A stretch of 64,000 nucleotides of DNA, from sequence record MF158044; one strand, written 5' to 3'. The position numbers and the translations under genes were made by a program. The notes beneath the pieces were generated by a model, which saw only the letters and a list, made by a program, of their open reading frames with translations, made no database searches and was not told the DNA's origin. This document shows positions 1-64,000 of the stretch, in pieces. How positions within the stretch are numbered: position 1 is the first letter of the stretch; each line of letters opens with the position of its first letter. This stretch comes from Shigella phage Sf18.

Positions 1-2
1 CA

Positions 3-860
3 ATGTTTAAAAAGATTGAAAACTTTTATGAGAAAACATTGGACGAAAGAACTGTAACTCAATTCAAAGATAAGTTTATTTACACAAGTCTATTGAAATC
101 TATCACAGATGAGTTACAATTATTAGAGGATATCAGTAATCAGTTATATACTGAAAGAAATATTCGTGTAGGTGTTGGCACACAACTTGATAACATCGGG
201 GCTTTGATTAAAGTCCCTAGACCTATTGGTGCTGATGATGACACTTACAGAGCTATCCTCTACATTCAAATTTTCTTAAGACGTTCTGACACCACACCAA
301 GCTTCTTACAAAGAGCTGTTATGACTCTTTACAACGCATCATTCAGCCAGATTTTTGAGCACATTACGCCAATGACTGGTGGAATTGTTATCCGTGTAAA
401 CACTCGTAATAACGTGTTAGATACAGCATACACACTTTCTAAGATTGCTGCAACAACTATTGGTTCAGCAGTTATCCTTAGAGATGTTACCTTAAATGGT
501 ACTGCTTGGACTCCTGTAGAGGTTGCTGATTCATCTCTGGCAATTACTGATGAGAACAATAACTGGTTTGTAACAAACACTAACAAGGGTCTTATTACGA
601 ACAACACAGGTGGCTCTCTAGAAGCAAATAAATTAGGTAGTTTTGCAGATGCAGGTGTAAGGGATGGTTATGTAAGAGTGGATAAAACTGGTGGAAGTAC
701 CAGTAAAGATTATTTAAAAGTCAGCAAAACAAACAATAGCAACGACTATTTCATTGCTGGTAAAGAAACAGTAGCAGGTGGTGATTATGGGATTATGGCA
801 GAAGTCGCCCAAATCGTCAAAGGCAGAAAAGATAAATCTCAACAAGAAGGAAGTTCATAA
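3..860 (+). CDS. tail/baseplate-associated structural protein (possibly 5'-truncated at window edge)
   Basis: 285-aa ORF opening 2 nt from window start, directly upstream of two tail-fibre genes; no catalytic motifs; call by synteny only. Confidence 0.35.
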
Positions 861-1159
861 TGTCTCTTTCATGGTCTACAGATACAGTTGATGCTGATGG
901 TAACCAGCTTAAAGTTTTACCACCTCCAGAAATTCAAGCCACTGGCCTATTAAGGGGTGAGCCTATGGGTCGTCAGTGGTTTAACTATATTATCAACTAT
1001 TTGCTTAACAAAGTAAATGGTACGGTTGGAGAGGTTCGTTCATTTGCTACGGAGCAACCTGATTTAGTTTCCAATGGTTGGGAATTAATTGACACAGTAA
1101 CAGGAACTGCACCCACTAGCACGACTAACCTTTACACATACGAATATAAAGGGAGCTAA
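860..1159 (+). CDS. hypothetical protein in tail-fibre module
   Basis: 99-aa ORF, start overlaps upstream stop (TAATG); sits between structural genes. Confidence 0.35.
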
Positions 1160-1161
1160 TA

Positions 1162-2337
1162 ATGCCAGTAGGTGAAATTCAAATTAGTGCATTGCCTCAA
1201 GCCTCGTTGCCTATTGATTTAAGTGATATCTTTCACCTTAAGCAAGGTATTGAGGATAAACGATGCACACTTGAGCAATTACTTGCTCCACACGCATCTT
1301 TAAGAAATAACCCACACGGTGTTACAAAGGTTCACGTAGAACTTGGTAATGTTGTTAACGCACTCCAATTAGTGGCTGCTAATAACTTGTCAGACGTGGT
1401 TAGTGTTGAAGAGGCTAGGCAGAACCTTAATATTCTATCAAGTGATGAAGTTAATGCTCTTATCCAGAATCACATTAATGACAAGAATAACCCTCACAAC
1501 ACTAACAAGATTCAAGTAGGTTTGTCTAATATTCAAAACTGGACATATTCAAACTCTTACTCTGAAGACGCTGATAAGTATGCTACTGCAAAAGCTGTGA
1601 ATGCTTTATATAGAGCTATCCAGAATAGCTATCCAATCGGTACTATTCATTTGTCAGTTAACCCTGCAAACCCATCTACATATTTACTTTGTGGTGGTAC
1701 TTGGGAGTTAGTTTCTAAAGGAAGGTCTCTTGTCGGTTATGACACAGATACAAGACCTGTAGAATCAGTATTTGGTTCTGCTACTGTAACACTTACACAA
1801 AATAACATTCCAAGTCACACACACTCTGTATTACTAACTGGTGGTGGACACTCCCACAATGCAACAGTAGTAATTTCTAACTTTGACTATGGGACTAAGA
1901 GCACATCAAGTTTTGATTATGGTTCTAAGGCCACAAACGACTCTGGAAGCCACGCTCATAACGTTAATGGTTCTGTAAGCAGTGCTGGTAGTCACAGCCA
2001 CAGGATTCCATTGAGGGGTTCTGACAGGGGTGGTGTGAATGCTATTACGGCAACGGCTGATGCAGGTGTTGGTAATGCGTCATATACAGACTTTGATGGG
2101 GTTCACACACATACCTTCAACGTTAATTCTTCAGTTGGTGGTAACCACTCTCACAGTGTGTATATCGGAGCACATGGACACAGTGTTGCAATTGGTTCAC
2201 ATGGACACTCAGGTACTGTGACAGTTCAATCTTCTGAGCACACTCACTCAGGTACAACTGGTGCATTTGGTGCTGGACAAGCATTTAATATTGAGCAACC
2301 TTCTTATGTTGTATATGTTTGGAAGAGAACTGCGTAA
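1162..2337 (+). CDS. tail fibre protein with His-x-His repeat tip
   Basis: Good SD (GGGAG); N-terminal NPHxxTK.QVGL repeats typical of phage fibres; C-terminal run of HxH motifs (HTHS, HSHN, HAHN, HSHR, HTHT, HSHS, HGHS, HGHS, HTHS); ends WKRTA. Confidence 0.65.
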   Translation: MPVGEIQISALPQASLPIDLSDIFHLKQGIEDKRCTLEQLLAPHASLRNNPHGVTKVHVELGNVVNALQLVAANNLSDVVSVEEARQNLNILSSDEVNALIQNHINDKNNPHNTNKIQVGLSNIQNWTYSNSYSEDADKYATAKAVNALYRAIQNSYPIGTIHLSVNPANPSTYLLCGGTWELVSKGRSLVGYDTDTRPVESVFGSATVTLTQNNIPSHTHSVLLTGGGHSHNATVVISNFDYGTKSTSSFDYGSKATNDSGSHAHNVNGSVSSAGSHSHRIPLRGSDRGGVNAITATADAGVGNASYTDFDGVHTHTFNVNSSVGGNHSHSVYIGAHGHSVAIGSHGHSGTVTVQSSEHTHSGTTGAFGAGQAFNIEQPSYVVYVWKRTA

Positions 2338-2382
2338 TTATTTTATAAGGGGCTACACAGCCCCTAGAAAGAGGATTTATAA

Positions 2383-4761
2383 ATGGCTGAATATAAGCTA
2401 AGTGAGCTAAACAGTATTGATACAGTTCGCTCAGAAGATTTACTTCACCTAAGAATTATCAAAAGGTCTGATATGCTAGGTGATGAAGACCGTAAAATGA
2501 CCTATGCAAATTTCCTTGCCTCTTTCAAACTAGAAAGATTCTTACAACTAACTGGTGGGGATATGACAGGGAATCTTGGCATCGTCAAATTAAGATACGG
2601 TGGAAAAGACTTATTAGACCCAACAGGTTCTTCTGAGGTTATTCTCGGTGACACTGCCAAGACCTTTAGAATTAATGCAAGTGCTTTAAGACTAACTGTA
2701 AATGATGCCACAAGGTCTGCAACAGTTTACCACACACTTAATAAACCATCTCCTAATGAATTAGGTATGAGAACTAACACTGAAAATGATGCAAGATATG
2801 CTATGAAAGAAACTGAAAATACTTTCTTGGCAAGACAAATCATTAATATCAACGGTGTTGGTTTAACACTTAAAAGTATCTTACCAGATGGTGGAGCATA
2901 TATTGAAGCAAGAGACTCAAATAATGCTTTGAGATTCACAGTTGGTAACTTGACTTCTGGTACTGATGTTACATTAGTTAACAGCAAAGGTGCTACGTTG
3001 ACTCTTGGTACAAACTCTGTTAGTGTTGACAAGAACTTTGAAATCAATGGTCAGGTTCAGCCTAATAACTGGAATAACCTTGATGCAAGATTCTTTACAC
3101 AGACTGCTGCTGACCAGAGATTTGCAAGACTTAATGCAAGTAATAACTTTGTTGGGGTTAACAACTTCAACGGGAAGACTTATGTTATTGCAGATAGTAA
3201 TGCACTTAACTTAAGAGCGGCTACAGAGAATGCTGCATTATTTATGCGTGGTTACAACAGTGCTGGGACAGGTGCTTGGTATGTGGGTCAACCAGATGGT
3301 ACGCAGTCTGAGATTGTTTTAGCAAACCAGATGACAAATGTTAACTTGAAAATTGCTACAGAGTTTTCATTTAACAAAGCTATCAACGTAACTGGTCAGG
3401 TAAAACCAAGTGACTTTGCAAACTTTGATACAAGATATGTTCCAAGCTCTTTAACGAACGTTCTTGCAAGAACTAATGCTGCAAACGTTTTTACTAACCC
3501 ACAAACTATTGTTACTACAGATGCTGCTTTCACATTGCAAAGTGGGACAGCTAATTCATCACTGTATATTGTTGGCGCTAATGCAGACGGCAACAGACGT
3601 TGGTATATTGGTAACGGTGAAGGCAGTAGGCCAAATTCTCTGTTCCTGTACAACTATTCAAGTGGTGGTGTACAGTTAGAAATTGCTGACACTTTCATGT
3701 TCAACAGAAGCGTATCAGTAACTGGTCAGGTTCAGCCTACAGATTGGACAAACTTCGACTCAAGATACTACACACAGTCTGCTGCAAACTCTAGATATAT
3801 GTTATCTGGTGTATCTGGAACTGGAACCGAAGTCGGTGATGCAACAGGTATTGCTTGGAATGCAAAAACAGGTTTGTACAATGTTACAAGTGCAAGTGGT
3901 GGTTCAACTCACTTAGTTTACCAAATGTACCTTGGAATTGGCGCATCCACACCTTCTGCACAGCTTAGGTTCGAATACAAAAATGGTGGAATCTACTATA
4001 GAACAGCAAGAGATAGTTTTGGCTTTGAAGAGTCTTGGGCTAAAATCTATACAGATAAGGCTAAGCCTACACCTTCTGAACTTGGTGCTTACACCAAGGC
4101 TGAAGTAGACCAACGTATTGCTTCTGCTGTAACTGATTCTACAGACCTCAAGAAAGTGTATCCAGTTGGTATTGTGACGTTCTTTGCTTCTAATGTCAAC
4201 CCAAATACAGCTTTCCCAGGCACTACTTGGACTTACTTGACAGAGGGTGCAAACAGAACCATTAGAATCGGTTCTGCAAATGGTTCCGATGTGAAAGGGC
4301 TTGGTGGTGCTGATACAGTTGCATTAAGTGTTGGTCATATCCCTGCGCACACTCACAGCTTCTCTGGAACAACCACTACCTTTGATTATGGAACTAAGTA
4401 CACAGACGCTCAAGGTGCTCACGACCATGACAGAGGTAACATGGAAATCTCTGGTGACTTTGGTTTCTTCAGAAGTGACGCAAACAGCTTTTATACAGCA
4501 AGTGGGGCGTTTGCTATCTCAGGTTCACAAGCCTCTAGAGGTTATACTGGTTCACAGTTCACTTATGGTACACCAGTTAACTTCTACGCATCAAGAACTT
4601 GGACAGGGAGAACAAGTTGGGTAGGTGCTCACGGTCACGGTGTAGGCATTGGTGCTCACAACCACACATTCAGTGGTAACACTGGTGCAACTGGTTCTGG
4701 TACAGCATTCAGTGTTCTTAACACTTACATTAAATTAATGGCTTGGGTAAGAACTGCATAA
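2383..4761 (+). CDS. long tail fibre protein
   Basis: 792 aa; GGDMTGNL motif; three internal repeats of (V/N)(T)GQV.P.D..NFD.RY; C-terminal HxH block (HTHS, HDHD, HGHG, HNHT); ends WVRTA like preceding gene. Confidence 0.7.
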   Translation: MAEYKLSELNSIDTVRSEDLLHLRIIKRSDMLGDEDRKMTYANFLASFKLERFLQLTGGDMTGNLGIVKLRYGGKDLLDPTGSSEVILGDTAKTFRINASALRLTVNDATRSATVYHTLNKPSPNELGMRTNTENDARYAMKETENTFLARQIININGVGLTLKSILPDGGAYIEARDSNNALRFTVGNLTSGTDVTLVNSKGATLTLGTNSVSVDKNFEINGQVQPNNWNNLDARFFTQTAADQRFARLNASNNFVGVNNFNGKTYVIADSNALNLRAATENAALFMRGYNSAGTGAWYVGQPDGTQSEIVLANQMTNVNLKIATEFSFNKAINVTGQVKPSDFANFDTRYVPSSLTNVLARTNAANVFTNPQTIVTTDAAFTLQSGTANSSLYIVGANADGNRRWYIGNGEGSRPNSLFLYNYSSGGVQLEIADTFMFNRSVSVTGQVQPTDWTNFDSRYYTQSAANSRYMLSGVSGTGTEVGDATGIAWNAKTGLYNVTSASGGSTHLVYQMYLGIGASTPSAQLRFEYKNGGIYYRTARDSFGFEESWAKIYTDKAKPTPSELGAYTKAEVDQRIASAVTDSTDLKKVYPVGIVTFFASNVNPNTAFPGTTWTYLTEGANRTIRIGSANGSDVKGLGGADTVALSVGHIPAHTHSFSGTTTTFDYGTKYTDAQGAHDHDRGNMEISGDFGFFRSDANSFYTASGAFAISGSQASRGYTGSQFTYGTPVNFYASRTWTGRTSWVGAHGHGVGIGAHNHTFSGNTGATGSGTAFSVLNTYIKLMAWVRTA

Positions 4762-4847
4762 TTACCTTGTTGACTAACTGTCAAGATGGTGTTAATATTT
4801 CTTAGTAGGTATTCTCACCATCTTGGCTCAAGAAGTAAGGTGATTAA

Positions 4848-5042
4848 ATGCCAACCATTCTAGCAATCCTCATGAAAAACCTTGGGGCATTCTTTTGGAA
4901 GCTTCTTTTTTCTCTTCTCAGTGAATACATGATTGAAAAAGTGTTCTTTAAGCTTGCAAGATACCTTGCGAGTAAAACAGATACACCTATTGATGATGAA
5001 TTTGTAGATACCTTGGAAAAGGCTTTTAAAGGTGAGAAATAA
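4848..5042 (+). CDS. small membrane protein
   Basis: 64 aa, hydrophobic N-terminal half, SD AAGGTG upstream. Confidence 0.35.
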   Translation: MPTILAILMKNLGAFFWKLLFSLLSEYMIEKVFFKLARYLASKTDTPIDDEFVDTLEKAFKGEK

Positions 5043-5416
5043 TGAAGTGGCTTGAAGATGCTTTTAAGAATAATATTGGTGCAATCGTTGTAGGTATTTT
5101 CAGTGTAATTGGTATGTACACTACAATGCAGGTCTCTGATGGTAAACAGGAAGTGTCTATCACAAATAAGTTACAACAGTTGGATGGTTACTCAAAAGGT
5201 AACTATTCAGCTATTCGTGACTTACAATCTGATATGAAGCTCCTACAATTAGGGATGGAGAACCAGAAAGTTCAGCTAGAGAATGTTAAGGGAGAAAACG
5301 CTAAGTTGACTAAGACCCTTGATAAGTTCTCTGACAGTGTTAACAACTTAGCACAATCTGTATCAGCTTTGCAAGCAATTACAGAACAAAATACCCAAAG
5401 CACTAAAAAGAAATAA
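5042..5416 (+). CDS. membrane-anchored coiled-coil protein
   Basis: 124 aa; N-terminal TM helix (IGAIVVGIFSVIGMY) then heptad-like polar region; ATGA overlap with upstream ORF. Confidence 0.4.
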   Translation: MKWLEDAFKNNIGAIVVGIFSVIGMYTTMQVSDGKQEVSITNKLQQLDGYSKGNYSAIRDLQSDMKLLQLGMENQKVQLENVKGENAKLTKTLDKFSDSVNNLAQSVSALQAITEQNTQSTKKK

Positions 5417-5420
5417 TTCT

Positions 5421-5448
5421 AAGGCTCCTTTTTACGGGAGCCTTTTTT
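5421..5448. terminator. bidirectional intrinsic terminator between convergent genes
   Basis: AAGGCTCC-loop-GGGAGCCTT hairpin followed by TTTTTT on + strand; lies between + strand ORF ending 5416 and - strand thyA ending 5453. Confidence 0.45.
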
Positions 5449-5452
5449 GTTT

Positions 5453-6352
5453 CTACTTACCTACTGATAAAGGTGCTTCAATCTTACCAGCATGTTTATA
5501 CCCTTTCAACCCACCTAGGAAGTCATCTGCTGTCATATGTCTCAAATCTTCAAGAGACTTTAAATCTTGATGAATTTCAAACTTAGGTGCTGGAAACTCT
5601 TCATTGCCAAGAAGCTGAAAAACCTGCGACATATGGTTCTGATAGATTTGAGTATCACCATAAGTCCCTACCAGATATCGCGGTGTATATCCCGTCAGTT
5701 TACACAACACCTCCAAGATAAAGGCATAGGAAGCAATGTTAAATGGTAACCCTAAGAACGTATCACAAGAGCGCTGATACCATTTCAAATCCACCTCATT
5801 AGTATTCGAGATGTAAATCTGAAAAAGTACATGGCAAGGTGCTAATGCCATATAGTTACTTGATATATCTGCTGCATTCCATGCGTTAACGAGCATGTAA
5901 CGGTCTGTAGGAGACTTTCTCATCTTCTCTACAAGATTACTCAACTGGTCTACAACAACTCCACCATGACCTTCGTAGGCTCTCCATTGGACTCCATAGA
6001 TTCTTCCTCCAGCGTCCTCCAGCCAATCATTCTCTGTAGCATAGGTTGTTTTCAACCAACGTTTAAAATCATCTGTCCAGATAGTCCAACGCTCTCCGTC
6101 GTTCTCTCCCCAAGTTCTGTAACGCAAATGGCCTAGTTGGTTTTCACCGTTCATAAACCATAATGCTTCACCGAGGACTTGACGCATAAATGTTTGTTTT
6201 GAGGTGATTAATGGAAATCCACTACGCATATCAAAACGGAACTCAGGTGGAGCAAAGGTCGAAATCACTGAGCCAGTTCTGGTTTTACGCAACTCACCAA
6301 CTGATAAAACATGGTTTAAAATAGCTTTGTAGCTTACATCTGCTTGTGACAT
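5453..6352 (-). CDS. thyA: thymidylate synthase
   Basis: 299 aa; conserved ThyA blocks (FPLIT.K, WNAADI, ALAPCH active-site Cys, DTFLGLPFNIASYA). Confidence 0.9.
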   Translation of the reverse strand: MSQADVSYKAILNHVLSVGELRKTRTGSVISTFAPPEFRFDMRSGFPLITSKQTFMRQVLGEALWFMNGENQLGHLRYRTWGENDGERWTIWTDDFKRWLKTTYATENDWLEDAGGRIYGVQWRAYEGHGGVVVDQLSNLVEKMRKSPTDRYMLVNAWNAADISSNYMALAPCHVLFQIYISNTNEVDLKWYQRSCDTFLGLPFNIASYAFILEVLCKLTGYTPRYLVGTYGDTQIYQNHMSQVFQLLGNEEFPAPKFEIHQDLKSLEDLRHMTADDFLGGLKGYKHAGKIEAPLSVGK

Positions 6353-6353
6353 A

Positions 6354-6899
6354 TTAGAAACGTCCTCTTACTTGTGGAACATAGGTATCAAAAACCACAG
6401 ACTCATCTTCTGAGGGTTTGGACTGTACTTTAGCAAATAATTCTGTGTCATACAAGTACTGGAAGAAACCCTCATAAGGTAGCTTGACAGTAGCCTCTTC
6501 AGTAACTTCCTTAATAACACTGTGGAAAACTACGTCAGCATACGGCAAAGCTGAGATTAAGATATTGGCTCCACCGATTACTAAAACATCTTCATCAATA
6601 GAGCTATCAATATACTTCAGGAAAGCCCCAAAAGCTTCAGGCTTAACTCTTGCTTTACAATGAGAGTCATCTTTAAAATCCAGACCATAAAAGTCAAGAG
6701 AGTTTGTCAAGACAATGTTCTCACGGTTTGGCAAAGGCTTGCTCCCAAGAGTCTTCCAAGTTTCGCTACCCATCAAGACTAACTGGTTAACAGTCTGCTT
6801 CTTAAACTCTGCCATATCTTGTTTATTACGAGGCCAAGGCATTCCAGTAGCTGTGCCAAACTCCCCGTTAATACCACTTGCAAAAATTAACTTAATCAT
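6354..6899 (-). CDS. dihydrofolate reductase
   Basis: 181 aa; DHFR-like N-terminus (IFASGINGEFG..GMPW) and GG dinucleotide-binding region (LVIGGANI); adjacent to thyA as in T4 td/frd. Confidence 0.75.
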   Translation of the reverse strand: MIKLIFASGINGEFGTATGMPWPRNKQDMAEFKKQTVNQLVLMGSETWKTLGSKPLPNRENIVLTNSLDFYGLDFKDDSHCKARVKPEAFGAFLKYIDSSIDEDVLVIGGANILISALPYADVVFHSVIKEVTEEATVKLPYEGFFQYLYDTELFAKVQSKPSEDESVVFDTYVPQVRGRF

Positions 6900-7168
6900 T
6901 TTGTAAATCCTTTGATAATGAACCAGTTCAGAACACGCTTCACAATCCTGTTTGGATGGTAAATAAGGTGGGGTTGTGGTTCATAACTTCCATAAGCCCA
7001 AAAAGATAAAATCTTTCCACATCCACAGCAACGGGTGTACTCTTCAGCGATGTTGCCAGAGACAATCTCTGAAACTTCACCTTGGAAGTTCTCACCTCCA
7101 CAATGGCAGCATTTAACTGGCTCACCATCATTCATGTAACACTGTGATACTCCGCTTAAGATTTTCAT
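6896..7168 (-). CDS. Cys-rich zinc-ribbon protein
   Basis: 90 aa with CCHCGG and CCGCGK cysteine clusters; ATGA overlap with DHFR. Confidence 0.4.
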   Translation of the reverse strand: MKILSGVSQCYMNDGEPVKCCHCGGENFQGEVSEIVSGNIAEEYTRCCGCGKILSFWAYGSYEPQPHLIYHPNRIVKRVLNWFIIKGFTK

Positions 7169-7680
7169 TTTTTGTTTACCTTAAAAGTACGTTCAAATTT
7201 TAGTATGAAATCAAGGTCATCAACTTCACTTGACAAAAAATCTTCAAAGTGTTTTGGAACAAAGTCTAAGAAACTCATAGAACCAAAGTCACCTGTCAGT
7301 TTGATAGTGCCTTGTTCATACTCAGCAGTTACTACATGACCACCTTCAGTCTGCTTAACAATCTCTACAATATCAGCTATGAAGATGTTTAGCAATGCTT
7401 TAAAACTTCTTGGATACTGTGTATCTGAGTACAGTTCAATACTTGGCTCCAGATTAACTTCAATAGAACGGCTATCCCGTAGCTCTGGAGTAAATAAGTG
7501 AGCAGGAAGAACACACAGAGAGTCAGCAGTGTCTTCATCAATGAACTCAATAGTTCCTGCATCATAGTTAGTGTCAATCAAGAATGTCTTCTCAGTATGA
7601 TTTGTGGACTTCATATGCTCAGACAACATTGATTTCAAGAACTCTGCTTCAGGCTGGCAAAGGGTAATTCCAATTTTCAT
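7165..7680 (-). CDS. hypothetical protein
   Basis: 171-aa ORF, operon-like packing, no recognisable motif. Confidence 0.4.
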   Translation of the reverse strand: MKIGITLCQPEAEFLKSMLSEHMKSTNHTEKTFLIDTNYDAGTIEFIDEDTADSLCVLPAHLFTPELRDSRSIEVNLEPSIELYSDTQYPRSFKALLNIFIADIVEIVKQTEGGHVVTAEYEQGTIKLTGDFGSMSFLDFVPKHFEDFLSSEVDDLDFILKFERTFKVNKK

Positions 7681-7681
7681 G

Positions 7682-8185
7682 TTAAACCTCTACAAAAGTA
7701 TCTTTGTCATTATCGTACTTGAAGAATTTTATACACTTTTGTGTATTCCAGTCAACCTTTTCATCATAAGCAATACCTTTTGCTACACGCTTTCCAATGG
7801 TCTGTATAATGATTTCACGGAGCTTTCCATACTCCTTCCAAGGTCTTGAGCCAATAGTTATATTATATTTGTTATAGCTATCAATTGCTTGTTCGTTATA
7901 GCGTATCTCCATAGGACTTGCAGGTTTGTACAGATGGGGTAGTAAATTCCAACCCATATGACCTTCTTCTTTGGCTAGTTCTAGTTGGTGAAGATATTCA
8001 TTCAACCGTCCATCTTCCTCAAGCCACCTGTGAAGTGTCTGCAAGCCTAAGATGTTGTTGTTAAAGTGTGATGCACGTTTCACAGAACCTAAATCACAAC
8101 GATAATCTGACTTTGGTAGTGACAGTATGCTGCCTTGCAATACACTGTACCCAAAGTATAAATTGAGTTTTAAGGGAAGAGACAT
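7682..8185 (-). CDS. hypothetical protein
   Basis: 167-aa ORF, no recognisable motif. Confidence 0.4.
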   Translation of the reverse strand: MSLPLKLNLYFGYSVLQGSILSLPKSDYRCDLGSVKRASHFNNNILGLQTLHRWLEEDGRLNEYLHQLELAKEEGHMGWNLLPHLYKPASPMEIRYNEQAIDSYNKYNITIGSRPWKEYGKLREIIIQTIGKRVAKGIAYDEKVDWNTQKCIKFFKYDNDKDTFVEV

Positions 8186-8529
8186 TTGATATCCTCATTT
8201 TTAAACACAAAAGTTGTGTAGTTGTGACCATCAACATCTAACCAGACAGCCTTAACATCAACACCATCTAGGTTCTCTGACAACTCTTTGATGAAGTGGT
8301 CTCGCACCTTTTTAGCACTTGTAGTTTCAAGTTTGATGTTAGAGATTGCAGAGCCAATTGCCATATAACCTCTTACACGGTTTGCTTCAGTATGTTTCAT
8401 ACCACCAGTTGTGTAAACCTCTTTCAAGGTCTCCAGAATTGCATTACCATAAAGCTTCTCTGCTGGAGTTGGTTTACCATAGAAGCCAATTGCAAAGTTA
8501 TCGTTAAAGATTGCATTTTCACGTTTCAT
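8170..8529 (-). CDS. hypothetical protein
   Basis: 119-aa ORF, no recognisable motif. Confidence 0.4.
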   Translation of the reverse strand: MKRENAIFNDNFAIGFYGKPTPAEKLYGNAILETLKEVYTTGGMKHTEANRVRGYMAIGSAISNIKLETTSAKKVRDHFIKELSENLDGVDVKAVWLDVDGHNYTTFVFKNEDIKCLFP

Positions 8530-8530
8530 A

Positions 8531-8830
8531 TTAATCTGCCAGCCTTAAGTTAAAGTTTACACCAAGTTTTGTACAAGCATTAAGCATGTACTCTAAAGAA
8601 ATCTTCTGAGGGTCGTTAATGATATTTGACACACGACTCTGTGAGATTTCACAAACAGTTGCTACTTGAGCCTGAGAAAGTTTTAGCTTCTCAATCTCTT
8701 TAGAGAATCTGAAAGATACAAAGTCTTTCATCTCTTCTATATCCATTGGACAGACATAACTCTCCATTTCAGCCTCTCTATCAGCCTCCCAAGAATCTTG
8801 AGGTGCATATGGGTCAAAGACTTCATTCAT
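8531..8830 (-). CDS. HTH (XRE-like) DNA-binding protein
   Basis: 99 aa; acidic N-terminus then helix-turn-helix-like segment QAQVATVCEISQSRVSNII. Confidence 0.4.
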   Translation of the reverse strand: MNEVFDPYAPQDSWEADREAEMESYVCPMDIEEMKDFVSFRFSKEIEKLKLSQAQVATVCEISQSRVSNIINDPQKISLEYMLNACTKLGVNFNLRLAD

Positions 8831-9026
8831 CTTTCTTTCTCCGTTTTCGAGAAGTGTCTATTAACGAATCAAGATTAGTTGCTCTGACGTTTTCACGAGT
8901 CCCATTAATGTAGTTATCTAAAGACTCTACAACGGTTGCAAAATCATTAGCCCAAACTCTGTAAATAACTACTCCGTCATCATCGACCACTTCACCATAG
9001 TCTGTTCTACAGATGTTCTTCTTCAT
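8823..9026 (-). CDS. hypothetical protein
   Basis: 67-aa ORF overlapping upstream stop; basic C-terminus. Confidence 0.3.
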   Translation of the reverse strand: MKKNICRTDYGEVVDDDGVVIYRVWANDFATVVESLDNYINGTRENVRATNLDSLIDTSRKRRKKDE

Positions 9027-9028
9027 GA

Positions 9029-9409
9029 TTATAAACCCATGCAGTGACGATTTTCAATAAAGTATTGAACACCTTTGAAAGACTCACGCATAAAGTTGTC
9101 TTTCACATCTTCTACAGTCTCAATACCTTTGCTATCAAGAAGGTCAACGTTCTGAGTAACCATCTCATCTGCTAATCTGTCATAGTAATCTCCCATAAAA
9201 TGGTAGTTGTAGTCAACCATCTTATCAGTCATTTCTTGAACAGTCTGAGCAGACAACGGTTTAGTCAACTCTCCAGCATTTGATGCAATTTTCTGTACAA
9301 TCTTACAAGATTCTAAAGCAACACCACTAAAGTTTGCTTCAGGCATCTTCATAGCCACTGCACTAAAACTCATACCAAGAGCAATGACACCAACAAGTAA
9401 CTTTTTCAT
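9029..9409 (-). CDS. secreted/periplasmic protein with signal peptide
   Basis: 126 aa; N-terminus MKKLLVGVIALGMSFSAVA is a classic Sec signal; strong SD TAGGAGGTAG and own promoter upstream. Confidence 0.45.
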   Translation of the reverse strand: MKKLLVGVIALGMSFSAVAMKMPEANFSGVALESCKIVQKIASNAGELTKPLSAQTVQEMTDKMVDYNYHFMGDYYDRLADEMVTQNVDLLDSKGIETVEDVKDNFMRESFKGVQYFIENRHCMGL

Positions 9410-9439
9410 AACTACCTCCTATATAAAATTTTGTATACA

Positions 9440-9478
9440 TTTGAGTATAAAAATAAGCTATAACACCTGACTTGTCAA
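9440..9478 (-). promoter_or_regulatory. sigma70-like promoter for signal-peptide gene
   Basis: On - strand TTGACA, about 17-nt spacer, AT-rich -10, about 60 nt upstream of the 9409 start. Confidence 0.35.
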
Positions 9479-9485
9479 CAGATTT

Positions 9486-9744
9486 TATAGCTTATTTGGC
9501 AGATTTTTTATAAGGCTACTGCCATCCTTCCGCACCCGACCTGACCTCGCCCAACCTTACCTGACTGAACCACACCCGACCAAACATCACTTAAAAACCC
9601 TTTTCAAAGACTCTTAAGTGATGTAATCGAATTTTTATGTAGCTCCGATTAACTACCCATACCTAACCCCACCTTGCCACACCGAACCAGACCAAACCCA
9701 GCCTCATTAAAAGACCCTTTTAAAGACCTTTTAAAAAGGAGCCT
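9486..9744. repeat. composite repeat module A (pentamer NNACC tracts plus two hairpin modules)
   Basis: Two tracts of about 10 tandem 5-bp units with ACC every 5 nt; inverted repeat CATCACTTAA-N19-TTAAGTGATG; palindromic TTTTAAAAG-rich block; paralogous to 10886-11170. Confidence 0.6.
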
Positions 9745-9758
9745 CCGAAGAGGCTACC
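9734..9758 (-). terminator. intrinsic terminator
   Basis: On - strand AGCCTC-UUCG-GAGGCT hairpin followed by T-run, immediately downstream of the 9767 gene end. Confidence 0.45.
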
Positions 9759-9766
9759 TAGTCAAC

Positions 9767-10207
9767 TTAGAAAGGTTTTCTACGTTGCTTGTTAATGTTA
9801 GCTTTCATGGCAGCTAAATGGTTTTGCTGTTCAATCAGTCGTGAACGTTCTTGATGACTAAGTGCCATAGTGTTCACATTCTCAATCGCTTGAGTGGCTT
9901 GTTTTAAAGCACGACCAATCTTACTAGACATTTTACGTTTTGCAATAGTTGCTTGATGTTTAGGTTCCACCACACGATAACCAACACCCATTGAAGTGAC
10001 CAGATAAATCTTCTCTTCTTTAAGAAGCTTCTCAATAAACTTCTCAAGTCGATTTAGGCGTGTAAGTGCGTAAGCTTTCATTTCATCTTCGTACTTAACA
10101 ATGTCACCTTGATAAGTCGGCTTCACAATACCTAAGAAGGTGTCCATCTCAGAGTGTGATACAGTATCACCGTAACTGAACTTTGCTGCTAATGCTTTTG
10201 TATTCAT
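9767..10207 (-). CDS. hypothetical protein (cassette gene 2)
   Basis: 146-aa ORF; flanked with 10210-10812 by paralogous repeat modules. Confidence 0.4.
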   Translation of the reverse strand: MNTKALAAKFSYGDTVSHSEMDTFLGIVKPTYQGDIVKYEDEMKAYALTRLNRLEKFIEKLLKEEKIYLVTSMGVGYRVVEPKHQATIAKRKMSSKIGRALKQATQAIENVNTMALSHQERSRLIEQQNHLAAMKANINKQRRKPF

Positions 10208-10209
10208 AA

Positions 10210-10815
<606 letters not shown>

Positions 10816-10885
10816 TTAGTTGATTGTTAAGTTGTTTGTAAAGAACCCTCAACAGAAGACTCTTTAGAAACTTGGTAGATTTTTA

Positions 10886-11170
10886 ACGTGGCTACTACCA
10901 TCCACCCTTACCTCACTTTACCTAACCTGACCTTACCAGACCCAACCGGACACTACCCTACCTAGCGAAACCTCATTAAAAGACCCTTTTAAAGACCTTT
11001 TAAAAAGGTGAGTCTCATTTTAATGTAGCTGAGACTAACTACCCTCACCAAACCGGACCAGACCCAACCCAGCCATACCAGACCATACCACACCCAACCG
11101 AACCGAACCTTACCGAGCATCACTTAAAAACCCTCTTAAAAGACTCTTAAGTGATGCTGGTGAGTACCCG
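10886..11170. repeat. composite repeat module B (paralogue of module A)
   Basis: Same components as 9486-9744 (NNACC pentamer tracts, CATCACTTAA inverted repeat, CCTCATTAAAAGACCCTTTTAAAGACCTTTTAAAAAGG block) but with the two hairpin blocks in swapped order. Confidence 0.6.
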
Positions 11171-11377
11171 TTGGTTTATGCTGCTCAGTATACTCACCAA
11201 ATTTTCTATGTCAACAACTTTATATTAAAAATTCTCTGACTACTGCATTTACTACAAATGATAACAGAGTAAGGGCTAAGGCTGATTTGTATGTTATGCT
11301 TAACAGTTTACTTATGAAGTAAGATAATGATAAAACAACAAAAACAAACAGGATAATTGCGCTAAACATGCTAACCT

Positions 11378-12478
11378 CTATTCATAATCTCGTATAACAA
11401 GCCCAACAGGGAACTGTAAAGACCCCTTACGAGTCATCTTCTGGAACTGAACCGTTAAAGGCTTCCCGATAAACTCTTCAGGATGTTCAGCAAGATACTT
11501 TTTCTTCTCGTGTGTAGTTTTCCATGAAACATCTACAAAGACGTTAGGAAGAGTCTCTACAACGAACTTACCATGACCACGTTTATCAGTCTTTACACCA
11601 GTTACTTTAAATTCCTGTGTGTGCATCTTCTTGTGCTTAATCAGGAAGTAAGAGCGATGACCACACTCATAGAACGAATCTGGTGAGATTGACCGATACA
11701 TTGCCCCTTCAAACTTGAGTTTAACCCAGTTGTCATGAGCATTATCAAATTCTTCCCAAGAGTTAACACGGATTGTCTGAACAGGTACAACCCTGCAAGC
11801 ATCACCGAGTTCAACGATTGGTGAATTATCAATAACTTCACGACGCTCAGGCCAAGATTTAGTCTTGTCACAGATATCATACCAGTAGAATTTAAGAAGG
11901 TGACGGTCTGGATTGTCAGCATTCTTAATCATAGATACAATATCTTCCAAGTCCCAACCATGAGCATAAATCTCCCCGTCGAAATCCTCAACATCTTTGT
12001 GCAGTTTCAGCATAAGAAGAACATCAGGAATCAACTCTACAGGAATGTTGTATACCGTGTTCTCACGAGAATATGCCGTAAAACTTTCTGAGTCAGCATC
12101 TCTTGAAATCCTGCAACGAACACCATCAAGTTTAGGTTGAGCATCGGCAGGGAATACCAGATACTTCTTGTGACTTATCTTGGAAGCATCCTGAGCAAGC
12201 TGTACACCAACCTTCTCAACATTCTCTGCTTCAGATTTTGTGTAAGCATATCCTTTACGGTCAACCTGCTTCTTGTACTTAGCAGCAACTTCAAAGAGAG
12301 CTTGCTGTTCAGCATTACGCTCATTCTTTTTACCGATGTTCTTAGGTTCTGCTGTGTACTCTTCAAACATCATCTTGCCATTTTCTTTACCATAAGTTGT
12401 GACGACTTTATCACCTACAGCAACACATGACCAGACGTTGAAAGAACCATCTTTATTTTGTTTGTACAGAATTGTCAT
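11378..12478 (-). CDS. ATP-dependent DNA ligase
   Basis: 366 aa; adenylation motif KLDGVR (KxDG) and downstream nucleotidyltransferase-like blocks. Confidence 0.8.
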   Translation of the reverse strand: MTILYKQNKDGSFNVWSCVAVGDKVVTTYGKENGKMMFEEYTAEPKNIGKKNERNAEQQALFEVAAKYKKQVDRKGYAYTKSEAENVEKVGVQLAQDASKISHKKYLVFPADAQPKLDGVRCRISRDADSESFTAYSRENTVYNIPVELIPDVLLMLKLHKDVEDFDGEIYAHGWDLEDIVSMIKNADNPDRHLLKFYWYDICDKTKSWPERREVIDNSPIVELGDACRVVPVQTIRVNSWEEFDNAHDNWVKLKFEGAMYRSISPDSFYECGHRSYFLIKHKKMHTQEFKVTGVKTDKRGHGKFVVETLPNVFVDVSWKTTHEKKKYLAEHPEEFIGKPLTVQFQKMTRKGSLQFPVGLVIRDYE

Positions 12479-12681
12479 TTACGTTTCCCACCAATTTCTA
12501 CATCAATAACTTGTGTGTCTCCACAAACATCAAACTTATGAATGATATTCTCTACAGTGTAAGTCCAACCATCAATCCTTACCCATTCACCTTCTCGTGG
12601 CACTATTGGGTTACGTTGTGCTACAGTTGTAGTTGAGTGAACAACGTCATACTTATAGATAAAATTTACCAGAACCTGCAT
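12475..12681 (-). CDS. hypothetical protein
   Basis: Start moved to internal Met (MQVLVNF) preceded by GGAGGAT SD; avoids overlap with upstream lipoprotein gene. Confidence 0.35.
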   Translation of the reverse strand: MQVLVNFIYKYDVVHSTTTVAQRNPIVPREGEWVRIDGWTYTVENIIHKFDVCGDTQVIDVEIGGKRK

Positions 12682-12682
12682 A

Positions 12683-12928
12683 TCAATATCCTCCATCAAA
12701 AACTGTGGTGTGTGACTGACTATTCTTCCCATACTTGTAAGAAGTTGTAGTCTGAGAATTTGGGCAGCGAACTACAATAACATCCCTGCTAATGGCATCA
12801 CCATTAAGCTTATAAATCTTGCAGTCTTGCATTTCTGGAGGAAGTCTGTAAGAGGCATCCTTATTCTCATAAGAAGGGTTGCACCCCACCAGTAAGACTA
12901 CTAAAGCTGGTATCAATAATTTTAACAT
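12683..12928 (-). CDS. small lipoprotein
   Basis: 81 aa; signal peptide ending in lipobox LLVGC (MLKLLIPALVVLLVGC). Confidence 0.4.
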   Translation of the reverse strand: MLKLLIPALVVLLVGCNPSYENKDASYRLPPEMQDCKIYKLNGDAISRDVIVVRCPNSQTTTSYKYGKNSQSHTTVFDGGY

Positions 12929-12938
12929 TTTAAACCTC

Positions 12939-13190
12939 TCAATAAAATAAGTCTGAAGCTTTTGAATTTACAGGATTCAAAGAACCTTCGTAATGTTCTT
13001 CATAACCCTCTTGGCAGATATTATACAGTTCTTTGAATCGGGTTTCATCAACTGGTTTAACATCTTTCTTAGCGCATAAGAAGAGATACCAATCATACCC
13101 CAAATCCCTGCACCAAGCCTCTGAGACAAAAGCTATTGATTTGTCTTCGCTCTTGAAGATTGCTAAAGCTTCTTGCTCTTTATTGCTCAC
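12939..13190 (-). CDS. hypothetical protein
   Basis: 83-aa ORF, no recognisable motif. Confidence 0.35.
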   Translation of the reverse strand: MSNKEQEALAIFKSEDKSIAFVSEAWCRDLGYDWYLFLCAKKDVKPVDETRFKELYNICQEGYEEHYEGSLNPVNSKASDLFY

Positions 13191-13323
13191 GATACTCTAC
13201 CTCTCTAAAAGTTTTATGGTAATAGATTTTGTAGTAAGCTATCTCGTTACTTTTAACATTTGTTTTAAGAAGAGTCCAGTCATAACCTTCACCAACTCTT
13301 CCCCAAATGCTATAAAGTTTCAT
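13180..13323 (-). CDS. hypothetical small protein
   Basis: Start moved to internal Met (MKLYSIW) with GGAG SD; the longer track ORF would overlap the upstream gene. Confidence 0.3.
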   Translation of the reverse strand: MKLYSIWGRVGEGYDWTLLKTNVKSNEIAYYKIYYHKTFREVEYREQ

Positions 13324-13501
13324 TAAAGATACTCCATCCAGTTTTCTGCCAAGGTTCCCCCTTGTACCATGCAGCCATTGGGTAACCCATTTCACATACA
13401 ACCTTTCCGTCTTTTATTTCAAAGAACTCATCAGATGTGAAATTTTCATTTCGAACTTTCTTGCCCTGTTTCATAGCTTCGAGAGCTTCTTCGTATGTCA
13501 T
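13310..13501 (-). CDS. DUF2829-like small protein (possible Tad2-like anti-Thoeris sponge)
   Basis: 63 aa starting MTYEEALEAMKQGKKVRN, matching from memory the N-terminal signature of DUF2829/Tad2 proteins; GGAG SD; track start is a TTG extension. Confidence 0.35.
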   Translation of the reverse strand: MTYEEALEAMKQGKKVRNENFTSDEFFEIKDGKVVCEMGYPMAAWYKGEPWQKTGWSIFNETL

Positions 13502-13707
13502 TTTTGGTGTCTCCAAAATTCGATGTCAATAAGTTCCTGTGCAATACTCTTCAGATTCCCTTTCAAGAAAACCTTTTCAGAGTTAGGTAGGCTTGCATTA
13601 TCAATGAGTCTATTCATTCTGTCAAAAAGAGTTTTCTTCCGATTCTTGATAGTCTCTTTTGAAGCACCTTGCATCATGGCAAGATGAGTTCTTCCACGGT
13701 GGCTCAT
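13498..13707 (-). CDS. hypothetical protein
   Basis: 69-aa ORF, ATGA-coupled to neighbours. Confidence 0.3.
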   Translation of the reverse strand: MSHRGRTHLAMMQGASKETIKNRKKTLFDRMNRLIDNASLPNSEKVFLKGNLKSIAQELIDIEFWRHQK

Positions 13708-13904
13708 AGACGTTCACCTTTAAGGTAACCTGTCTTATCCTTGATAATCTTACCTCCAGCAATAAAAATATCAACCTTGCGAAGATTTTCATTAGAAAGC
13801 TTGAGGTGCTTATGGCTACTGCAAATGATGATGCACATAGTCTCAATCTCACTTTGAGAATATCCAGCACATTGCAGTTGAACTTCAATTTCTGAAATAG
13901 TCAT
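13704..13904 (-). CDS. hypothetical protein
   Basis: 66-aa ORF immediately downstream of DNA polymerase. Confidence 0.3.
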   Translation of the reverse strand: MTISEIEVQLQCAGYSQSEIETMCIIICSSHKHLKLSNENLRKVDIFIAGGKIIKDKTGYLKGERL

Positions 13905-13965
13905 ACAAGTCTCCTATACAATATATAGTATAAGGTACTCTTCCATGAGCACCTTGTCAACACTA

Positions 13966-16665
13966 TTAGTGGACTTCAAGCCACGATTTACCAACTTTCC
14001 CTGCACCTGTGACCAATGTCTCTTTTCTTAGCCCAAGGTTCTTAGATGCTTGACCATAATACCAGTCAGTTACTGCTTTCACATCTGCTGTCATGCTCTC
14101 TGGACATTCCCAGCTTGTTTCATCGTGGTAAGCACAGAGTAAGCGAGCACCAATAGCTGGTTTACGACCATTCAACTTCATCAAACCTTCGTCAATCATA
14201 CGACGACATGCAAGGTTGATTGCTTCATTCTGAACTTGTGCTTCTGAACCCATCAGCAAATAGTTCAAGAGTTTGTGTGGAGACTTACACCACAGCCAAG
14301 CCCCAGCAACCTTCACAAAACCACCTTTAGAGATTGCAGCAGTTTTACCAAACACCTCTTCAAGTGCTTTCTTAGTTGCTTTGAAATCAGCTTCCAAGTT
14401 GTCTAACAGTTTCTTAATCTTCGGCAAACGCACAAAGTAAGTCTGCTTAGTCAATGCACCTTCCTGAGTAGTTGCTGCTTTAATTGTCTTGGCAAACTTC
14501 TCATCACCTGCACCGAACAACAAAGCATAGATACCATTCTTAGCTTTCTTACGTCCCTTGCTAATCTCATGAAGAAGATTCTCATCCTGAGTAGCACGAC
14601 AAGTCAAGATATCTTGCTCATCATTAAGGCTGAAGTAGATACTGTTCAGAGTGTGAGCATCAGTCCCTGAGTAAACTACGTACAAATCGTTTTCAGAGTC
14701 GTAACGCAGATACTTGTCAATCTCTGGATTCAGATACTGGTCAAAGTGTTTACAGTAGTATCTTCCATCCTCTTGACGGACAAACTCAATCTCTTCTTTA
14801 CCCTCTGTTACCGCTTTGGTGAAGTCTTTATCACCCATGAAGTTACAGAGTAGTACAAGCTGTGCAGAGTTCATATCAACAGATACTACGTTGGTTCCCT
14901 CTTCACAAATCCACACTGCCCTCATTGGCTCACCGTACACGGCAGCACCAGAAGGTACGTTTACAATACCATACTGAGTCATACGTCCAGTAGAAGTACC
15001 AAACACCATTGCACCTGCACTCAAACGACCATCTGGACGAATCTGGTTCAGCCAACCTTTCTCATCATCCTTTGAGTTCTCAATAGTCCTGCGTCGGTGC
15101 ATCAAAGTATAGTACTTCGCAATCTTCTGTCCAAGCTCACCTTCGATTGTATCATAAGAAGACTCTGTAAGCTTTGGTGAAGTCCTAATCAAGCAAGGCT
15201 CAAGCACATCTGTGTACTTCTTAACAGACCAGTTATGCTCAATGTAATAGACACCTTCATGCTCAATGTAATTCAATCCACAACGTTCAACCATCTCATC
15301 CCACTTAGGATGTTTGCGAATCATCTTTTTGTTGTCTTTGAATCTGCAAACCTTGATAGGACGACCATCAGAATCTTTTTTATAGTTCCAATCATCAGGA
15401 ATCCAACCAACGGATTTTAAGTAATCCTTCACCACAGCTACCTGAGTCATTCGTGAAACTTCAAACTCAATTGGTGTAAATGGTGCATCAATCAAACCAG
15501 TGTAGCGACTAGACTCTAACTCAAAGTGATTAACAACGTGAACGTTGTAGTACTTCACAGTTTTCACAGTCTTAACTGGCTTCCAATCTTTACACTTCTT
15601 GCCAATCTTCTCATTCAGTTCATTACAAACTGCACGAGCATCTTTCATTGCTACAAAACCTTCAGGGTACTCTTCTTTTGTGACCGTGTTAGTTGGAGTG
15701 TAGCAGTTGCGCTTCTCAACATTAAAAATCTTTGTGGTTGGCTTACCATATGGCTTGATAGGGTACTGCTTCAACTCACCTTCACGCATCTGTTCACGAT
15801 ACTTTGTCTTAGGGTACTTGGTAATCCTTTTTAAACCGTCAACGTGACCAAATGTATCTACATACTCGTTCCAAGACTTGGCAAATTCTTCACCTGTAAC
15901 TTTACCTTTTGTCTTAATAGTTGGTGGAAGGTGTGGTTCAACCTCAGCAGCCAACTCATTAGTTAACTTGTCAAGCTCTTTAACGTGGAACTGCATAAGT
16001 TCTACATCAGCTTTCCAACCGTTGATAGCTTGCTGACTCATCCAGAAAGATGTTTCTTTAGCTCGCATGTAGGTTTCATAAGTGTCAACACCACACTTCT
16101 TAAGCTTGAGGTACTCATTATCAAGAGCACGTTTAGTTTTGGCGTTAATCTTAATATCTTCTACAACACGAGTAAGAATCTCTGCATTCCAGACACCCCA
16201 CTCTTCAATCTCTGGTTTACGAACACCAACACGAGCACCCCATGCAGCCAAACCATGAGCACCTTTGTAACCTTTTGGTGTAGGTCTATCCATCCACTGT
16301 ACGCGAGATTGGATAAGTGAATCCTGAAAGAAGTCACTCCAAGGCTTGCACTTAGGATTCTCAAAGTTCCACAGGTCAGGTGCAATGTGATTAAACACCC
16401 ACCAGTCATAACCAAGACCATTGTGGATACAAAGACGTTTAGCTTTCAGTGCAAACTCAACACCTTCACGCAGACCACCTTTGATGTATTTTGTATACTT
16501 GTGACCAAGAATAGGCTCATCAGTGAACACCCACACAGCAGGTTCATCACTGTCATCTTTATAGTCTGCGAAAGCCATTACGTGTGCTTTTGTAAACTCA
16601 AGGAGCAACCCATCAGTTTCTGTATCACCAACCAAATGTAATTTTTCGAAATCTACATTGTCCAT
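13966..16665 (-). CDS. DNA polymerase, family A, with 3'-5' exonuclease domain
   Basis: 899 aa; Exo I motif DTETDG; pol motif A (VDMNSAQL), motif B (KKAKNGIYALLFGAG), motif C (YHDE). Confidence 0.9.
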   Translation of the reverse strand: MDNVDFEKLHLVGDTETDGLLLEFTKAHVMAFADYKDDSDEPAVWVFTDEPILGHKYTKYIKGGLREGVEFALKAKRLCIHNGLGYDWWVFNHIAPDLWNFENPKCKPWSDFFQDSLIQSRVQWMDRPTPKGYKGAHGLAAWGARVGVRKPEIEEWGVWNAEILTRVVEDIKINAKTKRALDNEYLKLKKCGVDTYETYMRAKETSFWMSQQAINGWKADVELMQFHVKELDKLTNELAAEVEPHLPPTIKTKGKVTGEEFAKSWNEYVDTFGHVDGLKRITKYPKTKYREQMREGELKQYPIKPYGKPTTKIFNVEKRNCYTPTNTVTKEEYPEGFVAMKDARAVCNELNEKIGKKCKDWKPVKTVKTVKYYNVHVVNHFELESSRYTGLIDAPFTPIEFEVSRMTQVAVVKDYLKSVGWIPDDWNYKKDSDGRPIKVCRFKDNKKMIRKHPKWDEMVERCGLNYIEHEGVYYIEHNWSVKKYTDVLEPCLIRTSPKLTESSYDTIEGELGQKIAKYYTLMHRRRTIENSKDDEKGWLNQIRPDGRLSAGAMVFGTSTGRMTQYGIVNVPSGAAVYGEPMRAVWICEEGTNVVSVDMNSAQLVLLCNFMGDKDFTKAVTEGKEEIEFVRQEDGRYYCKHFDQYLNPEIDKYLRYDSENDLYVVYSGTDAHTLNSIYFSLNDEQDILTCRATQDENLLHEISKGRKKAKNGIYALLFGAGDEKFAKTIKAATTQEGALTKQTYFVRLPKIKKLLDNLEADFKATKKALEEVFGKTAAISKGGFVKVAGAWLWCKSPHKLLNYLLMGSEAQVQNEAINLACRRMIDEGLMKLNGRKPAIGARLLCAYHDETSWECPESMTADVKAVTDWYYGQASKNLGLRKETLVTGAGKVGKSWLEVH

Positions 16666-16924
16666 TTTTACTCCCTCTCAAATCATTCTGGATAATACCC
16701 TACAGCAATTTTCTTCAAAAAGCAAGTTGACAAACTACTTGACAAGGTGTTAGTCTTTTCGAAGTGGGTTTTATCTTAATAGACTCCCTTTATAGATTAA
16801 CTATACAGTTTCTTTAAAAGTCTTAAAAGATTTTTAATAGCTTTTAAAAAGCTTTAAAGTTATATGTATAACATACATAAAGATAAGAGATTAAAATCTT
16901 TATAGATACTTAACAGAGGCAATC
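16666..16924. promoter_or_regulatory. divergent promoter/control region
   Basis: 259-bp AT-rich gap between divergently transcribed polymerase and + strand genes; tandem TTGACA boxes (TTGACAAACTACTTGACAAGG) and clustered CTTTTAAAAG palindromes. Confidence 0.4.
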
Positions 16925-17365
16925 ATGCAGAGGATGTACGTTCACCCAGATATCAATAACCTTGTCCAAGCTTTAGAAAGAGTTGAAGCACTTTACATCG
17001 AGGCTCAGAAGGAGTATGCTTATCAACATCGTCGAATGGTTGATGTTCAGCATGAGATAGAACTATCAAGTGGATATGACGAAGGTTTAAAGTGCTCGGT
17101 ATTTGAGCACATGAAAGAGATATCTTCAGAAAGACGTAAAGCGAAAGACACAATCTTTTTGATAGATACCTTAAAAAATAAGTTGCAAAATGGAACGGAC
17201 TTAGATAGTCTATCCCAACTGCTTCAGGATGCAGAGAATACATGGGACAGAAATTACTTCCCACGGTCTGAAAAAGGGCTTGACTTCTCTTCACAAGAAA
17301 GCTTAAGATTATCACGACTTACTATTAACAAAATGAGAGAGATTAAAGATGAAAACTGTAAATGA
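16925..17365 (+). CDS. hypothetical protein
   Basis: 146-aa ORF, first gene of rightward unit, SD AGAGG. Confidence 0.4.
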   Translation: MQRMYVHPDINNLVQALERVEALYIEAQKEYAYQHRRMVDVQHEIELSSGYDEGLKCSVFEHMKEISSERRKAKDTIFLIDTLKNKLQNGTDLDSLSQLLQDAENTWDRNYFPRSEKGLDFSSQESLRLSRLTINKMREIKDENCK

Positions 17366-18143
17366 GATTCTGGAAGAAAAAGGTATTGACGAAGCATTCA
17401 TGCTGAACACCGTTGAGACTCTTGCTATCATTATGCGTAGCAACTCACTGTCAGGAAAATTTATCCCTGAATCTCTGCGTGTTGTAAAAAACGCTGTAGA
17501 GAATGACGAAGATTTCCGTAAAGAGGTTGAATACCTGCTGTCTAATAAGACTGATGCTCTGAAGACCATCTTCATTGGTGTTGATGCCTTTGCAGCATAC
17601 ATCTTTGATGAAATGTATTCAGGTGGATACATCCAGATTACTGAGAAGGGTATTAAAGAGCTTGATAACATGAGTGATGAAGACCTTCTGAAAGCTATTT
17701 GTACGCCAGTTGCTGCGGTAATGGCATCACTAGAGAAGCGTATGAATGATAAGTCACCACGTTATGCAAAACTGGATTGGGGCTTTGATGAAGTATCTGA
17801 CAAGGCAATTCAGTATGCTGATGAGACAATGAATAAGCTGTCAGAGATTACTAATGGTCTCTCTTTAGACCCTATTCAGGTTAAAGTGACTTCAATGTTA
17901 AATGCTATCTTTAGCATCATGGGTATCCACGCTTTACTTGAAGTTTCAAAGATGTTAGAGTCTGACCCAAGCTTTGTAGAGAGCATGTCACAAGGTGCTC
18001 ATACAGCAGCACTCGGAGAAGTATTTAGTCAAACTGGTGCAGCAGTTCTTAGCACTAAGATTGCAATTAACTTCGGTGAAGAGTTTGTTCAGCAGCTAGA
18101 AGCAATGTCTGAGCGTGAACTCACTGGTTCTAAACTACAATAA
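17349..18143 (+). CDS. hypothetical protein
   Basis: 264-aa ORF, no recognisable motif. Confidence 0.4.
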   Translation: MKTVNEILEEKGIDEAFMLNTVETLAIIMRSNSLSGKFIPESLRVVKNAVENDEDFRKEVEYLLSNKTDALKTIFIGVDAFAAYIFDEMYSGGYIQITEKGIKELDNMSDEDLLKAICTPVAAVMASLEKRMNDKSPRYAKLDWGFDEVSDKAIQYADETMNKLSEITNGLSLDPIQVKVTSMLNAIFSIMGIHALLEVSKMLESDPSFVESMSQGAHTAALGEVFSQTGAAVLSTKIAINFGEEFVQQLEAMSERELTGSKLQ

Positions 18144-18159
18144 TTGTGGCATACCCTTA

Positions 18160-18184
18160 AGCCTCCTTAATTGGGGGCTTTTTA
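18160..18184 (+). terminator. intrinsic terminator
   Basis: AGCCTCC-TTAATT-GGGGGCT hairpin followed by TTTTT. Confidence 0.4.
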
Positions 18185-18200
18185 TTATGGAGTGACTTAT

Positions 18201-18941
18201 ATGAAAAGTGTTATTGCATTTACTGGAAAAGCTCGTTCTGGAAAGGATACGTCTTGCAGCATTGTAAAAAATCTATTGAATGAGGCAGGATACACTGTTA
18301 AAGTGTTTGCGTTTGCCGATAACTTAAAAGCAACTGCTGGATTTATCTTTGACTTAAACTGGCACGACCTATACGGTGATACGAAAGAAACGCCTAAAAA
18401 GTTTAGCTTAGATTTTGACAACCTTAACTCTCGTGTGGCATGGGCTTTCAATATAAACATGAAAAGCAAGGGTATACAAGATGATGCAAAACTTTGTGGG
18501 GAAATCACAGACAGGCTTATCAAAGAGTTAAAGAAAGTTGGTAAACCTACATTGCTTACAAAGCTTGGTTTGAAAAATGAATATATAATTTCCTCAAGAC
18601 AAATACAGCAGGTATGGGGTAGTGAGGTTATCCGTAAAATTCTTGGAGAGCGTTTCTGGATTACAGATTTGGCAGAACGTATTGAAAAATTCTATGGTGA
18701 TTGCGTTAAGAAAAGTCACATAGGTATTGCACTGGTATGTGATTTAAGGTTTGATATTGAAGCTGAGTTCCTTCAAAGCTATGATAGTCAGATAATTGAG
18801 ATTACAAGAAAAGATGCTATTCAGGTGGCTTCCCATAGCTCTGAACGTGGTATCTCCACTAACTTCTCTCGTGATATTATCCAGAATAATGGAACGATGG
18901 AAGAATTAGAGAGCAAACTTAAAACCATTATCAATCTGTAA
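18201..18941 (+). CDS. deoxynucleoside monophosphate kinase
   Basis: Start at internal Met (MKSVIAFTGKARSGKDT) with GGAGTGA SD; P-loop context resembles T4 gp1 dNMP kinase N-terminus. Confidence 0.6.
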   Translation: MKSVIAFTGKARSGKDTSCSIVKNLLNEAGYTVKVFAFADNLKATAGFIFDLNWHDLYGDTKETPKKFSLDFDNLNSRVAWAFNINMKSKGIQDDAKLCGEITDRLIKELKKVGKPTLLTKLGLKNEYIISSRQIQQVWGSEVIRKILGERFWITDLAERIEKFYGDCVKKSHIGIALVCDLRFDIEAEFLQSYDSQIIEITRKDAIQVASHSSERGISTNFSRDIIQNNGTMEELESKLKTIINL

Positions 18942-18944
18942 AAG

Positions 18945-19145
18945 GTGTTGAAGATGAGAGAGAATAACTTTAAAGTAATTGACCACCGTACAGTGGAACT
19001 CTCATCTCTTTCCAAAGAAGTTATGATGGAGCGACTTGAAAGGGTCGCTTCAAGAAGGAAAGAGATTGCAGAAGAAATCCATGAGCTTGATAAGATTGAA
19101 AACGGTCTTAAGGCAGAACTACAACGAAGAGGTGTGAATGGCTAA
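18945..19145 (+). CDS. hypothetical coiled-coil protein
   Basis: 66-aa charged ORF immediately upstream of primase-helicase. Confidence 0.3.
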   Translation: MLKMRENNFKVIDHRTVELSSLSKEVMMERLERVASRRKEIAEEIHELDKIENGLKAELQRRGVNG

Positions 19146-21129
19146 ACAGAGAAAACTGAAAGATGCTGGAACATTTGTAGGTCACTGTGCATGTCCACGC
19201 CCTCAATGTTTATCTTCAGATGCAGGTTCTATATATCGTCATGATGACGGTTCATATTCAATGACATGTTTCAGTTGTGGAAAAGGTTTTCCAGAGTGGG
19301 ATTTTGATAAAGGGCAGATTGTGAGTACTCATACTTCAGGTTCAGAGAATAAAAACCGTACATTTCGTGGTATGGATTTGGATGATGTGAAAGAAAACCT
19401 AGAAGCAATGGATTTAAAAGACAGGAAGATTCCTGCAAAAGTCCTTGAGCGCCTTGGTATTAAAGTTGATATTGATGATAACGGTGATATTGATGCACAT
19501 TTCTATCCAACATACAAAAAAGATGAAGATGGTAAGTTGCAACATGTAGGTTATCGTGTTCGTCACAAATATCCAGATGACTATCACAAAGAGCACTTAC
19601 GTGGGAAGTTGAAAGACTTTTCTGGTGGTGTTGGAGATATTAAAGGTGAACTGGCTATGTTCGGTTCATGGATTGCTCCAGAAGGTGGTAACCGTCTTTT
19701 CATCTGGGAAGGTGAGATGGAATGTGCTACAGCAATCTACATGACTTCTTTAGCAATTAAAGATAAGTCTAGACGTAAGAATTACTGCCACGTTTCTGTA
19801 CCATCTGGTGCTAATGTTAAGTCTATCAAAGAGAACTATCAGTATATTACTTCCTTTGATGAAATCTACCTGTGCTTTGATAATGATGAAGCAGGGGCTA
19901 AAGCAACTAAGGAAGCTGCTGGTATCTTACCTATTGAGAAAGTAAGACTGTTCCAGTATCCTGAAGGTATTAAAGACCTTAGTGAGTGGTGGACTAAGTT
20001 CTTCAAAGACAAAGATACAGTCTTAGAAGGATTTAAACAACGAATCTACAATGCACCTCGTTACTGTCCTGCTGGTATCAAGAACTTTGCAGATGGTTTC
20101 GATGCTATGAAGAATCGTGGTCAGATTCCTTTAATTCCTTTCCCAGATTCTTTCGGGGATTTGAATAAGCTGACTTATGGCGGGTATGGTTTAGGTGAGA
20201 TTACAACCCTTGCTGCACCTTCATCTGTAGGTAAATCTGCATATACTCGTGAGATGATTTACAAAGCATGGAAAGATACTGAGTACAACATCGGTGTGAT
20301 TCCTGTAGAGGATACTTACGAAGAACTTATGGAAATGCTCTGTGCAATCCATCTTAGTAAGCAGATTTCAGAGATTCCTTACGATGAGCGTAATTGGGAT
20401 GAGATTAAGGTTGCACATGCTGAGTTATCAAAAGGTCGTCGTATTCACATCGTAGACCACCAAGGGGCAATTGACCAAGATAACCTGCTGGAGTTTGTTG
20501 ACTATCTGGTTAACAGCCTTGATTGTAAGATTATCATTCTTGACCCTATTACATTGGCGCTGTCACGCTCTGATACAGATGAAGAAGAAGTTCTGTCTGA
20601 GTTACTTCGTCGCTGTAAGCGTTATCAGTATGCTCAGGTAAACGTGTGTCACGTTCGTAAGAGTGCAGGTGGTCAAAAGGCCAACTCTGAAGGTGGTGAT
20701 ATTTCTGAAGAAGATATCAAGGGTTCTGGTGCATACTTCCAGATTTCCATGAACAACATTTTGCTTATGCGTAACAAGGTTGACCCAGACCCTGTTAAAA
20801 AGAACTTGACAAAAATCAAGTTAACAAAATGTCGTCGTCATGGTAAATCAACTGGTATTGCTGGTCACACTTGGTATAATCCAGATACAGGTCGTCTTGT
20901 AAAGGCTGCTGGATGTGGTGTTGATATTGATGGTGCAGCAGAGAATATTCGTCAGCAGTTTGGTATTGGTGAGGCTGAAGACCATTACGATGACTCTATG
21001 CCACACTATGAAGATGTTGATTTTGACCGTGAATCTGGAGAGATTTACACACAAGAACAACGTGAAAGTTCCACCATTCCACCTGTGATTAACGAGGATA
21101 ATGATGACTGTCCGTTCGAAACTGATTGA
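19138..21129 (+). CDS. bifunctional DNA primase/helicase (T7 gp4-like)
   Basis: 663 aa; N-terminal Cys4 zinc finger (CACPRPQC...CFSCG), TOPRIM acidic motif (FDNDEAG), DnaB-family Walker A (APSSVGKS). Confidence 0.85.
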   Translation: MAKQRKLKDAGTFVGHCACPRPQCLSSDAGSIYRHDDGSYSMTCFSCGKGFPEWDFDKGQIVSTHTSGSENKNRTFRGMDLDDVKENLEAMDLKDRKIPAKVLERLGIKVDIDDNGDIDAHFYPTYKKDEDGKLQHVGYRVRHKYPDDYHKEHLRGKLKDFSGGVGDIKGELAMFGSWIAPEGGNRLFIWEGEMECATAIYMTSLAIKDKSRRKNYCHVSVPSGANVKSIKENYQYITSFDEIYLCFDNDEAGAKATKEAAGILPIEKVRLFQYPEGIKDLSEWWTKFFKDKDTVLEGFKQRIYNAPRYCPAGIKNFADGFDAMKNRGQIPLIPFPDSFGDLNKLTYGGYGLGEITTLAAPSSVGKSAYTREMIYKAWKDTEYNIGVIPVEDTYEELMEMLCAIHLSKQISEIPYDERNWDEIKVAHAELSKGRRIHIVDHQGAIDQDNLLEFVDYLVNSLDCKIIILDPITLALSRSDTDEEEVLSELLRRCKRYQYAQVNVCHVRKSAGGQKANSEGGDISEEDIKGSGAYFQISMNNILLMRNKVDPDPVKKNLTKIKLTKCRRHGKSTGIAGHTWYNPDTGRLVKAAGCGVDIDGAAENIRQQFGIGEAEDHYDDSMPHYEDVDFDRESGEIYTQEQRESSTIPPVINEDNDDCPFETD

Positions 21130-21382
21130 TAGTTATCTGAAGGAGGGTTTTGAACCCTTCTATTCAGAAGAAAGTAGAAAAAATTTTGTAAAAGAGTGCT
21201 TGACTAAGATAGAGCAGTTCGGTAAAGTACTCATCAACAAGGGACATGAAGTAAAGTTTGAACACTTATCAAAAGATAATGTTGAGCAGTTTGCATTAGC
21301 GATTGATGGTTTATCTACAGTTTACATCTTTACCTTGACTAATAAACATTTTGAATATGAAATATATCGGAGAGATTCATGA
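21101..21382 (+). CDS. hypothetical protein
   Basis: 93-aa ORF overlapping primase-helicase 3' end. Confidence 0.3.
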   Translation: MMTVRSKLIDSYLKEGFEPFYSEESRKNFVKECLTKIEQFGKVLINKGHEVKFEHLSKDNVEQFALAIDGLSTVYIFTLTNKHFEYEIYRRDS

Positions 21383-21516
21383 AACATTCTAAAGCATTCG
21401 AGAAAGTATTTGGCGATTCCATGAGAGCAACCACTGGTCACTCTGCTGAGTACTATGTACAGAAGCGAGTTCGTACAGGTAAGACGGCTCGTAAAGCAGC
21501 TAAGAAATCTGCTTAA
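21379..21516 (+). CDS. small basic protein (below 60-aa track cut-off)
   Basis: 45-aa ORF found by eye, ATGA-coupled to upstream ORF, SD GGAGAG; Lys/Arg-rich C-terminus. Confidence 0.25.
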   Translation: MKHSKAFEKVFGDSMRATTGHSAEYYVQKRVRTGKTARKAAKKSA

Positions 21517-21601
21517 AGTGTTTGACAAGGGAGTACGAAGTCTGTAAGATTGTACTCCTTGATAGTTGAGTTGAAAGTTAATTTGAGAAAGAGGTATTAA
21601 A

Positions 21602-22462
21602 ATGTCTAAAGTTGTTAAAATGAAAGCTCCGGTAGAGAAGTACAATGGTCAAGAACGTGAGACTCTTCGTTACCTGCTGAAAGATGTTTGGTTCTATTAC
21701 CTGAACACTATTCCACGTCCTCAAAAGGGTAAATCTGTGGATAAGCATTTTCCGGGCAAAGATTGTAACTACAGCGTTTCAATTCTGGCAAAAGATGGTA
21801 ACAAGCTCTTTAAAGAGTTCACCAAGTCTAAAAAGAGTCCTGAAGGTTGGGATAAAGTTACTACAGAGGCTGTTGATGCAGACGACTTCGAAGAGAAGTT
21901 TGGTTGTGAGCCTCCGTTTGAAGCTGACACCTATCACATCCTGAAGGTTAGCCGTTCAGCAGCATATAAAGACGGTGCTGTGTGGTCAGCAAAACAGAGT
22001 TTCCCTGTAATGCTGGTTGAAGAAATCAATGGTAAGCGTGTTGCAGTTAAGCAGCCTATGAAGAAAATCAAGGCAGCAAAATCTGATAAGCACGATGATG
22101 ATAAGACTTACGATGTAATTCATCCAGATATTGCAGTTGGTAACGGCTCATTTGGTAGTGTGATTCTGGCGACTCACTTCTACACATTTGAAGGTAACGT
22201 TCTGACCAAGCCAATTCAGGAACAATTTATCATTGATACTCTGGTTCCTTACACTGGTGGTACTGGTGGTGCTACTGAAACTGAACTGGATGAAGATGAA
22301 CTGGCAATGCTTGGTCTTGCAGGTGTTGAAGACAACGGTGAAATCACTGAAGAAGATGCAAAAGATTCTGGTGATGAAGGTAAAGGTGGTGATGACGATG
22401 ACGACGACCTGCCAAACCCAGATGATGACGACGAAGATGATTTCGAAACTGACGACGAGTAA
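21602..22462 (+). CDS. single-stranded DNA-binding protein (T7 gp2.5-like)
   Basis: 286 aa; strongly acidic C-terminal tail (DDDDDDLPNPDDDDEDDFETDDE); sits between primase-helicase and exonuclease. Confidence 0.5.
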   Translation: MSKVVKMKAPVEKYNGQERETLRYLLKDVWFYYLNTIPRPQKGKSVDKHFPGKDCNYSVSILAKDGNKLFKEFTKSKKSPEGWDKVTTEAVDADDFEEKFGCEPPFEADTYHILKVSRSAAYKDGAVWSAKQSFPVMLVEEINGKRVAVKQPMKKIKAAKSDKHDDDKTYDVIHPDIAVGNGSFGSVILATHFYTFEGNVLTKPIQEQFIIDTLVPYTGGTGGATETELDEDELAMLGLAGVEDNGEITEEDAKDSGDEGKGGDDDDDDLPNPDDDDEDDFETDDE

Positions 22463-22479
22463 TAGTCAGTAACTACTAC

Positions 22480-22510
22480 AAAGCCCTGTACAGACGTATG
22501 GGGCTTTTTC
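22480..22510 (+). terminator. possible terminator/attenuator hairpin
   Basis: AAAGCCC-loop-GGGCTTT followed by T-run, downstream of the SSB gene; loop is long so efficiency uncertain. Confidence 0.3.
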
Positions 22511-22524
22511 GTATGGAGAGTACA

Positions 22525-23565
22525 ATGGAACAATACACCTTAACAAAGCTCCCAGAGAGCGTTACACACGTCTTTATTGACTCTGATAGCATTGCTTACA
22601 AAGGTGCTTGTGTAGTTGAAAAAGCAAAGTACAAGTATGTGAATAAAATCACTGCTGAAGAATCCGATGCTTTTGATAGTGCAAAACTGGCAGCACAATG
22701 GTTGTCTGACCAAAGAGTTTTAACTGAAGAGTTAGGACTTGACTTTGATGAAGATGAATGGGAAAGACAGACTTGGAAGGAGGCTAAGAGTGAAGCTGAA
22801 GCAATTATGGCTACACAGCAAGTTCTTCAGGAGTGGTTGAAAGTCGTTGGTAAAGAACGCAAATGGATGGGTTACCTTACTGAGAAAGGTGTTCACAAAC
22901 ACAAGGATATCAAAGGTCTTGAACACCAATATCAAGGTAACAGAAAAGAAGCTGTAACACCTACACACCTAGTTGCTTGTCGTGAGTATCTTCTGTCACG
23001 ACCAGAGTTTAAGCTCCTAAAGGGGGGCTTCGAAGCAGACTCTATCGTTATTGCAAAAGCTGAGAAGATGGGTAAAAAAGCTGCTCTGATGAGTATTGAT
23101 AAAGACCTTCGTCAAGCTGAAGGAACTTACTGTATTGATATGACTTATGAGAAAGCTCCATTAATTTTCATTGCAGATAATAACGTTGGTGAGATTTGGG
23201 ATTGCCCTATCAAATCTAAACCGAAAGCTAAGAAGACAGTCGGAGTAGGTTTTAAATTCCTCTGCTATCAAGTTGTAGCAGGTGATAATGCAGACAACTA
23301 CTTCGGTTTAAAAGGTGCTGGTAAGGTTGCGGTGATGAATGCACTGGAAGGTAAAACTACCTACAAAGAGTGCTTAGACGCAATCTATGAACTTTATGCT
23401 AAGAAAGAATCTTACACTTATGAATCGTGGGATGGTCAGATTGTGACAAGAACTCCACTAGAACTGATGGAGCAACACTTCTGGATTGCTTATCAAGAAC
23501 GAAATCCTAAAGATGATTTTACGTTTAAAAAATACAATTGGGAGCCAGTTATGAATGAAGATTAA
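22525..23565 (+). CDS. 5'-3' exonuclease / flap endonuclease
   Basis: Start at Met preceded by GGAGAG; acidic cluster FIDSDSIAY near N-terminus and H3TH-like segment GDNADNYFGLKGAGKVAV. Confidence 0.55.
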   Translation: MEQYTLTKLPESVTHVFIDSDSIAYKGACVVEKAKYKYVNKITAEESDAFDSAKLAAQWLSDQRVLTEELGLDFDEDEWERQTWKEAKSEAEAIMATQQVLQEWLKVVGKERKWMGYLTEKGVHKHKDIKGLEHQYQGNRKEAVTPTHLVACREYLLSRPEFKLLKGGFEADSIVIAKAEKMGKKAALMSIDKDLRQAEGTYCIDMTYEKAPLIFIADNNVGEIWDCPIKSKPKAKKTVGVGFKFLCYQVVAGDNADNYFGLKGAGKVAVMNALEGKTTYKECLDAIYELYAKKESYTYESWDGQIVTRTPLELMEQHFWIAYQERNPKDDFTFKKYNWEPVMNED

Positions 23566-24055
23566 AGGATTTGGAAATTGCCATGTTTATGGACATTGGA
23601 TTTCACTGTGCGGGGAAATTGACCCCGCTAACTATTTTGGTTTTGTCTATTTAGTATACTGTAAGAAAACTGGACAATATTATATTGGAAAGAAACAATT
23701 TAATAACGTCACTAAGAAAAAGGTTGCTGGAAAGACCAGACGTAAAGTCGTGACAAAAGAAAGTGATTGGATGACTTACCAAACATCTTCTGAGTACATT
23801 AAGAAGGATATTGAATCTTTTGGTGAAAAAGAGTTTGACTTCTACATCATCCAGACTTACTATACGCGAGGTGGCTTAGTTTATGGCGAAGCTAACCTAC
23901 AGCATAAGTTTGACGTCATGACAAAAAGGATTGACTCTAAGCTTCGACTCTTCTACAATGCGAACATTGCAGCAATCAAGTTTCTTACAAAAGAGACTTA
24001 TGATGAAGCTGAGAAGAGAATCACTAAAATCATGAAACTTAATGAGAGAGTTTAA
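23555..24055 (+). CDS. GIY-YIG homing endonuclease (Seg-like)
   Basis: 166 aa; GIY-YIG-like motif VYLVYCKKTGQYYIGKK, conserved Arg (GKTRRK) and Glu downstream. Confidence 0.5.
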   Translation: MKIKGFGNCHVYGHWISLCGEIDPANYFGFVYLVYCKKTGQYYIGKKQFNNVTKKKVAGKTRRKVVTKESDWMTYQTSSEYIKKDIESFGEKEFDFYIIQTYYTRGGLVYGEANLQHKFDVMTKRIDSKLRLFYNANIAAIKFLTKETYDEAEKRITKIMKLNERV

Positions 24056-24056
24056 A

Positions 24057-24272
24057 ATGTTTAATAAAATCAAAAATGACCATGTTTCTAAAATCCAGAG
24101 TGGCGTAGCAGCACTGAAGGAAACTATCAGCAAAGCTAAGTCAGCTACAGAAGCTGAGATGGATGCTCTGGAATCACAAATTCAACATCTGTTAAGCAAA
24201 CGTGTTGAACTCAAAGAACGAATGGACTATATCGAGTCTCAACAAAAGTTGTTTGAAGATAAGGAGGCTTAA
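24057..24272 (+). CDS. hypothetical coiled-coil protein
   Basis: Start moved to Met after GAGAG SD (MFNKIKN); 71 aa. Confidence 0.35.
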   Translation: MFNKIKNDHVSKIQSGVAALKETISKAKSATEAEMDALESQIQHLLSKRVELKERMDYIESQQKLFEDKEA

Positions 24273-25027
24273 TGTTTAATTCCAGAGAATCCGTAAGAAA
24301 TTGGAATCTACGTTGTGGCAATAATCCAAAAGAACCATACAGCACAGAGTATTGGGAATCACTGAAAAGCCAATCTCTGTGTATGCTTGAAGAAGCTAGA
24401 GAGTTAGTCGCAGCAGTAGAAGCCAAAGACCCTGTTGAGACCCTTGATGCTCAAGCTGATTTACAGTATGTACTTGATGGTTTAATTTTCCTGACACAAC
24501 ATGACCATGATGGTGCTATCAAGGCTGTTTGTGAAAACAACAACCTCAAATACACAGATGACTATCAAGAAGCTCTACAGCGAATGTTTGATATTGAGAA
24601 ACGTACTGGTGATGAATGTTACCTGCGTCAATCAATCATCGAAGGTAAAGAGTGGTTTGCGATTATTCGCAAGTCTGATGGTAAGATTATGAAACAGTCT
24701 AATCTTCCAAAAGTTCAACTTGAAAGTTTTATTGCAGAAGTTGACGCAAAAGAATTATTTGTGGTAACATCTGACACATGCGTTATCTGCCAAGGACTGA
24801 TTGGAAGTCTTGGTAGTCTTGGCATTAAAATCTTTTCTAAAGTTGAACCAATCTCTTCAAAAGCAGATAAAGATTTCTGCCGTGAGAATGGATTATGGCT
24901 TGCGGATATTGTGTACTATGATGGTGAGAAGTTCCATGTAACCTCATATCCGAAATTGAATTATGATGCAATCAACCTCAAGCAGTGGTTGAAAGGAGTC
25001 GGTTATAATGGATTCACAGAACATTAA
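24272..25027 (+). CDS. hypothetical protein, N-terminal MazG-like nucleotide pyrophosphohydrolase fold (tentative)
   Basis: 251 aa; segment EEARELVAAVE...DLQYVLDGLIFL...NNNLKY resembles the EExxE...D helical signature of MazG-type NTP-PPases. Confidence 0.3.
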   Translation: MFNSRESVRNWNLRCGNNPKEPYSTEYWESLKSQSLCMLEEARELVAAVEAKDPVETLDAQADLQYVLDGLIFLTQHDHDGAIKAVCENNNLKYTDDYQEALQRMFDIEKRTGDECYLRQSIIEGKEWFAIIRKSDGKIMKQSNLPKVQLESFIAEVDAKELFVVTSDTCVICQGLIGSLGSLGIKIFSKVEPISSKADKDFCRENGLWLADIVYYDGEKFHVTSYPKLNYDAINLKQWLKGVGYNGFTEH

Positions 25028-25334
25028 TAAAGGTGAAGAAGTGGTGGCAAAAAGCCACTTCTCCAACTACAACCTCTCTATGACAGTGTTTATGAATGAT
25101 TCACTGTTAGACAAGTACGGAGAGAAGCCAGAAACGATTCTGGATAATGAACAAGTGTTAGCAGCAGTGTTGTATAAGTATGGCTTAAATATTGATAAAC
25201 CGTACTCTTACGAGATTTGCCAGCACAGAAATACTTTTGGTAAAGTTGTTGTAGCCCCCCTGTTCATGGGTGTAGAGCGCACAGATGACCAGTGGATTTA
25301 CTTGAAACGAAACTTGGATAGATATCATGTCTAA
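25008..25334 (+). CDS. hypothetical protein
   Basis: 108-aa ORF. Confidence 0.35.
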   Translation: MDSQNINKGEEVVAKSHFSNYNLSMTVFMNDSLLDKYGEKPETILDNEQVLAAVLYKYGLNIDKPYSYEICQHRNTFGKVVVAPLFMGVERTDDQWIYLKRNLDRYHV

Positions 25335-25662
25335 AATTAAAAAGTTAACTAAAGAAGAAATCAAAGCTGGTGAAGAACTAGGCAATGATAAGTTTGGTGA
25401 GACATTACATCATGGTGACTTTGTAATGTACACTGAAGATTGCAAAGGTCGCAGCGATATCAAATTTGGACGAGTTGTCTGCAAAGTACGTGGTAACTTT
25501 TCAATTGCAAGACTTGAAGAAGATATTAGTGAGAAACTTGACATGGCATTCGATGAAGGTAAACGTTACTGGTACATGAATACAATGTCTAAAGGTTCAC
25601 TAACAAAAGTGTCACAGAAGTTCATTGAACTCTGGGAAAGTAAAAAGATTTTTAGCATTTAA
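25327..25662 (+). CDS. hypothetical protein
   Basis: 111-aa ORF. Confidence 0.35.
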   Translation: MSKIKKLTKEEIKAGEELGNDKFGETLHHGDFVMYTEDCKGRSDIKFGRVVCKVRGNFSIARLEEDISEKLDMAFDEGKRYWYMNTMSKGSLTKVSQKFIELWESKKIFSI

Positions 25663-25670
25663 TCTCTAAG

Positions 25671-25693
25671 GGGTCTCTTCGGAGACCCTTTTT
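25671..25693 (+). terminator. intrinsic terminator
   Basis: GGGTCTC-TTCG-GAGACCC hairpin followed by TTTTT. Confidence 0.55.
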
Positions 25694-25713
25694 CACCTGT
25701 AGGATTTAATATA

Positions 25714-27948
25714 ATGATTACTACTATTCGCAAATCAGACGGTACAATCGTACCATTCGAACCAGAACGTTTAAATAAATGGGCTTCATGGGCTGACAAG
25801 AGAGGAATTATCTGGTCAGAAGTTGTAATGGAAGCTATGAAGCGTGTCTATGAAGGTTGTACAACAAAAGAAATGCACCAAGCTATGATTGACGTTTGTA
25901 TTGATAAACAAACTCAAGAGTACTCTGATATGGCTGGGAGACTACTTCTTGGCATTATCTACAAAGAAGCTTTTGGTGGATTTACAAAGGTTCCTCAGTT
26001 ACTTCCATTTGTGATGAAGATGGAGCAGATGGGGCTTTGGGAACACATGGATTACACACCTGAAGAGATTGACTACTTACAAGGTCACATCGTACATTCG
26101 AAAGATATCTCTTATGGGTATGCAGTGCTGAAGCAGTTCCGTGATAAGTATGGAATCCGTGACATTAAAAGTGGTAAGCTGTTTGAGTCTCCACAGTTTA
26201 TGTTCATGGGTATGGCTATGAAAGCCTTTGAAAGACAGCCTAAACAGCGTCGTTTAGATGATGTTATTAAGCTCTACACATATCTATCTGACCTGAAGAT
26301 TAATGCCCCTACACCGTATCTGAATGGTCTGAGAGCTACAAAATCTGGCTACGCTTCATGCTGCCTAATTAAAGCAAATGATACTGCTGAATCTCTTGGC
26401 ATTGCTACAAAAGTAGCTTATGACATGACAACTAAGCAAGCAGGTATTGGTATGCTGATGGAGACCAGAACAATTGGTGATGGAATCCGACAAAACACTA
26501 TTGAGCATATGGGAAAACTCCCTTATTATAAGCTTGTACGTGCTGCTGTAGAGGCTAATAAGCAGAAGAGTCGTGGTGGTTCAGCTAATAACTTCTTCAC
26601 TGCATTAGACCCACAGATTGAGGATTTGCTACGCTTGAAGCACCCTACAACGGTTCCTGCAAAGCGTATTAATGAAATGGATTACTCATTTGGTGCAAAT
26701 GATTACTTCTGGCAATGTGTACAGTACGATACAGATTGGTTGCTATTCTCTTACAAAGATGCACCAAGACTGTATGATATGTTCTACACAGCAAGTGCTG
26801 ATGAATTTGCTATGGCAGTAGGTCACGCAGTTCATACAGGTGTTAAACATAAACGTGTAAAGGCTCGTGAAGTTGCCAAGTTGTTTATCCAGCAACGTTA
26901 TGCTACAGGGCGTATTTACCCGTTCTTTACTAACAACGCAAACTATCATACACCTTTCAAAGAACCTTTGAAAATGTCAAACCTGTGTATGGAGATTGTC
27001 TTACCAGTTCACGGTTTTGAGGATGAAAGAGACCTGTATAGCTACACAGCCAAGAAAGAAGACGGTGAAGTTGCTCTTTGCTTCTTAGCTAGTTTGGTTG
27101 CAGGGAGAATCACAGAAGATGAATACGCTGACGTTGCTTATTATGCTCTTGCAATGGTTGACTCCGTTATTGACCTTATGGATTATCCGTATCCGTCAAT
27201 GCGTAACCATGTTCAGAAACGTCGTTCTGTTGGTATTGGTCTTACTAATGTGGCTCATTACCTTGCGAAGAACTATGTGAATTACTCATCAAGGGCTGGT
27301 AAAACTAAACTTCATGAGTTGGCTGAGATGCACTCTTACTTCTTGCATGAAGCATCTTTAAGACTCGCAAAAGAGCGTGGTGTACCAGAGTACATGCAGT
27401 TTACTAAGTACCCTGACGGTTGGGTTCCACCAAAGACTGCTAACAAGAAAATTGATGAAAAGCACGATGCAAAACTTCGTTATGATTGGGATGACCTGTC
27501 ACATCGAATTAAAGAAAATGGTGGTATTCGTAACTCTGTGTTAGAGGCTTACATGCCTAATGAGAGTTCTTCTCTGGCAACTAACACGACAAACGGCCTG
27601 TACCCTATTCGTGACTTCATCTTAACTAAGAAGTCTGCAACTGGTAACGTTCTGTTTATTGTACCTGACTATGAAGAGTTGAAGTATGTATATGAAATTG
27701 CTTGGGATATTGACACATTTGATATGATTGATTGCTATGCAATTGTTCAAAAATTCACTGGTCAAGCTATCTCTTCAGATTTCTATGTTGACTACTCGAA
27801 GTCTAAGAAGGTATCATTAGAGCAAGCTTTGAAGTACATGATTTATGCAAACCTTGTTGGTTTGAAAACTATGTACTACCTTAACAGTCGTATCGGTGTT
27901 GGTAAATCAGCACTACAAGATGCCTACTGTGAGGGTTGCGGCGTTTAG
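25714..27948 (+). CDS. nrdA: ribonucleotide reductase class Ia large subunit
   Basis: 744 aa; N-terminal ATP-cone-like region, active-site Cys blocks (NLCMEI), C-terminal redox Cys pair (CEGCGV). Confidence 0.9.
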   Translation: MITTIRKSDGTIVPFEPERLNKWASWADKRGIIWSEVVMEAMKRVYEGCTTKEMHQAMIDVCIDKQTQEYSDMAGRLLLGIIYKEAFGGFTKVPQLLPFVMKMEQMGLWEHMDYTPEEIDYLQGHIVHSKDISYGYAVLKQFRDKYGIRDIKSGKLFESPQFMFMGMAMKAFERQPKQRRLDDVIKLYTYLSDLKINAPTPYLNGLRATKSGYASCCLIKANDTAESLGIATKVAYDMTTKQAGIGMLMETRTIGDGIRQNTIEHMGKLPYYKLVRAAVEANKQKSRGGSANNFFTALDPQIEDLLRLKHPTTVPAKRINEMDYSFGANDYFWQCVQYDTDWLLFSYKDAPRLYDMFYTASADEFAMAVGHAVHTGVKHKRVKAREVAKLFIQQRYATGRIYPFFTNNANYHTPFKEPLKMSNLCMEIVLPVHGFEDERDLYSYTAKKEDGEVALCFLASLVAGRITEDEYADVAYYALAMVDSVIDLMDYPYPSMRNHVQKRRSVGIGLTNVAHYLAKNYVNYSSRAGKTKLHELAEMHSYFLHEASLRLAKERGVPEYMQFTKYPDGWVPPKTANKKIDEKHDAKLRYDWDDLSHRIKENGGIRNSVLEAYMPNESSSLATNTTNGLYPIRDFILTKKSATGNVLFIVPDYEELKYVYEIAWDIDTFDMIDCYAIVQKFTGQAISSDFYVDYSKSKKVSLEQALKYMIYANLVGLKTMYYLNSRIGVGKSALQDAYCEGCGV

Positions 27949-28003
27949 TTTGAATAACTATGAGGGTCGTAAAAGACCCTCTAAAATTAACTTGGAGAAA
28001 GGT

Positions 28004-28279
28004 ATGCTAGATTTAATTCGCAATGCGAGAATACGTAGCAAAGATAACTCACTATATTTATTTTATATTCCAAGACGGTCTTTGTATTATATTGCAGACT
28101 TAGACTTAAAAGTTAAGATGCCAGATGGTTCTTGGAAAGAACATATACGATATATTGATTGTTTTAATCCAAAGCAAACATATGCAAGACCACTTGATAT
28201 GTTCAACAAGGACAAATGGGTTGTTATGACAACAACTGAAGCCAGAAACTTTCTAGATACAGGAATCTTACCAGAATGA
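28004..28279 (+). CDS. hypothetical protein inserted between nrdA and nrdB
   Basis: Start at Met with GGAGAAAGG SD; 91 aa; position matches the nrdA-nrdB gap occupied by mobE in T4. Confidence 0.35.
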   Translation: MLDLIRNARIRSKDNSLYLFYIPRRSLYYIADLDLKVKMPDGSWKEHIRYIDCFNPKQTYARPLDMFNKDKWVVMTTTEARNFLDTGILPE

Positions 28280-29349
28280 TTAACCCACATCCAATTTTCT
28301 TAGGCGGTGAACGAAAAACTTTCGATTCACTGAATAAACACTATCCAAAAATCTTTGAACTGTATAAGCAGCAGAAAGCACAAGACTGGTCTGAAGATGA
28401 GTTCCCATTTGAACAGTCACGTTTAGACTTTGAGAGTGTCCCTCAGTCAATGTCTGGTGTAATGCTTGAGATTCTGAAATGGCAATGGGAAGCAGATACA
28501 CAGGTTGCTAAGAGTTTAGCTTTTGCCTTTGCACCATTCATCTCTGATGATATCTATGCAACTGCTATCATGAAGCAATCAGAAATTGAGAACCTTCATG
28601 CACTAACTTATTCAGAGATTGTTCGTCAGTGTATCAAGAACCCTGAAACAATCCTTGATGAGATTAACCAGAATGCTGCTGTTCAGGACAGATTGAAGAC
28701 TGTGAACAGAGCACTGGCAGAATTACTTGACGAAGGTATTAACTATCGTTTAAGCTATGTTCGTCAAGAGTTAATGGAGAAAGACCCTTTACACTTCCAC
28801 AAAGTAATCTTGAAAGGTCTCTTTGCAGTAACAGCACTTGAGGGTATTTCCTTCATGGCATCCTTTGCATGTACCTTTGCACTTGATGCACAAGATAAAT
28901 TCCAAGGGATTGCACAAGCAGTACAGAAAATTATGCTTGACGAAATCATTCACACAAAGATTGATATCGAAGCATTAAAAGAAACTTTGAAAGATGAAGA
29001 GTGGCAAGAAGCTTTCCGTCAAGTACTCCCAGAAATTAAAGTAATTCTGGATGAAGTAGTTGAAAGTGAAGAGAAATGGTCTTATTATATCTTCTCTGAA
29101 GGACGTGCTGTTGTAGGTTTGAATACAAAACTTCTTCACGAATGGGTTTACTACAACGCTGCTCCATTGTATGATATGTTTGGTATTCCAAGAGACTTTG
29201 TAGCTCCTAAAGAACCACCTTTGAAATATATGATTAAGAAGATGGAAATTGATAAAGAGCAAAACGCTAACCAAGAACAACAAAATGGTGCGTACCTTTT
29301 GAATACTGTTGTTGATGATTTAAATTCAGGATTTTTAGAGGTTCCTTAA
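28276..29349 (+). CDS. nrdB: ribonucleotide reductase class Ia small subunit
   Basis: 357 aa; ferritin-like fold with E/H di-iron ligand blocks (EIENLHALTYSEI; LDEIIHTK). Confidence 0.85.
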   Translation: MINPHPIFLGGERKTFDSLNKHYPKIFELYKQQKAQDWSEDEFPFEQSRLDFESVPQSMSGVMLEILKWQWEADTQVAKSLAFAFAPFISDDIYATAIMKQSEIENLHALTYSEIVRQCIKNPETILDEINQNAAVQDRLKTVNRALAELLDEGINYRLSYVRQELMEKDPLHFHKVILKGLFAVTALEGISFMASFACTFALDAQDKFQGIAQAVQKIMLDEIIHTKIDIEALKETLKDEEWQEAFRQVLPEIKVILDEVVESEEKWSYYIFSEGRAVVGLNTKLLHEWVYYNAAPLYDMFGIPRDFVAPKEPPLKYMIKKMEIDKEQNANQEQQNGAYLLNTVVDDLNSGFLEVP

Positions 29350-29591
29350 TGACTTATGTAATTTACTCAAAAGATGGATGCCCACAGTGTGTGACTGCTA
29401 AGAACTTTGCTCAGGCTCGTGGCTTAGACCATGTTGTAAGAATGCTTGGGAAAGATTATGAGCTAAGTGACCTGATGGATATTGCAAAGATACCTGTTCG
29501 TCAGATGCCTTTCATTATGAAGGTTGAAGACAATGAAATGAAACCTGTTGGAACACTACAGAACTTTATGGCAGAGGTGAATAATGCTTAA
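29349..29591 (+). CDS. nrdH: glutaredoxin-like protein (NrdH-type)
   Basis: 80 aa; CPQC redox motif in SKDGCPQCV; directly downstream of nrdB. Confidence 0.6.
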   Translation: MTYVIYSKDGCPQCVTAKNFAQARGLDHVVRMLGKDYELSDLMDIAKIPVRQMPFIMKVEDNEMKPVGTLQNFMAEVNNA

Positions 29592-29784
29592 ACGTTTATG
29601 GGATGGTTTTGTTGAAGATGCTCCGATGATTGCTCTGGCATTCATGGTTACTAGCCTGTTTACTGATTTAAAACAAGGTGCTCTATTTGGAGCTATGCTA
29701 GTATGGGTTATCTTTGAGATATTAGATATCAAACATGATTTGAGTGGAAAGCTTAAAAAGCTTATTGAAAAGTTTTCTAAGTAG
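29584..29784 (+). CDS. small membrane protein
   Basis: 66 aa with hydrophobic core (MIALAFMVTSLF...AMLVWVIF). Confidence 0.3.
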   Translation: MLKRLWDGFVEDAPMIALAFMVTSLFTDLKQGALFGAMLVWVIFEILDIKHDLSGKLKKLIEKFSK

Positions 29785-29795
29785 AATTAATATAA

Positions 29796-29818
29796 GGGTC
29801 TCTTCGGAGACCTTTTTT
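29796..29818 (+). terminator. intrinsic terminator
   Basis: GGTCTC-TTCG-GAGACC hairpin followed by TTTTTT; same stem as terminator at 25671. Confidence 0.55.
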
Positions 29819-29833
29819 GCATTAGGAGTCAGA

Positions 29834-31978
29834 ATGGTTAAAGTACAAATTATTAAGAAAGACGGTTCACTGGAAAACCCAAATGTAAATAAAATCGTCG
29901 AAGCAGTTACCAAGTCAGCTAATAGAGTTGGCTACAAAGAGTTACCACTAGAAGTTATCCATGCTCTTGAATCAGCCTTTATGAGACTGCTTGTCAGAGC
30001 AACTAATCAGAATGCTATGCTCATCTCTGTAGATGATGTTCACAGTATTGTGGAAGGAACTCTGGCAGAGGTAAACCATGAAATCTATGAGTCATATTCA
30101 ACCTACAGAAACTATCGTAAAGAGGTTGCACAGAATTGGGATGAACTTTACCAGAAAACTAAAGACACACTCTTCTTAGGTGACCGTGAGAATGCTAACT
30201 TTGATAGTAGCTTAATCTCTACAAAAGGTTCAATCATCCGTGGGTATCTGACAAAAGAAATCTTTAAGCAGTATCACTTGACACCAGAAGAAGCAAGTGC
30301 TATTGAAGATGGTTTCATTTATATCCATGACTTAAGAGATTTAATCTTCGGTGGTATTAACTGTTGCTTGTTTGACATTGGAAGCGTCTTGAAAGGTGGT
30401 TTTGAAATGTCCGGCATTGAATACTGCGAACCAAAGTCTGTACTTTCAGCTTTACAGGTTATTGGTGACGTTGTACTCTCAGCAACTGCACAGCAATTTG
30501 GTGGATTTACTATCCCAGAGATTGACAAGGTTCTTGTGCCATATGCTAAGAAGTCTTTTGAGTATCATCTGGAGAAAGCAAAGCAGTATAATATCACAGG
30601 GAGAGGTGGTGCATACCACTATGCTAAAGAGCAACTCCAGATTGAACTGACCCAAGGTTTCCAATCTCTGGAAATGAAGCTAAACACTGTCCCTTGCAGC
30701 CGTGGTGACTTTGCATTTACAACATTAACATTTGGTTTACTTGAACCAGATATGGCTAGTGAAGACAACCGATTGCAATTTATGATTGCGAAGACTATTC
30801 TTGATGTGAGAATGAATGGTCAAGGTAAGTCTAAGAAGCCTGTTGTATTCCCTAAACTGGTTTACATTTATGATGAGACAAGACATATGCTAGACCCTTG
30901 GCAGGGAACTCTTTATGACAAAGCTATTGAGTGCTGTTCTAAAGCTATGTACCCAGACTTCTTAAGTGTTTCTGGTCATGGTTCTGTTGCAGAAGCTTTT
31001 GAGCGTTCAGGTGCAGTCATCTCTCCAATGGGTTGCAGAGCTTTCTTATCACCATATTATGATGAAGATGGTAAAGAGTTCTACACAGGGCGAGCAAACA
31101 TTGGTGCAGTATCTCTTAATCTGCCAATGATTTACAAGTATTCTGAAGAGAATTGTTTAGACTTCTGGACAGAACTTGACAAGTATCTTGAGATGATTAG
31201 AAGCTTCCATAAAAAACGTTATGAGATGATTGCTAATATGCCAGCAAGCTCTAACCCTCTAGCATTCACACAAGGTGGTTTGTATAAAGGTCATAAGAAG
31301 CCAACTGACAAGATTGGTTGGGATACTGTGAAATCTTTTACAGCCTCTTTTGGTGTCACTGCATTGGATGAGTTAACAGTACTTGCACAAGGTAAAAGAT
31401 TACATGAGTCAGACGGTGATATTGCAAGTAAGGTTTTAAACTACCTGAATGGCAAACTGGAGCAGTTTAAACAGGAAGATGGTTTCTTGTATGCCCTCTA
31501 TGGTACACCTGCTGAGAGCCTTTGTGGTACGCAATTGAAGCAGTTTAGAAACATGTTTGGAGTTGTTAAAGGTGTATCTGATAAAGAATACTTTACAAAC
31601 AGCTTCCACATGAATGTTGGTGCAGATATTACACCATTTGAAAAGCAAGACTTAGAAGAACCTTTCTTCCATGCTTGTAATGGTGGTCATATCCAGTACG
31701 TTCGTATTGCTAATCCAGAGAATCATAAAGCTATTAGGGCTTGTGTGACAAGAGGTATGGGTAAAGGTTTCTATCAAGGTGTTAACTTTGACTTGGCAAT
31801 CTGTGAGAATTGTGGTCACCGTCCAAGTGCAGATGTTGAATTGTGTCCTAAGTGCAACTCACACGATATCTCTGTGATTAACCGTGTTTGTGGTTATCTT
31901 GGCTGGACTAAGATTAAAGGTACTTCCAGAATGAATGATGCAAAAATTGCTGAAATTCAGGATAGAAAATCTATGTAA
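29834..31978 (+). CDS. nrdD: anaerobic ribonucleoside-triphosphate reductase (class III)
   Basis: Start at Met with GGAG SD (MVKVQIIKKDG); C-terminal Cys4 cluster (CENCGH...CPKCN) and glycyl-radical motif RVCGYLG. Confidence 0.9.
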   Translation: MVKVQIIKKDGSLENPNVNKIVEAVTKSANRVGYKELPLEVIHALESAFMRLLVRATNQNAMLISVDDVHSIVEGTLAEVNHEIYESYSTYRNYRKEVAQNWDELYQKTKDTLFLGDRENANFDSSLISTKGSIIRGYLTKEIFKQYHLTPEEASAIEDGFIYIHDLRDLIFGGINCCLFDIGSVLKGGFEMSGIEYCEPKSVLSALQVIGDVVLSATAQQFGGFTIPEIDKVLVPYAKKSFEYHLEKAKQYNITGRGGAYHYAKEQLQIELTQGFQSLEMKLNTVPCSRGDFAFTTLTFGLLEPDMASEDNRLQFMIAKTILDVRMNGQGKSKKPVVFPKLVYIYDETRHMLDPWQGTLYDKAIECCSKAMYPDFLSVSGHGSVAEAFERSGAVISPMGCRAFLSPYYDEDGKEFYTGRANIGAVSLNLPMIYKYSEENCLDFWTELDKYLEMIRSFHKKRYEMIANMPASSNPLAFTQGGLYKGHKKPTDKIGWDTVKSFTASFGVTALDELTVLAQGKRLHESDGDIASKVLNYLNGKLEQFKQEDGFLYALYGTPAESLCGTQLKQFRNMFGVVKGVSDKEYFTNSFHMNVGADITPFEKQDLEEPFFHACNGGHIQYVRIANPENHKAIRACVTRGMGKGFYQGVNFDLAICENCGHRPSADVELCPKCNSHDISVINRVCGYLGWTKIKGTSRMNDAKIAEIQDRKSM

Positions 31979-32047
31979 GTAGTTGACAAGGTGGTGTAGG
32001 TCTTGATAGGCTTACATCACCTTTTTTATTGAGTATGGAATTAACGT

Positions 32048-32305
32048 ATGAGCTATGATTTTTGGCCTAAATTTTGGTTATGGTTTCTTGGGATTGCATT
32101 AGTAATTCTGATAGGTTTTGCTGTGTATGACAGTTACCACACTAAGCTTTGGATGACTGCAAACCATTGTCAGCAAACGTCACAGAGTAGAAATTACCTA
32201 TACTATATGACAGTCATATCAGGCAACACTACAATCATCGTCCCACAAATCGGGACAGAGTACCTGTATGTTTGTGATAACAACCAAACAATATGGTGGT
32301 ATTGA
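32048..32305 (+). CDS. small membrane protein
   Basis: 85 aa; N-terminal TM segment (FWLWFLGIALVILIGFAVY); weak SD. Confidence 0.3.
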   Translation: MSYDFWPKFWLWFLGIALVILIGFAVYDSYHTKLWMTANHCQQTSQSRNYLYYMTVISGNTTIIVPQIGTEYLYVCDNNQTIWWY

Positions 32306-32401
32306 TGATGATTAAGACATTCTTGTTAGTCACCTTAGTAGGCTCTGTCTTACTAGGTTTCTTGTTAGGGCTTTTATACAACACATTGAAAGGAAAGAGA
32401 A

Positions 32402-32794
32402 ATGACTAAATTAAATAAAAATCAAATGAACTGGCTTAAAGACTATGCTTTAGAGTGTGGCTCTTGTGAGAAAACTCACAGAAAATACTCAGAGTTTTAC
32501 ATAGCATGTACCCTTTTAATAACTGATTCTGTTATTGATGATGCAAAGGATGATGACATTGAACTCCCTGCGGAGTTGAGTGATAAAGTCTTAGTAGTAA
32601 CTGGAACATGGTCAGATTCATATGGTACAGAGATTGGTGACCTGTCATTCTACAGCATTGAACAAACAATGAATCCTAAGTACGTTGCTTTGATGACTCG
32701 TGCTCAGGAAGATGAACTGCTTCAGGAATTTATTAAAGAGCATTGTGAAGAGTACGTCACAAAACATGTAAGTTTTGAAGTTGAGGTGTGCTAA
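32402..32794 (+). CDS. hypothetical acidic protein
   Basis: 130 aa, SD AGGAAAGAG; stop overlaps nrdG start (TAATG). Confidence 0.4.
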   Translation: MTKLNKNQMNWLKDYALECGSCEKTHRKYSEFYIACTLLITDSVIDDAKDDDIELPAELSDKVLVVTGTWSDSYGTEIGDLSFYSIEQTMNPKYVALMTRAQEDELLQEFIKEHCEEYVTKHVSFEVEVC

Positions 32795-33279
32795 TGAACT
32801 ACATGGAAATACGAAAATTCGATACAGCAAACGGGGAAGGTGCTCGTGTCAGTCTTTTTGTAGCTGGCTGCAAGCATCACTGTGAAGGTTGTTTTAACAA
32901 GGAATCTTGGAAGTTTAATGCTGGTAAAGAGTTTACTTATGCAAACCTTTATGGCATTATGCAGATAATGAATGATGATGGAATCAGTGGTCTATCTATC
33001 CTTGGTGGAGAGCCACTTGATGATAGGAATGTTCAGACAGTAACAAATATCTGTAAGCGGATTAAAACCGTATACCCAGACAAATCTATATGGTTATGGA
33101 CAGGTTACCAGCTACATGAAAAAATTAACTTAGAAGTGATGAAATATGTTGACGTGGTAATAGATGGCAAGTATGATGCTTCTAAACCAACACACAAACC
33201 ATATCGTGGGTCTGACAATCAAATACTTTGGAGAAAAGAATATGGCTGGCAAGGCGACTGTCAATGGAGAGCAGAATAG
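32794..33279 (+). CDS. nrdG: anaerobic RNR activating protein (radical SAM)
   Basis: Start at ATG after GAGGTG SD (MNYMEIRKFD, like E. coli NrdG MNYHQY); Cys cluster CKHHCEGC. Confidence 0.85.
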   Translation: MNYMEIRKFDTANGEGARVSLFVAGCKHHCEGCFNKESWKFNAGKEFTYANLYGIMQIMNDDGISGLSILGGEPLDDRNVQTVTNICKRIKTVYPDKSIWLWTGYQLHEKINLEVMKYVDVVIDGKYDASKPTHKPYRGSDNQILWRKEYGWQGDCQWRAE

Positions 33280-33304
33280 AGCGGGTTTTCGAAGAGGTGA
33301 GATT

Positions 33305-33562
33305 ATGACCATCTCTTGCAATAGCTCACTGTTTGGAGAGTATAAGGTTAACCCTAACACTCTTGAAGATTGGCAGAAGTACACAAAGAGTCTTTTTGAT
33401 ACAACTGGATTAGACGCTTTAAAAAAGCTTGCAGAAGTTGAAGTTTTCAGAGTAAAATATAAGTCACACATGTCAAACTTCTACGCAACAAATATTGTTG
33501 AAGATGACAAAGTGGTTTCCGTAACAGAAGAAGAACTGAAGCAGTTCTGTATTAAACTTTAA
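33305..33562 (+). CDS. hypothetical protein
   Basis: Start at Met with GAGGTGA SD; an alternative start at 33242 (MAGKAT) also has a GGAG SD. Confidence 0.3.
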   Translation: MTISCNSSLFGEYKVNPNTLEDWQKYTKSLFDTTGLDALKKLAEVEVFRVKYKSHMSNFYATNIVEDDKVVSVTEEELKQFCIKL

Positions 33563-33579
33563 TAGAGAGAGATATTAAA

Positions 33580-33843
33580 ATGGGAATTTTTTCAAACATG
33601 AAAGCAGGTTTCTTAGCAGCTCTGGCAAAAGCAGCAGCTATCGTTTCAATGACTGGTAAGCAGGTTGGAGTAGACGCTTCAGCAGTTGCACAGGTTCTTG
33701 CAAGCCAGATTGAACAGCAACCTTACATCCATGTTGGACGTGGTAAAGGTGGTAAGAAGCAAGCTCATCGCCAAACTGGTGCAGCAGCAATTAAACGTGC
33801 AGCTAAAAAAGCTCGCAACCGCAACCGTAAACGTAGCAAGTAA
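33580..33843 (+). CDS. small basic protein
   Basis: 87 aa; Ala-rich N-terminus, Lys/Arg-rich C-terminus (KRAAKKARNRNRKRSK) suggests nucleic-acid binding. Confidence 0.4.
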   Translation: MGIFSNMKAGFLAALAKAAAIVSMTGKQVGVDASAVAQVLASQIEQQPYIHVGRGKGGKKQAHRQTGAAAIKRAAKKARNRNRKRSK

Positions 33844-33854
33844 GGATTATTAAA

Positions 33855-34166
33855 ATGGAAAAGATTTATAACACTCGTAAAATTCAGATTTCTATCCTGT
33901 GCCAGTTTATGGCTGATAAACACAACTCCCACTATTGTGGTACAGGTTTCCTTACTCTAGGTGGTGGCTACATTAGCTTCAAAGAAGCTGTGAAGATATA
34001 TAATGAGCACCCTGAAGATGATAAAGAGTTAAAACAACTGAAGCTTACTTATGACAAGAAGCGTAAGAAAATCATTTGTTTAAACAACCTTATCAAGCCA
34101 ACTGAAAACGTTTATGATGCAATTGGTGAAGAAGGTTTCTTAAAAGTCTTGAAAATAGCTCAGTAA
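33855..34166 (+). CDS. hypothetical protein
   Basis: 103-aa ORF with SD AAGGA. Confidence 0.4.
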   Translation: MEKIYNTRKIQISILCQFMADKHNSHYCGTGFLTLGGGYISFKEAVKIYNEHPEDDKELKQLKLTYDKKRKKIICLNNLIKPTENVYDAIGEEGFLKVLKIAQ

Positions 34167-34218
34167 ACGTATATGATTAGGGAACTGTAAAAGGTTCCCT
34201 TTTTATTTTGGAGAAATC

Positions 34219-34734
34219 ATGTACCATTCAAATCTGAAACGTGCTGCTGCAATGTCTGTTCTTCGTCTTGATTTTGATGAGCGTCAAGAGTTCATCGAGT
34301 CACATCAGTATGACCCCTCAAATTCTAATCACATGGTGCTTTGGAACCGTGGTAAGTTCCGTGATAGTGCCTTGTTCCAGTACTACCCTCATTACACTAT
34401 TGACAACCTCTATGAATACTGCGTTGTCAAGAACACTATTGCAACCCTTAATAAGCTTTGTAGATATTCTGGAAAGAAAGCTTTCACATTAGGCCACCAT
34501 AAGCCCGTGACAAAAGGTGGAGAGCACCATTGCTCTAACTGGTTTATCCAGACTCAAGAGGATAACCAGAAGCAGGGAGAGAAGCTTCCAGAAGCCCCTA
34601 AGATGACTTGGGAAGAACAGAAAGCATATCTTAAAAATAATATGCCACCAATGCTTGACAGAGAATACGCATTTCTGGCAATATCACTCTTGTTGAAGCT
34701 TGAGACAGTTTATGAGGCAACTTATCATGGCTAG
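34219..34734 (+). CDS. HNH endonuclease
   Basis: 171 aa; HNH signature GHHKPVTKGGEHHCSNWFIQTQEDNQKQ (HH...GG...N...N..K). Confidence 0.55.
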   Translation: MYHSNLKRAAAMSVLRLDFDERQEFIESHQYDPSNSNHMVLWNRGKFRDSALFQYYPHYTIDNLYEYCVVKNTIATLNKLCRYSGKKAFTLGHHKPVTKGGEHHCSNWFIQTQEDNQKQGEKLPEAPKMTWEEQKAYLKNNMPPMLDREYAFLAISLLLKLETVYEATYHG

Positions 34735-35005
34735 AGAACAATGGGATATCAAAGAGCTTATTAGCGAAGCTGGAAATGGTAGTGAGATGTATATGATACG
34801 TGGTCACGTCCCAGATGCACTTGCTATTGAGATGATAGACCACTACTCCAACGGATTCTATAAAGAGTTTGGAGAGCCAAATATTGAACGTACTTGGACA
34901 AAACCAGTACCAGACGGAACAGGAAACTGTTCAGTTATCTACCACATTGTAGACCCAAAGAAATGTAAATCAGCTATGGCTGTAACATTTGTAACTTTTG
35001 ACTGA
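34727..35005 (+). CDS. hypothetical protein
   Basis: Start moved to Met (MAREQW) with GAGGC SD. Confidence 0.3.
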   Translation: MAREQWDIKELISEAGNGSEMYMIRGHVPDALAIEMIDHYSNGFYKEFGEPNIERTWTKPVPDGTGNCSVIYHIVDPKKCKSAMAVTFVTFD

Positions 35006-35017
35006 GAGAGAGATATT

Positions 35018-35899
35018 ATGAAAACTACTATTCGAGTTCTACTTAATTCAAATTCCAAAGGTTCTCATCAAGAGACCTTCAACATTATCCAGTTCCCTTC
35101 TGGGGAGATTGGTGGTAACTTCTCAGAAGACTTAGTAGACTTTGCTGAACATGCTGCTGGTAAGATTGAAAACGTAATATTCACTGTACAAGGTTATGAC
35201 AAAGACACACTCTTTGCATTGGCTATGGCTAAAGAGGCTATTGACCGTTTGATTCCTCAGAAAGCAACCATGAAAACTGTTCTTTTTGGATTCTTACCAA
35301 ATGCTCGCTATGACCGTCACATGTTTAAAGGCGATTCAGCAGCACTTAAAGTCTTTGCAAATCTTGTAAATGCTATGGGGTTTGATGCAGTATGTGCTCT
35401 GGATACTCACAGTAATGTAGCAGAGAACTTGTTTAAGTGCTTCTACAACATCCCTCAAAAAGAGGCAGCAGTCCACTTTGCAAGTGACCCACGCATTGAT
35501 TACTTAGTGGCTCCAGATGCAGGTGCAGCTAAGAAGACTGAAGAGGCTGCTAAAGAGGTTGAGAAACCTTATATCACAATGGCAAAGGTACGAAACCTGA
35601 AAACTGGTGAAATCACTGGTATGCGAATCCTTGATGATGTAGACTTAACAGGTAAGACTGTTATGATTCTGGATGATATCTGTGATGGTGGTCGAACCTT
35701 TATCGAGGCTGCAAAGTATCTTCGTGAAGCTGGAGCAGAACGTGTAGAGCTTTATGTTACTCATGGGATTTTCTCTAAAGGTGTTGAAAATCTTCTTGAC
35801 AATGGCATCGACCATATCTACACTACAGACTCACTAGGGGATGAAAAAGACCGTGGTCTTTCCCACTTCTCACAAGTGACAGTAGCAAATATTGAATAA
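35018..35899 (+). CDS. ribose-phosphate pyrophosphokinase-like protein (Prs family; candidate ADPR-pyrophosphokinase)
   Basis: 293 aa; two PRTase-type lobes with phosphoribosyl-binding loop (VMILDDICDGGRT); directly upstream of NadV-like gene. Confidence 0.75.
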   Translation: MKTTIRVLLNSNSKGSHQETFNIIQFPSGEIGGNFSEDLVDFAEHAAGKIENVIFTVQGYDKDTLFALAMAKEAIDRLIPQKATMKTVLFGFLPNARYDRHMFKGDSAALKVFANLVNAMGFDAVCALDTHSNVAENLFKCFYNIPQKEAAVHFASDPRIDYLVAPDAGAAKKTEEAAKEVEKPYITMAKVRNLKTGEITGMRILDDVDLTGKTVMILDDICDGGRTFIEAAKYLREAGAERVELYVTHGIFSKGVENLLDNGIDHIYTTDSLGDEKDRGLSHFSQVTVANIE

Positions 35900-35943
35900 C
35901 AACTTTAGGGGCTGAAAAGCCCCACTTTGAGAGAGATAAAAAG

Positions 35944-37761
35944 ATGACTAAATCAATCTATGCAGTACCAGCAGGTCTTAATGCAGATGCTTATAAAGCG
36001 GGTCATATCTATCAGTATCCAGATGCTACACAGTATCTTATGTTGAACTTAACACCTCGTGGAGATAAATGGTTTAACTCTCCGTTAGAGATTGATGGTG
36101 TTGTAGCTTTTGGTATTCAGCGTTTTGTAAAAGACTATCTGGTAGACCACTGGAATGCAACGTTCTTTGAACGTGATAAGAAAGAAGCCATTGACGAAAT
36201 CTTGGAAATCATGAATGGTGTCCTTGGTGCAGATGCTATTGGTCGTCAACATTGGGAAGAACTTCATGACTTGGGTTACCTGCCTGTTGAAGTCTACTCT
36301 GTAGAGGAAGGTACAATTGTCCCTATGCGTGTCCCGATGATTGTCTTCAAAAACACTGTAGAAGGATTCCATTGGGTAGCTGGTTATCTTGAAGATGCTT
36401 TCTCTGCTGAAATCTGGAAGGCTTGTACGATTGCAACTATTGCACTGCATTACAAACGTATCTGTAAGCAATGGGCTGATAAGACCTGTGACAATGACTT
36501 CCATTTACCTTGGCAGTGTCATGACTTTGCAATGCGTGGTATGTCTGGCTTCACAGATGATGCGTTTAACGCAGTAGGTCACCTGACAAGTTTTAAAGGT
36601 ACTGACAGCTTCCCTGCTGTATATACAGCTAAACGTGCATATGGTCAGTTTATGAATGTAGGTGAGATTGGTAACTCTGTCCCAGCTACTGAGCACTCTG
36701 TGATGTGTGCAAACATCTCATGGAACAGTCTTAACAAAGAGGTAAGTGATTGGCATCTATCGCATTCTGACAACTTACTTGATGCAATGCGTTGGCGTGG
36801 TGAGGTAGAAACTTTCCATCGCCTTCTGACAGAAGTTTACCCAACTGGTATTGCAAGTGCCGTATCAGATACTTACAACTTCTGGCGTACTGTTACACAG
36901 ATTCTGCCAGAGCTACGTAATGTAATTCTGAATCGTGATGGTAAGTTGGTAATTCGTCCAGACTCTGGAGACCCTGTTCACATTGTTACAGGTTACAAAG
37001 CCATTGAATGGGAAACTGCTAAGTCAATGTTCTATAAGCACATGAAAGAGCTTGCACCGAACAATACACATCTGCATGACACAATCTTGAATTGTGAAAT
37101 GTCTGATATTGGCTTTGGGTTCTCTGCTTGGCTAATCTCTGAAGGTTATGAGATGGTTGTTGATAAAGAAGATTTTGAATCTGCTGATACAATCAACCTT
37201 ATTACTGCTCAGAAGACTGGACAGTTTACTGTGAAGCGTATGCTGACAGCAGAAATTGACGGAGCTATCCACACGCTGTATAACATCTTTGGTGGCACTG
37301 TTAACTCCAAAGGGTACAAAGTACTGGATGAGCACATTGGGCTAATCTACGGTGATTCTATCACTCTGGAAAGGGCTAATGATATTCTGTCACGTCTTGC
37401 TGATAAAGGTTTTGCAAGTTCTAACGTAGTGTTTGGTGTAGGTTCATACACCTATCAGTACCTGACTCGTGACACCTTTGCATTTGCTGTTAAAGCAACT
37501 CTTGCACAGATGGATGGTCAAGAAATTATGCTGGCTAAAGACCCTAAAACTGACAGCGGTCTTAAGAAGTCTGCTTTTGGTGGAGTTGTCCCTATGTGGG
37601 ATGGTGACAAGCTGGTAGCTGTAGATGGTTTTGGCTTTGCAGAGTTTGAAGGTGCAATTGACAATTGTCATAGTGCTTTGAAACTGGTATTTAGCAACTC
37701 GCAACCTTATGGTTACGTTAACCTGCGTGATGTTCGAAATACTATTGACAAGCAACTTTAA
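35944..37761 (+). CDS. nadV: nicotinamide phosphoribosyltransferase family protein (NadV/Nampt-like)
   Basis: 605 aa; Nampt-like N-terminus (AVPAGLNADAYKAGHIYQYP) and conserved core (GDSI, VFGVGSY blocks). Confidence 0.8.
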   Translation: MTKSIYAVPAGLNADAYKAGHIYQYPDATQYLMLNLTPRGDKWFNSPLEIDGVVAFGIQRFVKDYLVDHWNATFFERDKKEAIDEILEIMNGVLGADAIGRQHWEELHDLGYLPVEVYSVEEGTIVPMRVPMIVFKNTVEGFHWVAGYLEDAFSAEIWKACTIATIALHYKRICKQWADKTCDNDFHLPWQCHDFAMRGMSGFTDDAFNAVGHLTSFKGTDSFPAVYTAKRAYGQFMNVGEIGNSVPATEHSVMCANISWNSLNKEVSDWHLSHSDNLLDAMRWRGEVETFHRLLTEVYPTGIASAVSDTYNFWRTVTQILPELRNVILNRDGKLVIRPDSGDPVHIVTGYKAIEWETAKSMFYKHMKELAPNNTHLHDTILNCEMSDIGFGFSAWLISEGYEMVVDKEDFESADTINLITAQKTGQFTVKRMLTAEIDGAIHTLYNIFGGTVNSKGYKVLDEHIGLIYGDSITLERANDILSRLADKGFASSNVVFGVGSYTYQYLTRDTFAFAVKATLAQMDGQEIMLAKDPKTDSGLKKSAFGGVVPMWDGDKLVAVDGFGFAEFEGAIDNCHSALKLVFSNSQPYGYVNLRDVRNTIDKQL

Positions 37762-37775
37762 AACAGTATGATAAG

Positions 37776-37798
37776 AGGCTCCTACGGGAGCCTTTTTA
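37776..37798 (+). terminator. intrinsic terminator
   Basis: AGGCTCC-TACG-GGAGCCT hairpin followed by TTTTT. Confidence 0.55.
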
Positions 37799-37814
37799 AT
37801 TTGTGGAGAAGAGT

Positions 37815-38030
37815 ATGAGATTTAACACGGATTTATTTTATACAGATAGCACTGGATTCTTTGGGGGATATTGTGTAGCATCTTGGCAGCTATGGTTCTC
37901 AGAAGAGTACAGAGGTGATATGCAGGTTTTTGTAGAAGATTATAAGTTTCCTGCAAAACCTACTAAACGCCAGATTAGAAAGCTTCGCAGAGAGTTTCGT
38001 AAAACTTGCAAAAGGATTAACAAACTATGA
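37815..38030 (+). CDS. hypothetical protein
   Basis: Start at ATG after GGAGAAGAG SD (track begins at upstream GTG). Confidence 0.35.
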   Translation: MRFNTDLFYTDSTGFFGGYCVASWQLWFSEEYRGDMQVFVEDYKFPAKPTKRQIRKLRREFRKTCKRINKL

Positions 38031-38362
38031 AAATTAAACAGATGAATGTTAATTTAATCATTGAAGAACGTTGGGAAAACATCAAGCGCCCTGAAGATGG
38101 CCATAAGTTTATCAATGAACTGTTTCAAGCAGCACAATCAGAGTTAGCTTCTGAGATTTATACAACGGTTACTTTGAAGGTCTATATCAAAGGTCTTCCA
38201 CAGAACCATCAAGAAGCTCTTGATTTGTTTCAAGAAAGGTTTTACAATCCAAACAAAAAGATACTTGAGAATAGTTTTGCAGTATCTTCGAGTATTGTTC
38301 ATGACAGGAGTTTTGTCCTATTCAGAACTATAGGAGATAAGGTATGCAAGGTTATTGGTTAG
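38027..38362 (+). CDS. hypothetical protein
   Basis: 111-aa ORF, ATGA-coupled. Confidence 0.35.
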   Translation: MKIKQMNVNLIIEERWENIKRPEDGHKFINELFQAAQSELASEIYTTVTLKVYIKGLPQNHQEALDLFQERFYNPNKKILENSFAVSSSIVHDRSFVLFRTIGDKVCKVIG

Positions 38363-38523
38363 AAATTGTTCTTTCACTCGGTTGTATAGTTGCTATTGCA
38401 GTGTTACTATGCAAGTACTTCTCAGAGACTGAACCTTGTGATGAGTGTGAAGGTTCTGGGGTAGTTGGTATAGGGCATTGTTGCCCTTACTGTAATGGAA
38501 CTGGAAAGAAATTTAAAAAGTAA
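38344..38523 (+). CDS. small membrane protein with DnaJ-type zinc-finger motif (below track cut-off)
   Basis: 59-aa ORF found by eye; TM helix (LEIVLSLGCIVAIAVLL) then CDECEGSG...CCPYCNGTG; SD GGAGATAAGG. Confidence 0.3.
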   Translation: MQGYWLEIVLSLGCIVAIAVLLCKYFSETEPCDECEGSGVVGIGHCCPYCNGTGKKFKK

Positions 38524-38585
38524 CTTGACAGTGGCATCTATAAAATTATATAGTTTGCCACATCGACAACTAAGGAGATATTCTT

Positions 38586-40958
38586 ATGCGCATGGTAAAT
38601 GACCACGCAACGGTAATTAAAAGCTCAAGTACACTGGAAACCTCTCAGGCTCAGATTAAGATGACACCTGAAATGTTCAGTCTTCTAAGCTCAGGTGTTT
38701 ACACATATAAAGAACGTGCTGTAATTCGTGAATTGTCATGTAACGCAGTAGATGCTCACATTGATTCTGGTAACGTTGATAAACCTTTCTTGGTTCACTT
38801 ACCAACTCGTTTCGAGCCATTCTTTGAAGTTCGTGACTTTGGTACAGGGCTGACTCATGATAAAGTTATGAAACTTTACATGACCTATGGAGAATCTACA
38901 AAGAACGATTCAAACGACTACATTGGTGCTATGGGTATCGGTTCAAAGTCACCTTTTGCAATTGCTCAGTCATTCACTGTATCAAGCTATGTTGATGGTG
39001 TAGTTAACAAATACTCAGTTTACCTTGAGAATGGCATCCCTCAAGTAACTAAGTTGACTACTAACCCAACTACAGAGCCAAATGGTTTAGCTGTTCGAGT
39101 AGCGGTATCCGATAACCGTATCAACAAGTTTCATGAAGAAGCGAGCAATGTATACTCGTACTTTAAAGTTAAGCCAGAGTGTAATGTTGAGTACTATGAC
39201 ATTCTTGAAGCAATGACTTCCATTTCTCGTGAAGATGGTGTCTATGATGCAATGAAGTACAAAGAGAACTGGCGTTCAAATAGTAACAGTGTCCATTTCA
39301 ATGTAATCATGGGTAATATTGCTTATCCTGTTGAAATGGGTGAGTTGCTTGGTTCAGAGTTTACAAGCATTCTGCCTCAGTTCTTCCGTAGTGCTGTAGA
39401 CCTTGTTAACATCTACATGCCAATTGGTTCAGTGGCTATTGCTGCATCTCGTGAAGCATTGCAGATGAATGAGACCACTAAGACCAAGATTGTTGAAGCT
39501 GTGAAGAAAATCACTAAGACAATCGTAGAAGATGTGGTAAAAGAGATTGCTAACAAGCCAACTCTGATTGATGCTGCTCAAGCCTATGATACCATGAGGA
39601 AGGAGGCTCGTGAAATCTTTATTCACGTCCAAGATTCTCTGGAATGGCAAGGCCAGAACTTGAAAAAGCTTGAACAAAAACTGTTAGGTATCCGTCGTGG
39701 TCAGTTAACTGAAGCAGATGGTTCTCCATCATTCTTGAAAGATGATGCAGGTAACTTGAGGCTTGACAAAGATGGTAATCCAGTTCCTAATATTGGTAAT
39801 CTGTATGAACCTGTAGCATACTACAAGTACAGCAGTCTGGAGAACCGTATTCGAGCAACTTCAGCAACTTATTCACAAGATTCAGCAATGTTTAGTATCT
39901 TTGGTGCAATGAGTAAAGATAAGTTGAGCAACTATTTGTTCCTTATCAATGACCGTCGAAACAAGAACGGGTCTGAGAAGACAACTGGTAAAAACCAGAT
40001 TATCCGTGGAGCTTGCCGTGACCGTGAACAGGAAGACTCTAACTTCCGTCGCTACAACGGTATTGCTTTCTTGTTCAGCAGTCAGCAGCAATTCGATGAG
40101 TTTGTAGATTTGCATATGCTTGACAAGAGTCTGTTAAGTGTGCATACAATGTCATCTAAAGAGCACCACTATGAGAAACGTACTATTGTACGTGGTGTTG
40201 TAAAACTGTATAAAGCATTTATATGTCCAAATACCGACATAATTCGCTATACAGAGGTTAAAGAGAACTTTGATGAGATTGAAGAACCACAACTGTATAT
40301 CAAAGCACAGAGTGATGAAGTGATTGGTGGAATCTTCTCATGTTCACCAGAACGTGCTGCAACGTTGATGACAGAGTTAACTGGACAGTCAGTTTATGTC
40401 TTCCGTAAAGCCAACTGGAAAAAGATTCCTGAAGATTGGACAGAAGTCAATGAACAAGTATTGAAAGATTTTATTGATGCCACACATTGGATTGAGTATC
40501 ATCGTTTCTTGACTCACCAGTATATGACAAATAATCACGATATCACTGATTGTAATGTTATTTCTCGAAACTTTACGTTTGCTGATAAGCGTAAGTCCAG
40601 AGGCCACATTTACAGTAAAGATTTTAAGAAGACTATTTTCTTAGAAGGGAATGAAGAAGCTATAGAAGCAATGTTTGGACGCTTGGCATACACTGCTGCA
40701 CCAGTTGCTTACAAAGATATTACCAGCACTCTTGATACCATTCGTAGGAATATGAGAGGTTCTTGTAAGCCAAGAAAGGTTCTGGATAACGCTAAGAAGC
40801 GTCTTGAAAGCAAGTTCAAAGATTACTTTGAGAAACGCCGTAAAGAAAACTTCTTGCTTTCTAATCTGGATTGGAATAAAGTATCACCAGTCGAAGTTGG
40901 TAAGTTCTTAGGTTTTGATACTAAGAGCATTCCAGAAGACACTGTATGCTGGGATTAA
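38586..40958 (+). CDS. rIIA: rIIA-like protein
   Basis: 790 aa; N-terminal GHKL/Hsp90-like ATPase signature (RELSCNAVDAH...DFGTGL...GIGSKSPF); size and pairing with downstream gene as in rIIA/rIIB. Confidence 0.6.
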   Translation: MRMVNDHATVIKSSSTLETSQAQIKMTPEMFSLLSSGVYTYKERAVIRELSCNAVDAHIDSGNVDKPFLVHLPTRFEPFFEVRDFGTGLTHDKVMKLYMTYGESTKNDSNDYIGAMGIGSKSPFAIAQSFTVSSYVDGVVNKYSVYLENGIPQVTKLTTNPTTEPNGLAVRVAVSDNRINKFHEEASNVYSYFKVKPECNVEYYDILEAMTSISREDGVYDAMKYKENWRSNSNSVHFNVIMGNIAYPVEMGELLGSEFTSILPQFFRSAVDLVNIYMPIGSVAIAASREALQMNETTKTKIVEAVKKITKTIVEDVVKEIANKPTLIDAAQAYDTMRKEAREIFIHVQDSLEWQGQNLKKLEQKLLGIRRGQLTEADGSPSFLKDDAGNLRLDKDGNPVPNIGNLYEPVAYYKYSSLENRIRATSATYSQDSAMFSIFGAMSKDKLSNYLFLINDRRNKNGSEKTTGKNQIIRGACRDREQEDSNFRRYNGIAFLFSSQQQFDEFVDLHMLDKSLLSVHTMSSKEHHYEKRTIVRGVVKLYKAFICPNTDIIRYTEVKENFDEIEEPQLYIKAQSDEVIGGIFSCSPERAATLMTELTGQSVYVFRKANWKKIPEDWTEVNEQVLKDFIDATHWIEYHRFLTHQYMTNNHDITDCNVISRNFTFADKRKSRGHIYSKDFKKTIFLEGNEEAIEAMFGRLAYTAAPVAYKDITSTLDTIRRNMRGSCKPRKVLDNAKKRLESKFKDYFEKRRKENFLLSNLDWNKVSPVEVGKFLGFDTKSIPEDTVCWD

Positions 40959-40965
40959 AAATAGT

Positions 40966-40994
40966 TTGACAGGGGCTGAAAAGCCCCTTAGAAT
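40966..40994 (+). promoter_or_regulatory. sigma70-like promoter with hairpin in spacer
   Basis: TTGACA, 17-nt spacer GGGGCTGAAAAGCCCCT (perfect GAAA-loop hairpin), TAGAAT; 44 nt upstream of the rIIB-like start. Confidence 0.45.
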
Positions 40995-41037
40995 ACGAAC
41001 CACTAAGTAATTTTAAACAACAAAGAGAGATATTGAA

Positions 41038-42159
41038 ATGACTACTAAGACTAAAGCACAAATCGACGCAGAAATCTATGCACTGGTTAAAGAAGGTAAA
41101 CTGACCAAAACTGCAATTGCTCTGAAGTATAACACTTCAACCCGTTCAGTAGGTCGTGCTGTAGAGCGTCATGAAGCAACACTGCTGTCAGGGAAAACCA
41201 AAGCAAAACCTGCAAAGACTCTGAAAGATATTGCAAAGAATGCTAAGAAAGCTAAAGCGACCAAGAAAGTATCTAAGCAGAAACCTGTTGCAAAAGCTGT
41301 TAAAGAAGCAGTCAAAGCAGAGCCTGTAAATGCTCTGCATGAAGCAATGCAGAATAACAGCCAGATTGAATACATGATTACTGGTGATTCTGTTATCATG
41401 ACTTTCGGTGCAGAGTCTGAGATTGTTGAGTCAACTCATCCTAACTACACTGATATTGTAATGGCTGTTGTTTCAGGTGAGTACAAGAAAGCTTTTGAAC
41501 TGATGAACATTCGCAAGTCTATTGAGAACTTCACTCAAGGTGCTGTAACCATCAAAGGTGACAACCTGTATTACGGTGCTGTTCAGATGCGCTCAACTCT
41601 GGTAGACCGTATTCTGGATATGATGAAGAAAGGTGATAATGGTTTTGTTCGACTGATTGAATTCTTTGAAAAACTGATGGAAAACCCATCAAAAGATTCT
41701 GTAGAACAACTTTGGGGCTTTGTATCACACCTTGATGTTGAAATTGATGAAGAAGGTTATATCATCGGCTGGAAGAAAGTCACAACTCGTGGTGGTAAAC
41801 TGTTTGACTCTCGTACCTGCAAAGTTCCAAATGATTTGGGTAACATTGTAGAGATGCCACGTTGGATGGTTGATAATAACCGTCATGTAACCTGCTCTCA
41901 GGGTCTGCACGTTGGTGCTTGGGATTATGTAACTAGCTTCTCTGGTGACACTATCCTGAAAGTTCGTGTTCATCCTCGTGATGTTGTTTCAGTACCAACT
42001 GACTACAACGACATGAAAATGCGAGCTTCCCGCTATGAAGTTGCAGCGATTGTAAATAGTCGCCGTGAAGTCATCAAAGAGTGGGATGGTTCAGAAGCAC
42101 TCCACGTAGTTGTAGGTACTGCTGGTGAACTGATTTCTCAGCGTAAACGTGAAGTTTAA
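41038..42159 (+). CDS. rIIB: rIIB-like protein
   Basis: 373 aa; call rests on position immediately downstream of rIIA-like gene and size; no independent motif. Confidence 0.4.
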   Translation: MTTKTKAQIDAEIYALVKEGKLTKTAIALKYNTSTRSVGRAVERHEATLLSGKTKAKPAKTLKDIAKNAKKAKATKKVSKQKPVAKAVKEAVKAEPVNALHEAMQNNSQIEYMITGDSVIMTFGAESEIVESTHPNYTDIVMAVVSGEYKKAFELMNIRKSIENFTQGAVTIKGDNLYYGAVQMRSTLVDRILDMMKKGDNGFVRLIEFFEKLMENPSKDSVEQLWGFVSHLDVEIDEEGYIIGWKKVTTRGGKLFDSRTCKVPNDLGNIVEMPRWMVDNNRHVTCSQGLHVGAWDYVTSFSGDTILKVRVHPRDVVSVPTDYNDMKMRASRYEVAAIVNSRREVIKEWDGSEALHVVVGTAGELISQRKREV

Positions 42160-42176
42160 TAAGTAAATTCCTAAAG

Positions 42177-42199
42177 GGGCTGCTTCGGCAGCCTTTTTT
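42177..42199 (+). terminator. intrinsic terminator
   Basis: GGCTGC-TTCG-GCAGCC hairpin followed by TTTTTT. Confidence 0.55.
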
Positions 42200-42260
42200 A
42201 TTTGAAAAATGTGCAGGTTAGTGTATAATTGTCTGCATGTTTAACAAAATAGGAGTGCAA

Positions 42261-42809
42261 ATGAAGAAATTTGTTTTAGGTTTGTGCTTATTCTTTACAG
42301 CACATTTAGCTACAGCATCTGACTGTCCAGAGCTTACAATCAGCCAGAAAGTTAATATGTTAAAAGCATATAACTATGGCGAAGGGCAGATGGGAAAAGG
42401 TTGGGGAATCCCTTTAGCAGCTATAGCCTTACAAGAGTCACAATTAGGTGTCATGTTAGAAAATAAAAAGACTCATGATTATGGTGTTTTCCAGAATCAC
42501 TTGAAGACTGTTGTAAAGCGTAACAAGGTATCTCCAAAGGTTGCTAAGAAGAAGCTAGTAAGTGACTTCCATTACTCAGCGAAAGAGGCTCATAAAGAGC
42601 TATTATTCTGGACTAAGGTTCATGGCAACCCAGATGGAAAGTACTCTATGAAGCGTGTCCTAGCTTCTTATAATGCTGGTTACAAATACAAGATTCCAAA
42701 GGCTAGACAATACTCTCAAGATGTGTACAATAACATGAAACTGCTTGCTCAATGTGAGTTTGCAACAAACATTAAAAAGGTAAAATATGAGCGAATCAAA
42801 ACAATTTGA
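42261..42809 (+). CDS. secreted lytic transglycosylase-like protein (GH23/SLT-like)
   Basis: Start at Met after AGGAG; signal peptide MKKFVLGLCLFFTAHLATA; E-S motif (ALQESQLG), G-x-x-Q (YGVFQ) and YNAG (LASYNAGY). Confidence 0.5.
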   Translation: MKKFVLGLCLFFTAHLATASDCPELTISQKVNMLKAYNYGEGQMGKGWGIPLAAIALQESQLGVMLENKKTHDYGVFQNHLKTVVKRNKVSPKVAKKKLVSDFHYSAKEAHKELLFWTKVHGNPDGKYSMKRVLASYNAGYKYKIPKARQYSQDVYNNMKLLAQCEFATNIKKVKYERIKTI

Positions 42810-43482
42810 CATGGTTCTGTGTCATGCTTATGATATTAAGCCACTTGATTTAGATATCAGTTCTGCAAGTTGGTCAGATATTACTAAAGCTGACTTTGCA
42901 GATACAGCAAGAAATGTTGTATGTAGTTTTGAAGACTTTCATTCAACAAAGACACAGGTTCCTTGTCAGGATTTGCTAACAGGTAAAACTGTGTATGTTG
43001 GTCGTAACAGCCTTATCTTGGTTGCAAAGAACTTGGAAGAAAAACGTAAAATGGTCTTAGCAGACATTGACGGTGTTCTTACAAGCTTTAATAAGGAGCT
43101 TAATGCAACTCTGCTAACTGATGGTACTTACTCACAGTACACTGATTTGGTAGAATCTTGCAGAGCTAAACCAACATATGTTTTTAACATTCTGTGTGGT
43201 ATATCAAGAAATGCTGATATAGGATTCTTAACTGCTCGTGGTGAATCACAAAGAGTTGTCACACATCTTTTCCTGAATGAGAATGTAGACAGTGATTTCC
43301 TACTGTTTATGCGTGGATTTGGTGACAATGAGATTAGTGCAGAAAGTTTGAAAGTTCGTATGCTTCAGTCTTGCATTCTACCTTACTATGATGTAGTATG
43401 CTTTATAGAAGATACAGTGAAGAACGTGGCAAAGGTAGAAAGAATCTTACCACACATCAAAACAATGCTTGTTAAAAACTGA
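42787..43482 (+). CDS. hypothetical protein, possible HAD-family phosphatase
   Basis: 231 aa; motif VLADIDGVLT resembles HAD motif I (DxDG[TV]); otherwise unassigned. Confidence 0.3.
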   Translation: MSESKQFDMVLCHAYDIKPLDLDISSASWSDITKADFADTARNVVCSFEDFHSTKTQVPCQDLLTGKTVYVGRNSLILVAKNLEEKRKMVLADIDGVLTSFNKELNATLLTDGTYSQYTDLVESCRAKPTYVFNILCGISRNADIGFLTARGESQRVVTHLFLNENVDSDFLLFMRGFGDNEISAESLKVRMLQSCILPYYDVVCFIEDTVKNVAKVERILPHIKTMLVKN

Positions 43483-43493
43483 GAGAGTAAACC

Positions 43494-43958
43494 ATGCAAA
43501 ACATTATTACAGTAGCTATCGATGCTTCCGGTAACAAATCACAGGTAGTTCGTGAGATTATCAAGAGTAATTTCGATGGTAAAATCTTTCGTGCAGTAAA
43601 CGTGAAAGCTGATGGTAACATTCGTGAGTATCGTGCAATGTTGAATGTCACAAAACACGTTAAGGGTGTCGGTTCAACTACTGCTCATAAAGAAAATCTG
43701 ATGACTATCTATGATATGGGTATGGCTTCAGAGTTAGGTGCAAAAGGGATTGTACAATCCGGTGCTCCTTACCGTTCTTTCAATCTGGAAACTGCTCTTA
43801 TGCTTTCCTTTACAAGTGGTTCTCAAACTACCACTTACCTCTTCACAGATACTGCAACGGTTTCTGCGATTAAGGACAATACCATTAAGGCTGGCGTAGC
43901 TGCCGCTTCAAAAGCCTCAACAATGGCAGCAAATGTCCTTGCGAAAGTTCTTGGTTAA
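43494..43958 (+). CDS. hypothetical protein
   Basis: 154-aa ORF, SD GAGAG. Confidence 0.4.
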   Translation: MQNIITVAIDASGNKSQVVREIIKSNFDGKIFRAVNVKADGNIREYRAMLNVTKHVKGVGSTTAHKENLMTIYDMGMASELGAKGIVQSGAPYRSFNLETALMLSFTSGSQTTTYLFTDTATVSAIKDNTIKAGVAAASKASTMAANVLAKVLG

Positions 43959-43969
43959 AGTTATTATAG

Positions 43970-43992
43970 AGGCTCCTTCGGGAGCCTTTTTC
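43970..43992 (+). terminator. intrinsic terminator
   Basis: AGGCTCC-TTCG-GGAGCCT hairpin followed by TTTTT. Confidence 0.55.
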
Positions 43993-44010
43993 ATTTCTAG
44001 GAGAAGTTAA

Positions 44011-44358
44011 ATGACGTTTAAAGAATTTTGTCAAGCAGCTTTTGCAATCATTTTCTTAACAGGTGTTGGTGCTTGGGGAGGCTACACTTACAAGACCAGC
44101 CAAGTTAATGAAAAGGAGTTAACTAACCAGAGACTTGTGAGTGTTGCTAAAGATGCTTATCAAGAGGGTTTATCAAATCTTAGCTCCAATTACAAAAATG
44201 ATTTGAAAGATGTGCTTGCTAAAAACAAACACACCAAAGAGGTATTGAACTATGAAAAAACTAAGACAGTCTTTATTAATGATTGTGCTACTGAGCCTTA
44301 TGTCAGGGTGTTCAACGAACAAAGTGAACAGTACCTTCAAAAACTCCCAAGTAAGTGA
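44011..44358 (+). CDS. type II membrane protein, candidate i-spanin
   Basis: 115 aa; single N-terminal TM (AAFAIIFLTGVGAWGG) then polar, partly helical domain; overlapped at 3' end by a lipoprotein ORF in another frame. Confidence 0.35.
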   Translation: MTFKEFCQAAFAIIFLTGVGAWGGYTYKTSQVNEKELTNQRLVSVAKDAYQEGLSNLSSNYKNDLKDVLAKNKHTKEVLNYEKTKTVFINDCATEPYVRVFNEQSEQYLQKLPSK

Positions 44359-44518
44359 GAGTGACAAGTACACTCAAGAAGAAGCACGGTATGAGGTTAA
44401 AGGTACTAAAGGTGAAGACCTTGCAAGTGCTCTTGAGTTTTATCGTGATGGTTACTATGAATGTACTATTAAGGCAAACAATTTAATTGATATGATTTTG
44501 TTAGGGAATAAGCAGTAA
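44252..44518 (+). CDS. lipoprotein, candidate o-spanin
   Basis: 88 aa; signal peptide with lipobox LMSGC; own SD AGAGG; overlaps preceding ORF by 107 nt out of frame. Confidence 0.35.
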   Translation: MKKLRQSLLMIVLLSLMSGCSTNKVNSTFKNSQVSESDKYTQEEARYEVKGTKGEDLASALEFYRDGYYECTIKANNLIDMILLGNKQ

Positions 44519-44787
44519 TGACAGAGAAGAATGAAACATTTTTTGTGGAAGGTTATCTTCTGTTACCAAGACCAAGTAACACTTACATGAGATTTGACAT
44601 TATGCCAACGGTTATGGATGATGTAACTTGTCACATCTTTATGCAGGGTGTTTCTGCACAACTTAAACATGTTGGAAGAGATTGCAAAATACGTGTTGAC
44701 AACCATCCTGAAATCAACGAGAATCACTACACATGGTTCGGGGAAGATTCTAAAGAAATCTATGCAGTCCTTAAAACGAGGAAGTGA
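44518..44787 (+). CDS. hypothetical protein
   Basis: 89-aa ORF. Confidence 0.35.
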   Translation: MTEKNETFFVEGYLLLPRPSNTYMRFDIMPTVMDDVTCHIFMQGVSAQLKHVGRDCKIRVDNHPEINENHYTWFGEDSKEIYAVLKTRK

Positions 44788-44796
44788 GGTTTAGTG

Positions 44797-45123
44797 ATGC
44801 AACTAGATGGTAAGAATTATGTAGCCGTCTTTTCAGACGGTGAGAAAGAAATTGGTACAGCACAAGTCTGTCACAGTGGTAAAGAGTTTCTCTATGGGGT
44901 TGTTGCATTCATTGGTACTCGTGGAGATATGAAATCTTTTAAAGATTGTGTTGACAAGCTTGAAGAATCCATAGAGAATCATTGGTGTCTGATATGGCTT
45001 AATGCAGAGAATGTTAAAGAACGCTATGCAAAAGTTGGTATCCATATTGAAAGCATCGAACATGTTGACCTGTTTGAGCTAACTGAAAAGGTGATGTATG
45101 AAAGCAATTCTGGTAAGAAGTAA
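44797..45123 (+). CDS. hypothetical protein
   Basis: Start at ATG after GAGGT SD (track begins at GTG). Confidence 0.35.
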   Translation: MQLDGKNYVAVFSDGEKEIGTAQVCHSGKEFLYGVVAFIGTRGDMKSFKDCVDKLEESIENHWCLIWLNAENVKERYAKVGIHIESIEHVDLFELTEKVMYESNSGKK

Positions 45124-45334
45124 AGTTACACGTCAAGTGTTAGTAGGGGCTATATTTGTTGGACGGGATGAGGTAATACCATTCATGAACCCCTTGATTC
45201 ACTACAACTTCAAGATAGGGGATTTTAAACACTACCTGAATCCTCTGCTTACAAGATTAAGCTTAGAAGAGTTTAAGTGTAATTACTCTTATGAAGGTGA
45301 TACATACTTCCAAGAGGTAATATCAAATGGCTGA
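45098..45334 (+). CDS. hypothetical protein
   Basis: 78-aa ORF. Confidence 0.3.
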   Translation: MKAILVRSKVTRQVLVGAIFVGRDEVIPFMNPLIHYNFKIGDFKHYLNPLLTRLSLEEFKCNYSYEGDTYFQEVISNG

Positions 45335-45527
45335 TTTCTGCACTAAGTGTTCTGTTGAGATGTTTGGAAAAGACACAGGGGACTTAAAAGGCCTCTTTAC
45401 AAAAGCAGAGTTTGAAGCTGGTTCAGCAATGCCAGTAATCTGTGAAGGTTGTGGTGCTTTATGGGTAGACCATGAAGGTAACCGAGTTAAACCATCTGAA
45501 GATAACGAACGTTGGGAGCATTACTAA
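45327..45527 (+). CDS. small zinc-ribbon protein
   Basis: 66 aa with CxxC...CxxC (CTKCS...CEGCG). Confidence 0.35.
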   Translation: MADFCTKCSVEMFGKDTGDLKGLFTKAEFEAGSAMPVICEGCGALWVDHEGNRVKPSEDNERWEHY

Positions 45528-45528
45528 T

Positions 45529-46323
45529 ATGGGTATCGTAAAAATTATTAAAGGTGATATCTTTAAAGACTTTGATGGTAAGAAATTTGATATCATTGGT
45601 CACGGTTGTAACTGCATGAACTTGATGGGTGCAGGTATTGCAGCAACAATTGCTAAACGCTACCCAAAAGCTTATGAAACTGACGCTGAAGTTTATGCTA
45701 CAGTAGGTGGTGAAAATCATAACCCTAAGCATCTAATGCTTGGTAACATCTCTGTAGCACGTTTTAAGCAGGGTCGAATTGCTAACCTTTACACTCAGGT
45801 TATCACTGGCAAAGATGCACGATACAACGCCTTAGAAGCAGCTTTACAGCGTCTTAACAACTACTGTAAAGTTAATCAACTTAAGAAAGTTGGGCTTCCG
45901 ATGATTGGTGCAGGGATTGGTGGTCTTGATAGCATGGCTGTACTGTCCATTATCAACCAGACTATGAAGGATGTTGACGTTTATATGTATGTCTATGAAG
46001 ATAAGATGTACAGTCAGTTGACTAGTCCTGTTACTGGTTGGGAGAACTTCAGTGAGCCTCAATACTTTGATGGTGTTGCTGTGGTAGGCAAGGATAAAGT
46101 TACCCTCAAGGTGAAGCGTAATGGCAAGGTACACACCAGTTACCCTCCGGTTGAGAAGTACAATCGAAGTAACGCTCAAGTTACCCACCCGTTACAAGGT
46201 CACCACCACAGAGCGGTAACGTTTAGCGATGATGCAAGTGTATATATCAATGCGACTACAGAAGAGTTTGCAGAAGATTATATCACACATGAAAACGTAA
46301 ACTATGTTGAAGCACGTAACTAA
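45529..46323 (+). CDS. macro-domain protein (ADP-ribose binding/hydrolase family)
   Basis: Start at Met (MGIVKIIKGDIF); macro signatures GDIF, DIIGHGCNCMNLMGAGIAATI, VGLPMIGAGIGGL; C-terminal 120 aa unassigned. Confidence 0.55.
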   Translation: MGIVKIIKGDIFKDFDGKKFDIIGHGCNCMNLMGAGIAATIAKRYPKAYETDAEVYATVGGENHNPKHLMLGNISVARFKQGRIANLYTQVITGKDARYNALEAALQRLNNYCKVNQLKKVGLPMIGAGIGGLDSMAVLSIINQTMKDVDVYMYVYEDKMYSQLTSPVTGWENFSEPQYFDGVAVVGKDKVTLKVKRNGKVHTSYPPVEKYNRSNAQVTHPLQGHHHRAVTFSDDASVYINATTEEFAEDYITHENVNYVEARN

Positions 46324-46391
46324 TAAGTTACCCAGATAAACATAGACAAGCCCTCCAAAGTTTGAGTTTAAAATCTCAGGTAAGGGGGGCT

Positions 46392-46576
46392 TTTTCATTT
46401 TAAATTTGTGCAGGTATAGTTGCATAGAACTCTGGACAGATTTCTTTAGCTGAACTCCAAAGGGAAAATTCATTTCAAATTTGTGCAGGTTTAGACTCCA
46501 AAGGGATTTTTCATTTTCAATCTGTGCAGATGCAGTTGGACTCCAAAGGGAAAATTCATTTTCAGTTTGTGCAGGT
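46392..46576. repeat. tandem array of four ~42-bp repeats with TTTGTGCAGGT core
   Basis: Units (CTCCAAAGGG)(A/T)TTCATTT(Y)MARTYTGTGCAGRT at about 46392, 46466, 46507, 46552; followed by C-rich tract 46596-46630; related motif upstream of SLT-like gene at 42203-42230. Confidence 0.55.
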
Positions 46577-46749
46577 AGGTAGCTGTAGGAAACCAGCCCC
46601 ACCACCCCCTCTTACTCCCCTTCCTCCCAAAAGTCAAGAGAAAAATTTGTAGAGAACTCAAAAATAATTCTTGACTAGATTCCTGTTTTAGTGTATCCGC
46701 ATACGTGCGTTCTATTCACGAAGCATCGAAAATATTTTTAAAAATTTTG

Positions 46750-46778
46750 TTGACTTCATAAATCCAGTCTTATAGTAT
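46750..46778 (+). promoter_or_regulatory. type-B early promoter (first of array)
   Basis: TTGACT, spacer, TATAGTAT, then ATTTGCATCAACGGGAAACATCCC and conserved leader AACAATCCTAAACTGGAG. Confidence 0.4.
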
Positions 46779-46827
46779 TTGCATCAACGGGAAACATCCC
46801 AACAATCCTAAACTGGAGAATCTAAAA

Positions 46828-47034
46828 ATGTTATATCAACGTGAGTTAATGATTGTTGACAACAACAAAACAAATAAACGTCGTTTCTATATGCTAATTT
46901 GTGATGTTTGGCAACGTATCTCAGAAAAGGATTTTGATGAATATGTTGATACGTCAATCAGGTCTGATTGTTATTTGACAACTCACACAAGGCATTACAC
47001 AAGGCATACAGCCATTTATTACTATAACGTTTAA
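46828..47034 (+). CDS. small hypothetical protein (array gene 1)
   Basis: 68 aa; preceded by conserved leader CCTAAACTGGAGAATCTAAAAATG. Confidence 0.45.
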   Translation: MLYQRELMIVDNNKTNKRRFYMLICDVWQRISEKDFDEYVDTSIRSDCYLTTHTRHYTRHTAIYYYNV

Positions 47035-47045
47035 AAGGCTTGACA

Positions 47046-47204
47046 ATGGTTAAAGAAAACGATGTAATACAATACAAAGATTTAGACGGATACCCAAAAA
47101 TTGGTAAAGTCTTCTATCTCTATAAGTCTGCTATGGGTAATGATTGTATAGCCCTTACAAATGGCGACAAAATAACCATGAAAGATTTTATAAAAATTAA
47201 TTAA
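47046..47204 (+). CDS. small hypothetical protein (below track cut-off)
   Basis: 52-aa ORF found by eye; stop TAA fused to the type-A cassette; weak SD. Confidence 0.25.
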   Translation: MVKENDVIQYKDLDGYPKIGKVFYLYKSAMGNDCIALTNGDKITMKDFIKIN

Positions 47205-47293
47205 ATAAAGTGCTTTACATGGGGTTTAAAAGCTAGTATCTTAAGCCCCCAGATAAAGAGCTTTACCAACAATCCTAAACTGGAGAATCTAAA
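47205..47293 (+). promoter_or_regulatory. type-A cassette copy 1
   Basis: TTTACA-N17-TATCTT promoter-like hexamers embedded in 9-bp hairpin GGGGTTTAA/TTAAGCCCC, then CCCCAGATAAAGAGCTTTACCAACAATCCTAAACTGGAGAATCTAAAATG. Confidence 0.5.
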
Positions 47294-47674
47294 ATGAAAT
47301 ATCGTGCGCCTAAATTTATCAACAAAGAAAACTTTCGTAGTATCTTAGAGGAAACTATGAAAGAAAACTTCAAAGGAAAAATAATTGTTGTTCACGCTTA
47401 CAATTTTAAGTATGATGTTAATGGTAACCGTATTAACCACTACAAAGCTACTATGCTTGACGGTACATTATCCGGTGAAAAAGCTATCATAAATGCTATT
47501 GCAGGACGTGGTAAAACTGTGATACGCTGTGAAAAAAGACGCTATCAAGGCGGTAAATATGGGTATGAAGATGCAATGTACCATCTTGATAAAATGGGGT
47601 ATGATGTAGAGAAAGCTGGAGTATCTCAAACTATTGGTAGTGACGGCTACGTTACAGTTTTCAAAATTAACTAA
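47294..47674 (+). CDS. small hypothetical protein (array gene)
   Basis: 126 aa; conserved cassette leader and SD. Confidence 0.5.
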   Translation: MKYRAPKFINKENFRSILEETMKENFKGKIIVVHAYNFKYDVNGNRINHYKATMLDGTLSGEKAIINAIAGRGKTVIRCEKRRYQGGKYGYEDAMYHLDKMGYDVEKAGVSQTIGSDGYVTVFKIN

Positions 47675-47765
47675 ATAAAGTCCTTTACATGGGGTTTATA
47701 GTTAGATAAGATAAGCCCCAGATAAAGAGCTTTACCAAACAATAACCTAAACTGGAGTATCAAAA
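47675..47765 (+). promoter_or_regulatory. type-A cassette copy 2
   Basis: TTTACA-N17-TAAGAT with hairpin GGGGTTTAT/ATAAGCCCC; leader variant CCTAAACTGGAGTATCAAAAATG. Confidence 0.5.
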
Positions 47766-48023
47766 ATGGCTACTATCAAAAACATCATTGTATCTGCAAA
47801 ATCTCGTGATGACGCTCGCGCAACTGCTAAAAAACTAAATGGTAAAGTGGTTGACAACGGAAAAGAATCTGCTGTAAGATGGGGCGTAAAATGTGATAAG
47901 GAAATTACTTTAAAACGTAGTTCCTATGACCTTTTCAAAGGTGTAAAAGCAATCGGTAGAACTAACGTCTACACGAAGAAAGGTTATAAAATGCACTTAT
48001 CATTAACTGACAATTTAATCTGA
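47766..48023 (+). CDS. small hypothetical protein (array gene)
   Basis: 85 aa, basic; cassette leader. Confidence 0.5.
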   Translation: MATIKNIIVSAKSRDDARATAKKLNGKVVDNGKESAVRWGVKCDKEITLKRSSYDLFKGVKAIGRTNVYTKKGYKMHLSLTDNLI

Positions 48024-48114
48024 TAAAGTGCTTTACATGGGGTTTATAGTTAGATAATATAAGCCCCAGATAAAGAGCTTTACTAACCAATAGTCCTAAA
48101 CTGGAGAATCTAAA
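48024..48114 (+). promoter_or_regulatory. type-A cassette copy 3
   Basis: TTTACA-N17-TAATAT with hairpin; conserved leader. Confidence 0.5.
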
Positions 48115-48627
48115 ATGAATTTTGTTGAAGCTACCTTTGAAGTCCAAAAAGAAAAATTCACTATCATCTATGAAGCTGTTAATATTTGTGAAGCATCCCA
48201 TTGTGTGGAGAATTGGAAGTTTACCGATGAGCACAAAGGCGGGGTTACAATCAAACTTAAAAATCCAGAGCGTAACGGGTACAAATATGCAATTCCACAG
48301 CATTACAGCCTTTCACAATTGATGAGTGATTATGCTAAACAAGGCCGCGAAAATCCATCTATAGAGGCTTACAAGAGCTTACAAGATGAATTACAAAGAG
48401 ATTTAGAGGCTAACAGCTACGTGCTATTTGCAAAGGTAGAAGATAAAGAAGGTAATACAGTATTAAATAGCTTTTCTCTTGCTTATGGCTTCGATTGGTG
48501 CTATCTTGACGGGGAAGATTTAGATTCACGATTAGAAGAGGAAGTGTCGAACTCCGATGGAGAATCTGAAGTAATGGAACGTTTAGAAGCCTTGAAAGAT
48601 TCTGTTATGAATATCTTTAATATCTAA
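48115..48627 (+). CDS. hypothetical acidic protein (array gene)
   Basis: 170 aa; cassette leader; acidic C-terminal third. Confidence 0.5.
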   Translation: MNFVEATFEVQKEKFTIIYEAVNICEASHCVENWKFTDEHKGGVTIKLKNPERNGYKYAIPQHYSLSQLMSDYAKQGRENPSIEAYKSLQDELQRDLEANSYVLFAKVEDKEGNTVLNSFSLAYGFDWCYLDGEDLDSRLEEEVSNSDGESEVMERLEALKDSVMNIFNI

Positions 48628-48711
48628 AAGTGCTTTACATGGGGTTATCAAGTTGATAAGATAGCCCCAGATAAAGAGCTTTACAAACAATCCTAAACTG
48701 GAGAATCTAAA
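48628..48711 (+). promoter_or_regulatory. type-A cassette copy 4
   Basis: Hairpin variant GGGGTTATC/GATAGCCCC (compensatory change keeps pairing); TTTACA-N17-TAAGAT. Confidence 0.5.
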
Positions 48712-49008
48712 ATGTTTATTGCCGCAAACGTTAGAACTAAATTAAGCCAGCTATTAAGTAATATCCAATTCATTGAATCTATGCGCCGTACATCTGAAGC
48801 CGTAGAGTGGTATCATGGAAAGATTAACAAAAAGGAAGTAATAATTTGTGTATGGAACTTTTGTAAAGAATACAAAAAACCATTGCTTCAGGTTGATATC
48901 TATGATAACACTAATAAGTCATCGATTAAGACCACTAGAGATATGGTTGATTCATATGAAATTAGTCACACTGGTAAACTATTCCACAAAGGTAAAAACA
49001 AATGTTAA
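48712..49008 (+). CDS. small hypothetical protein (array gene)
   Basis: 98 aa; cassette leader; stop overlaps next start (ATGTTAA). Confidence 0.5.
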   Translation: MFIAANVRTKLSQLLSNIQFIESMRRTSEAVEWYHGKINKKEVIICVWNFCKEYKKPLLQVDIYDNTNKSSIKTTRDMVDSYEISHTGKLFHKGKNKC

Positions 49009-49349
49009 TCACATACGTTGCAATTTTTATCTCTATTGTGGCGCTCTATAAAGCCTTACAAGCGCACAGTATAGCTAATAAGGCACTTACAAGGGATTTA
49101 AAAATAAACCTTGTACGGGGCTTTCTAGAGCGTTTAAGCTTAGAACAATTGAAACGCTTAGAGATGAGCTTTCGATTCAAAGCAGAAACATACCGGATTG
49201 ATAACATCCTAGACGGGGATTTTAAATTAATCAGTGATTATGACATACTTCTTGAGTCAATTCAAGATATAAACCTGAAAGATTATTATATCGTGATAGC
49301 GCAAGAAATTAATAAAAAAGAGCTTGCAATGCAGAATCAAAACAAGTAA
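49002..49349 (+). CDS. small membrane protein (array gene)
   Basis: 115 aa; N-terminal TM (ITYVAIFISIVALY); last 11 codons (KKELAMQNQNK) lie inside a type-B promoter and are shared with ORF 52598-52738. Confidence 0.45.
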   Translation: MLITYVAIFISIVALYKALQAHSIANKALTRDLKINLVRGFLERLSLEQLKRLEMSFRFKAETYRIDNILDGDFKLISDYDILLESIQDINLKDYYIVIAQEINKKELAMQNQNK

Positions 49350-49352
49350 AGT
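49324..49352 (+). promoter_or_regulatory. type-B promoter overlapping gene 3' end
   Basis: TTGCAA-N17-TAAAGT; the TAA of the -10 hexamer is the stop codon of ORF 49002-49349. Confidence 0.45.
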
Positions 49353-49629
49353 ATTCATCAACGGTACTAATGACGGTCGAACTTTGAACGTAACTTTAAA
49401 ACACTATATAGACGGTGTATTAAACTTTGAAGAGTTAAGAGCAGAACAGCACCTATTAGATTGGCAAGTAGCAGGTTTACAAAAAACCGCCACAGGATAT
49501 GGAAAGAAAATTCCTACATCTTGGAAAGTTCGATACCTTGGAAAGTTACGCAGAATTTATCAAGATGTTTACAGTAATAGCGGCGTAAGTTACATTATTG
49601 TTAGTGGTAAAAAATTGTATTTAGTCTAA
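49324..49629 (+). pseudogene. ORF without canonical start or leader (possible 5'-truncated gene)
   Basis: 101-aa frame open only from TTG at 49324; no in-frame ATG and no CTAAACTGGAG leader; begins inside the type-B promoter; ends at a normal type-A cassette. Confidence 0.25.
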
Positions 49630-49718
49630 TAAATTGCTTTACATGGGGTTATCAAGTTGCTAAGATAGCCCCAGATAAAGAGATTTATCTAAAACTAACC
49701 TAAACTGGAGACTAGAAA
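49630..49718 (+). promoter_or_regulatory. type-A cassette copy 5
   Basis: Hairpin variant GGGGTTATC/GATAGCCCC; leader variant ACCTAAACTGGAGACTAGAAAATG. Confidence 0.5.
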
Positions 49719-50126
49719 ATGACTAATGTTAATCACAAAGAAGTTGCAATTTTGAAAGCACGTTTGACCATTAACCGCATCAACATTGTAACATCAGCAG
49801 CACCAGACGAAACACTACATAATATCATCGGTAAAATTCAGGGCGCAGTAGTAGACACAAAACAGCTTAAAGAATCCTTGCAAGATGTAGCAGCAGGAGC
49901 TATAATTGACGGTGCTCAATATGAGATGAAGGAAATGCTGTCAAAGTCAAAAGTAATGAATAAAGAACTTGACTTGAAAATGTTTAGATTTGCTGTTAAA
50001 GTGTGGCTATGTGTTGATTTTGATGCAAACTTTGCAATTGCTGATTTCTTTGCAACATGGTTACAGCGTAACTTACCGGTTGAAGTTTTCCGTGAAATCT
50101 GCGATGCAATTTATTCAGAAATTTGA
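49719..50126 (+). CDS. hypothetical protein (array gene)
   Basis: 135 aa; cassette leader. Confidence 0.5.
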   Translation: MTNVNHKEVAILKARLTINRINIVTSAAPDETLHNIIGKIQGAVVDTKQLKESLQDVAAGAIIDGAQYEMKEMLSKSKVMNKELDLKMFRFAVKVWLCVDFDANFAIADFFATWLQRNLPVEVFREICDAIYSEI

Positions 50127-50155
50127 TTGACACTGCAAAAGCATAGTAGTAAAGT
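50127..50155 (+). promoter_or_regulatory. type-B early promoter
   Basis: TTGACA-N17-TAAAGT starting on the base after the upstream stop codon; followed by conserved leader. Confidence 0.5.
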
Positions 50156-50198
50156 ACTCATCAGACAACGAAACAACCCTAAACTGGAGATTCAAAAG

Positions 50199-50447
50199 AT
50201 GAAAACAAAAACACAACTCAAAAGTATGATGAAAAATGGTTTTCTCGATGATGTATACAAAGAATGTAGACGGTATGGGGAAATAAAAAGTAATTTCGAT
50301 TTTGAGTACACGTATACAGTGAATTTCAAAACTAACGAACGAAAAACAGACCTTGTAACTGAGATTCAAATAGAATACAAAGATTTATTATGGACTTTTG
50401 AACTTGTAAAAGGTTTATGCACATCGGCAGGTTATAAAAACATCTAA
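50199..50447 (+). CDS. small hypothetical protein (array gene)
   Basis: Start at internal Met (MKTKTQLK) after CTGGAGATTCAAAAG; the track N-terminal extension would translate the promoter. Confidence 0.45.
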   Translation: MKTKTQLKSMMKNGFLDDVYKECRRYGEIKSNFDFEYTYTVNFKTNERKTDLVTEIQIEYKDLLWTFELVKGLCTSAGYKNI

Positions 50448-50532
50448 AAGTGCTTTACATGGGGTTTATAGTTAGATAAGATAAGCCCCAGATAAAGAGC
50501 TTTACCAACAATCCTAAACTGGAGAATCTAAA
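50448..50532 (+). promoter_or_regulatory. type-A cassette copy 6
   Basis: Consensus copy: TAAAAGTGCTTTACATGGGGTTTATAGTTAGATAAGATAAGCCCCAGATAAAGAGCTTTACCAACAATCCTAAACTGGAGAATCTAAAATG. Confidence 0.5.
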
Positions 50533-51090
50533 ATGAAATGCTTTCATGGTACTACACAAGAAAACTTTGTAAACCTTATCAATGGCGGTGATAAACCATC
50601 AGGAGCTTGGAATTGCTCTGATATGGATGGATGTTTTTACGTCTACCCTGTTAACAAGTTCTATGATGTAGAGAATCTGGATGACGAACAAATCACAGAT
50701 GAAGGTATTAGAAACGCGCTTGATAGCGCAAGCATTACAGCAGCCTATCAAATGAAGTCACAAAAGCTTGTTATCTTGGAACTGGATATTCCAGAAGATG
50801 ATTTACAAGATGACTGGAGCTGTGAGAACATGAGCGACGTAGCAAGCTTTACAGAATATTTCGATAAAGAATGGATTAAAAAGGTTTACACAACTGAATT
50901 TAATGCTATGTATGCGCCTTTCTTTGTCCCTAACCTAAACAATAGAAATTTAGGATATGTACCAGACGAACTACGCAACATTGCAGAAATAGTCCAACGT
51001 AGTGATGGGATGAGCAATGTATATTGTGATATCTTTGACACCATGCAATGCAACGTAACAGAAACGGTTATAAACGACTTAACAGCATAA
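50533..51090 (+). CDS. hypothetical protein with ADP-ribosyltransferase-like N-terminal motif (tentative)
   Basis: 185 aa; N-terminal CFHGTTQENFVNLI resembles the HG[ST]...N..I signature of H-Y-E class ART folds (PARP/Tpt1-like), followed by Tyr cluster FYVYPVNKFY; cassette leader. Confidence 0.3.
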   Translation: MKCFHGTTQENFVNLINGGDKPSGAWNCSDMDGCFYVYPVNKFYDVENLDDEQITDEGIRNALDSASITAAYQMKSQKLVILELDIPEDDLQDDWSCENMSDVASFTEYFDKEWIKKVYTTEFNAMYAPFFVPNLNNRNLGYVPDELRNIAEIVQRSDGMSNVYCDIFDTMQCNVTETVINDLTA

Positions 51091-51153
51091 ACCATAGAAT
51101 CACACCAGTTCACTAGAAAAGCCCCGCACAGGGGCTTACAAGAGGCTTAAAAC

Positions 51154-51384
51154 ATGCTTACTACAATCTATCTTATTCTATCTATCTGCAATGGTTCACA
51201 GTGTGACTTTAAAGGTTTAGAAGAGTTTACAGGTAGCGAAAATAATGCTATTGTTGCCTGTCAGATAGCAAGGCAAGACTACCCAACATCGGATGATATC
51301 CAATGTTACTATAAGTCAGAAGATGATGAAGGTATTTACTTTGATAGTGTGAATGGTGAATATGAGATTCTTATAGAAAAGTAG
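51154..51384 (+). CDS. small hypothetical protein (array gene)
   Basis: 76 aa; SD CAAGAGG; preceded by GCCCC-GCACA-GGGGC hairpin. Confidence 0.4.
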   Translation: MLTTIYLILSICNGSQCDFKGLEEFTGSENNAIVACQIARQDYPTSDDIQCYYKSEDDEGIYFDSVNGEYEILIEK

Positions 51385-51413
51385 TTGACACTGAAAACGC
51401 AAGAAAGTAAAGT
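51385..51413 (+). promoter_or_regulatory. type-B early promoter
   Basis: TTGACA-N17-TAAAGT immediately after upstream stop; then ATTCATCAACGGGAAACATCCC and leader. Confidence 0.5.
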
Positions 51414-51462
51414 ATTCATCAACGGGAAACATCCCAACAATCCTAAACTGGAGATTCAAAAA

Positions 51463-51684
51463 ATGTTGCAAGTTCTTAACGTAAAAACCATTGATTTTAA
51501 ATTCTCAAATGTTCGTCGTACCTATTTACAGCCGTTTAGTAAACCTGTTAGGATTCCCAACGATGACGCTAAAAAGTTGATTGATGAAATTCTAGCTAAT
51601 GGCGGTTATCTGGCTAGTCATAAGCAGTATAATGATGAGGATGGAAGCCTGATAAATGAGTTTACATATTATTACTACAAATAA
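51463..51684 (+). CDS. small hypothetical protein (array gene)
   Basis: Start at internal Met (MLQVLNVK) after CTGGAGATTCAAAAA. Confidence 0.45.
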   Translation: MLQVLNVKTIDFKFSNVRRTYLQPFSKPVRIPNDDAKKLIDEILANGGYLASHKQYNDEDGSLINEFTYYYYK

Positions 51685-51775
51685 CTAATAAAGTGCTTTA
51701 CATGGGGTTTATAGTTAGCTAAGATAAGCCCCAGATAAAGAGCTTTACCAACAATCCTAAACTGGAGAATCTAGA
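51685..51775 (+). promoter_or_regulatory. type-A cassette copy 7
   Basis: TTTACA-N17-TAAGAT with hairpin; leader CTGGAGAATCTAGAATG. Confidence 0.5.
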
Positions 51776-51973
51776 ATGTTATCACTGATGCAAAAACTTT
51801 CTACCTTGTGGTGTTTAAAAGGTGTAGAGTGTAACCTTAACATGGAAGGTTCAAAGATAGACCTAAAAATAGTATACAATGGAGAAATACTATTCTCACA
51901 GAATAGCAGTCATCCACACTTCAAAGATAATGCAATTATGGCCGTGAATAATCTGATGGATAGAATTTATTAA
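51776..51973 (+). CDS. small hypothetical protein (array gene)
   Basis: 65 aa; cassette leader. Confidence 0.45.
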   Translation: MLSLMQKLSTLWCLKGVECNLNMEGSKIDLKIVYNGEILFSQNSSHPHFKDNAIMAVNNLMDRIY

Positions 51974-52058
51974 AGTGCTTTACATGGGGTTTAAAAGCTA
52001 GTATCTTAAGCCCCAGAGAAAGAGCTTTACCAACAATCCTAAACTGGAGAATCTGAAA
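51974..52058 (+). promoter_or_regulatory. type-A cassette copy 8
   Basis: Hairpin variant GGGGTTTAA/TTAAGCCCC; -10-like TATCTT. Confidence 0.5.
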
Positions 52059-52400
52059 ATGGCCTATGTAACAATTATCACCGATAAAGAAAATTCGTCA
52101 TGGTCTACCCAAGTTAACGACAAAATGAAACCTATGCAGTGTCTCAAGTACTTTGAGCAATGGAACAGGGGAGAAGATGTAAGCCCCTTTCAAGTGATGC
52201 AGATTGTACATGTTGACAATGAAGGGAATAAAACTACCCTTAACACTGAATACTATGCTACACGTTTCGAAACTCGCAAATCAGCTATGCAGGAGTTAAG
52301 AGAAAAGGGATATAGTCACATTGCCGCGCTCATTTGGTCTGATTTGCTTAAAAAACAGTCATTAACCTATGTTAAGCCAGAAAAAATCTTTATAAGCTAA
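52059..52400 (+). CDS. hypothetical protein (array gene)
   Basis: 113 aa; cassette leader. Confidence 0.5.
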   Translation: MAYVTIITDKENSSWSTQVNDKMKPMQCLKYFEQWNRGEDVSPFQVMQIVHVDNEGNKTTLNTEYYATRFETRKSAMQELREKGYSHIAALIWSDLLKKQSLTYVKPEKIFIS

Positions 52401-52597
52401 TCAACAACTTATAAAAAATCTTTTGAAAAACTATTGACAATGCCCCTTGACAAGTGTAACTTTGTTCGAGGGGGTTTATCTAAAAGGGGTTAACTTAATA
52501 GATTCTTTATAGATAAGCGTAAAAAGTACTTGCAAAGGTCTAATCATATCTATATAGTATCTTCAAAAGGCAACTTCCTAAACTGGAGAATCACTAA
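52401..52597 (+). promoter_or_regulatory. intergenic control region with stacked promoter-like boxes
   Basis: TTGACAATGCCCCTTGACAAG (two -35-like boxes) and TTGCAA-spacer-TATATAGTA, then leader CCTAAACTGGAGAATCACTAAATG. Confidence 0.35.
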
Positions 52598-52738
52598 ATG
52601 TTAGATATCATTAAAAACCCTATCCTTTGCGGTATGATTGTTTCTGTTGTGTTGCCATTAGCAATGCTCATCATTGGTGAAATCTCAGATAAACTTTTTG
52701 ATAAAAAACTACTTGCAATGCAGAATCAAAACAAGTAA
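52598..52738 (+). CDS. small membrane protein (below track cut-off)
   Basis: 46-aa ORF found by eye; TM core (ILCGMIVSVVLPLAMLIIG); conserved leader; C-terminal KKLLAMQNQNK encoded by the type-B promoter sequence. Confidence 0.4.
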   Translation: MLDIIKNPILCGMIVSVVLPLAMLIIGEISDKLFDKKLLAMQNQNK

Positions 52739-52741
52739 AGT
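52713..52741 (+). promoter_or_regulatory. type-B promoter overlapping gene 3' end
   Basis: TTGCAA-N17-TAAAGT; identical over about 45 nt to 49324-49362; followed by hairpin GGGGAGG-GAGA-CCTCCCC and leader. Confidence 0.45.
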
Positions 52742-52802
52742 ATTCATCAACGGGGAGGGAGACCTCCCCACTAAACAAAATTCCTAAACTGGAGAATCTA
52801 GA

Positions 52803-53330
52803 ATGAATAAGTTTAATGCTGTTAATGCAATCCGTAGCCGTGAAGTGATGAGCAAGCCTTGTAAAGATACTTGGGAATTTACCTTAAAGAGCAAAGTTTT
52901 TGCAGTTATCACAAAAGGGGAAGATAAGCAGTTTTATGTACACCGACCAAATGTAAAAGCGGTAACAGCCAACAACTTTATGGGGGCTATTTCTCTTATT
53001 CTGAATGATTATATGGCTATAGTCGCAGAAATTCACGAAATGGCTATTAAGGCAACTAAAAACGAGTTAAACCGCTTTAAAATGGCTTATGAGCGCTCTA
53101 TTAAGTCCCATAATCTTTTTATTGCAATCCACTATACAGGCATGTATGCTATGGGAACGGGTAACCAACAATACCCACTCTATGAAGTGGAAAACATCTT
53201 TACAAGTGACTACCCAACAACTAATTTTAAAATTACGTTAGGGGAAGCATTAAATAGGGGAATTAGGCTTTACGAACAATCTTTAAAAAACTTAGAAAAT
53301 TCCCTTGACGAAATCATCACAAATCTATAA
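52803..53330 (+). CDS. hypothetical protein (array gene)
   Basis: 175 aa; cassette leader. Confidence 0.5.
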   Translation: MNKFNAVNAIRSREVMSKPCKDTWEFTLKSKVFAVITKGEDKQFYVHRPNVKAVTANNFMGAISLILNDYMAIVAEIHEMAIKATKNELNRFKMAYERSIKSHNLFIAIHYTGMYAMGTGNQQYPLYEVENIFTSDYPTTNFKITLGEALNRGIRLYEQSLKNLENSLDEIITNL

Positions 53331-53333
53331 AGT
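53305..53333 (+). promoter_or_regulatory. type-B early promoter
   Basis: TTGACG-N17-TAAAGT, with TAA as the upstream gene's stop; then CTTATCAACGGGGAGGGAATGACCTTCCCC hairpin and leader. Confidence 0.45.
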
Positions 53334-53390
53334 ACTTATCAACGGGGAGGGAATGACCTTCCCCAACAATCCTAAACTGGAGACTAGAAA

Positions 53391-53654
53391 ATGAATAATC
53401 AAGAAATCACTATCCTGTTACAAATCGGTACTGACAAAGAAGATATCCAACTTTGCAAACGTATTGAAAGTGATTGGTTCAACGGTGAAATCATCGCAGA
53501 ATCTTATGAAGTAGTCGGATTCATGAATGGTGAAATTGTAAGCCATTTCGGTTTAACTAAATCTGAAGCCGTTGCAAAGTATGACGTTTTATCTTGTGAG
53601 ATTCTTACAAAATACAATGAAAAAAGACTTGCAACTTATGCAGCAATGAATTAA
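53391..53654 (+). CDS. small hypothetical protein (array gene)
   Basis: 87 aa; leader CCTAAACTGGAGACTAGAAAATG. Confidence 0.5.
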   Translation: MNNQEITILLQIGTDKEDIQLCKRIESDWFNGEIIAESYEVVGFMNGEIVSHFGLTKSEAVAKYDVLSCEILTKYNEKRLATYAAMN

Positions 53655-53657
53655 TAT
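53629..53657 (+). promoter_or_regulatory. type-B early promoter
   Basis: TTGCAA-N17-TAATAT, with TAA as the upstream stop; then TTTCAACGGGGAGGGAGACTTCCCC hairpin and leader. Confidence 0.45.
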
Positions 53658-53719
53658 TACTTTCAACGGGGAGGGAGACTTCCCCACTAACCTAAATTCC
53701 TAAACTGGAGAATCTGAAA

Positions 53720-53971
53720 ATGGCTACTATCCACGCAACTGTTAACAATTTTGGCTTCCATGTATTAGATGTTAAATTTGATATGGTTGGAACTGGCGAT
53801 GTTTTTGGCATGGTTGATATGTGTCTAAAAGCAACTATTCAGGACTACAATCAATCTGAGTGGTTCTGGAAAGAAGTAAAACAAGAAGTCTTAAAGGATG
53901 GCAAATCCTCTTACTATTGGGGTGATTCTCTTATCACGCTTTACTATGAAGTTGACGGCTTCAATAACTAA
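53720..53971 (+). CDS. small hypothetical protein (last array gene)
   Basis: 83 aa; cassette leader. Confidence 0.5.
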   Translation: MATIHATVNNFGFHVLDVKFDMVGTGDVFGMVDMCLKATIQDYNQSEWFWKEVKQEVLKDGKSSYYWGDSLITLYYEVDGFNN

Positions 53972-54012
53972 CAAGTCGCCGCAACGGGGCAAATAGCCCC
54001 AGACACCTTTAC

Positions 54013-54035
54013 AGCCCCTTAGATGGGGCTTTTTT
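54013..54035 (+). terminator. intrinsic terminator closing the rightward unit
   Basis: AGCCCC-TTAGAT-GGGGCT hairpin followed by TTTTT; a second hairpin CGGGGC-AAATA-GCCCC sits just upstream. Confidence 0.55.
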
Positions 54036-55581
54036 ACGTCTTCCTAGAATCTTACCATTGATTCGATAGAATCTATCCCATACATTTAGAATAATAACTC
54101 TATAGCTTACTCTATATCCTCTTATCAAATCAACTTAAATATAAGCCCATAACCCGAAAGGGAAGGGCAATCCCTAAAACGCTCTATAACGCTCTATACG
54201 GGCTTATCATCTCATCTTAAGCAATCATATTAACCTGCTCTTAAAAGCCCTTTATAGAGCTTTCTAGAGCCTTAAAAGAATCTTATAAGGGTATAAGCTT
54301 TATTATCTCGTTAGTATCTTGTGAATGGTTAAACAGGGGCTTGATAATAGCTTTAAAGTATGTTATGGAGTCTTCAAAGTAACGTAAAAGAACCTTAAAA
54401 GTAACGTAAAAGTTAGCCCCCTTTACATTCTCTTAACAAAATCTTAACAAATGCTACATAGTTATGCTTGTTAGCCCCTTGTTAAATCCTTGTTAGAGGT
54501 ATGTTAAGAGCTTGTTAGCCTCTTTGAAGTCCCTGTATAAGCCCCTAGAAAGCCCTATAAAGAGCTATACAGGTAGTTGGGGTGTAGTTACTAGGGAGAA
54601 CCTTAGAAGAGGCTATATAGAGCTATACAGAGCTTTTAAGAGGGCTTTATAGAGAATCACTAAGAAGGGAAGGGAACTATAGACCAAGAGATAGTGACCA
54701 TGTTAATAGCTTGTTAAAAAGGTTTAGAACTTGTTAGCACCTTGTTAATTATCTTAACAAAATAACTCTTAAGATTTAACTATTTAGCAACTTATAAGCA
54801 ACTTGTTAGACCCTTGTTAGTAGTGTTACAGACTGGTTAAGCTCTTGTTAGTTCTGTTAAGAGGCTGTTAAGAACTTTGAAGAGATGTTAAGAGCTTGAG
54901 AGAGTTGTTAAGAGATTGTTAATGATATTTTAAGATTTTGCAAAGGGGATGTTACAGGGCTGTTTAGGGCTACCAAGCAGATATACACCCTAAGTAGATA
55001 TTTTTCAGATTCTCCAAAGACCCTAAAAAGTAACCTACCTAGTCTATTTTATAAAAATTTTATAATTCTGAATAACTATCTATACACTATCTTATATAAA
55101 ACAGGAATTAACAGGCTTATAAGATACCTTGTTAGTACCGTGTTAGACCTTGTAGGATAAGCCTAAGAGGTTGATTCTTAAGAACAACCGAATCAACTAG
55201 AAGGGAATACCTGTTTAGTGTTATATAACAGTCTATATAGAGGCTTAGTAATACCTAGTGATTCTGCTATATAGGGTACTATCGTTTACCTAGAGATTAA
55301 GATGGCTATAGGGGCTTCTAAGGGGCTAGGAAGAGGTTAGGAAGGTGATTGTATAGGGTTGATTAATGGTAGGCTTAGAAGGCTTTATAGAGGGCTATAT
55401 AGAGAGCACTATTTAGGGACTAAGAGGTTATATAGATACTATATAATACTATATAGAGATGATGCTTAGAGAGGGTGTTTAGAAGGGTATAGATATTTTA
55501 TCACATATCATGGTGACCCAAGATGAACGGAGTGAATCCCAAATTTTATAAAAATTATAAATTTCGTAAATTTTACTCAAT
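54036..55581. repeat. ORF-free repeat-dense region (candidate origin, packaging or terminus region)
   Basis: No ORF of 60 aa or more on either strand across about 1.6 kb; dense short degenerate repeats (CTTGTTAG, GTTAAGAG, TATAGAGC, TTAGAAGG, AGTAACGTAAAAG x2) and AT-rich palindromes ATTTTATAAAAAT. Confidence 0.6.
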
Positions 55582-55602
55582 AAAAAGCCCCAATTAAGGG
55601 GC
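55582..55602 (-). terminator. intrinsic terminator closing the leftward unit
   Basis: On - strand GCCCC-TTAATT-GGGGC hairpin followed by TTTTT, directly after the stop of the 55612 gene. Confidence 0.5.
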
Positions 55603-55611
55603 TGTATAGTT

Positions 55612-56283
55612 TTACATCACTTCACTAAGCATAGTTTGCAATGAAGTTTTAGAAGTCTGGAAGAAGTGTGTGAACCCATTATGACGTTCTCTTACCTGAA
55701 TCATTATCTGGTCACCCTTAATCGGGTGTGAACTAATATGGTATTCATTCATGTTCAGTACAACACCCAAACCATCTATAATGTGTCTGAGTATGTCATA
55801 TTCAACAAATTCTTCTTTACCTGTGACCTTGATACAAACACCCTTGTTAGTTCTTTTAGGGTTTATATCTTCCATAACCAGCATTTGTTGTCCACCAAGA
55901 GAAATCATAGAGAACTCTTTACGGTTCTGCTGCTTAACATACATCTCGAGTTTCTTCAAAGTATCTTCATAGAACGGGTAAGACTTCTTGACAAAGATAC
56001 CTTCAAGTGGCTCTTTACCTGTTAGATTTCTACGATAATTCATCCGATGAATAAGACGATACAGGTCACTTTTCTCATCTTTGGTAAAGTGTCTGTCTAC
56101 ATCTTTAACACTAAATGTGATATAATTACTCTCAAGTTCAAACTTTTTCATCTCTATCAAATCCTTAAAGCATTTCTTAGTAATCGCTTCCCATTCTTCG
56201 GAGTTCTTTCTCTTCCTCTTCAGATGGGGAACCATATCTGCTAAGTTCTTCCAACTCTTCTTCAGTAGGTGTCCCATAATCAC
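55612..56283 (-). CDS. hypothetical protein
   Basis: 223-aa ORF, last gene of the leftward unit. Confidence 0.4.
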   Translation of the reverse strand: MIMGHLLKKSWKNLADMVPHLKRKRKNSEEWEAITKKCFKDLIEMKKFELESNYITFSVKDVDRHFTKDEKSDLYRLIHRMNYRRNLTGKEPLEGIFVKKSYPFYEDTLKKLEMYVKQQNRKEFSMISLGGQQMLVMEDINPKRTNKGVCIKVTGKEEFVEYDILRHIIDGLGVVLNMNEYHISSHPIKGDQIMIQVRERHNGFTHFFQTSKTSLQTMLSEVM

Positions 56284-56714
56284 ATCTTAAGTTTGAAAGT
56301 GTTTTTACCATTGACCTGAATATACCCATCATTTTCAACTATCCAGTGTGCGGTTGAGAATGCACTATATGCGTTTGCTTCACCATAACCAAGGAACTTA
56401 CCATCACACATACTTTCAATATGTATTGTGCCTACTGGTTCACCTGTATCAACGGTTTCTACAATATAGAGTGTGTTTAGCTTTATGGAACTAGCCTTAG
56501 TCTCTTCTTTGAAGCGTTCAGGTAGAGACATATCAAGCCCTTCAGTTATTACAGATTGCATGTAAGCTTCTGAACACTCCCAGATAAAGCTATGAAGAAG
56601 AACCTTTGCAGCATGTCTTGAACAACCAAGGTCTTCGACGATATCTTTATACATATCATCTTTAGTACCGTTGTTAAGCAAAGCTTTACGCACTACCTCT
56701 TTAACATTCTTCAT
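56280..56714 (-). CDS. hypothetical protein
   Basis: Start moved to internal Met (MKNVKEVV) with GAGGA SD; the longer track ORF overlaps the upstream gene by 65 nt. Confidence 0.35.
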   Translation of the reverse strand: MKNVKEVVRKALLNNGTKDDMYKDIVEDLGCSRHAAKVLLHSFIWECSEAYMQSVITEGLDMSLPERFKEETKASSIKLNTLYIVETVDTGEPVGTIHIESMCDGKFLGYGEANAYSAFSTAHWIVENDGYIQVNGKNTFKLKM

Positions 56715-57003
56715 CTTTCCAATCCTCATCTCTCTCAATTTGAAACTCATCAGGTAACTCTGCAATAGCTTTCAAGTAATAAGCTTCTTGAATACTGCAA
56801 AGTTCTTCATAACCACCATTCATAAGCCAGTTGTAACCAGCAGGTACACCATTATCATCGCAGAACCCTGTGTAGAACATTGCTTTATGAATCATGTTAA
56901 GTGGCTTGTAAGCAACTTCAACGATGTAGAAAGTGTTATCTTTCCAACCACCCTTTGGAGGATGGATACCTTTAACACCTCTGGATTGTGGAGTCATAGT
57001 CAA
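56701..57003 (-). CDS. hypothetical protein
   Basis: 100-aa ORF. Confidence 0.4.
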   Translation of the reverse strand: MTMTPQSRGVKGIHPPKGGWKDNTFYIVEVAYKPLNMIHKAMFYTGFCDDNGVPAGYNWLMNGGYEELCSIQEAYYLKAIAELPDEFQIERDEDWKDEEC

Positions 57004-57443
57004 CCTTTAGAAATTTTTATATCAATGATATTCAAAAGTGCTTGTCTAGATAACTTACCAGATTTTAAGTATGGAAGCAATGGTTCTAGTGCATTATCAA
57101 TCTTAACAGACATTTCTAAGATTTCTTTTGCAATATCTTCTTGAAGGATACTGTATGTGCAAACCCCACTTACATCTTTCTCATCAAACATTGCAATCTG
57201 GATATCAAAAACTTTGTGGTCAGCATGTGCTATGCCTCTGTACAAGAAGTTTTTATCAAACGTGATAATCTCCCCGCACTTAAATGTCATTCCTTTATCA
57301 CCTTCACCAATGATGAAATCATTAGTGAGTTCTACTGAGAATGGATAACGGCCTTGTTCAATGTTTCTGACTGTACCAAATGCTACACGCTCTCTCGTTG
57401 CATAGTTTACAAGCTCTACTACTTCATACTTCTTAAGTTCCAT
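57000..57443 (-). CDS. hypothetical protein
   Basis: 147-aa ORF. Confidence 0.4.
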   Translation of the reverse strand: MELKKYEVVELVNYATRERVAFGTVRNIEQGRYPFSVELTNDFIIGEGDKGMTFKCGEIITFDKNFLYRGIAHADHKVFDIQIAMFDEKDVSGVCTYSILQEDIAKEILEMSVKIDNALEPLLPYLKSGKLSRQALLNIIDIKISKG

Positions 57444-57485
57444 TTTCGCTACCTCTAAACAGGGGCTTTTACACCCCTTGACAGA

Positions 57486-57695
57486 TTACTCTTCAGCAGA
57501 TTCTTTATCTTTCTTTGAAGAAGTCTTTTTATCTTTCTTCTTAGTCTCAGTTGCTGCAATAGCAATGTCAACAAGCTGTGCTAAGTCAGATTTAATCACT
57601 GTTACTGGTTGTTCGTTGTAGAAACCTTTCTCAAGGTACTCTTTGAACTCTTCCAGAGTGTTAAAGCCAAAAGGCTTGACAGGTGTTCTAATCAT
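57486..57695 (-). CDS. small hypothetical protein
   Basis: 69 aa; Lys-rich C-terminus (KKDKKTSSKKDK). Confidence 0.35.
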   Translation of the reverse strand: MIRTPVKPFGFNTLEEFKEYLEKGFYNEQPVTVIKSDLAQLVDIAIAATETKKKDKKTSSKKDKESAEE

Positions 57696-57765
57696 TTACC
57701 CTCCGAGATATCTTTTAAGATTTTCTGGTTAATCATTTCCGCAATAGCATAGCGGATACAAATTA

Positions 57766-58272
57766 CTAAAATTTTAGGTTGCATTCTTTACTTACCTCTT
57801 CAAACTTACTCTCAAACTCTACAATCTTCTTCTTGTAAGTCGTCATTCTCCAATATGAAAGTATGATACCAACTATTGGCAGTACAAACAAGTACCAAAT
57901 CTCAGAAATCTTCTTCTCAGCTTGGTTAAAGGTTAAATCTTGCATGTACACACTTCCAAAAGAGATGATACAAATCATAGCAAGAACTACAGAGACCATA
58001 ATTGCTAGACCTGCCCATCCTCTGGTGTTATACTCAGCATTTCTACGCTTATTTTCAAGATTGATAAGTTCATTGTAGTCTGCTGAGAAGTCTCTGTAGA
58101 AAGCTTTCAAGTACTCTCTGCTGTAACCTTCAAAGCATCCTGTGCCAAACCAATTTTCACCTCCGAAGTGTGAAATAGTTCCTGCGTCACCGTTTGCTTT
58201 CACAATCTTGAAAGATACATGGTGCTTAGATTGCTCATAAGAAATCTGGTCTCTTGAATCTTCATAAATCAT
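57766..58272 (-). CDS. membrane protein
   Basis: 168 aa; two predicted TM helices (LAIMVSVVLAMICIISFGSVY; LFVLPIVGIILSYW). Confidence 0.4.
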   Translation of the reverse strand: MIYEDSRDQISYEQSKHHVSFKIVKANGDAGTISHFGGENWFGTGCFEGYSREYLKAFYRDFSADYNELINLENKRRNAEYNTRGWAGLAIMVSVVLAMICIISFGSVYMQDLTFNQAEKKISEIWYLFVLPIVGIILSYWRMTTYKKKIVEFESKFEEVSKECNLKF

Positions 58273-58487
58273 TGTTCAATCCTCTTTAATCGTGCATTCC
58301 ACTCTCTATCAATCATTCTCTGGAATGTCTTACCTCTGGGAGTAACGTTCTTAAGTGATTCTTCAGTACATACTAAGATATCACCTCTGGCAAACTTGCC
58401 ATAACACTGTTTAGTCTTCTTAGCTCGTCTGTACTGCTCAGAAACAGAGAGCTTCCAGTATTCACCTAAAGTTGTAAACTTTTTCAT
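58269..58487 (-). CDS. small hypothetical protein
   Basis: 72-aa ORF, ATGA-coupled. Confidence 0.35.
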   Translation of the reverse strand: MKKFTTLGEYWKLSVSEQYRRAKKTKQCYGKFARGDILVCTEESLKNVTPRGKTFQRMIDREWNARLKRIEQ

Positions 58488-59299
58488 TCTTTCACCATTG
58501 CGTTGTAGAATTGCCTTTGAATCTCTTCAGCAATCTGATAAGGTGTGAAACCAGCTTTTAACATCATTCTTACTGTGTACTCAATGTCATTCTTATTAAC
58601 CACATGGTCTGTGACACTGATTGCTTCTTTTAACTCTTCCACATTCTTTTTAGCATCTTCACAAGCGCTGGTCAACATGGAGTTAAATTTCTTTTGTGGT
58701 GTAGTCCAAGCATGACTATGTGGATTTGCATCACAGAAATACTTGAAGTAATCTCTGACGTTATCTACAACCAGAGTTTGATGACCGTCCTCTTTAGTTG
58801 TGTATCGAGACTCTTGCTCAGGTAAGTCTGCAAGTCTGTGTGTAGGAGCCTCAATAGTAACATCAATCGTTCTAACCTTTGGAGTTACCTCTTTCTTCAG
58901 AGTCGGAGTTGCCTCAAAAGTTGCCTTTTCAGTTTCTTCTTCATCCCCTACCACAGTATCTTGTAAAGAAATACCCAGAAGCTTTCTGAAGCTTCCTGTG
59001 AAGGTTAAGTTTTCAATATCAGTGGTCGAATAGACTTTACCAGCCCATAAGTGTGCTTCTGGACCAAGTGATGTTGCTGGATAAATCTTGAAATGTAATG
59101 TCTTCATAGGTCGGAAGTACACAACCCCGCTATCAGACACATACGTAACAAATGCCTTAGTTCTTTGGGCTGGTGAAGCCTTTACATAAATGTAAATTGT
59201 GTCTGTCTCTTTAACTTTAACCATTTTATCTCTCCAATAAAAAAAGGGAACCACCTTTCGATAGCTCCCATCATACAAAATTCTAGATATTACTGTCAA
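58484..59299 (-). CDS. hypothetical protein
   Basis: 271-aa ORF. Confidence 0.4.
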   Translation of the reverse strand: MTVISRILYDGSYRKVVPFFYWRDKMVKVKETDTIYIYVKASPAQRTKAFVTYVSDSGVVYFRPMKTLHFKIYPATSLGPEAHLWAGKVYSTTDIENLTFTGSFRKLLGISLQDTVVGDEEETEKATFEATPTLKKEVTPKVRTIDVTIEAPTHRLADLPEQESRYTTKEDGHQTLVVDNVRDYFKYFCDANPHSHAWTTPQKKFNSMLTSACEDAKKNVEELKEAISVTDHVVNKNDIEYTVRMMLKAGFTPYQIAEEIQRQFYNAMVKE

Positions 59300-59889
59300 G
59301 TATATTTTCTAGGCAGTAATTTACTTTTTCTGCTTCGAACATCTTCAAGGATAGCTATGAAGTCATCAGAAGCACCCTTCCAAGGGCTGAAGTTTGGGAT
59401 ATGCTGACGAATAGCTTCAATAATCGTCTTCATTCCTGTGTTCTTCATCCACCAATCTGAGCTTGAAGCAGTCATAACAAAGAACTGCTCATCATCGGTT
59501 AAGATGACCTCTTTAGTGAATGGGGAAGTGTACGTAGTGATAACTGAACCACCATTCATGTAATATGTACGCTTGTGGACTTTATCAAGCATATCATGTA
59601 GGTCACCAAACAGTTTCACAACCTCTTGGTGGTTAATGTCTTTCTCAAGGTCTAAACGATACTTCAGAAGTGCTTCATCAACTTCTTTAGATGAGAACTT
59701 AAAGTACTGTACATCTTCAATGATACATGCAGAGATGTTGTTCACATCCATAGTCAATTTGACAACTTTTGCTGGTGAGTTAATGTTTGGCTGGAACGCA
59801 GCAAGCACACCCTGAACATTACCGTAGTGTTGGACTAATGCAACTTGTGGAGAATCAACTCCACCCTTTTCTTTAATGTGTACACTCAT
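59296..59889 (-). CDS. hypothetical protein
   Basis: 197-aa ORF. Confidence 0.4.
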   Translation of the reverse strand: MSVHIKEKGGVDSPQVALVQHYGNVQGVLAAFQPNINSPAKVVKLTMDVNNISACIIEDVQYFKFSSKEVDEALLKYRLDLEKDINHQEVVKLFGDLHDMLDKVHKRTYYMNGGSVITTYTSPFTKEVILTDDEQFFVMTASSSDWWMKNTGMKTIIEAIRQHIPNFSPWKGASDDFIAILEDVRSRKSKLLPRKYT

Positions 59890-59890
59890 A

Positions 59891-60241
59891 CTATAACTTC
59901 CTCACTAAATACTTTTTAAGTGGTGTCTTTGGTTTTTCAAAGACCTCAATAGAATCTATTTTGATGCCCTCACCACGCATACCTGTGGATTGGTAGATGT
60001 AGAACTCAAGCATCCCTATATTTTTAGCTGGCATATCATGCTTAACAAAGATGGTCACTGACTCTTCACTTTTAAAGATTACTGTACCATCTTTATACAC
60101 AAGCTTATCAGGTTGTTTATAGTCAAGCATATCAAACATCAGAAATAGTCTTTGCTGACATTTGTCCAGCCTTGTTGACAGGGCTTCTTGTATATCTGCA
60201 AAATTCTTATAAACAACGATGTGGAGCTTAAGCATCTGCAT
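59891..60241 (-). CDS. hypothetical protein
   Basis: Start moved to internal Met (MQMLKLH) to limit overlap with upstream ORF. Confidence 0.3.
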   Translation of the reverse strand: MQMLKLHIVVYKNFADIQEALSTRLDKCQQRLFLMFDMLDYKQPDKLVYKDGTVIFKSEESVTIFVKHDMPAKNIGMLEFYIYQSTGMRGEGIKIDSIEVFEKPKTPLKKYLVRKL

Positions 60242-60521
60242 ATTCTCTGACGAAGAAGTAGTTGATTTTGTTATCAGATACCAGAAGGTCATAGCAAGTA
60301 ATTTCGAACTTACTCTTTTCAGCATCATAGCTTGTGTATGGCTCGGAAACTTGCTTTGTTGACACTTTTGGGTTATTAGGGTTTAAAAGGCCACCATAAA
60401 GTTTCTTAATGGCCTTTGTCACCACACTCCAGATAACATCATCAGTGAGTTCTTCGTACAGGTCAAACTCAGCTTCATAGCTGAAGTCATTAATTGGAAA
60501 GATAACCTGTACTTTACTCAT
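60228..60521 (-). CDS. hypothetical protein
   Basis: 97-aa ORF. Confidence 0.35.
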   Translation of the reverse strand: MSKVQVIFPINDFSYEAEFDLYEELTDDVIWSVVTKAIKKLYGGLLNPNNPKVSTKQVSEPYTSYDAEKSKFEITCYDLLVSDNKINYFFVREYADA

Positions 60522-60522
60522 A

Positions 60523-60903
60523 TCAAACTACCTGTGTAACTTGCAACGCTTCTGTTACGGAGATATCACCGACTTTTTCTTCTTTGATGAAGGTGAAAGT
60601 TAGAAGGGTTGGTTCTGAAACCTCATCTTCCAAAGGTACACCATTCAGTTCATCAAAGATAGCCTGTGTAGTCCAATCTTCCTGACCGTCTGGGTAGTGG
60701 TAAGCATATTTGTGAAAATTCAGGTCAAACCATCCAAAAATTGGACAACCATCTGCATCATCACCACGGTATGATAGTATGCTACCTGACTCAAACTGCA
60801 ATTTCAGTCTTCCATTGTCTTGGAAAATAATTGCTTTTGCAAAATCACCAGACTCATCTAAATCGTGACCGGATGTGTCAACCAATACATCAATCTTATT
60901 CAT
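60523..60903 (-). CDS. hypothetical protein
   Basis: Start moved to internal Met (MNKIDVLV) with GAGAGAGG SD. Confidence 0.35.
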   Translation of the reverse strand: MNKIDVLVDTSGHDLDESGDFAKAIIFQDNGRLKLQFESGSILSYRGDDADGCPIFGWFDLNFHKYAYHYPDGQEDWTTQAIFDELNGVPLEDEVSEPTLLTFTFIKEEKVGDISVTEALQVTQVV

Positions 60904-61306
60904 AATAACCTCTCTCAGCTTTCTCAATTTTATCCAGAAGTTTGATACACTCATTGTTATGGTATGTAGCCTCACTCTGGTGTAACTTCTTCTTCTGCTC
61001 AAGTAGAAATTTATAGTAACCTGATAACTGCTCTCTTGTCAAGGGGTGTTCTGAAATAATATCAAGAGAACTTTCACCTAAAGGTGAGAACATACCATTG
61101 TCATCCACGTTGTACAGTTCACCAGCAAAGAAGCCTTTGTTAGCCATTGTGATAGGTGAGCGTTCAATGACCTCAACAACAAACTTTGTGAGCACCTTGT
61201 CACCCATAGTAATCAACTTGGTTCCTGCAATACGAACCTTCATACCACTTCTTGTGTACTTGAAAGTACCATTATCATTCGCCCAAAGCTTCATAGTTTT
61301 CTCCAT
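60896..61306 (-). CDS. hypothetical protein
   Basis: 136-aa ORF immediately downstream of the terminator after the endolysin. Confidence 0.4.
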   Translation of the reverse strand: MEKTMKLWANDNGTFKYTRSGMKVRIAGTKLITMGDKVLTKFVVEVIERSPITMANKGFFAGELYNVDDNGMFSPLGESSLDIISEHPLTREQLSGYYKFLLEQKKKLHQSEATYHNNECIKLLDKIEKAERGYYE

Positions 61307-61312
61307 AGAAAT

Positions 61313-61335
61313 AAAAAAGGCTCCCGAAGGAGCCT
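61313..61335 (-). terminator. intrinsic terminator after endolysin gene
   Basis: On - strand AGGCTCC-TTCG-GGAGCCT hairpin followed by TTTTTT. Confidence 0.5.
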
Positions 61336-61344
61336 CTTAATCTA

Positions 61345-61815
61345 CTATTTTGGATAAACAGCGTCAAGGTAAATCTTGGCTTCCAAACTACGTCTATTTT
61401 GTAGACCCTTGGAAGTTACTTTTTGACCATTCACTGTAATCTTGTTCCACCACTGCATAGCTTCTGCACAACCAGCTTTGTTACCAGCATTGTGACGCTT
61501 GATAAAAGTTGAATCCTGCATAGCACCGATGCCAATGTTGTAAGTCTCTACAACAAGTGCGTCAAATTCGTTCTGCGTAGTTGGAACCTTAATTGCTCTG
61601 TTTACTGCACCTACATAGTTCTCAACATCTGCAAGGAGATATTGTTCAGCTTGCTCGGCAGTAATCTTCATCCCCATCGTAACAGGTCTTCCGTTGATAC
61701 GAATTGTACCATAACCAATTGTAGGGATTCCAGCAGAGTCTTTATAGGCTTCTAAACGAAGCCCTTCAAAGAACTTAATGGCTTCTAAGCCTTTACTTGA
61801 GAGTTGCATTATCAA
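61345..61815 (-). CDS. endolysin, T4 e-type lysozyme (GH24)
   Basis: 156 aa; catalytic-region signature FEGLRLEAYKDSAGIPTIGYG and downstream blocks typical of phage lysozymes. Confidence 0.7.
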   Translation of the reverse strand: MIMQLSSKGLEAIKFFEGLRLEAYKDSAGIPTIGYGTIRINGRPVTMGMKITAEQAEQYLLADVENYVGAVNRAIKVPTTQNEFDALVVETYNIGIGAMQDSTFIKRHNAGNKAGCAEAMQWWNKITVNGQKVTSKGLQNRRSLEAKIYLDAVYPK

Positions 61816-62696
61816 CCTCCTACTGCGTTAATAACCACCTTGGCAGATTGGGATGTGATTGAGCCACCTACACCAGTTACAACACAAGAGTAAGTACCTT
61901 CATCATCAGCTTTAGAAGTCGGTGTCTTTTCATATGTTGCAGATGTTGCTGAAGGGATATCTACATCATCTTTCTTCCACTGATAACCAGTTGCACCAGT
62001 GGCTACGATGCTAAGGGTGAGTGTATCTCCCTCTGTAATCTCTTGGTTAGTAGGTTGCTGTGTAATCACAGGCAGTGCATTCACAGTTACTGTGGCAGCG
62101 TTGGAATTAACACTTGAGCCACCTTCACCAGAAACTACACAGGTGTATGCGCCAGCATCAGTAGGGACTACGCCATTCTTAGTATATGTTGCAGAGGTTG
62201 CTCCAGAGATGTTTGATGCACCTTTCTTCCACTGATAACCAGTTGCACCAGTAGCAACAACTGAAAGTGTAAGTGTTCCACCCTCGTTAACAGTTTGGTC
62301 AGTTGGCTGCTGTGTAATAACTGGAGGTGTGATTGCATCCTTCAACTTTGCATTAAGCATGGAGAAAGGTTTAACCCTTGCCAACCATTCACAATAAACT
62401 GTGTCAACATCCTTCCCATTGATGATTGCATACTGCAAGTCCATGAAGAAGTCAGCAGTCCTCATCTGAGCACCAACTGAATATAAAAGTTCTTCACTAA
62501 ATGGAACTGTGTAGTCTGGTGTGTAATTGAAGTCAGTAACTTCTGGAATATCAGACTCAGGCCACGGTGAGCTATATGTCAGAGGCAGAACGGCCTCTTG
62601 ATACTTTCTGAAGTCGTATCTTTTGCCAGCTTTAACATTCGCTACAAAGTCTTTAACGAACTCTTTAAAATCTGGATATGTCTTTGCTTTAATCAT
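61812..62696 (-). CDS. Ig-like domain protein (possible virion decoration protein)
   Basis: 294 aa; N-terminal domain paralogous to the upstream ORF; two C-terminal Ig-like repeats (PVITQQPT...YQWKK...G.Y.C.V). Confidence 0.45.
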   Translation of the reverse strand: MIKAKTYPDFKEFVKDFVANVKAGKRYDFRKYQEAVLPLTYSSPWPESDIPEVTDFNYTPDYTVPFSEELLYSVGAQMRTADFFMDLQYAIINGKDVDTVYCEWLARVKPFSMLNAKLKDAITPPVITQQPTDQTVNEGGTLTLSVVATGATGYQWKKGASNISGATSATYTKNGVVPTDAGAYTCVVSGEGGSSVNSNAATVTVNALPVITQQPTNQEITEGDTLTLSIVATGATGYQWKKDDVDIPSATSATYEKTPTSKADDEGTYSCVVTGVGGSITSQSAKVVINAVGG

Positions 62697-63061
62697 TTCT
62701 TAGCCTCTAATCTTGCATTTAGTCTAAAATAACCTTTGTGCTGCGGTGAAACATCACCTACAACAACTCCGTCAATCTTATAGCCTTTACCCATCACATA
62801 TTGAATATCCATCAAAAATGTACCAAGACCAACGATATGAAACATTGGGTAAAGAAGTTCTTCAGTATCTGGTAGAGGAATTTTAGGTGTGTATTCGGAA
62901 TATGTTTCGGTAGGGTTGATATCCTTCTCAGGCCATTTGCTATCACGCCATGTTAAGGGTGTCGGAAGTACATCATCAAGATTATACCTGTCACCTTCTT
63001 GAACACTTTGGACATAAGATTGTAGGAAGCAATAAAAGTCTTTTCCACTCTTTGCCTTCAT
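62693..63061 (-). CDS. hypothetical protein, paralogue of N-terminal domain of 61812-62696
   Basis: 122 aa; aligns by eye with the neighbour's N-terminus (KAK..DF...VQ.V..G.RY...LP..L...WPE.DI...YTP...P..EELLY...F.MD.QY). Confidence 0.4.
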   Translation of the reverse strand: MKAKSGKDFYCFLQSYVQSVQEGDRYNLDDVLPTPLTWRDSKWPEKDINPTETYSEYTPKIPLPDTEELLYPMFHIVGLGTFLMDIQYVMGKGYKIDGVVVGDVSPQHKGYFRLNARLEAKK

Positions 63062-63075
63062 TATCTATCCTTAAC

Positions 63076-63097
63076 AAATAAAAGGGGCTTTCGCCCC
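63076..63097 (-). terminator. intrinsic terminator
   Basis: On - strand GGGGC-GAAA-GCCCC hairpin followed by T-run, between 63105 gene end and 63061 gene start. Confidence 0.45.
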
Positions 63098-63104
63098 ATA
63101 AAAC

Positions 63105-63695
63105 TTAAGCCATAGTCTTAAGCATGTTTTTAAGTTTTTTGAGATTCATTGTCTCATCCAACTTAAATCCAAATCCATTGACGTACTCAATGAAATCAGA
63201 TTTCTTACTCAGAGATAACGCATAGTTCATGTCGAAGTCATTACTTGGAGTGGACTCTGGAGAGGTGTTCACATCGAAAGAAATCTCTGTGGAAGTATCT
63301 TCAGACTCTCTGAGGTTATCAATCACAACACATGTGTAGTTTGCTGGAGAGAATGATGTTGAACCAGCTACATAACTGTATTTAGCATTGTGGATAAGAT
63401 TTGAGAATACTTTGAAGAATGTTTCTGAATCATGACACACCAGTTTAAATTCACTATTAGCACCTAAAGACATAAGTGAATATGGGCTTTCACCATCAAT
63501 GTTATAATCTGGGTTCATTGACTGAACAGTAACACGCATCAAGTTATTTGCAATTGTTTTCTGTTTAAATGAATTAGGTACGTAGTGCATACCTCTTTCA
63601 CATTGATTGACCAACTCTTTAAGAAGGTCATCAGAATATGGTGAAGTGATTGATACAGACCCATCACCATTATAATTAAAACTCACGTTTAACAT
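63105..63695 (-). CDS. hypothetical protein
   Basis: 196-aa ORF. Confidence 0.4.
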   Translation of the reverse strand: MLNVSFNYNGDGSVSITSPYSDDLLKELVNQCERGMHYVPNSFKQKTIANNLMRVTVQSMNPDYNIDGESPYSLMSLGANSEFKLVCHDSETFFKVFSNLIHNAKYSYVAGSTSFSPANYTCVVIDNLRESEDTSTEISFDVNTSPESTPSNDFDMNYALSLSKKSDFIEYVNGFGFKLDETMNLKKLKNMLKTMA

Positions 63696-63922
63696 TTATC
63701 AGTTCTCCTACGATTGATAATCTTGCTGCAATAGAGAAATGAAGCAAATTCACTGGAAGAAACCATTAGAACCTGTTCACTAGATTGAGCTATTGCTCTG
63801 AAATACATACCAGTTAGTGCATCATAGTGCTTATTCTTTCCAATTGAAGTGATATACCCATGACTCTTTGCAGTTTGGTATAAATCAATAATATCTGTGA
63901 TTTCTAGTTGGGAGCTACACAT
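63689..63922 (-). CDS. hypothetical protein
   Basis: 77-aa ORF. Confidence 0.35.
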   Translation of the reverse strand: MCSSQLEITDIIDLYQTAKSHGYITSIGKNKHYDALTGMYFRAIAQSSEQVLMVSSSEFASFLYCSKIINRRRTDKC

Positions 63923-64000
63923 AAATAATCCTCTTGTCGTCTATAATTTTGAAAGTATAGGTACAAACCAATTTCAGAGGATTTGTAATAGAGTAATTCT

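What the first reader, a model, noticed from the sequence alone, without database searches (positions are those of the whole stretch)
53972..55611. 1.6-kb ORF-free, repeat-saturated region between convergent terminators
In a genome where genes abut or overlap, 1.6 kb has no ORF of 60 aa or more on either strand. It is bounded by terminators facing inward from both transcription units and is packed with short degenerate direct repeats (CTTGTTAG / TTGTTAA / GTTAAGAG runs at about 54460-54930; TATAGAGC / TTAGAAGG / CTATATAG runs at 54170-54660 and 55200-55500; AGTAACGTAAAAG twice at about 54378-54412) plus AT-rich palindromes (ATTTTATAAAAAT at about 55046 and 55541). Iteron-like repeats plus AT-rich unwinding-type elements fit a replication origin; a packaging site, physical genome terminus or non-coding RNA locus are alternatives. 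Nothing in the sequence alone decides between them.
Basis: seen in the sequence. Interest (0 to 1): 0.75.

Follow-up and report, generated by a model that had tools for sequence, protein, structure and literature searches.

The report
Phage genome ends with phased repeats
The 1.6-kb gene-free stretch is where the linear DNA of this Felix-O1-like phage begins and ends (a ~559-bp terminal repeat plus its flanks), which is already known for close relatives; what is new is that the repeat is built from helically phased TGTTA units that match the binding site of the host oxygen-response regulator ArcA.

Summary
Window 53972-55611 is the largest ORF-free stretch (1640 bp; next largest 565 bp). It lies between convergent terminators and shows 10-11-bp periodicity (z 6-7.5).

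Its listed alternative, a physical genome terminus, is strongly supported. The window is an Ounavirinae (Mooglevirus-like) phage. In relatives deposited with both ends, and in the published UAB_69 repeat sequence, the direct terminal repeat (DTR) begins at ...TA|GCCCCCTT and ends at GGGCTACC|AAGCAG. On the window that is 54416-54974, a 559-bp DTR collapsed to one copy.

The gap is a conservation island: 45-56% of columns are invariant across 19 genomes, against 3-24% in the flanking genes. TGTTA cores are 96-98% conserved and spacers 66-79%. DTR indels come in multiples of about 11 bp. An Erwinia Kolesnikvirus has the same architecture at the same syntenic site.

TGTTA direct repeats at 11-bp spacing are the published architecture of ArcA-P operators. 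A PWM built from 115 E. coli ArcA boxes finds 6 boxes of at least 15 bits in the DTR and 2 in the other 62 kb.

The terminus itself is known biology. The ArcA-box arrays are an untested lead, and binding was not shown.

The parts
54013..54036 (+). Rho-independent terminator ending the plus-strand unit of small early-type genes. Conserved hairpins precede it at 53976-53997.
   Evidence: stem AGCCCC/GGGGCT plus a T-run. Conserved in 8 genomes. It gives the only strong consensus structure in the alifold scan.
54037..54415 (.). Left unique flank; in virion DNA it would sit just inside the right-hand DTR copy. It holds CTCTATA units in reverse orientation (54097-54117, 54179-54198) and TATAGAG/TAGAG units (54250-54270). 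It also holds the invariant AAAAGAATCTTATAAGG (54273-54289), a CCCGAAAGGG hairpin (about 54152-54161) and AGTAACGTAAAAG twice (54378, 54400), which abuts the DTR boundary.
   Evidence: (44.6% invariant columns in 19 genomes).
54416..54974 (.). Predicted direct terminal repeat, 559 bp with boundaries good to about 2 nt. It is present once in this assembly. Left boundary GTTA|GCCCCCTTTACATT; right boundary GGGCTACC|AAGCAGATATACA.
   Evidence: Homology mapping to the annotated 570-bp DTR of vB_CbrM_HP1. An exact 580-bp repeat sits at both ends of vB_EcoM_E9 with the same boundaries. Several further records begin at the same position, most of them carrying a second copy. The published UAB_69 DTR runs TAGCCCCC...GGGCTACCAA. 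55.6% of columns are invariant.
54422..54450 (-). Three TGTTA-type units on the minus strand at 11-bp spacing, 6-35 nt from the left terminus. This is the best ArcA-box match in the window (17.2 and 20.6 bits, overlapping).
54467..54518 (+). Array A: five CTTGTTAR/TATGTTAA units at exactly 11-bp spacing.
   Evidence: (family D2).
54536..54655 (+). Central block of TATAGAG-type units at 10-bp spacing (CTATAAAGAG, CTATACAGG, GCTATATAGAG, CTATACAGAG, CTTTTAAGAG, GCTTTATAGAG).
   Evidence: (families D1, D3).
54699..54761 (+). Array B: ATGTTAATAG CTTGTTAA ... CTTGTTAGCAC CTTGTTAA, followed by one reversed unit (TTAACAAA, 54754-54761). The invariant GTGACCATG sits just upstream at 54694.
   Evidence: (17.7 and 13.4 bits).
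54791..54933 (+). Array C: about 13 consecutive units of TGTTA/TGTTAAGAG type at 9-11-bp spacing, running toward the right terminus. It ends in a three-unit high-scoring ArcA-type site at 54905-54933 (18.8 and 17.7 bits).
   Evidence: (families D2, D4, D6).
54975..55575 (.). Right unique flank, just inside the left-hand DTR copy in virion DNA. It begins with CAGATATACA. A module of TAGATATTTT, about 40 nt of spacer, then ATTTTATAAAAAT occurs twice, 495-497 bp apart (54995/55046 and 55490/55543). It also holds CTTGTTAGTACCGTGTTAGACCTTGT (55128-55153) and TATAGAG/TTAGAAGG arrays (55230-55460). TTTTATCACATATCATGGTGACC (55496-55518) is a consensus DnaA box in Felixounavirus but not here.
   Evidence: family D13; 52.6% invariant columns.
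55576..55603 (-). Rho-independent terminator ending the minus-strand unit. The first gene of that unit is 55612-56283, 223 aa, PHROG 4330, function unknown.
   Evidence: (annotated as a terminator in phage Michonne).
54058..54080 (.). Small palindromic element (TTGATTCGATAGAATCTATCCCA) that sits at different positions of the gap in different relatives. A related 33-nt insert at 55165-55197 is unique to this phage among the 8 aligned.
   Evidence: alignment; note.

Best explanation
The gap is the genome-terminus, or concatemer-junction, region of a Felix-O1-like (Ounavirinae, Mooglevirus-like) phage.

What is shown by homology: virion DNA of this group is linear with fixed ends and a short direct terminal repeat. 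On the window the repeat is 54416-54974 (559 bp), and the assembly has collapsed the two copies into one. The 444 bp to its left and 637 bp to its right are unique non-coding flanks, closed off by the terminators of the two converging transcription units.

What is inferred: replication produces concatemers with one repeat copy per junction. The packaging machinery recognises this region and cuts at or within about 2 nt of TA|GCCCCC on the left and GGGCTACC|AA on the right. The repeat is then duplicated so that each packaged genome carries it at both ends, as in T7-type short-DTR phages.

Also inferred: the roughly 30 TGTTA(A/G) units inside the repeat, and the TATAGAG-type units in and around it, are protein-binding sites placed on one face of the helix. 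Their cores are under purifying selection, the spacers are not, and units are gained or lost as whole helical turns. The protein that reads them is unknown. No small terminase subunit is recognisable in this group. By sequence the best candidate is the host response regulator ArcA-P, whose operators are exactly TGTTA direct repeats at 11-bp spacing. It would then act as an architectural host factor, as IHF does at lambda cos, or as a physiological input to end formation.
For: Identity of the region:
- The closest relatives are Shigella phages Sf15 and Sf13, 95-97% identical over 53900-55700.
- HP1 (Mooglevirus) has repeat_region features annotated at 1-570 and 88766-89335. Its last plus-strand gene and first minus-strand gene are arranged as in the window, and its paper states direct repeats at both termini.
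- The HP1 repeat maps to window 54416-54974.
- E9 (Felixounavirus) carries an exact 580-bp repeat at both ends, with the same boundary sequences.
- Records D4, I14.1, CRP22, ZX4221 and ECP2307 begin exactly at the DTR start and carry a second copy; H12 begins there with a single match; GE_vB_7A carries two copies with its ends 2-7 nt inside the boundaries.
- The published UAB_69 DTR runs TAGCCCCC...GGGCTACCAA.
- PhageTerm DTRs of 581 and 613 bp are reported for Pr103Blw and Ro111lw.
- Felix O1 itself has the same 1622-bp gap between ORF23 and ORF24, and its paper inferred short terminal repeats and found no TerS.

Evidence for function:
- The gap is 81% identical to Felix O1, against 59% and 67% for the flanking gene regions.
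- 45-56% of gap columns are invariant across 19 genomes, against 3% and 24% in the flanking genes. The neighbouring protein is only about 50% identical to its Felix O1 homologue.
- TGTTA cores are 96-98% conserved and spacers 66-79%.
- Almost all DTR indels of 5 nt or more are 10-11, 21-23 or 33 nt. DTR lengths step from 559 to 638 bp, mostly in increments of about 10-11 bp.
- The Erwinia Kolesnikvirus Fifi106 has a 1487-bp convergent gap at the syntenic site. It shows 11-bp periodicity (z 7.4), 17 copies of TGTTAA and recognisable boundary homologues, but a different flank motif, CTTCTAA.

The ArcA lead:
- The published ArcA-P site is two or more TGTTA direct repeats at 11-bp centre-to-centre spacing, with 2-5 repeats per chromosomal site.
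- All 11 matches to TGTTA-N6-TGTTA in the 64-kb window lie in the gap, 10 of them in the DTR, against 0.45 expected.
- A PWM from 115 published ArcA boxes gives 6 boxes of at least 15 bits in the 559-bp DTR and 2 in the other 62 kb, with a maximum of 20.6 bits.
- Each of the 19 DTRs holds 4-10 such boxes, with none in the 1.84 kb of flanks. In Fifi106, 7 of the 8 genome-wide hits lie in the gap.
- Motifs of other OmpR/PhoB-family regulators, and same-composition controls, give zero matches.
Against: - No reads from virion DNA of this particular phage are available, so its ends are inferred by homology only.
- The reported boundaries differ by 2 nt between PhageTerm-type records and the UAB_69 sequence.
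- No hairpin or cruciform potential was found at either boundary, so a T7-style hairpin-primed duplication has no sequence support.
- The large terminase gene lies outside the window and was not examined.
- Nothing here shows that any protein binds the arrays. The spacers are more G+C-rich than the A/T-rich flanks of the ArcA consensus.
- ArcA operators normally overlap sigma-70 promoters, and no convincing promoter is predicted in the gap.
- A phage-encoded protein with the same specificity cannot be excluded. About 24 kb of the genome lies outside the window, 3 Pfam families were not displayed, and many ORFs have no family.
- A replication function could coexist with the terminus.
Confidence: 0.75

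Rival explanations
1. Replication origin. The phased direct repeats would be iterons for an initiator, and the two conserved ATTTTATAAAAAT palindromes would be unwinding elements. This could be the sole function, or an addition to the terminus.
For: There are many direct repeats. Two AT-rich palindromes are conserved in all 8 aligned genomes. A consensus DnaA box (TTATCCACA or TTATTCACA) lies about 40 nt from the second palindrome in 9 of 19 genomes. The phage has its own T7-like replisome (PolA, primase-helicase), so it must have an origin somewhere. From memory, ArcA-P is reported to bind E. coli oriC.
Against: The units are 10-11 bp, not the 17-22 bp typical of iterons. No initiator-like gene is adjacent: the flanking ORFs have no Pfam match and only PHROGs of unknown function. 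The window itself lacks a consensus DnaA box. The arrays sit precisely inside the mapped terminal repeat, which already accounts for their position. The GC-skew turn at this site simply follows the change in transcription direction.
Confidence: 0.15
2. The TGTTA arrays are not part of packaging. They would be a sponge or sensor for host ArcA-P, titrating the anaerobic repressor to reprogramme host carbon metabolism, or coupling phage development to host redox state. On this reading they merely occupy the one non-coding region available.
For: The arrays match the ArcA PWM better than most chromosomal sites: up to 20.6 bits here and 23.6 bits in relatives, against a training maximum of 21.4. There are about 10-19 boxes of at least 9 bits per repeat, and the repeat is present twice per genome. 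The motif is unchanged between E. coli and Erwinia phages while the flank motif diverged, as expected if a conserved host protein reads it. The phage carries both aerobic and anaerobic ribonucleotide reductases, so it is equipped for anaerobic hosts.
Against: The arrays are confined to the DTR and extend to within 6 nt of the left end. Array length changes are quantised with DTR length, which suggests coupling to end structure. No binding or phenotype data exist, and no paper links ArcA with Felix O1.
Confidence: 0.12
3. A non-coding RNA locus. The gap would encode one or more structured RNAs, transcribed from internal promoters.
For: It is long, conserved, ORF-free sequence. Weak sigma-70-like matches exist.
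Against: There is no Rfam match at E of 1 or below and no tRNA or tmRNA. Promoter-like hits do not exceed shuffles (7 found, 7.9 expected). Consensus folding of 19 genomes gives only -4 to -8 kcal/mol per 120 nt inside the gap, and the only strong structures are the boundary terminators. Conservation follows an 11-bp DNA-face pattern, not paired stems.
Confidence: 0.03
4. A decayed pseudogene, or a headful pac site with permuted ends.
For: None beyond the absence of ORFs. Early papers on some relatives did not determine the ends.
Against: No ORF is positionally conserved in 19 genomes, the longest being 60 aa. There is no 3-bp periodicity. The region is more conserved than the neighbouring genes. 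Records from independent laboratories share identical fixed ends, and PhageTerm reports classify relatives as DTR phages, not headful.
Confidence: 0.02

Closest known systems
Short direct terminal repeat and concatemer junction of T7-type phages (T7: 160-bp repeat, flanked by SRL/SRR arrays of CCTAAAG-like short repeats). The T7 details are from my own knowledge.
   Same: Fixed, non-permuted ends. A repeat of a few hundred bp or less lying in non-coding DNA. The repeat and its flanks are saturated with short degenerate direct repeats. PhageTerm classifies Felix-O1-like phages with this class.
   Different: The repeat is 3-4 times longer (559-638 bp). The units are helically phased (11 bp) and their number is quantised. 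No hairpin potential exists at the boundaries. The region lies between converging rather than outward-reading transcription units. The terminase is of a different lineage, and no small subunit is recognisable.
The same locus in sequenced Ounavirinae: vB_CbrM_HP1 repeat_region annotation, vB_EcoM_E9, the UAB_69 DTR sequence, and the PhageTerm reports for Pr103Blw and Ro111lw.
   Same: Homologous sequence with identical boundary motifs and the same neighbouring genes. The window's region is simply this element in another isolate.
   Different: None of the papers found describes the internal array architecture, its conservation relative to the genes, the 11-bp quantisation or the ArcA-box match. 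The window's predicted repeat is the shortest of the 19 compared, at 559 bp.
ArcA-P operators of E. coli (Park et al. 2013, PMC3798270; Park and Kiley 2014, PMC4173790).
   Same: TGTTA core, direct orientation, 11-bp centre-to-centre spacing, and multiple adjacent elements. PWM scores are equal to or above those of ChIP-supported chromosomal boxes.
   Different: Chromosomal sites have 2-5 elements and overlap sigma-70 promoters. Here there are runs of 5 and about 13 elements, around 25-30 in 559 bp, with no promoter, in a phage terminal repeat, and with more G+C-rich spacers. Binding is untested.
Lambda cos with its IHF site, and Xer recombination at psi of pSC101 with ArcA as accessory factor: host DNA-binding proteins used as architectural cofactors by mobile elements. 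Both are from my own knowledge.
   Same: A host protein site embedded in a cis-acting DNA-processing region would be the same logic.
   Different: Cos gives cohesive ends, not a DTR, and it uses one or two host-factor sites rather than dozens. No evidence here shows that any host factor acts.
Repeat-rich and palindrome-rich non-coding region in the long terminal repeat of T5 (the injection-stop-signal region). From my own knowledge.
   Same: A dense cluster of direct and inverted repeats, with DnaA-box-like sequences, in non-coding DNA inside or next to a terminal repeat.
   Different: The T5 repeat is about 10 kb and carries genes. Two-step DNA transfer is not known for Felix-O1-like phages.

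Membership tests
Short-DTR (T7-type) genome terminus | The same sequence is present as an exact direct repeat at both ends of the linear virion genome. | tested here: met
   Met for the homologous sequence in relatives. HP1 has 570 bp annotated at both ends. E9 has an exact 580-bp repeat at both ends. D4, I14.1, CRP22, ZX4221, ECP2307 and GE_vB_7A carry two copies, at or within a few nucleotides of the record ends. The UAB_69 repeat sequence is published.
Short-DTR (T7-type) genome terminus | This phage's own virion DNA ends at these positions, shown by read-start peaks and doubled coverage. | not testable with these tools
   No sequencing reads are available. The window holds a single copy, consistent with a collapsed assembly.
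Short-DTR (T7-type) genome terminus | The boundary sequences are conserved in the window. | tested here: met
   GTTA|GCCCCCTTTACATT at 54412-54429 and GGGCTACC|AAGCAGATATACA at 54967-54987 align with the HP1 and E9 boundaries. TAGCCCC is invariant in 19 genomes. The invariance of the right motif is partly by construction, because it was the search pattern.
Short-DTR (T7-type) genome terminus | The ends are fixed, not circularly permuted. | not testable with these tools
   Literature only: PhageTerm DTR calls for Pr103Blw, Ro111lw, the Philippine coliphages and the Fifi phages. Identical record starts from independent laboratories support this.
Short-DTR (T7-type) genome terminus | A large terminase subunit of a DTR-type lineage. 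| not tested
   The TerL gene lies outside the window. In E9 it is about 16 kb from the left end. No phylogeny was made.
Iteron-type replication origin | Tandem iterons of about 17-22 bp that bind a cognate initiator encoded nearby. | tested here: not met
   The units are 10-11 bp. The flanking ORFs have no Pfam family and only PHROGs of unknown function.
Iteron-type replication origin | DnaA boxes or IHF sites next to an AT-rich unwinding element. | tested here: inconclusive
   Two conserved AT-rich palindromes are present. A consensus DnaA box occurs in 9 of 19 relatives but not in the window. One IHF-consensus match lies only in a window-specific insert.
Iteron-type replication origin | The region supports initiation of replication. 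| not testable with these tools
   This needs marker-frequency analysis or an ori-cloning assay.
ArcA-P operator | Two or more TGTTA elements in direct orientation at 11-bp centre-to-centre spacing. | tested here: met
   There are 11 matches to TGTTA-N6-TGTTA, all in the gap and 10 in the DTR, against 0.45 expected. Definition taken from PMC4173790 and PMC3798270.
ArcA-P operator | A score at or above the published thresholds, using a PWM rebuilt here from 115 of the 128 published ArcA boxes (9 bits is the weakest ChIP-supported box; 15 bits is the genome-scan cutoff). | tested here: met
   14 boxes reach 9 bits and 6 reach 15 bits in the 559-bp DTR, with a maximum of 20.6 bits. Only 2 boxes reach 15 bits in the remaining 62 kb. 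The pattern holds in 19 relatives and in an Erwinia phage.
ArcA-P operator | The site overlaps sigma-70 promoter elements, as is typical of ArcA-repressed operons. | tested here: not met
   Promoter-like matches in the region do not exceed shuffles, and none coincides with the arrays apart from a weak 9/12 match at 54433-54462.
ArcA-P operator | The site is bound by phosphorylated ArcA in vitro or in vivo. | not testable with these tools
   This needs EMSA or footprinting, or ChIP during infection.
Known RNA families (Rfam) and tRNA/tmRNA | A covariance-model or ARAGORN match. | tested here: not met
   No Rfam match at E of 1 or below in 53500-56000. No tRNA or tmRNA in the window.

The most novel reading that the evidence does not exclude
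The terminal repeat of Felix-O1-like phages would be a giant array of binding sites for the host redox-responsive regulator ArcA-P. There are about 25-30 TGTTA elements at 11-bp phase, and their number is quantised in whole helical turns. The arrays are conserved from E. coli, Salmonella, Shigella and Citrobacter phages to Erwinia phages, while the other repeat family diverges. ArcA-P filaments on the repeat would act as the missing 'small-terminase-like' architectural factor for end recognition and duplication. Alternatively they would couple packaging or replication to the oxygen status of the host, or titrate ArcA. That would be a host two-component regulator built into the physical ends of a virulent phage genome.
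Probability: 0.3. Interest if true: 0.75.

Novelty: new member of a known kind. Interest (0 to 1): 0.45.

Why it matters
As a terminus, the result is practical rather than surprising. It tells annotators where this genome should be opened and that about 559 bp is missing from the assembly as a second copy. It also explains why 1.6 kb carries no genes.

Four things would matter if followed up. First, the non-coding terminus is the most conserved DNA in this part of the genome across three genera. Second, it is built from helically phased units whose number changes only in whole turns. Third, no small terminase subunit is known for this widely used group of typing and therapy phages (Felix O1 and its relatives), so how the ends are recognised is an open question. 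Fourth, the dominant unit is indistinguishable from the operator of a host global regulator. This last point gives a cheap, direct experiment: ArcA-P footprinting, and phage growth on arcA/arcB mutants with and without oxygen. The outcome could link phage DNA packaging or replication to host physiology in the gut.

Tried and rejected
- I first assumed the gap corresponded to the Felix O1 ORF79/ORF80 convergent junction. That junction has only 43 bp. The right homologue is ORF23/ORF24.
- Rfam, tRNA and tmRNA searches found nothing.
- A sliding RNAalifold scan on 19 genomes found only the boundary terminators. Its z-scores were unstable because shuffled controls fold to about 0 kcal/mol.
- DNA folding at the two DTR boundaries and at the two AT-rich palindromes gave no significant hairpins.
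- DnaA-box and IHF scans gave a DnaA box only in Felixounavirus, and one IHF match inside a window-specific insert.
- The flanking ORFs have no informative family in Pfam or PHROGs.
- I looked for a small terminase next to TerL in the Pharokka-annotated relative E9 and found none. The upstream ORFs are DUF7217, DUF7338 and unknown PHROGs.
- I looked for a phage-encoded OmpR/PhoB-type DNA-binding domain among 106 window ORFs and found none among the families displayed; the only DNA-binding family seen was one Xre-type HTH. Three families were not displayed.
- The third ATTTTATAAAAAT copy, at 47185, lies within a listed 54-aa ORF and was dismissed as chance.
- The first 910 bp of the Fifi106 record looked like a candidate terminus but reads as unannotated coding sequence. 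The real gap is at 70006-71492.
- Literature searches for a description of this region, or for a link between ArcA and Felix O1, found none.
- REP10, KMM2 and BPS15Q2 open near the DTR but not at it, so they were not used as evidence for the boundaries.
Full report
**1. The observation.** Window 53972-55611 has no ORF of 60 aa or more on either strand. It is the largest such stretch in the 64-kb window, at 1640 bp against 565 bp for the next. Terminator-like hairpins with T-runs face inward at 54013-54030 (+) and 55603-55586 (-), and relatives annotate them as terminators.

The quoted motifs are at the stated places. Their excess is large:
- YTTGTTAR has 42 matches against 21.8 expected, a third of them within 700 bp.
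- CTWTAYAGAG has 10 matches against 0.8 expected, 8 of them in the gap.
- TGTTA occurs at 34 per kb in the central 559 bp, against 2 per kb overall.

Base autocorrelation peaks at lags 10-11 (z 6.2 and 7.5), 20-22 and 31-32, with none of the 3-bp signal of coding DNA. It can also be sharpened: the repeats are helically phased units.

**2. What phage this is.** The region is 95-97% identical to Shigella phages Sf15 and Sf13. It is 85-92% identical to Citrobacter phages Michonne, Mordin and Moogle (Ounavirinae, Mooglevirus). It is recognisable in 254 phage records, including Felixounavirus and Suspvirus.

Felix O1 itself has a 1622-bp unannotated gap at the same place, between ORF23 and ORF24. 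It is not the ORF79/80 junction, as I first assumed. The window runs from the tail-fibre genes through the DNA-metabolism and early genes to this gap and beyond.

**3. The gap contains the physical ends of the genome.** Citrobacter phage vB_CbrM_HP1 is deposited as a linear genome with repeat_region features at 1-570 and 88766-89335. Its paper states that it has direct repeats at both termini. Its last plus-strand gene, 472 bp of spacer, the repeat, 638 bp of spacer and its first minus-strand gene reproduce the layout of the window's gap. The repeat aligns to window 54416-54974.

Escherichia phage vB_EcoM_E9 belongs to a different genus and came from a different laboratory, whose announcement reports PhageTerm-determined termini. 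It carries an exact 580-bp repeat at both ends. Its boundary sequences are the same...ACGTAAAnnCTA|GCCCCCTTAACATT on the left and ...GTTAAGGGCTACC|AAGCAGATATACA on the right.

Records D4, I14.1, CRP22, ZX4221 and ECP2307 start exactly at that position and hold a second copy; H12 starts there with a single match; GE_vB_7A holds two copies with its ends 2-7 nt inside the boundaries. The published repeat of Salmonella phage UAB_69 reads TAGCCCCCTTAACAT...GGGCTACCAA, which is the same boundaries 2 nt wider on each side. PhageTerm reports of 581 bp (Pr103Blw) and 613 bp (Ro111lw) fit. The Felix O1 paper had already inferred short terminal repeats.

By homology, the window's virion DNA should therefore start at about 54416 and end at about 54974, carrying that 559-bp segment at both ends. 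The assembly shows one copy. This step is shown for relatives and inferred for this phage.

**4. The region is under selection as DNA.**
- Against Felix O1, the gap is 81% identical (ignoring indels). The 5 kb of genes to its left is 59% identical and the 7 kb to its right 67%.
- In a 19-genome alignment, 44.6%, 55.6% and 52.6% of columns are invariant in the left flank, repeat and right flank. The adjoining gene ends give 3% and 24%.
- The protein encoded next to the gap is only about 50% identical between this phage and Felix O1.
- No ORF is conserved in position in any of the 19 gaps, which span 1606-1811 bp. The longest ORF is 60 aa.
- Conservation has the period of the repeats: TGTTA cores are 96-98% conserved and the six bases between them 66-79%.
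- Inside the repeat, almost all indels of 5 nt or more are 10-11, 21-23 or 33 nt. Repeat lengths across genomes run from 559 to 638 bp, mostly in steps of about 10-11 bp (559, 570, 580, 591, 601, 613, 623, 633...). The lengths reported in the literature match this series.

Units are thus gained and lost as whole helical turns. Replication slippage between units would produce that, and so would selection for phase. I cannot separate the two.

**5. Anatomy.**
- *Repeat, left end:* three reversed units (TTTACA, TTAACA, TTAACA; 54422-54450).
- *Repeat, interior:* five forward units at exactly 11 bp (54467-54518). Then a central block of TATAGAG-type units at 10 bp (54536-54655). Then a second forward group (54699-54761). 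Then a run of about 13 forward units (54791-54933) that continues, through GATGTTACA and GCTGTTTAG, to the right end.
- *Symmetry:* read inward from either physical end, the DNA therefore begins with the same kind of unit (repeat finder I2).
- *Left flank:* CTCTATA units and a doubled AGTAACGTAAAAG abutting the boundary.
- *Right flank:* a module of TAGATATTTT, about 40 nt, then ATTTTATAAAAAT, present twice about 496 bp apart, plus TATAGAG and TTAGAAGG arrays.
- *Boundaries:* no significant hairpin forms at either one.

**6. Depth of conservation.** Erwinia phage Fifi106 (Kolesnikvirus, 43% G+C) does not match by DNA search. It nevertheless has a 1487-bp convergent gap at the syntenic position. 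That gap shows 11-bp periodicity (z 7.4 at lag 11, 7.0 at lag 22) and 17 copies of TGTTAA. It also has recognisable boundary homologues: TTAGCCACTTTTACATTTCGTTAACAAC and GCGGCCACTAAGTAGATATACA. Its flank repeat is CTTCTAA(G) rather than CTCTATA/TATAGAG. PhageTerm also suggested short DTRs for that phage. One repeat family has therefore stayed fixed across genera and hosts, while the other has changed.

**7. Who reads the units?** No small terminase subunit is recognisable. None was found in the Felix O1 paper. None appears next to TerL in a Pharokka-annotated relative.

The fixed unit, TGTTA in direct orientation at 11-bp centre-to-centre spacing, is the published definition of the E. coli ArcA-P binding site. 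Chromosomal sites hold 2-5 such elements.
- All 11 matches to TGTTA-N6-TGTTA in the window lie in the gap, 10 of them in the repeat, against 0.45 expected.
- A weight matrix built from 115 of the 128 ChIP-supported ArcA boxes (Park et al. 2013, Table S3) finds 14 boxes of at least 9 bits and 6 of at least 15 bits in the 559-bp repeat. The maximum is 20.6 bits. Only 2 boxes reach 15 bits in the other 62 kb. Shuffles of the gap give 0.6 boxes of at least 12 bits, against 10 observed.
- Each of the 19 repeats has 4-10 boxes of at least 15 bits, up to 23.6 bits, with none in the 1.84 kb of flanks. In Fifi106, 7 of the 8 genome-wide hits lie in the gap.
- Motifs of PhoP, PhoB, CpxR and OmpR type, and same-composition controls, give no match.
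- Pfam finds no OmpR/PhoB-type DNA-binding domain among the families displayed for 106 window ORFs. Three families were not displayed, and 24 kb of the genome is outside the window.

This is a sequence-level match only. It is not evidence of binding. The spacers are more G+C-rich than the ArcA consensus, and the arrays do not overlap a promoter as chromosomal ArcA sites usually do. No paper in the library connects ArcA with Felix O1.

**8. Most likely mechanism.**
- *Shown:* the gap is the terminus region, and its middle is the terminal repeat.
- *Inferred from what is established for short-DTR phages:* concatemers carry one repeat per junction. The packaging enzyme cuts at the two boundaries. 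The repeat is copied so that both ends carry it.
- *Inferred from the conservation pattern:* the phased units are protein-binding sites on one face of the helix that organise this reaction.

Rivals are given with their tests. A replication origin is possible as an added role and is not supported as the main one. An ArcA sponge or sensor unrelated to packaging is a second rival. A non-coding RNA, a pseudogene and a headful pac site are all disfavoured.

**9. Comparison and novelty.** The element works like, and by the tested features belongs with, T7-type short-DTR termini. The same locus has already been annotated or published as the DTR in several relatives, so the terminus itself is known biology and this is a further member.

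In the literature I could search, I found no description of four things: the status of the region as a conservation island, the 11-bp quantisation, the persistence of the TGTTA arrays into Erwinia phages, or their identity with the ArcA operator model. That last lead is the only part a specialist would find surprising, and it is cheaply testable.

**10. Verdict.**
- Observation: confirmed.
The preferred reading, an origin, is not supported. The listed alternative, a terminus, is.
- Interest: 0.45 overall. The terminus is ordinary. The array architecture and the ArcA match raise the score, but they rest on sequence alone.

Noticed in passing
window 54058-54080 and 55165-55197; homologous gaps of HP1, Michonne, Moogle, SUSP1, SUSP2 (alignment): A roughly 20-30-nt palindromic element (core GATAGAwTCTATC with GATTCGA/TCGAATC) sits at different places in the gap in different phages. 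In three of them it lies inside the loop of the right-hand terminator. The window has one copy plus a related 33-nt insert that none of the other 7 has. It looks like a tiny mobile or recombination-prone palindrome.
   Followed up: partly
window 10813-11377: This is the second-largest ORF-free stretch (565 bp), downstream of the DNA ligase gene in the minus-strand unit. It has two blocks of ACC/CCA-rich quasi-periodic sequence. Each block is followed by a CTTTTAAAGAC-type element and a hairpin.
   Followed up: no
GenBank GU169904.1 (Staphylococcus phage SA1), about 135.9-137.1 kb: A 147-kb Staphylococcus phage record contains a 75-90% identical copy of this Felix-O1-type terminus region. It is probably a chimeric or contaminated assembly.
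   Followed up: no
window, roughly 25700-32000 and neighbouring ORFs (families reported): The phage encodes both aerobic (class I, large and small chain) and anaerobic (NrdD plus radical-SAM activase) ribonucleotide reductases, so it is equipped for anaerobic hosts. This is relevant background for the ArcA lead but is not evidence for it.
   Followed up: no
window 55496-55505 and the homologous position in 19 genomes: A consensus DnaA box (TTATCCACA or TTATTCACA) is present about 40 nt upstream of the second AT-rich palindrome in 9 of 19 genomes, all of the Felix-O1-like sequence type. A one-base deletion spoils it in the Mooglevirus- and Suspvirus-type sequences, including the window.
   Followed up: partly
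L049 (OR284297.1) 1-910: The first 910 bp of the Erwinia phage Fifi106 record carry no annotated feature, yet they read like the 3' part of a minus-strand coding sequence. The deposited version is also marked circular and is not opened at the PhageTerm terminus described in its paper.
   Followed up: no
DTR region of 19 Ounavirinae genomes: Terminal-repeat length varies from 559 to 638 bp, mostly in steps of about 10-11 bp. The window's predicted repeat is the shortest, lacking one CTTATTAGAGA unit after 54466 that most relatives have.
   Followed up: yes

What the first reader, a model, noticed from the sequence alone, without database searches (positions are those of the whole stretch)
61812..63061. 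Tandem paralogues upstream of the endolysin, one carrying two Ig-like repeats
ORF 62693-63061 and the N-terminal 120 residues of ORF 61812-62696 are clearly homologous; the latter adds two I-set-like Ig repeats with the YQWKK...G.Y.C.V pattern. Ig-like domains in phages are typically on virion surface proteins (Hoc-like decoration), yet this gene is translationally coupled to the endolysin gene. It could be a decoration protein or a cell-wall-binding module.
Basis: partly seen in the sequence, partly recalled or inferred. Interest (0 to 1): 0.35.

Follow-up and report, generated by a model that had tools for sequence, protein, structure and literature searches.

The report
Known phage head decoration gene, duplicated
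The Ig-repeat gene is the already published Hoc-like capsid decoration protein of Felix O1-like phages (this very phage, Sf17, is named in the paper), and the only unreported detail is that the small gene before it is a stripped-down copy of its capsid-binding domain whose role is unknown.

Summary
ORF 62693-63061 (122 aa) and residues 1-120 of ORF 61812-62696 (294 aa) are homologous (37% identity, E=6e-17), and the longer protein adds two I-set Ig repeats that are 60% identical to each other. The window is Shigella phage Sf17 (Mooglevirus, Ounavirinae).

The 294-aa protein is the orthologue of Sf14 gp20 and Bas63 Hex-Dec. These are solved by cryo-EM (PDB 9C2D, 9C3A, 9NCF). [quoted passage not shown] Residues 1-119 are identical to Sf14 gp20. 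Homologues were detected in Sf14 and Felix O1 virions. The Sf14 paper names Sf17 as a two-Ig variant. So it is a decoration protein, not a tail protein or an endolysin wall-binding module.

The 122-aa gene is a stand-alone copy of the capsid-binding domain, which neither cryo-EM paper mentions:
- It is under purifying selection (dN/dS 0.13) and is late-expressed in Felix O1.
- It is joined to the decoration gene by an ATGA overlap.
- It lacks the capsid-contact Arg79 (invariant Gly instead).
- It is missing from two virion proteome lists.
- One natural lineage has deleted it.

Its function is unresolved. Overall interest is low.

The parts
61812..62696 (-). Hoc-like hexamer-centre capsid decoration protein (294 aa). 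Orthologue of Sf14 gp20, Bas63 Hex-Dec and Felix O1 Gp36. Annotated 'tail protein' FDJ00_gp018 in Sf17.
   Evidence: PDB 9c2d_S E=4.6e-185 with residues 1-119 identical; 9ncf_S E=9.9e-258. phrog_3995 full length, 1e-166. Identified as a decoration protein in the papers.
62337..62696 (-). Capsid-binding domain (CapBD), residues 1-120 of the decoration protein. Contains Arg79 and Arg107, which salt-bridge MCP Asp221 in Sf14.
   Evidence: Identical to the modelled part of 9c2d_S. Contacts as stated in PMC11821841. dN/dS 0.04.
62079..62327 (-). Ig-like repeat 1 (residues 124-206).
   Evidence: Pfam Ig_3, Ig_2 and I-set; 60% identical to repeat 2.
61827..62078 (-). Ig-like repeat 2 (residues 207-290).
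   Evidence: Pfam I-set 209-283. Relatives carry 1-4 such repeats.
62693..63061 (-). Stand-alone paralogue of the capsid-binding domain (122 aa). Equivalent to Felix O1 ORF37, VpaE1_040 and Sf17 FDJ00_gp019. PHROG 4463, 'unknown function'.
   Evidence: E=6e-17 to the CapBD. Hits 9c2d_S at 1.7e-12. Fold match. dN/dS 0.13. Conserved position in 25 of 25 complete related loci.
62693..62696 (-). ATGA stop/start overlap between the paralogue and the decoration gene.
   Evidence: Read directly. The ATGA overlap is conserved in all 25 complete related loci; in L008 and L009 the paralogue ORF reads through it to a stop 4 nt further on, giving an 8-nt overlap.
61345..61809 (-). GH24 endolysin (154 aa from the ATG at 61809). 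Its GGAGG Shine-Dalgarno sequence (61816-61820) lies inside the end of the decoration gene.
   Evidence: Pfam Phage_lysozyme 1.8e-39. Annotation. Junction sequence.
63074..63097 (-). Terminator-like hairpin GGGGCgaaaGCCCC plus T-run, just upstream of the paralogue. Positional equivalent of Felix O1 terminator t38.
   Evidence: Felix O1 Table 2.
61305..61338 (-). Terminator-like hairpin (10-bp stem) plus T-run, just after the endolysin. Equivalent of Felix O1 terminator t35.
   Evidence: Felix O1 Table 2.

Best explanation
The 294-aa gene encodes the Hoc-like 'Hex-Dec' capsid decoration protein of Felix O1-like myoviruses. Its N-terminal 120-residue domain plugs as a monomer into the centre of each of the 60 edge (quasi-3-fold) hexamers of the T=9 head. 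Arg79 and Arg107 bind the ring of Asp221 residues of the major capsid protein. Two flexible Ig-like domains project outward, presumably for weak adhesion to surfaces or for particle aggregation, as proposed for T4 Hoc. That adhesion step is inferred; the rest is shown for orthologues.

The 122-aa gene directly upstream is a tandem duplicate of the capsid-binding domain alone. It has the same fold but has lost the Arg79 contact, and it carries its own invariant surface block (LLYPMFHIVGLGTFLMDIQY). It is made late, together with the decoration protein, through an ATGA-coupled reading frame. It is not a stable stoichiometric virion component.

My best guess (inferred, about 40%) is that it is a dispensable late accessory factor acting during head assembly. 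It could transiently occupy or compete for hexamer centres, or escort the decoration protein.

The neighbouring endolysin is a conserved neighbour in gene order, not a functional partner.
For: Identity of the phage and the protein:
- The window is 99.9% identical to phage Sf17.
- Residues 1-119 are identical to Sf14 gp20, chain S of 9C2D.
- The Sf14 paper places gp20 at quasi-3-fold hexamer centres, detects it by MS, names the Arg79/Arg107 to Asp221 contacts, and lists Sf17 as a two-Ig variant.
- The Bas63 paper independently finds the same protein with an N-terminal CapBD.
- Felix O1 Gp36 was found in virions with 14 peptides and 44% coverage.

The paralogue:
- Homology and fold.
- Arg79 aligns to an invariant Gly and Arg107 to Gln, His or Arg. 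This holds even in a lineage only 48% identical.
- dN/dS is 0.13, against 0.04 for the CapBD.
- Gene order and the ATGA overlap are conserved in 25 of 25 complete loci and in a divergent 87-kb metagenomic contig.
- Felix O1 ORF36 and ORF37 both peak at 60 min, with the morphogenesis genes.
- Gp37 is absent from the Felix O1 virion list, which includes proteins of 9.7-13.7 kDa.
- VpaE1_040 is not among the VpaE1 virion proteins, by the authors' own comparison.
- Neither cryo-EM study reports unassigned hexamer density.
- Phages mio and REP7 carry an internal deletion of the paralogue but an intact decoration gene.
Against: - No experiment addresses the paralogue directly.
- Absence from MS lists is weak negative evidence. 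Felix O1 used a 25% coverage cut-off, the VpaE1 list is in a figure I could not read, and the Sf14 table lists only modelled proteins.
- Icosahedral averaging would smear a monomer sitting on a strict 3-fold axis, so a 20-copy plug could have been overlooked.
- The RT-PCR timing in Felix O1 is end-point and semi-quantitative.
- The AlphaFold model of the paralogue is only moderate (pLDDT 68.5).
- The adhesive role of the Ig domains is by analogy with T4 Hoc and is untested in this family.
Confidence: 0.85

Rival explanations
1. The 122-aa paralogue is itself a second hexamer-centre decoration protein. On this reading it is an Ig-less plug filling the 20 true 3-fold hexamers that Hex-Dec cannot bind, so that the two paralogues together cover all 80 hexamers.
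For: It has the same fold as the CapBD. It is expressed late and is translationally coupled to Hex-Dec. Hex-Dec is excluded from true 3-fold hexamers because Asp221 is displaced from Arg79 and Arg107 there, and the paralogue has replaced exactly those residues. A monomer on a strict 3-fold axis would be blurred by icosahedral averaging.
Against: [quoted passage not shown] The paralogue is not listed in the Felix O1 or VpaE1 virion proteomes, although it yields six good tryptic peptides. A natural lineage has deleted it.
Confidence: 0.15
2. The Ig-repeat protein, or the pair, is a lysis accessory. On this reading it is a cell-wall or peptidoglycan-binding module that works with the adjacent endolysin.
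For: The gene is tightly juxtaposed with the endolysin, whose ribosome-binding site lies inside its 3' end. This adjacency is conserved across the Ounavirinae. The three genes lie between two terminator-like hairpins.
Against: The orthologue is structurally resolved on the capsid and is found in virions. The shared domain contacts the major capsid protein. In Felix O1 the endolysin peaks at 25 min and the pair at 60 min. There are no Pfam cell-wall-binding domains.
Confidence: 0.02
3. The protein is a tail protein, as annotated in GenBank, RefSeq and PHROG 3995.
For: The annotation 'tail protein' or 'major tail protein' is widespread. Ig-like domains also occur on the major tail proteins of other phages, for example phrog_158 and phrog_853.
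Against: The label goes back to the 2010 Felix O1 paper, which calls Gp36 a (major) tail protein, remarks that gene 36 lies well apart from the morphogenesis genes, and in the passages read gives no direct localisation. Two cryo-EM studies place the protein on capsid hexamers and assign the tail tube and sheath to other genes.
Confidence: 0.01
4. The paralogue is a decaying duplicate with no function of its own.
For: It is dispensable in the mio/REP7/Z31 lineage. It evolves about six times faster at non-synonymous sites than the CapBD. It was not detected in virions.
Against: dN/dS is 0.13 with dS about 1. It has an intact ORF of constant length in about 230 genomes and in a lineage only 48% identical. 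It has a 27-residue nearly invariant block.
Confidence: 0.05

Closest known systems
Sf14 gp20 (PDB 9C2D/9C3A chain S) and Bas63 Hex-Dec (PDB 9NCF chain S), the hexamer-centre decoration protein of Ounavirinae
   Same: The 294-aa protein is the orthologue. Its capsid-binding domain is 100% identical to Sf14 gp20 over residues 1-119. It has the same N-terminal CapBD plus C-terminal Ig array, and the same genomic position next to the endolysin and far from the structural module.
   Different: It has two Ig repeats, against three in Sf14 and four in Bas63. This variation is already described in both papers, and Sf17 is named. The upstream 122-aa copy has the CapBD fold only, has no Ig domains, lacks Arg79, and is not discussed in either paper.
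[quoted passage not shown]
   Same: It works alike: a monomer at hexamer centres, a string of Ig-like domains projecting from a small capsid-binding domain, non-essential, with a proposed adhesion or aggregation role.
   Different: It is not homologous in the binding domain. The domain order is reversed (the Hoc capsid-binding domain is C-terminal), the CapBD topology is distinct and larger, and it has a pseudo-C2 two-lobe arrangement absent from Hoc. T4 has no stand-alone copy of its binding domain that I know of (own knowledge).
T5 pb10 decoration protein (PDB 5LXK, 8ZVI)
   Same: [quoted passage not shown] The Ig region matches at E about 1e-9.
   Different: The similarity is confined to the Ig domain. 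It has a single Ig domain and a different capsid-binding domain.
CapBD fusions of other Ounavirinae (Erwinia phage M7 gp008, Pectobacterium phage Wc4-1 QFP94026)
   Same: They have the same CapBD family and the same position directly upstream of the endolysin.
   Different: The display module is Big_2-like or another type instead of I-set Ig. No stand-alone paralogue is present, so the duplication is specific to the Felixounavirus/Mooglevirus/Suspvirus branch.

Membership tests
Ounavirinae Hex-Dec / Sf14 gp20 decoration protein (for ORF 61812-62696) | N-terminal capsid-binding domain of about 120 residues, homologous to the modelled part of 9C2D or 9NCF chain S | tested here: met
   Residues 1-119 identical to 9c2d_S; E=4.6e-185 and 9.9e-258
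Ounavirinae Hex-Dec / Sf14 gp20 decoration protein (for ORF 61812-62696) | Capsid-contact residues Arg79 and Arg107 | tested here: met
   Both are present on direct reading of the translation. They are invariant in 24 related loci ('cap invariant' line).
Ounavirinae Hex-Dec / Sf14 gp20 decoration protein (for ORF 61812-62696) | C-terminal array of 1-4 Ig-like domains | tested here: met
   Two Ig_3/I-set stretches; the repeats are 60% identical
Ounavirinae Hex-Dec / Sf14 gp20 decoration protein (for ORF 61812-62696) | Physically present at the centres of quasi-3-fold hexamers of the T=9 virion | not testable with these tools
   Shown for Sf14 and Bas63 by cryo-EM and for Sf14 and Felix O1 by MS. 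Inferred for Sf17 from the identical binding domain.
Ounavirinae Hex-Dec / Sf14 gp20 decoration protein (for the 122-aa paralogue 62693-63061) | CapBD fold and sequence homology | tested here: met
   E=6e-17; 1.7e-12 to 9c2d_S; Foldseek probability 1.00, TM 0.60
Ounavirinae Hex-Dec / Sf14 gp20 decoration protein (for the 122-aa paralogue 62693-63061) | Capsid-contact residues Arg79 and Arg107 | tested here: not met
   Arg79 aligns to an invariant Gly78. Arg107 aligns to Gln, with Arg or His in a few members.
Ounavirinae Hex-Dec / Sf14 gp20 decoration protein (for the 122-aa paralogue 62693-63061) | Ig-like display domains | tested here: not met
   The protein ends at residue 122 and has no Pfam domain
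Ounavirinae Hex-Dec / Sf14 gp20 decoration protein (for the 122-aa paralogue 62693-63061) | Virion component | tested here: inconclusive
   It is not in the Felix O1 list and, by inference, not in the VpaE1 list.
T4 Hoc family | Homologous C-terminal capsid-binding domain with N-terminal Ig domains | tested here: not met
   The domain order is reversed. PHROG 'Hoc-like' hits cover only the Ig region, residues 119-288. The Bas63 paper reports a distinct topology.
Endolysin cell-wall-binding modules (LysM, SH3b, PG_binding and similar) | A recognisable wall-binding domain | tested here: not met
   No such Pfam hit for either protein at E up to 1

The most novel reading that the evidence does not exclude
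The stand-alone capsid-binding-domain paralogue would be a previously unrecognised head-assembly or head-surface factor. Either it is a cryptic third decoration protein filling the 20 true 3-fold hexamers, invisible after icosahedral averaging, or it is a late non-virion regulator that controls where and when the Hoc-like protein loads onto the T=9 capsid. It would then be a natural example of a decoration protein duplicating and specialising for the two non-equivalent hexamer types of a T=9 shell.
Probability: 0.3. Interest if true: 0.5.

Novelty: already known. Interest (0 to 1): 0.2.

Why it matters
It matters little for the main feature. The decoration protein, its structure, its odd genomic location and its variable number of Ig repeats are all published, and this phage is named explicitly.

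Two points are of practical use:
- The widespread database label 'tail protein' is wrong for both genes. UniRef transfers it to the 122-aa protein as well.
- About 230 Felix O1-like genomes carry an unremarked stand-alone copy of the capsid-binding domain. These phages are used for Salmonella, E. coli and Shigella biocontrol and for phage display. A small domain that may dock at hexamer centres, or may regulate docking, could be relevant to capsid engineering and to how T=9 shells tell their two hexamer classes apart.

Tried and rejected
1. Programmed frameshift fusing the paralogue to the decoration protein. The decoration gene is in the -1 frame at the ATGA junction, but there is no X_XXY_YYZ slippery site. 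The upstream bases vary (AGAAATGA or ATAAATGA), and in two Suspvirus loci (L008, L009) the paralogue ORF reads through to a later stop, making the overlap 8 nt. This is ordinary termination-reinitiation coupling.

2. A second tandem pair in the Erwinia-type lineage. The 205-aa gene upstream of P0057 in L036 shows no similarity to it (E=3.6).

3. Distant stand-alone copies elsewhere. An exhaustive profile search of 1.84 billion representatives found only 12 clusters, all Ounavirinae-like. The only other stand-alone copy, P0055, is in the same syntenic position.

4. A sigma-70 promoter between the upstream hairpin and the paralogue. None was found, and promoter-like sites in the region are fewer than in shuffled sequence (4 against 9.7). 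How the cassette is transcribed remains open.

5. A DNA-level tandem repeat for the Ig units. TRF finds none, so the repeats have diverged at the DNA level.

6. NCBIfam has no model for either protein.

7. Sources I could not use. The J Virol 2018 Sf14 paper (PMC5874400) was not held. The Sf14 supplement has no MS table. The VpaE1 protein list is in a figure that is not held.

8. Modelling a complex of the paralogue with an MCP hexamer. This is not possible with the single-chain predictor and its size limit.

Full report
**Observation**

The small protein aligns to residues 2-119 of the large one at 37% identity, E=6e-17. Each protein also matches the other's PHROG family.

The large protein carries two Ig-superfamily stretches: Ig_3 at 1.5e-19 and I-set at 9.4e-14. 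These are 60% identical to each other, E=5e-31.

One detail needs correcting. The paralogue and the Ig gene overlap by ATGA. The Ig gene and the endolysin do not overlap in this phage. The endolysin most likely starts at the ATG at 61809, 2 nt after the stop, with GGAGG embedded in the last codons of the Ig gene. In most Felixounavirus relatives that junction is a TAATG overlap.

**What the window is**

Positions 61000-64000 are 99.9% identical to Shigella phage Sf17 (Mooglevirus, Ounavirinae, a Felix O1-like myovirus). There the two genes are FDJ00_gp018 ('tail protein') and FDJ00_gp019 ('hypothetical protein').

**What the 294-aa protein is**

A search of PDB sequences returns 9c2d_S/9c3a_S (E=4.6e-185) and 9ncf_S (E=9.9e-258). 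Residues 1-119 are identical to the former. These chains are Sf14 gp20 and Bas63 Hex-Dec.

The Sf14 paper (PMC11821841) reports the following:
- Binding uses an N-terminal domain of about 118 residues, whose Arg79 and Arg107 salt-bridge Asp221 of three of the six capsid subunits.
- gp20 was detected by virion MS.
- Phages 'Sf13 and Sf17' have two Ig-like domains instead of three.

The Bas63 paper (PMC12609058) independently describes the same protein. It notes a pseudo-C2 two-lobed capsid-binding domain (CapBD), unresolved Ig domains, 1-4 Ig repeats across the genus, and a gene located more than 10 kb outside the structural module.

The Felix O1 orthologue Gp36 was found in virions with 44% coverage in 2010. 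That paper calls it a tail protein, or major tail protein, and in the passages I read it gives no direct localisation. It is the earliest use of the database label that I found. In the 25 complete related loci, the protein lengths of 210/211, 294/298, 377 and 461 aa reproduce the published 1-4 repeat series.

So the decoration reading is correct and already published. The tail-protein label and the wall-binding idea are wrong.

**What the 122-aa protein is**

It is Felix O1 ORF37, VpaE1_040 and PHROG 4463 ('unknown function'). Neither cryo-EM paper mentions a paralogue, a gp21 or a duplication of the CapBD. I found no later paper on the family.

It is a stand-alone CapBD:
- It matches 9c2d_S at 1.7e-12.
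- Its AlphaFold model (pLDDT 68.5, pTM 0.69) has 9c2d_S and 9ncf_S as its only significant PDB matches.

It is a real gene:
- It is present at 73-100% identity in about 230 of 252 Felix O1-like genomes.
- It always lies immediately upstream of Hex-Dec with the ATGA overlap.
- Its dN/dS is 0.13, against 0.04 for the CapBD, about 0.12-0.13 for Ig1 and 0.08 for the endolysin.

A metagenomic 87-kb contig carries a copy only 48% identical (P0055) in the same order: 195-aa gene, paralogue, Hex-Dec, lysozyme. More distant Ounavirinae (Erwinia phage M7, Pectobacterium phage Wc4-1) have a single CapBD fusion next to the endolysin and no stand-alone copy. The paralogue is therefore an old tandem duplication within one branch of the subfamily.

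The whole CapBD family is tiny: 12 clusters among 1.84 billion representatives.

**How the paralogue differs**

Hex-Dec Arg79 aligns to a Gly that is invariant in the paralogue family. Arg107 aligns to Gln, with Arg or His in a few members. The split at position 79 holds in the divergent P0055/P0056 pair.

The paralogue has its own nearly invariant block, LLYPMFHIVGLGTFLMDIQY. The fold core (F12, G23, Y71, F82, D85, Q87, N115) is shared by the whole family.

**Expression and location**

In Felix O1, RT-PCR shows ORF36 and ORF37 both peaking at 60 min with morphogenesis genes 53, 63, 64, 72, 73, 76 and 77. The endolysin (ORF35) and ORF38 peak at 25 min. Terminators t38 and t35 bracket genes 37-36-35. 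The same two hairpins are present in the window, at 63097-63084 and 61338-61315.

The Felix O1 virion list contains Gp36 but not Gp37, although it includes proteins of 9.7-13.7 kDa. Gp37 would give six tryptic peptides of 11-26 residues.

The VpaE1 paper states that only gp54, gp58 and gp68 were virion proteins not seen in Felix O1. The paralogue is VpaE1_040, so it was not detected there either.

Bas63 reports no density at the other hexamers, and neither study mentions unassigned capsid density.

Phages mio, REP7 and Z31 share one internal deletion of about 226 nt in the paralogue. Mio and REP7 keep an intact 294-aa Hex-Dec, while in Z31 Hex-Dec is also fragmented. The paralogue is thus dispensable.

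**Interpretation**

Shown, for orthologues with an identical binding domain: the 294-aa protein decorates the 60 edge hexamers of the T=9 head.

Inferred: the Ig domains mediate weak adhesion or aggregation, as proposed for T4 Hoc.

For the paralogue, I favour a late, dispensable, non-stoichiometric accessory factor of head assembly or decoration loading, at about 40%. The attractive alternative is that it plugs the 20 true 3-fold hexamers that Hex-Dec cannot bind, having replaced exactly the residues that fail there. I give this about 15%, because two proteomes and two maps do not show it. Icosahedral averaging and the MS thresholds leave room, however. A functionless remnant is unlikely given the selection signal.

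**Comparison and novelty**

The Ig protein meets every sequence-testable criterion of the Hex-Dec/gp20 family. It works like T4 Hoc and T5 pb10 but is not homologous to them in the binding domain.

The paralogue shares the fold but fails three criteria: the contact residues, the display domains and, provisionally, virion presence. I therefore file it as a CapBD-family member but not as a decoration protein.

The main finding is already known. The stand-alone copy is a small, apparently unreported detail. Interest is 0.2.

Noticed in passing
L002 (Shigella phage Z31), L031 (phage mio), L032 (phage REP7); equivalent to window 62693-63061: A sub-lineage of about 20 Felixounavirus genomes shares one internal deletion of about 226 nt in the paralogue. 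The 5' and 3' stubs and the ATGA junction remain. In Z31 the decoration gene is also split into 134-aa and 55-aa ORFs.
   Followed up: yes
window 63074-63097 and 61305-61338 (minus strand): Two terminator-like hairpins bracket the three-gene cassette of paralogue, decoration gene and endolysin, matching Felix O1 terminators t38 and t35. No sigma-70-like promoter lies between the upstream hairpin and the paralogue, so transcription must be by read-through or from an unrecognised promoter.
   Followed up: partly
window 61807-61815: Mechanical ORF calling gives the endolysin a TTG start at 61815 that overlaps the decoration gene. The annotated ATG at 61809, with a well-spaced GGAGG, is the likelier start.
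   Followed up: yes
GenBank GU169904 'Staphylococcus phage SA1' (hit H34): A record labelled as a 147-kb Staphylococcus phage contains a Felix O1-like decoration and paralogue locus (75% protein identity). The record is probably chimeric or contaminated.
   Followed up: no
P0023 and P0049: Two copies of the paralogue are deposited as 'Escherichia coli' proteins on contigs of 87-88 kb. These are almost certainly complete Felix O1-like phage genomes filed under the host name.
   Followed up: no
MG589384 Enterobacter phage phi63_307 (hit H144): The CapBD plus Big_2 decoration homologue is annotated there as 'cgkA: kappa-carrageenase'. In other Kolesnikvirus records it is labelled 'tail protein' or 'structural protein'. 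These annotations are inconsistent and probably wrong.
   Followed up: no
window 63105-63695 (minus strand; 196 aa, phrog_4034, unknown function): A gene of about 195-206 aa immediately precedes the decoration locus in every lineage examined, including Erwinia phage M7, Pectobacterium Wc4-1 and the metagenomic contig L034. In Felix O1 it (ORF38) peaks at 25 min. Homology across these lineages was not tested.
   Followed up: no
P0059 (153 aa): One divergent CapBD family member carries, in place of Ig or Big_2 domains, a 30-residue Lys/Ser/Glu-rich low-complexity tail. This may be a different kind of display or adhesion module.
   Followed up: no
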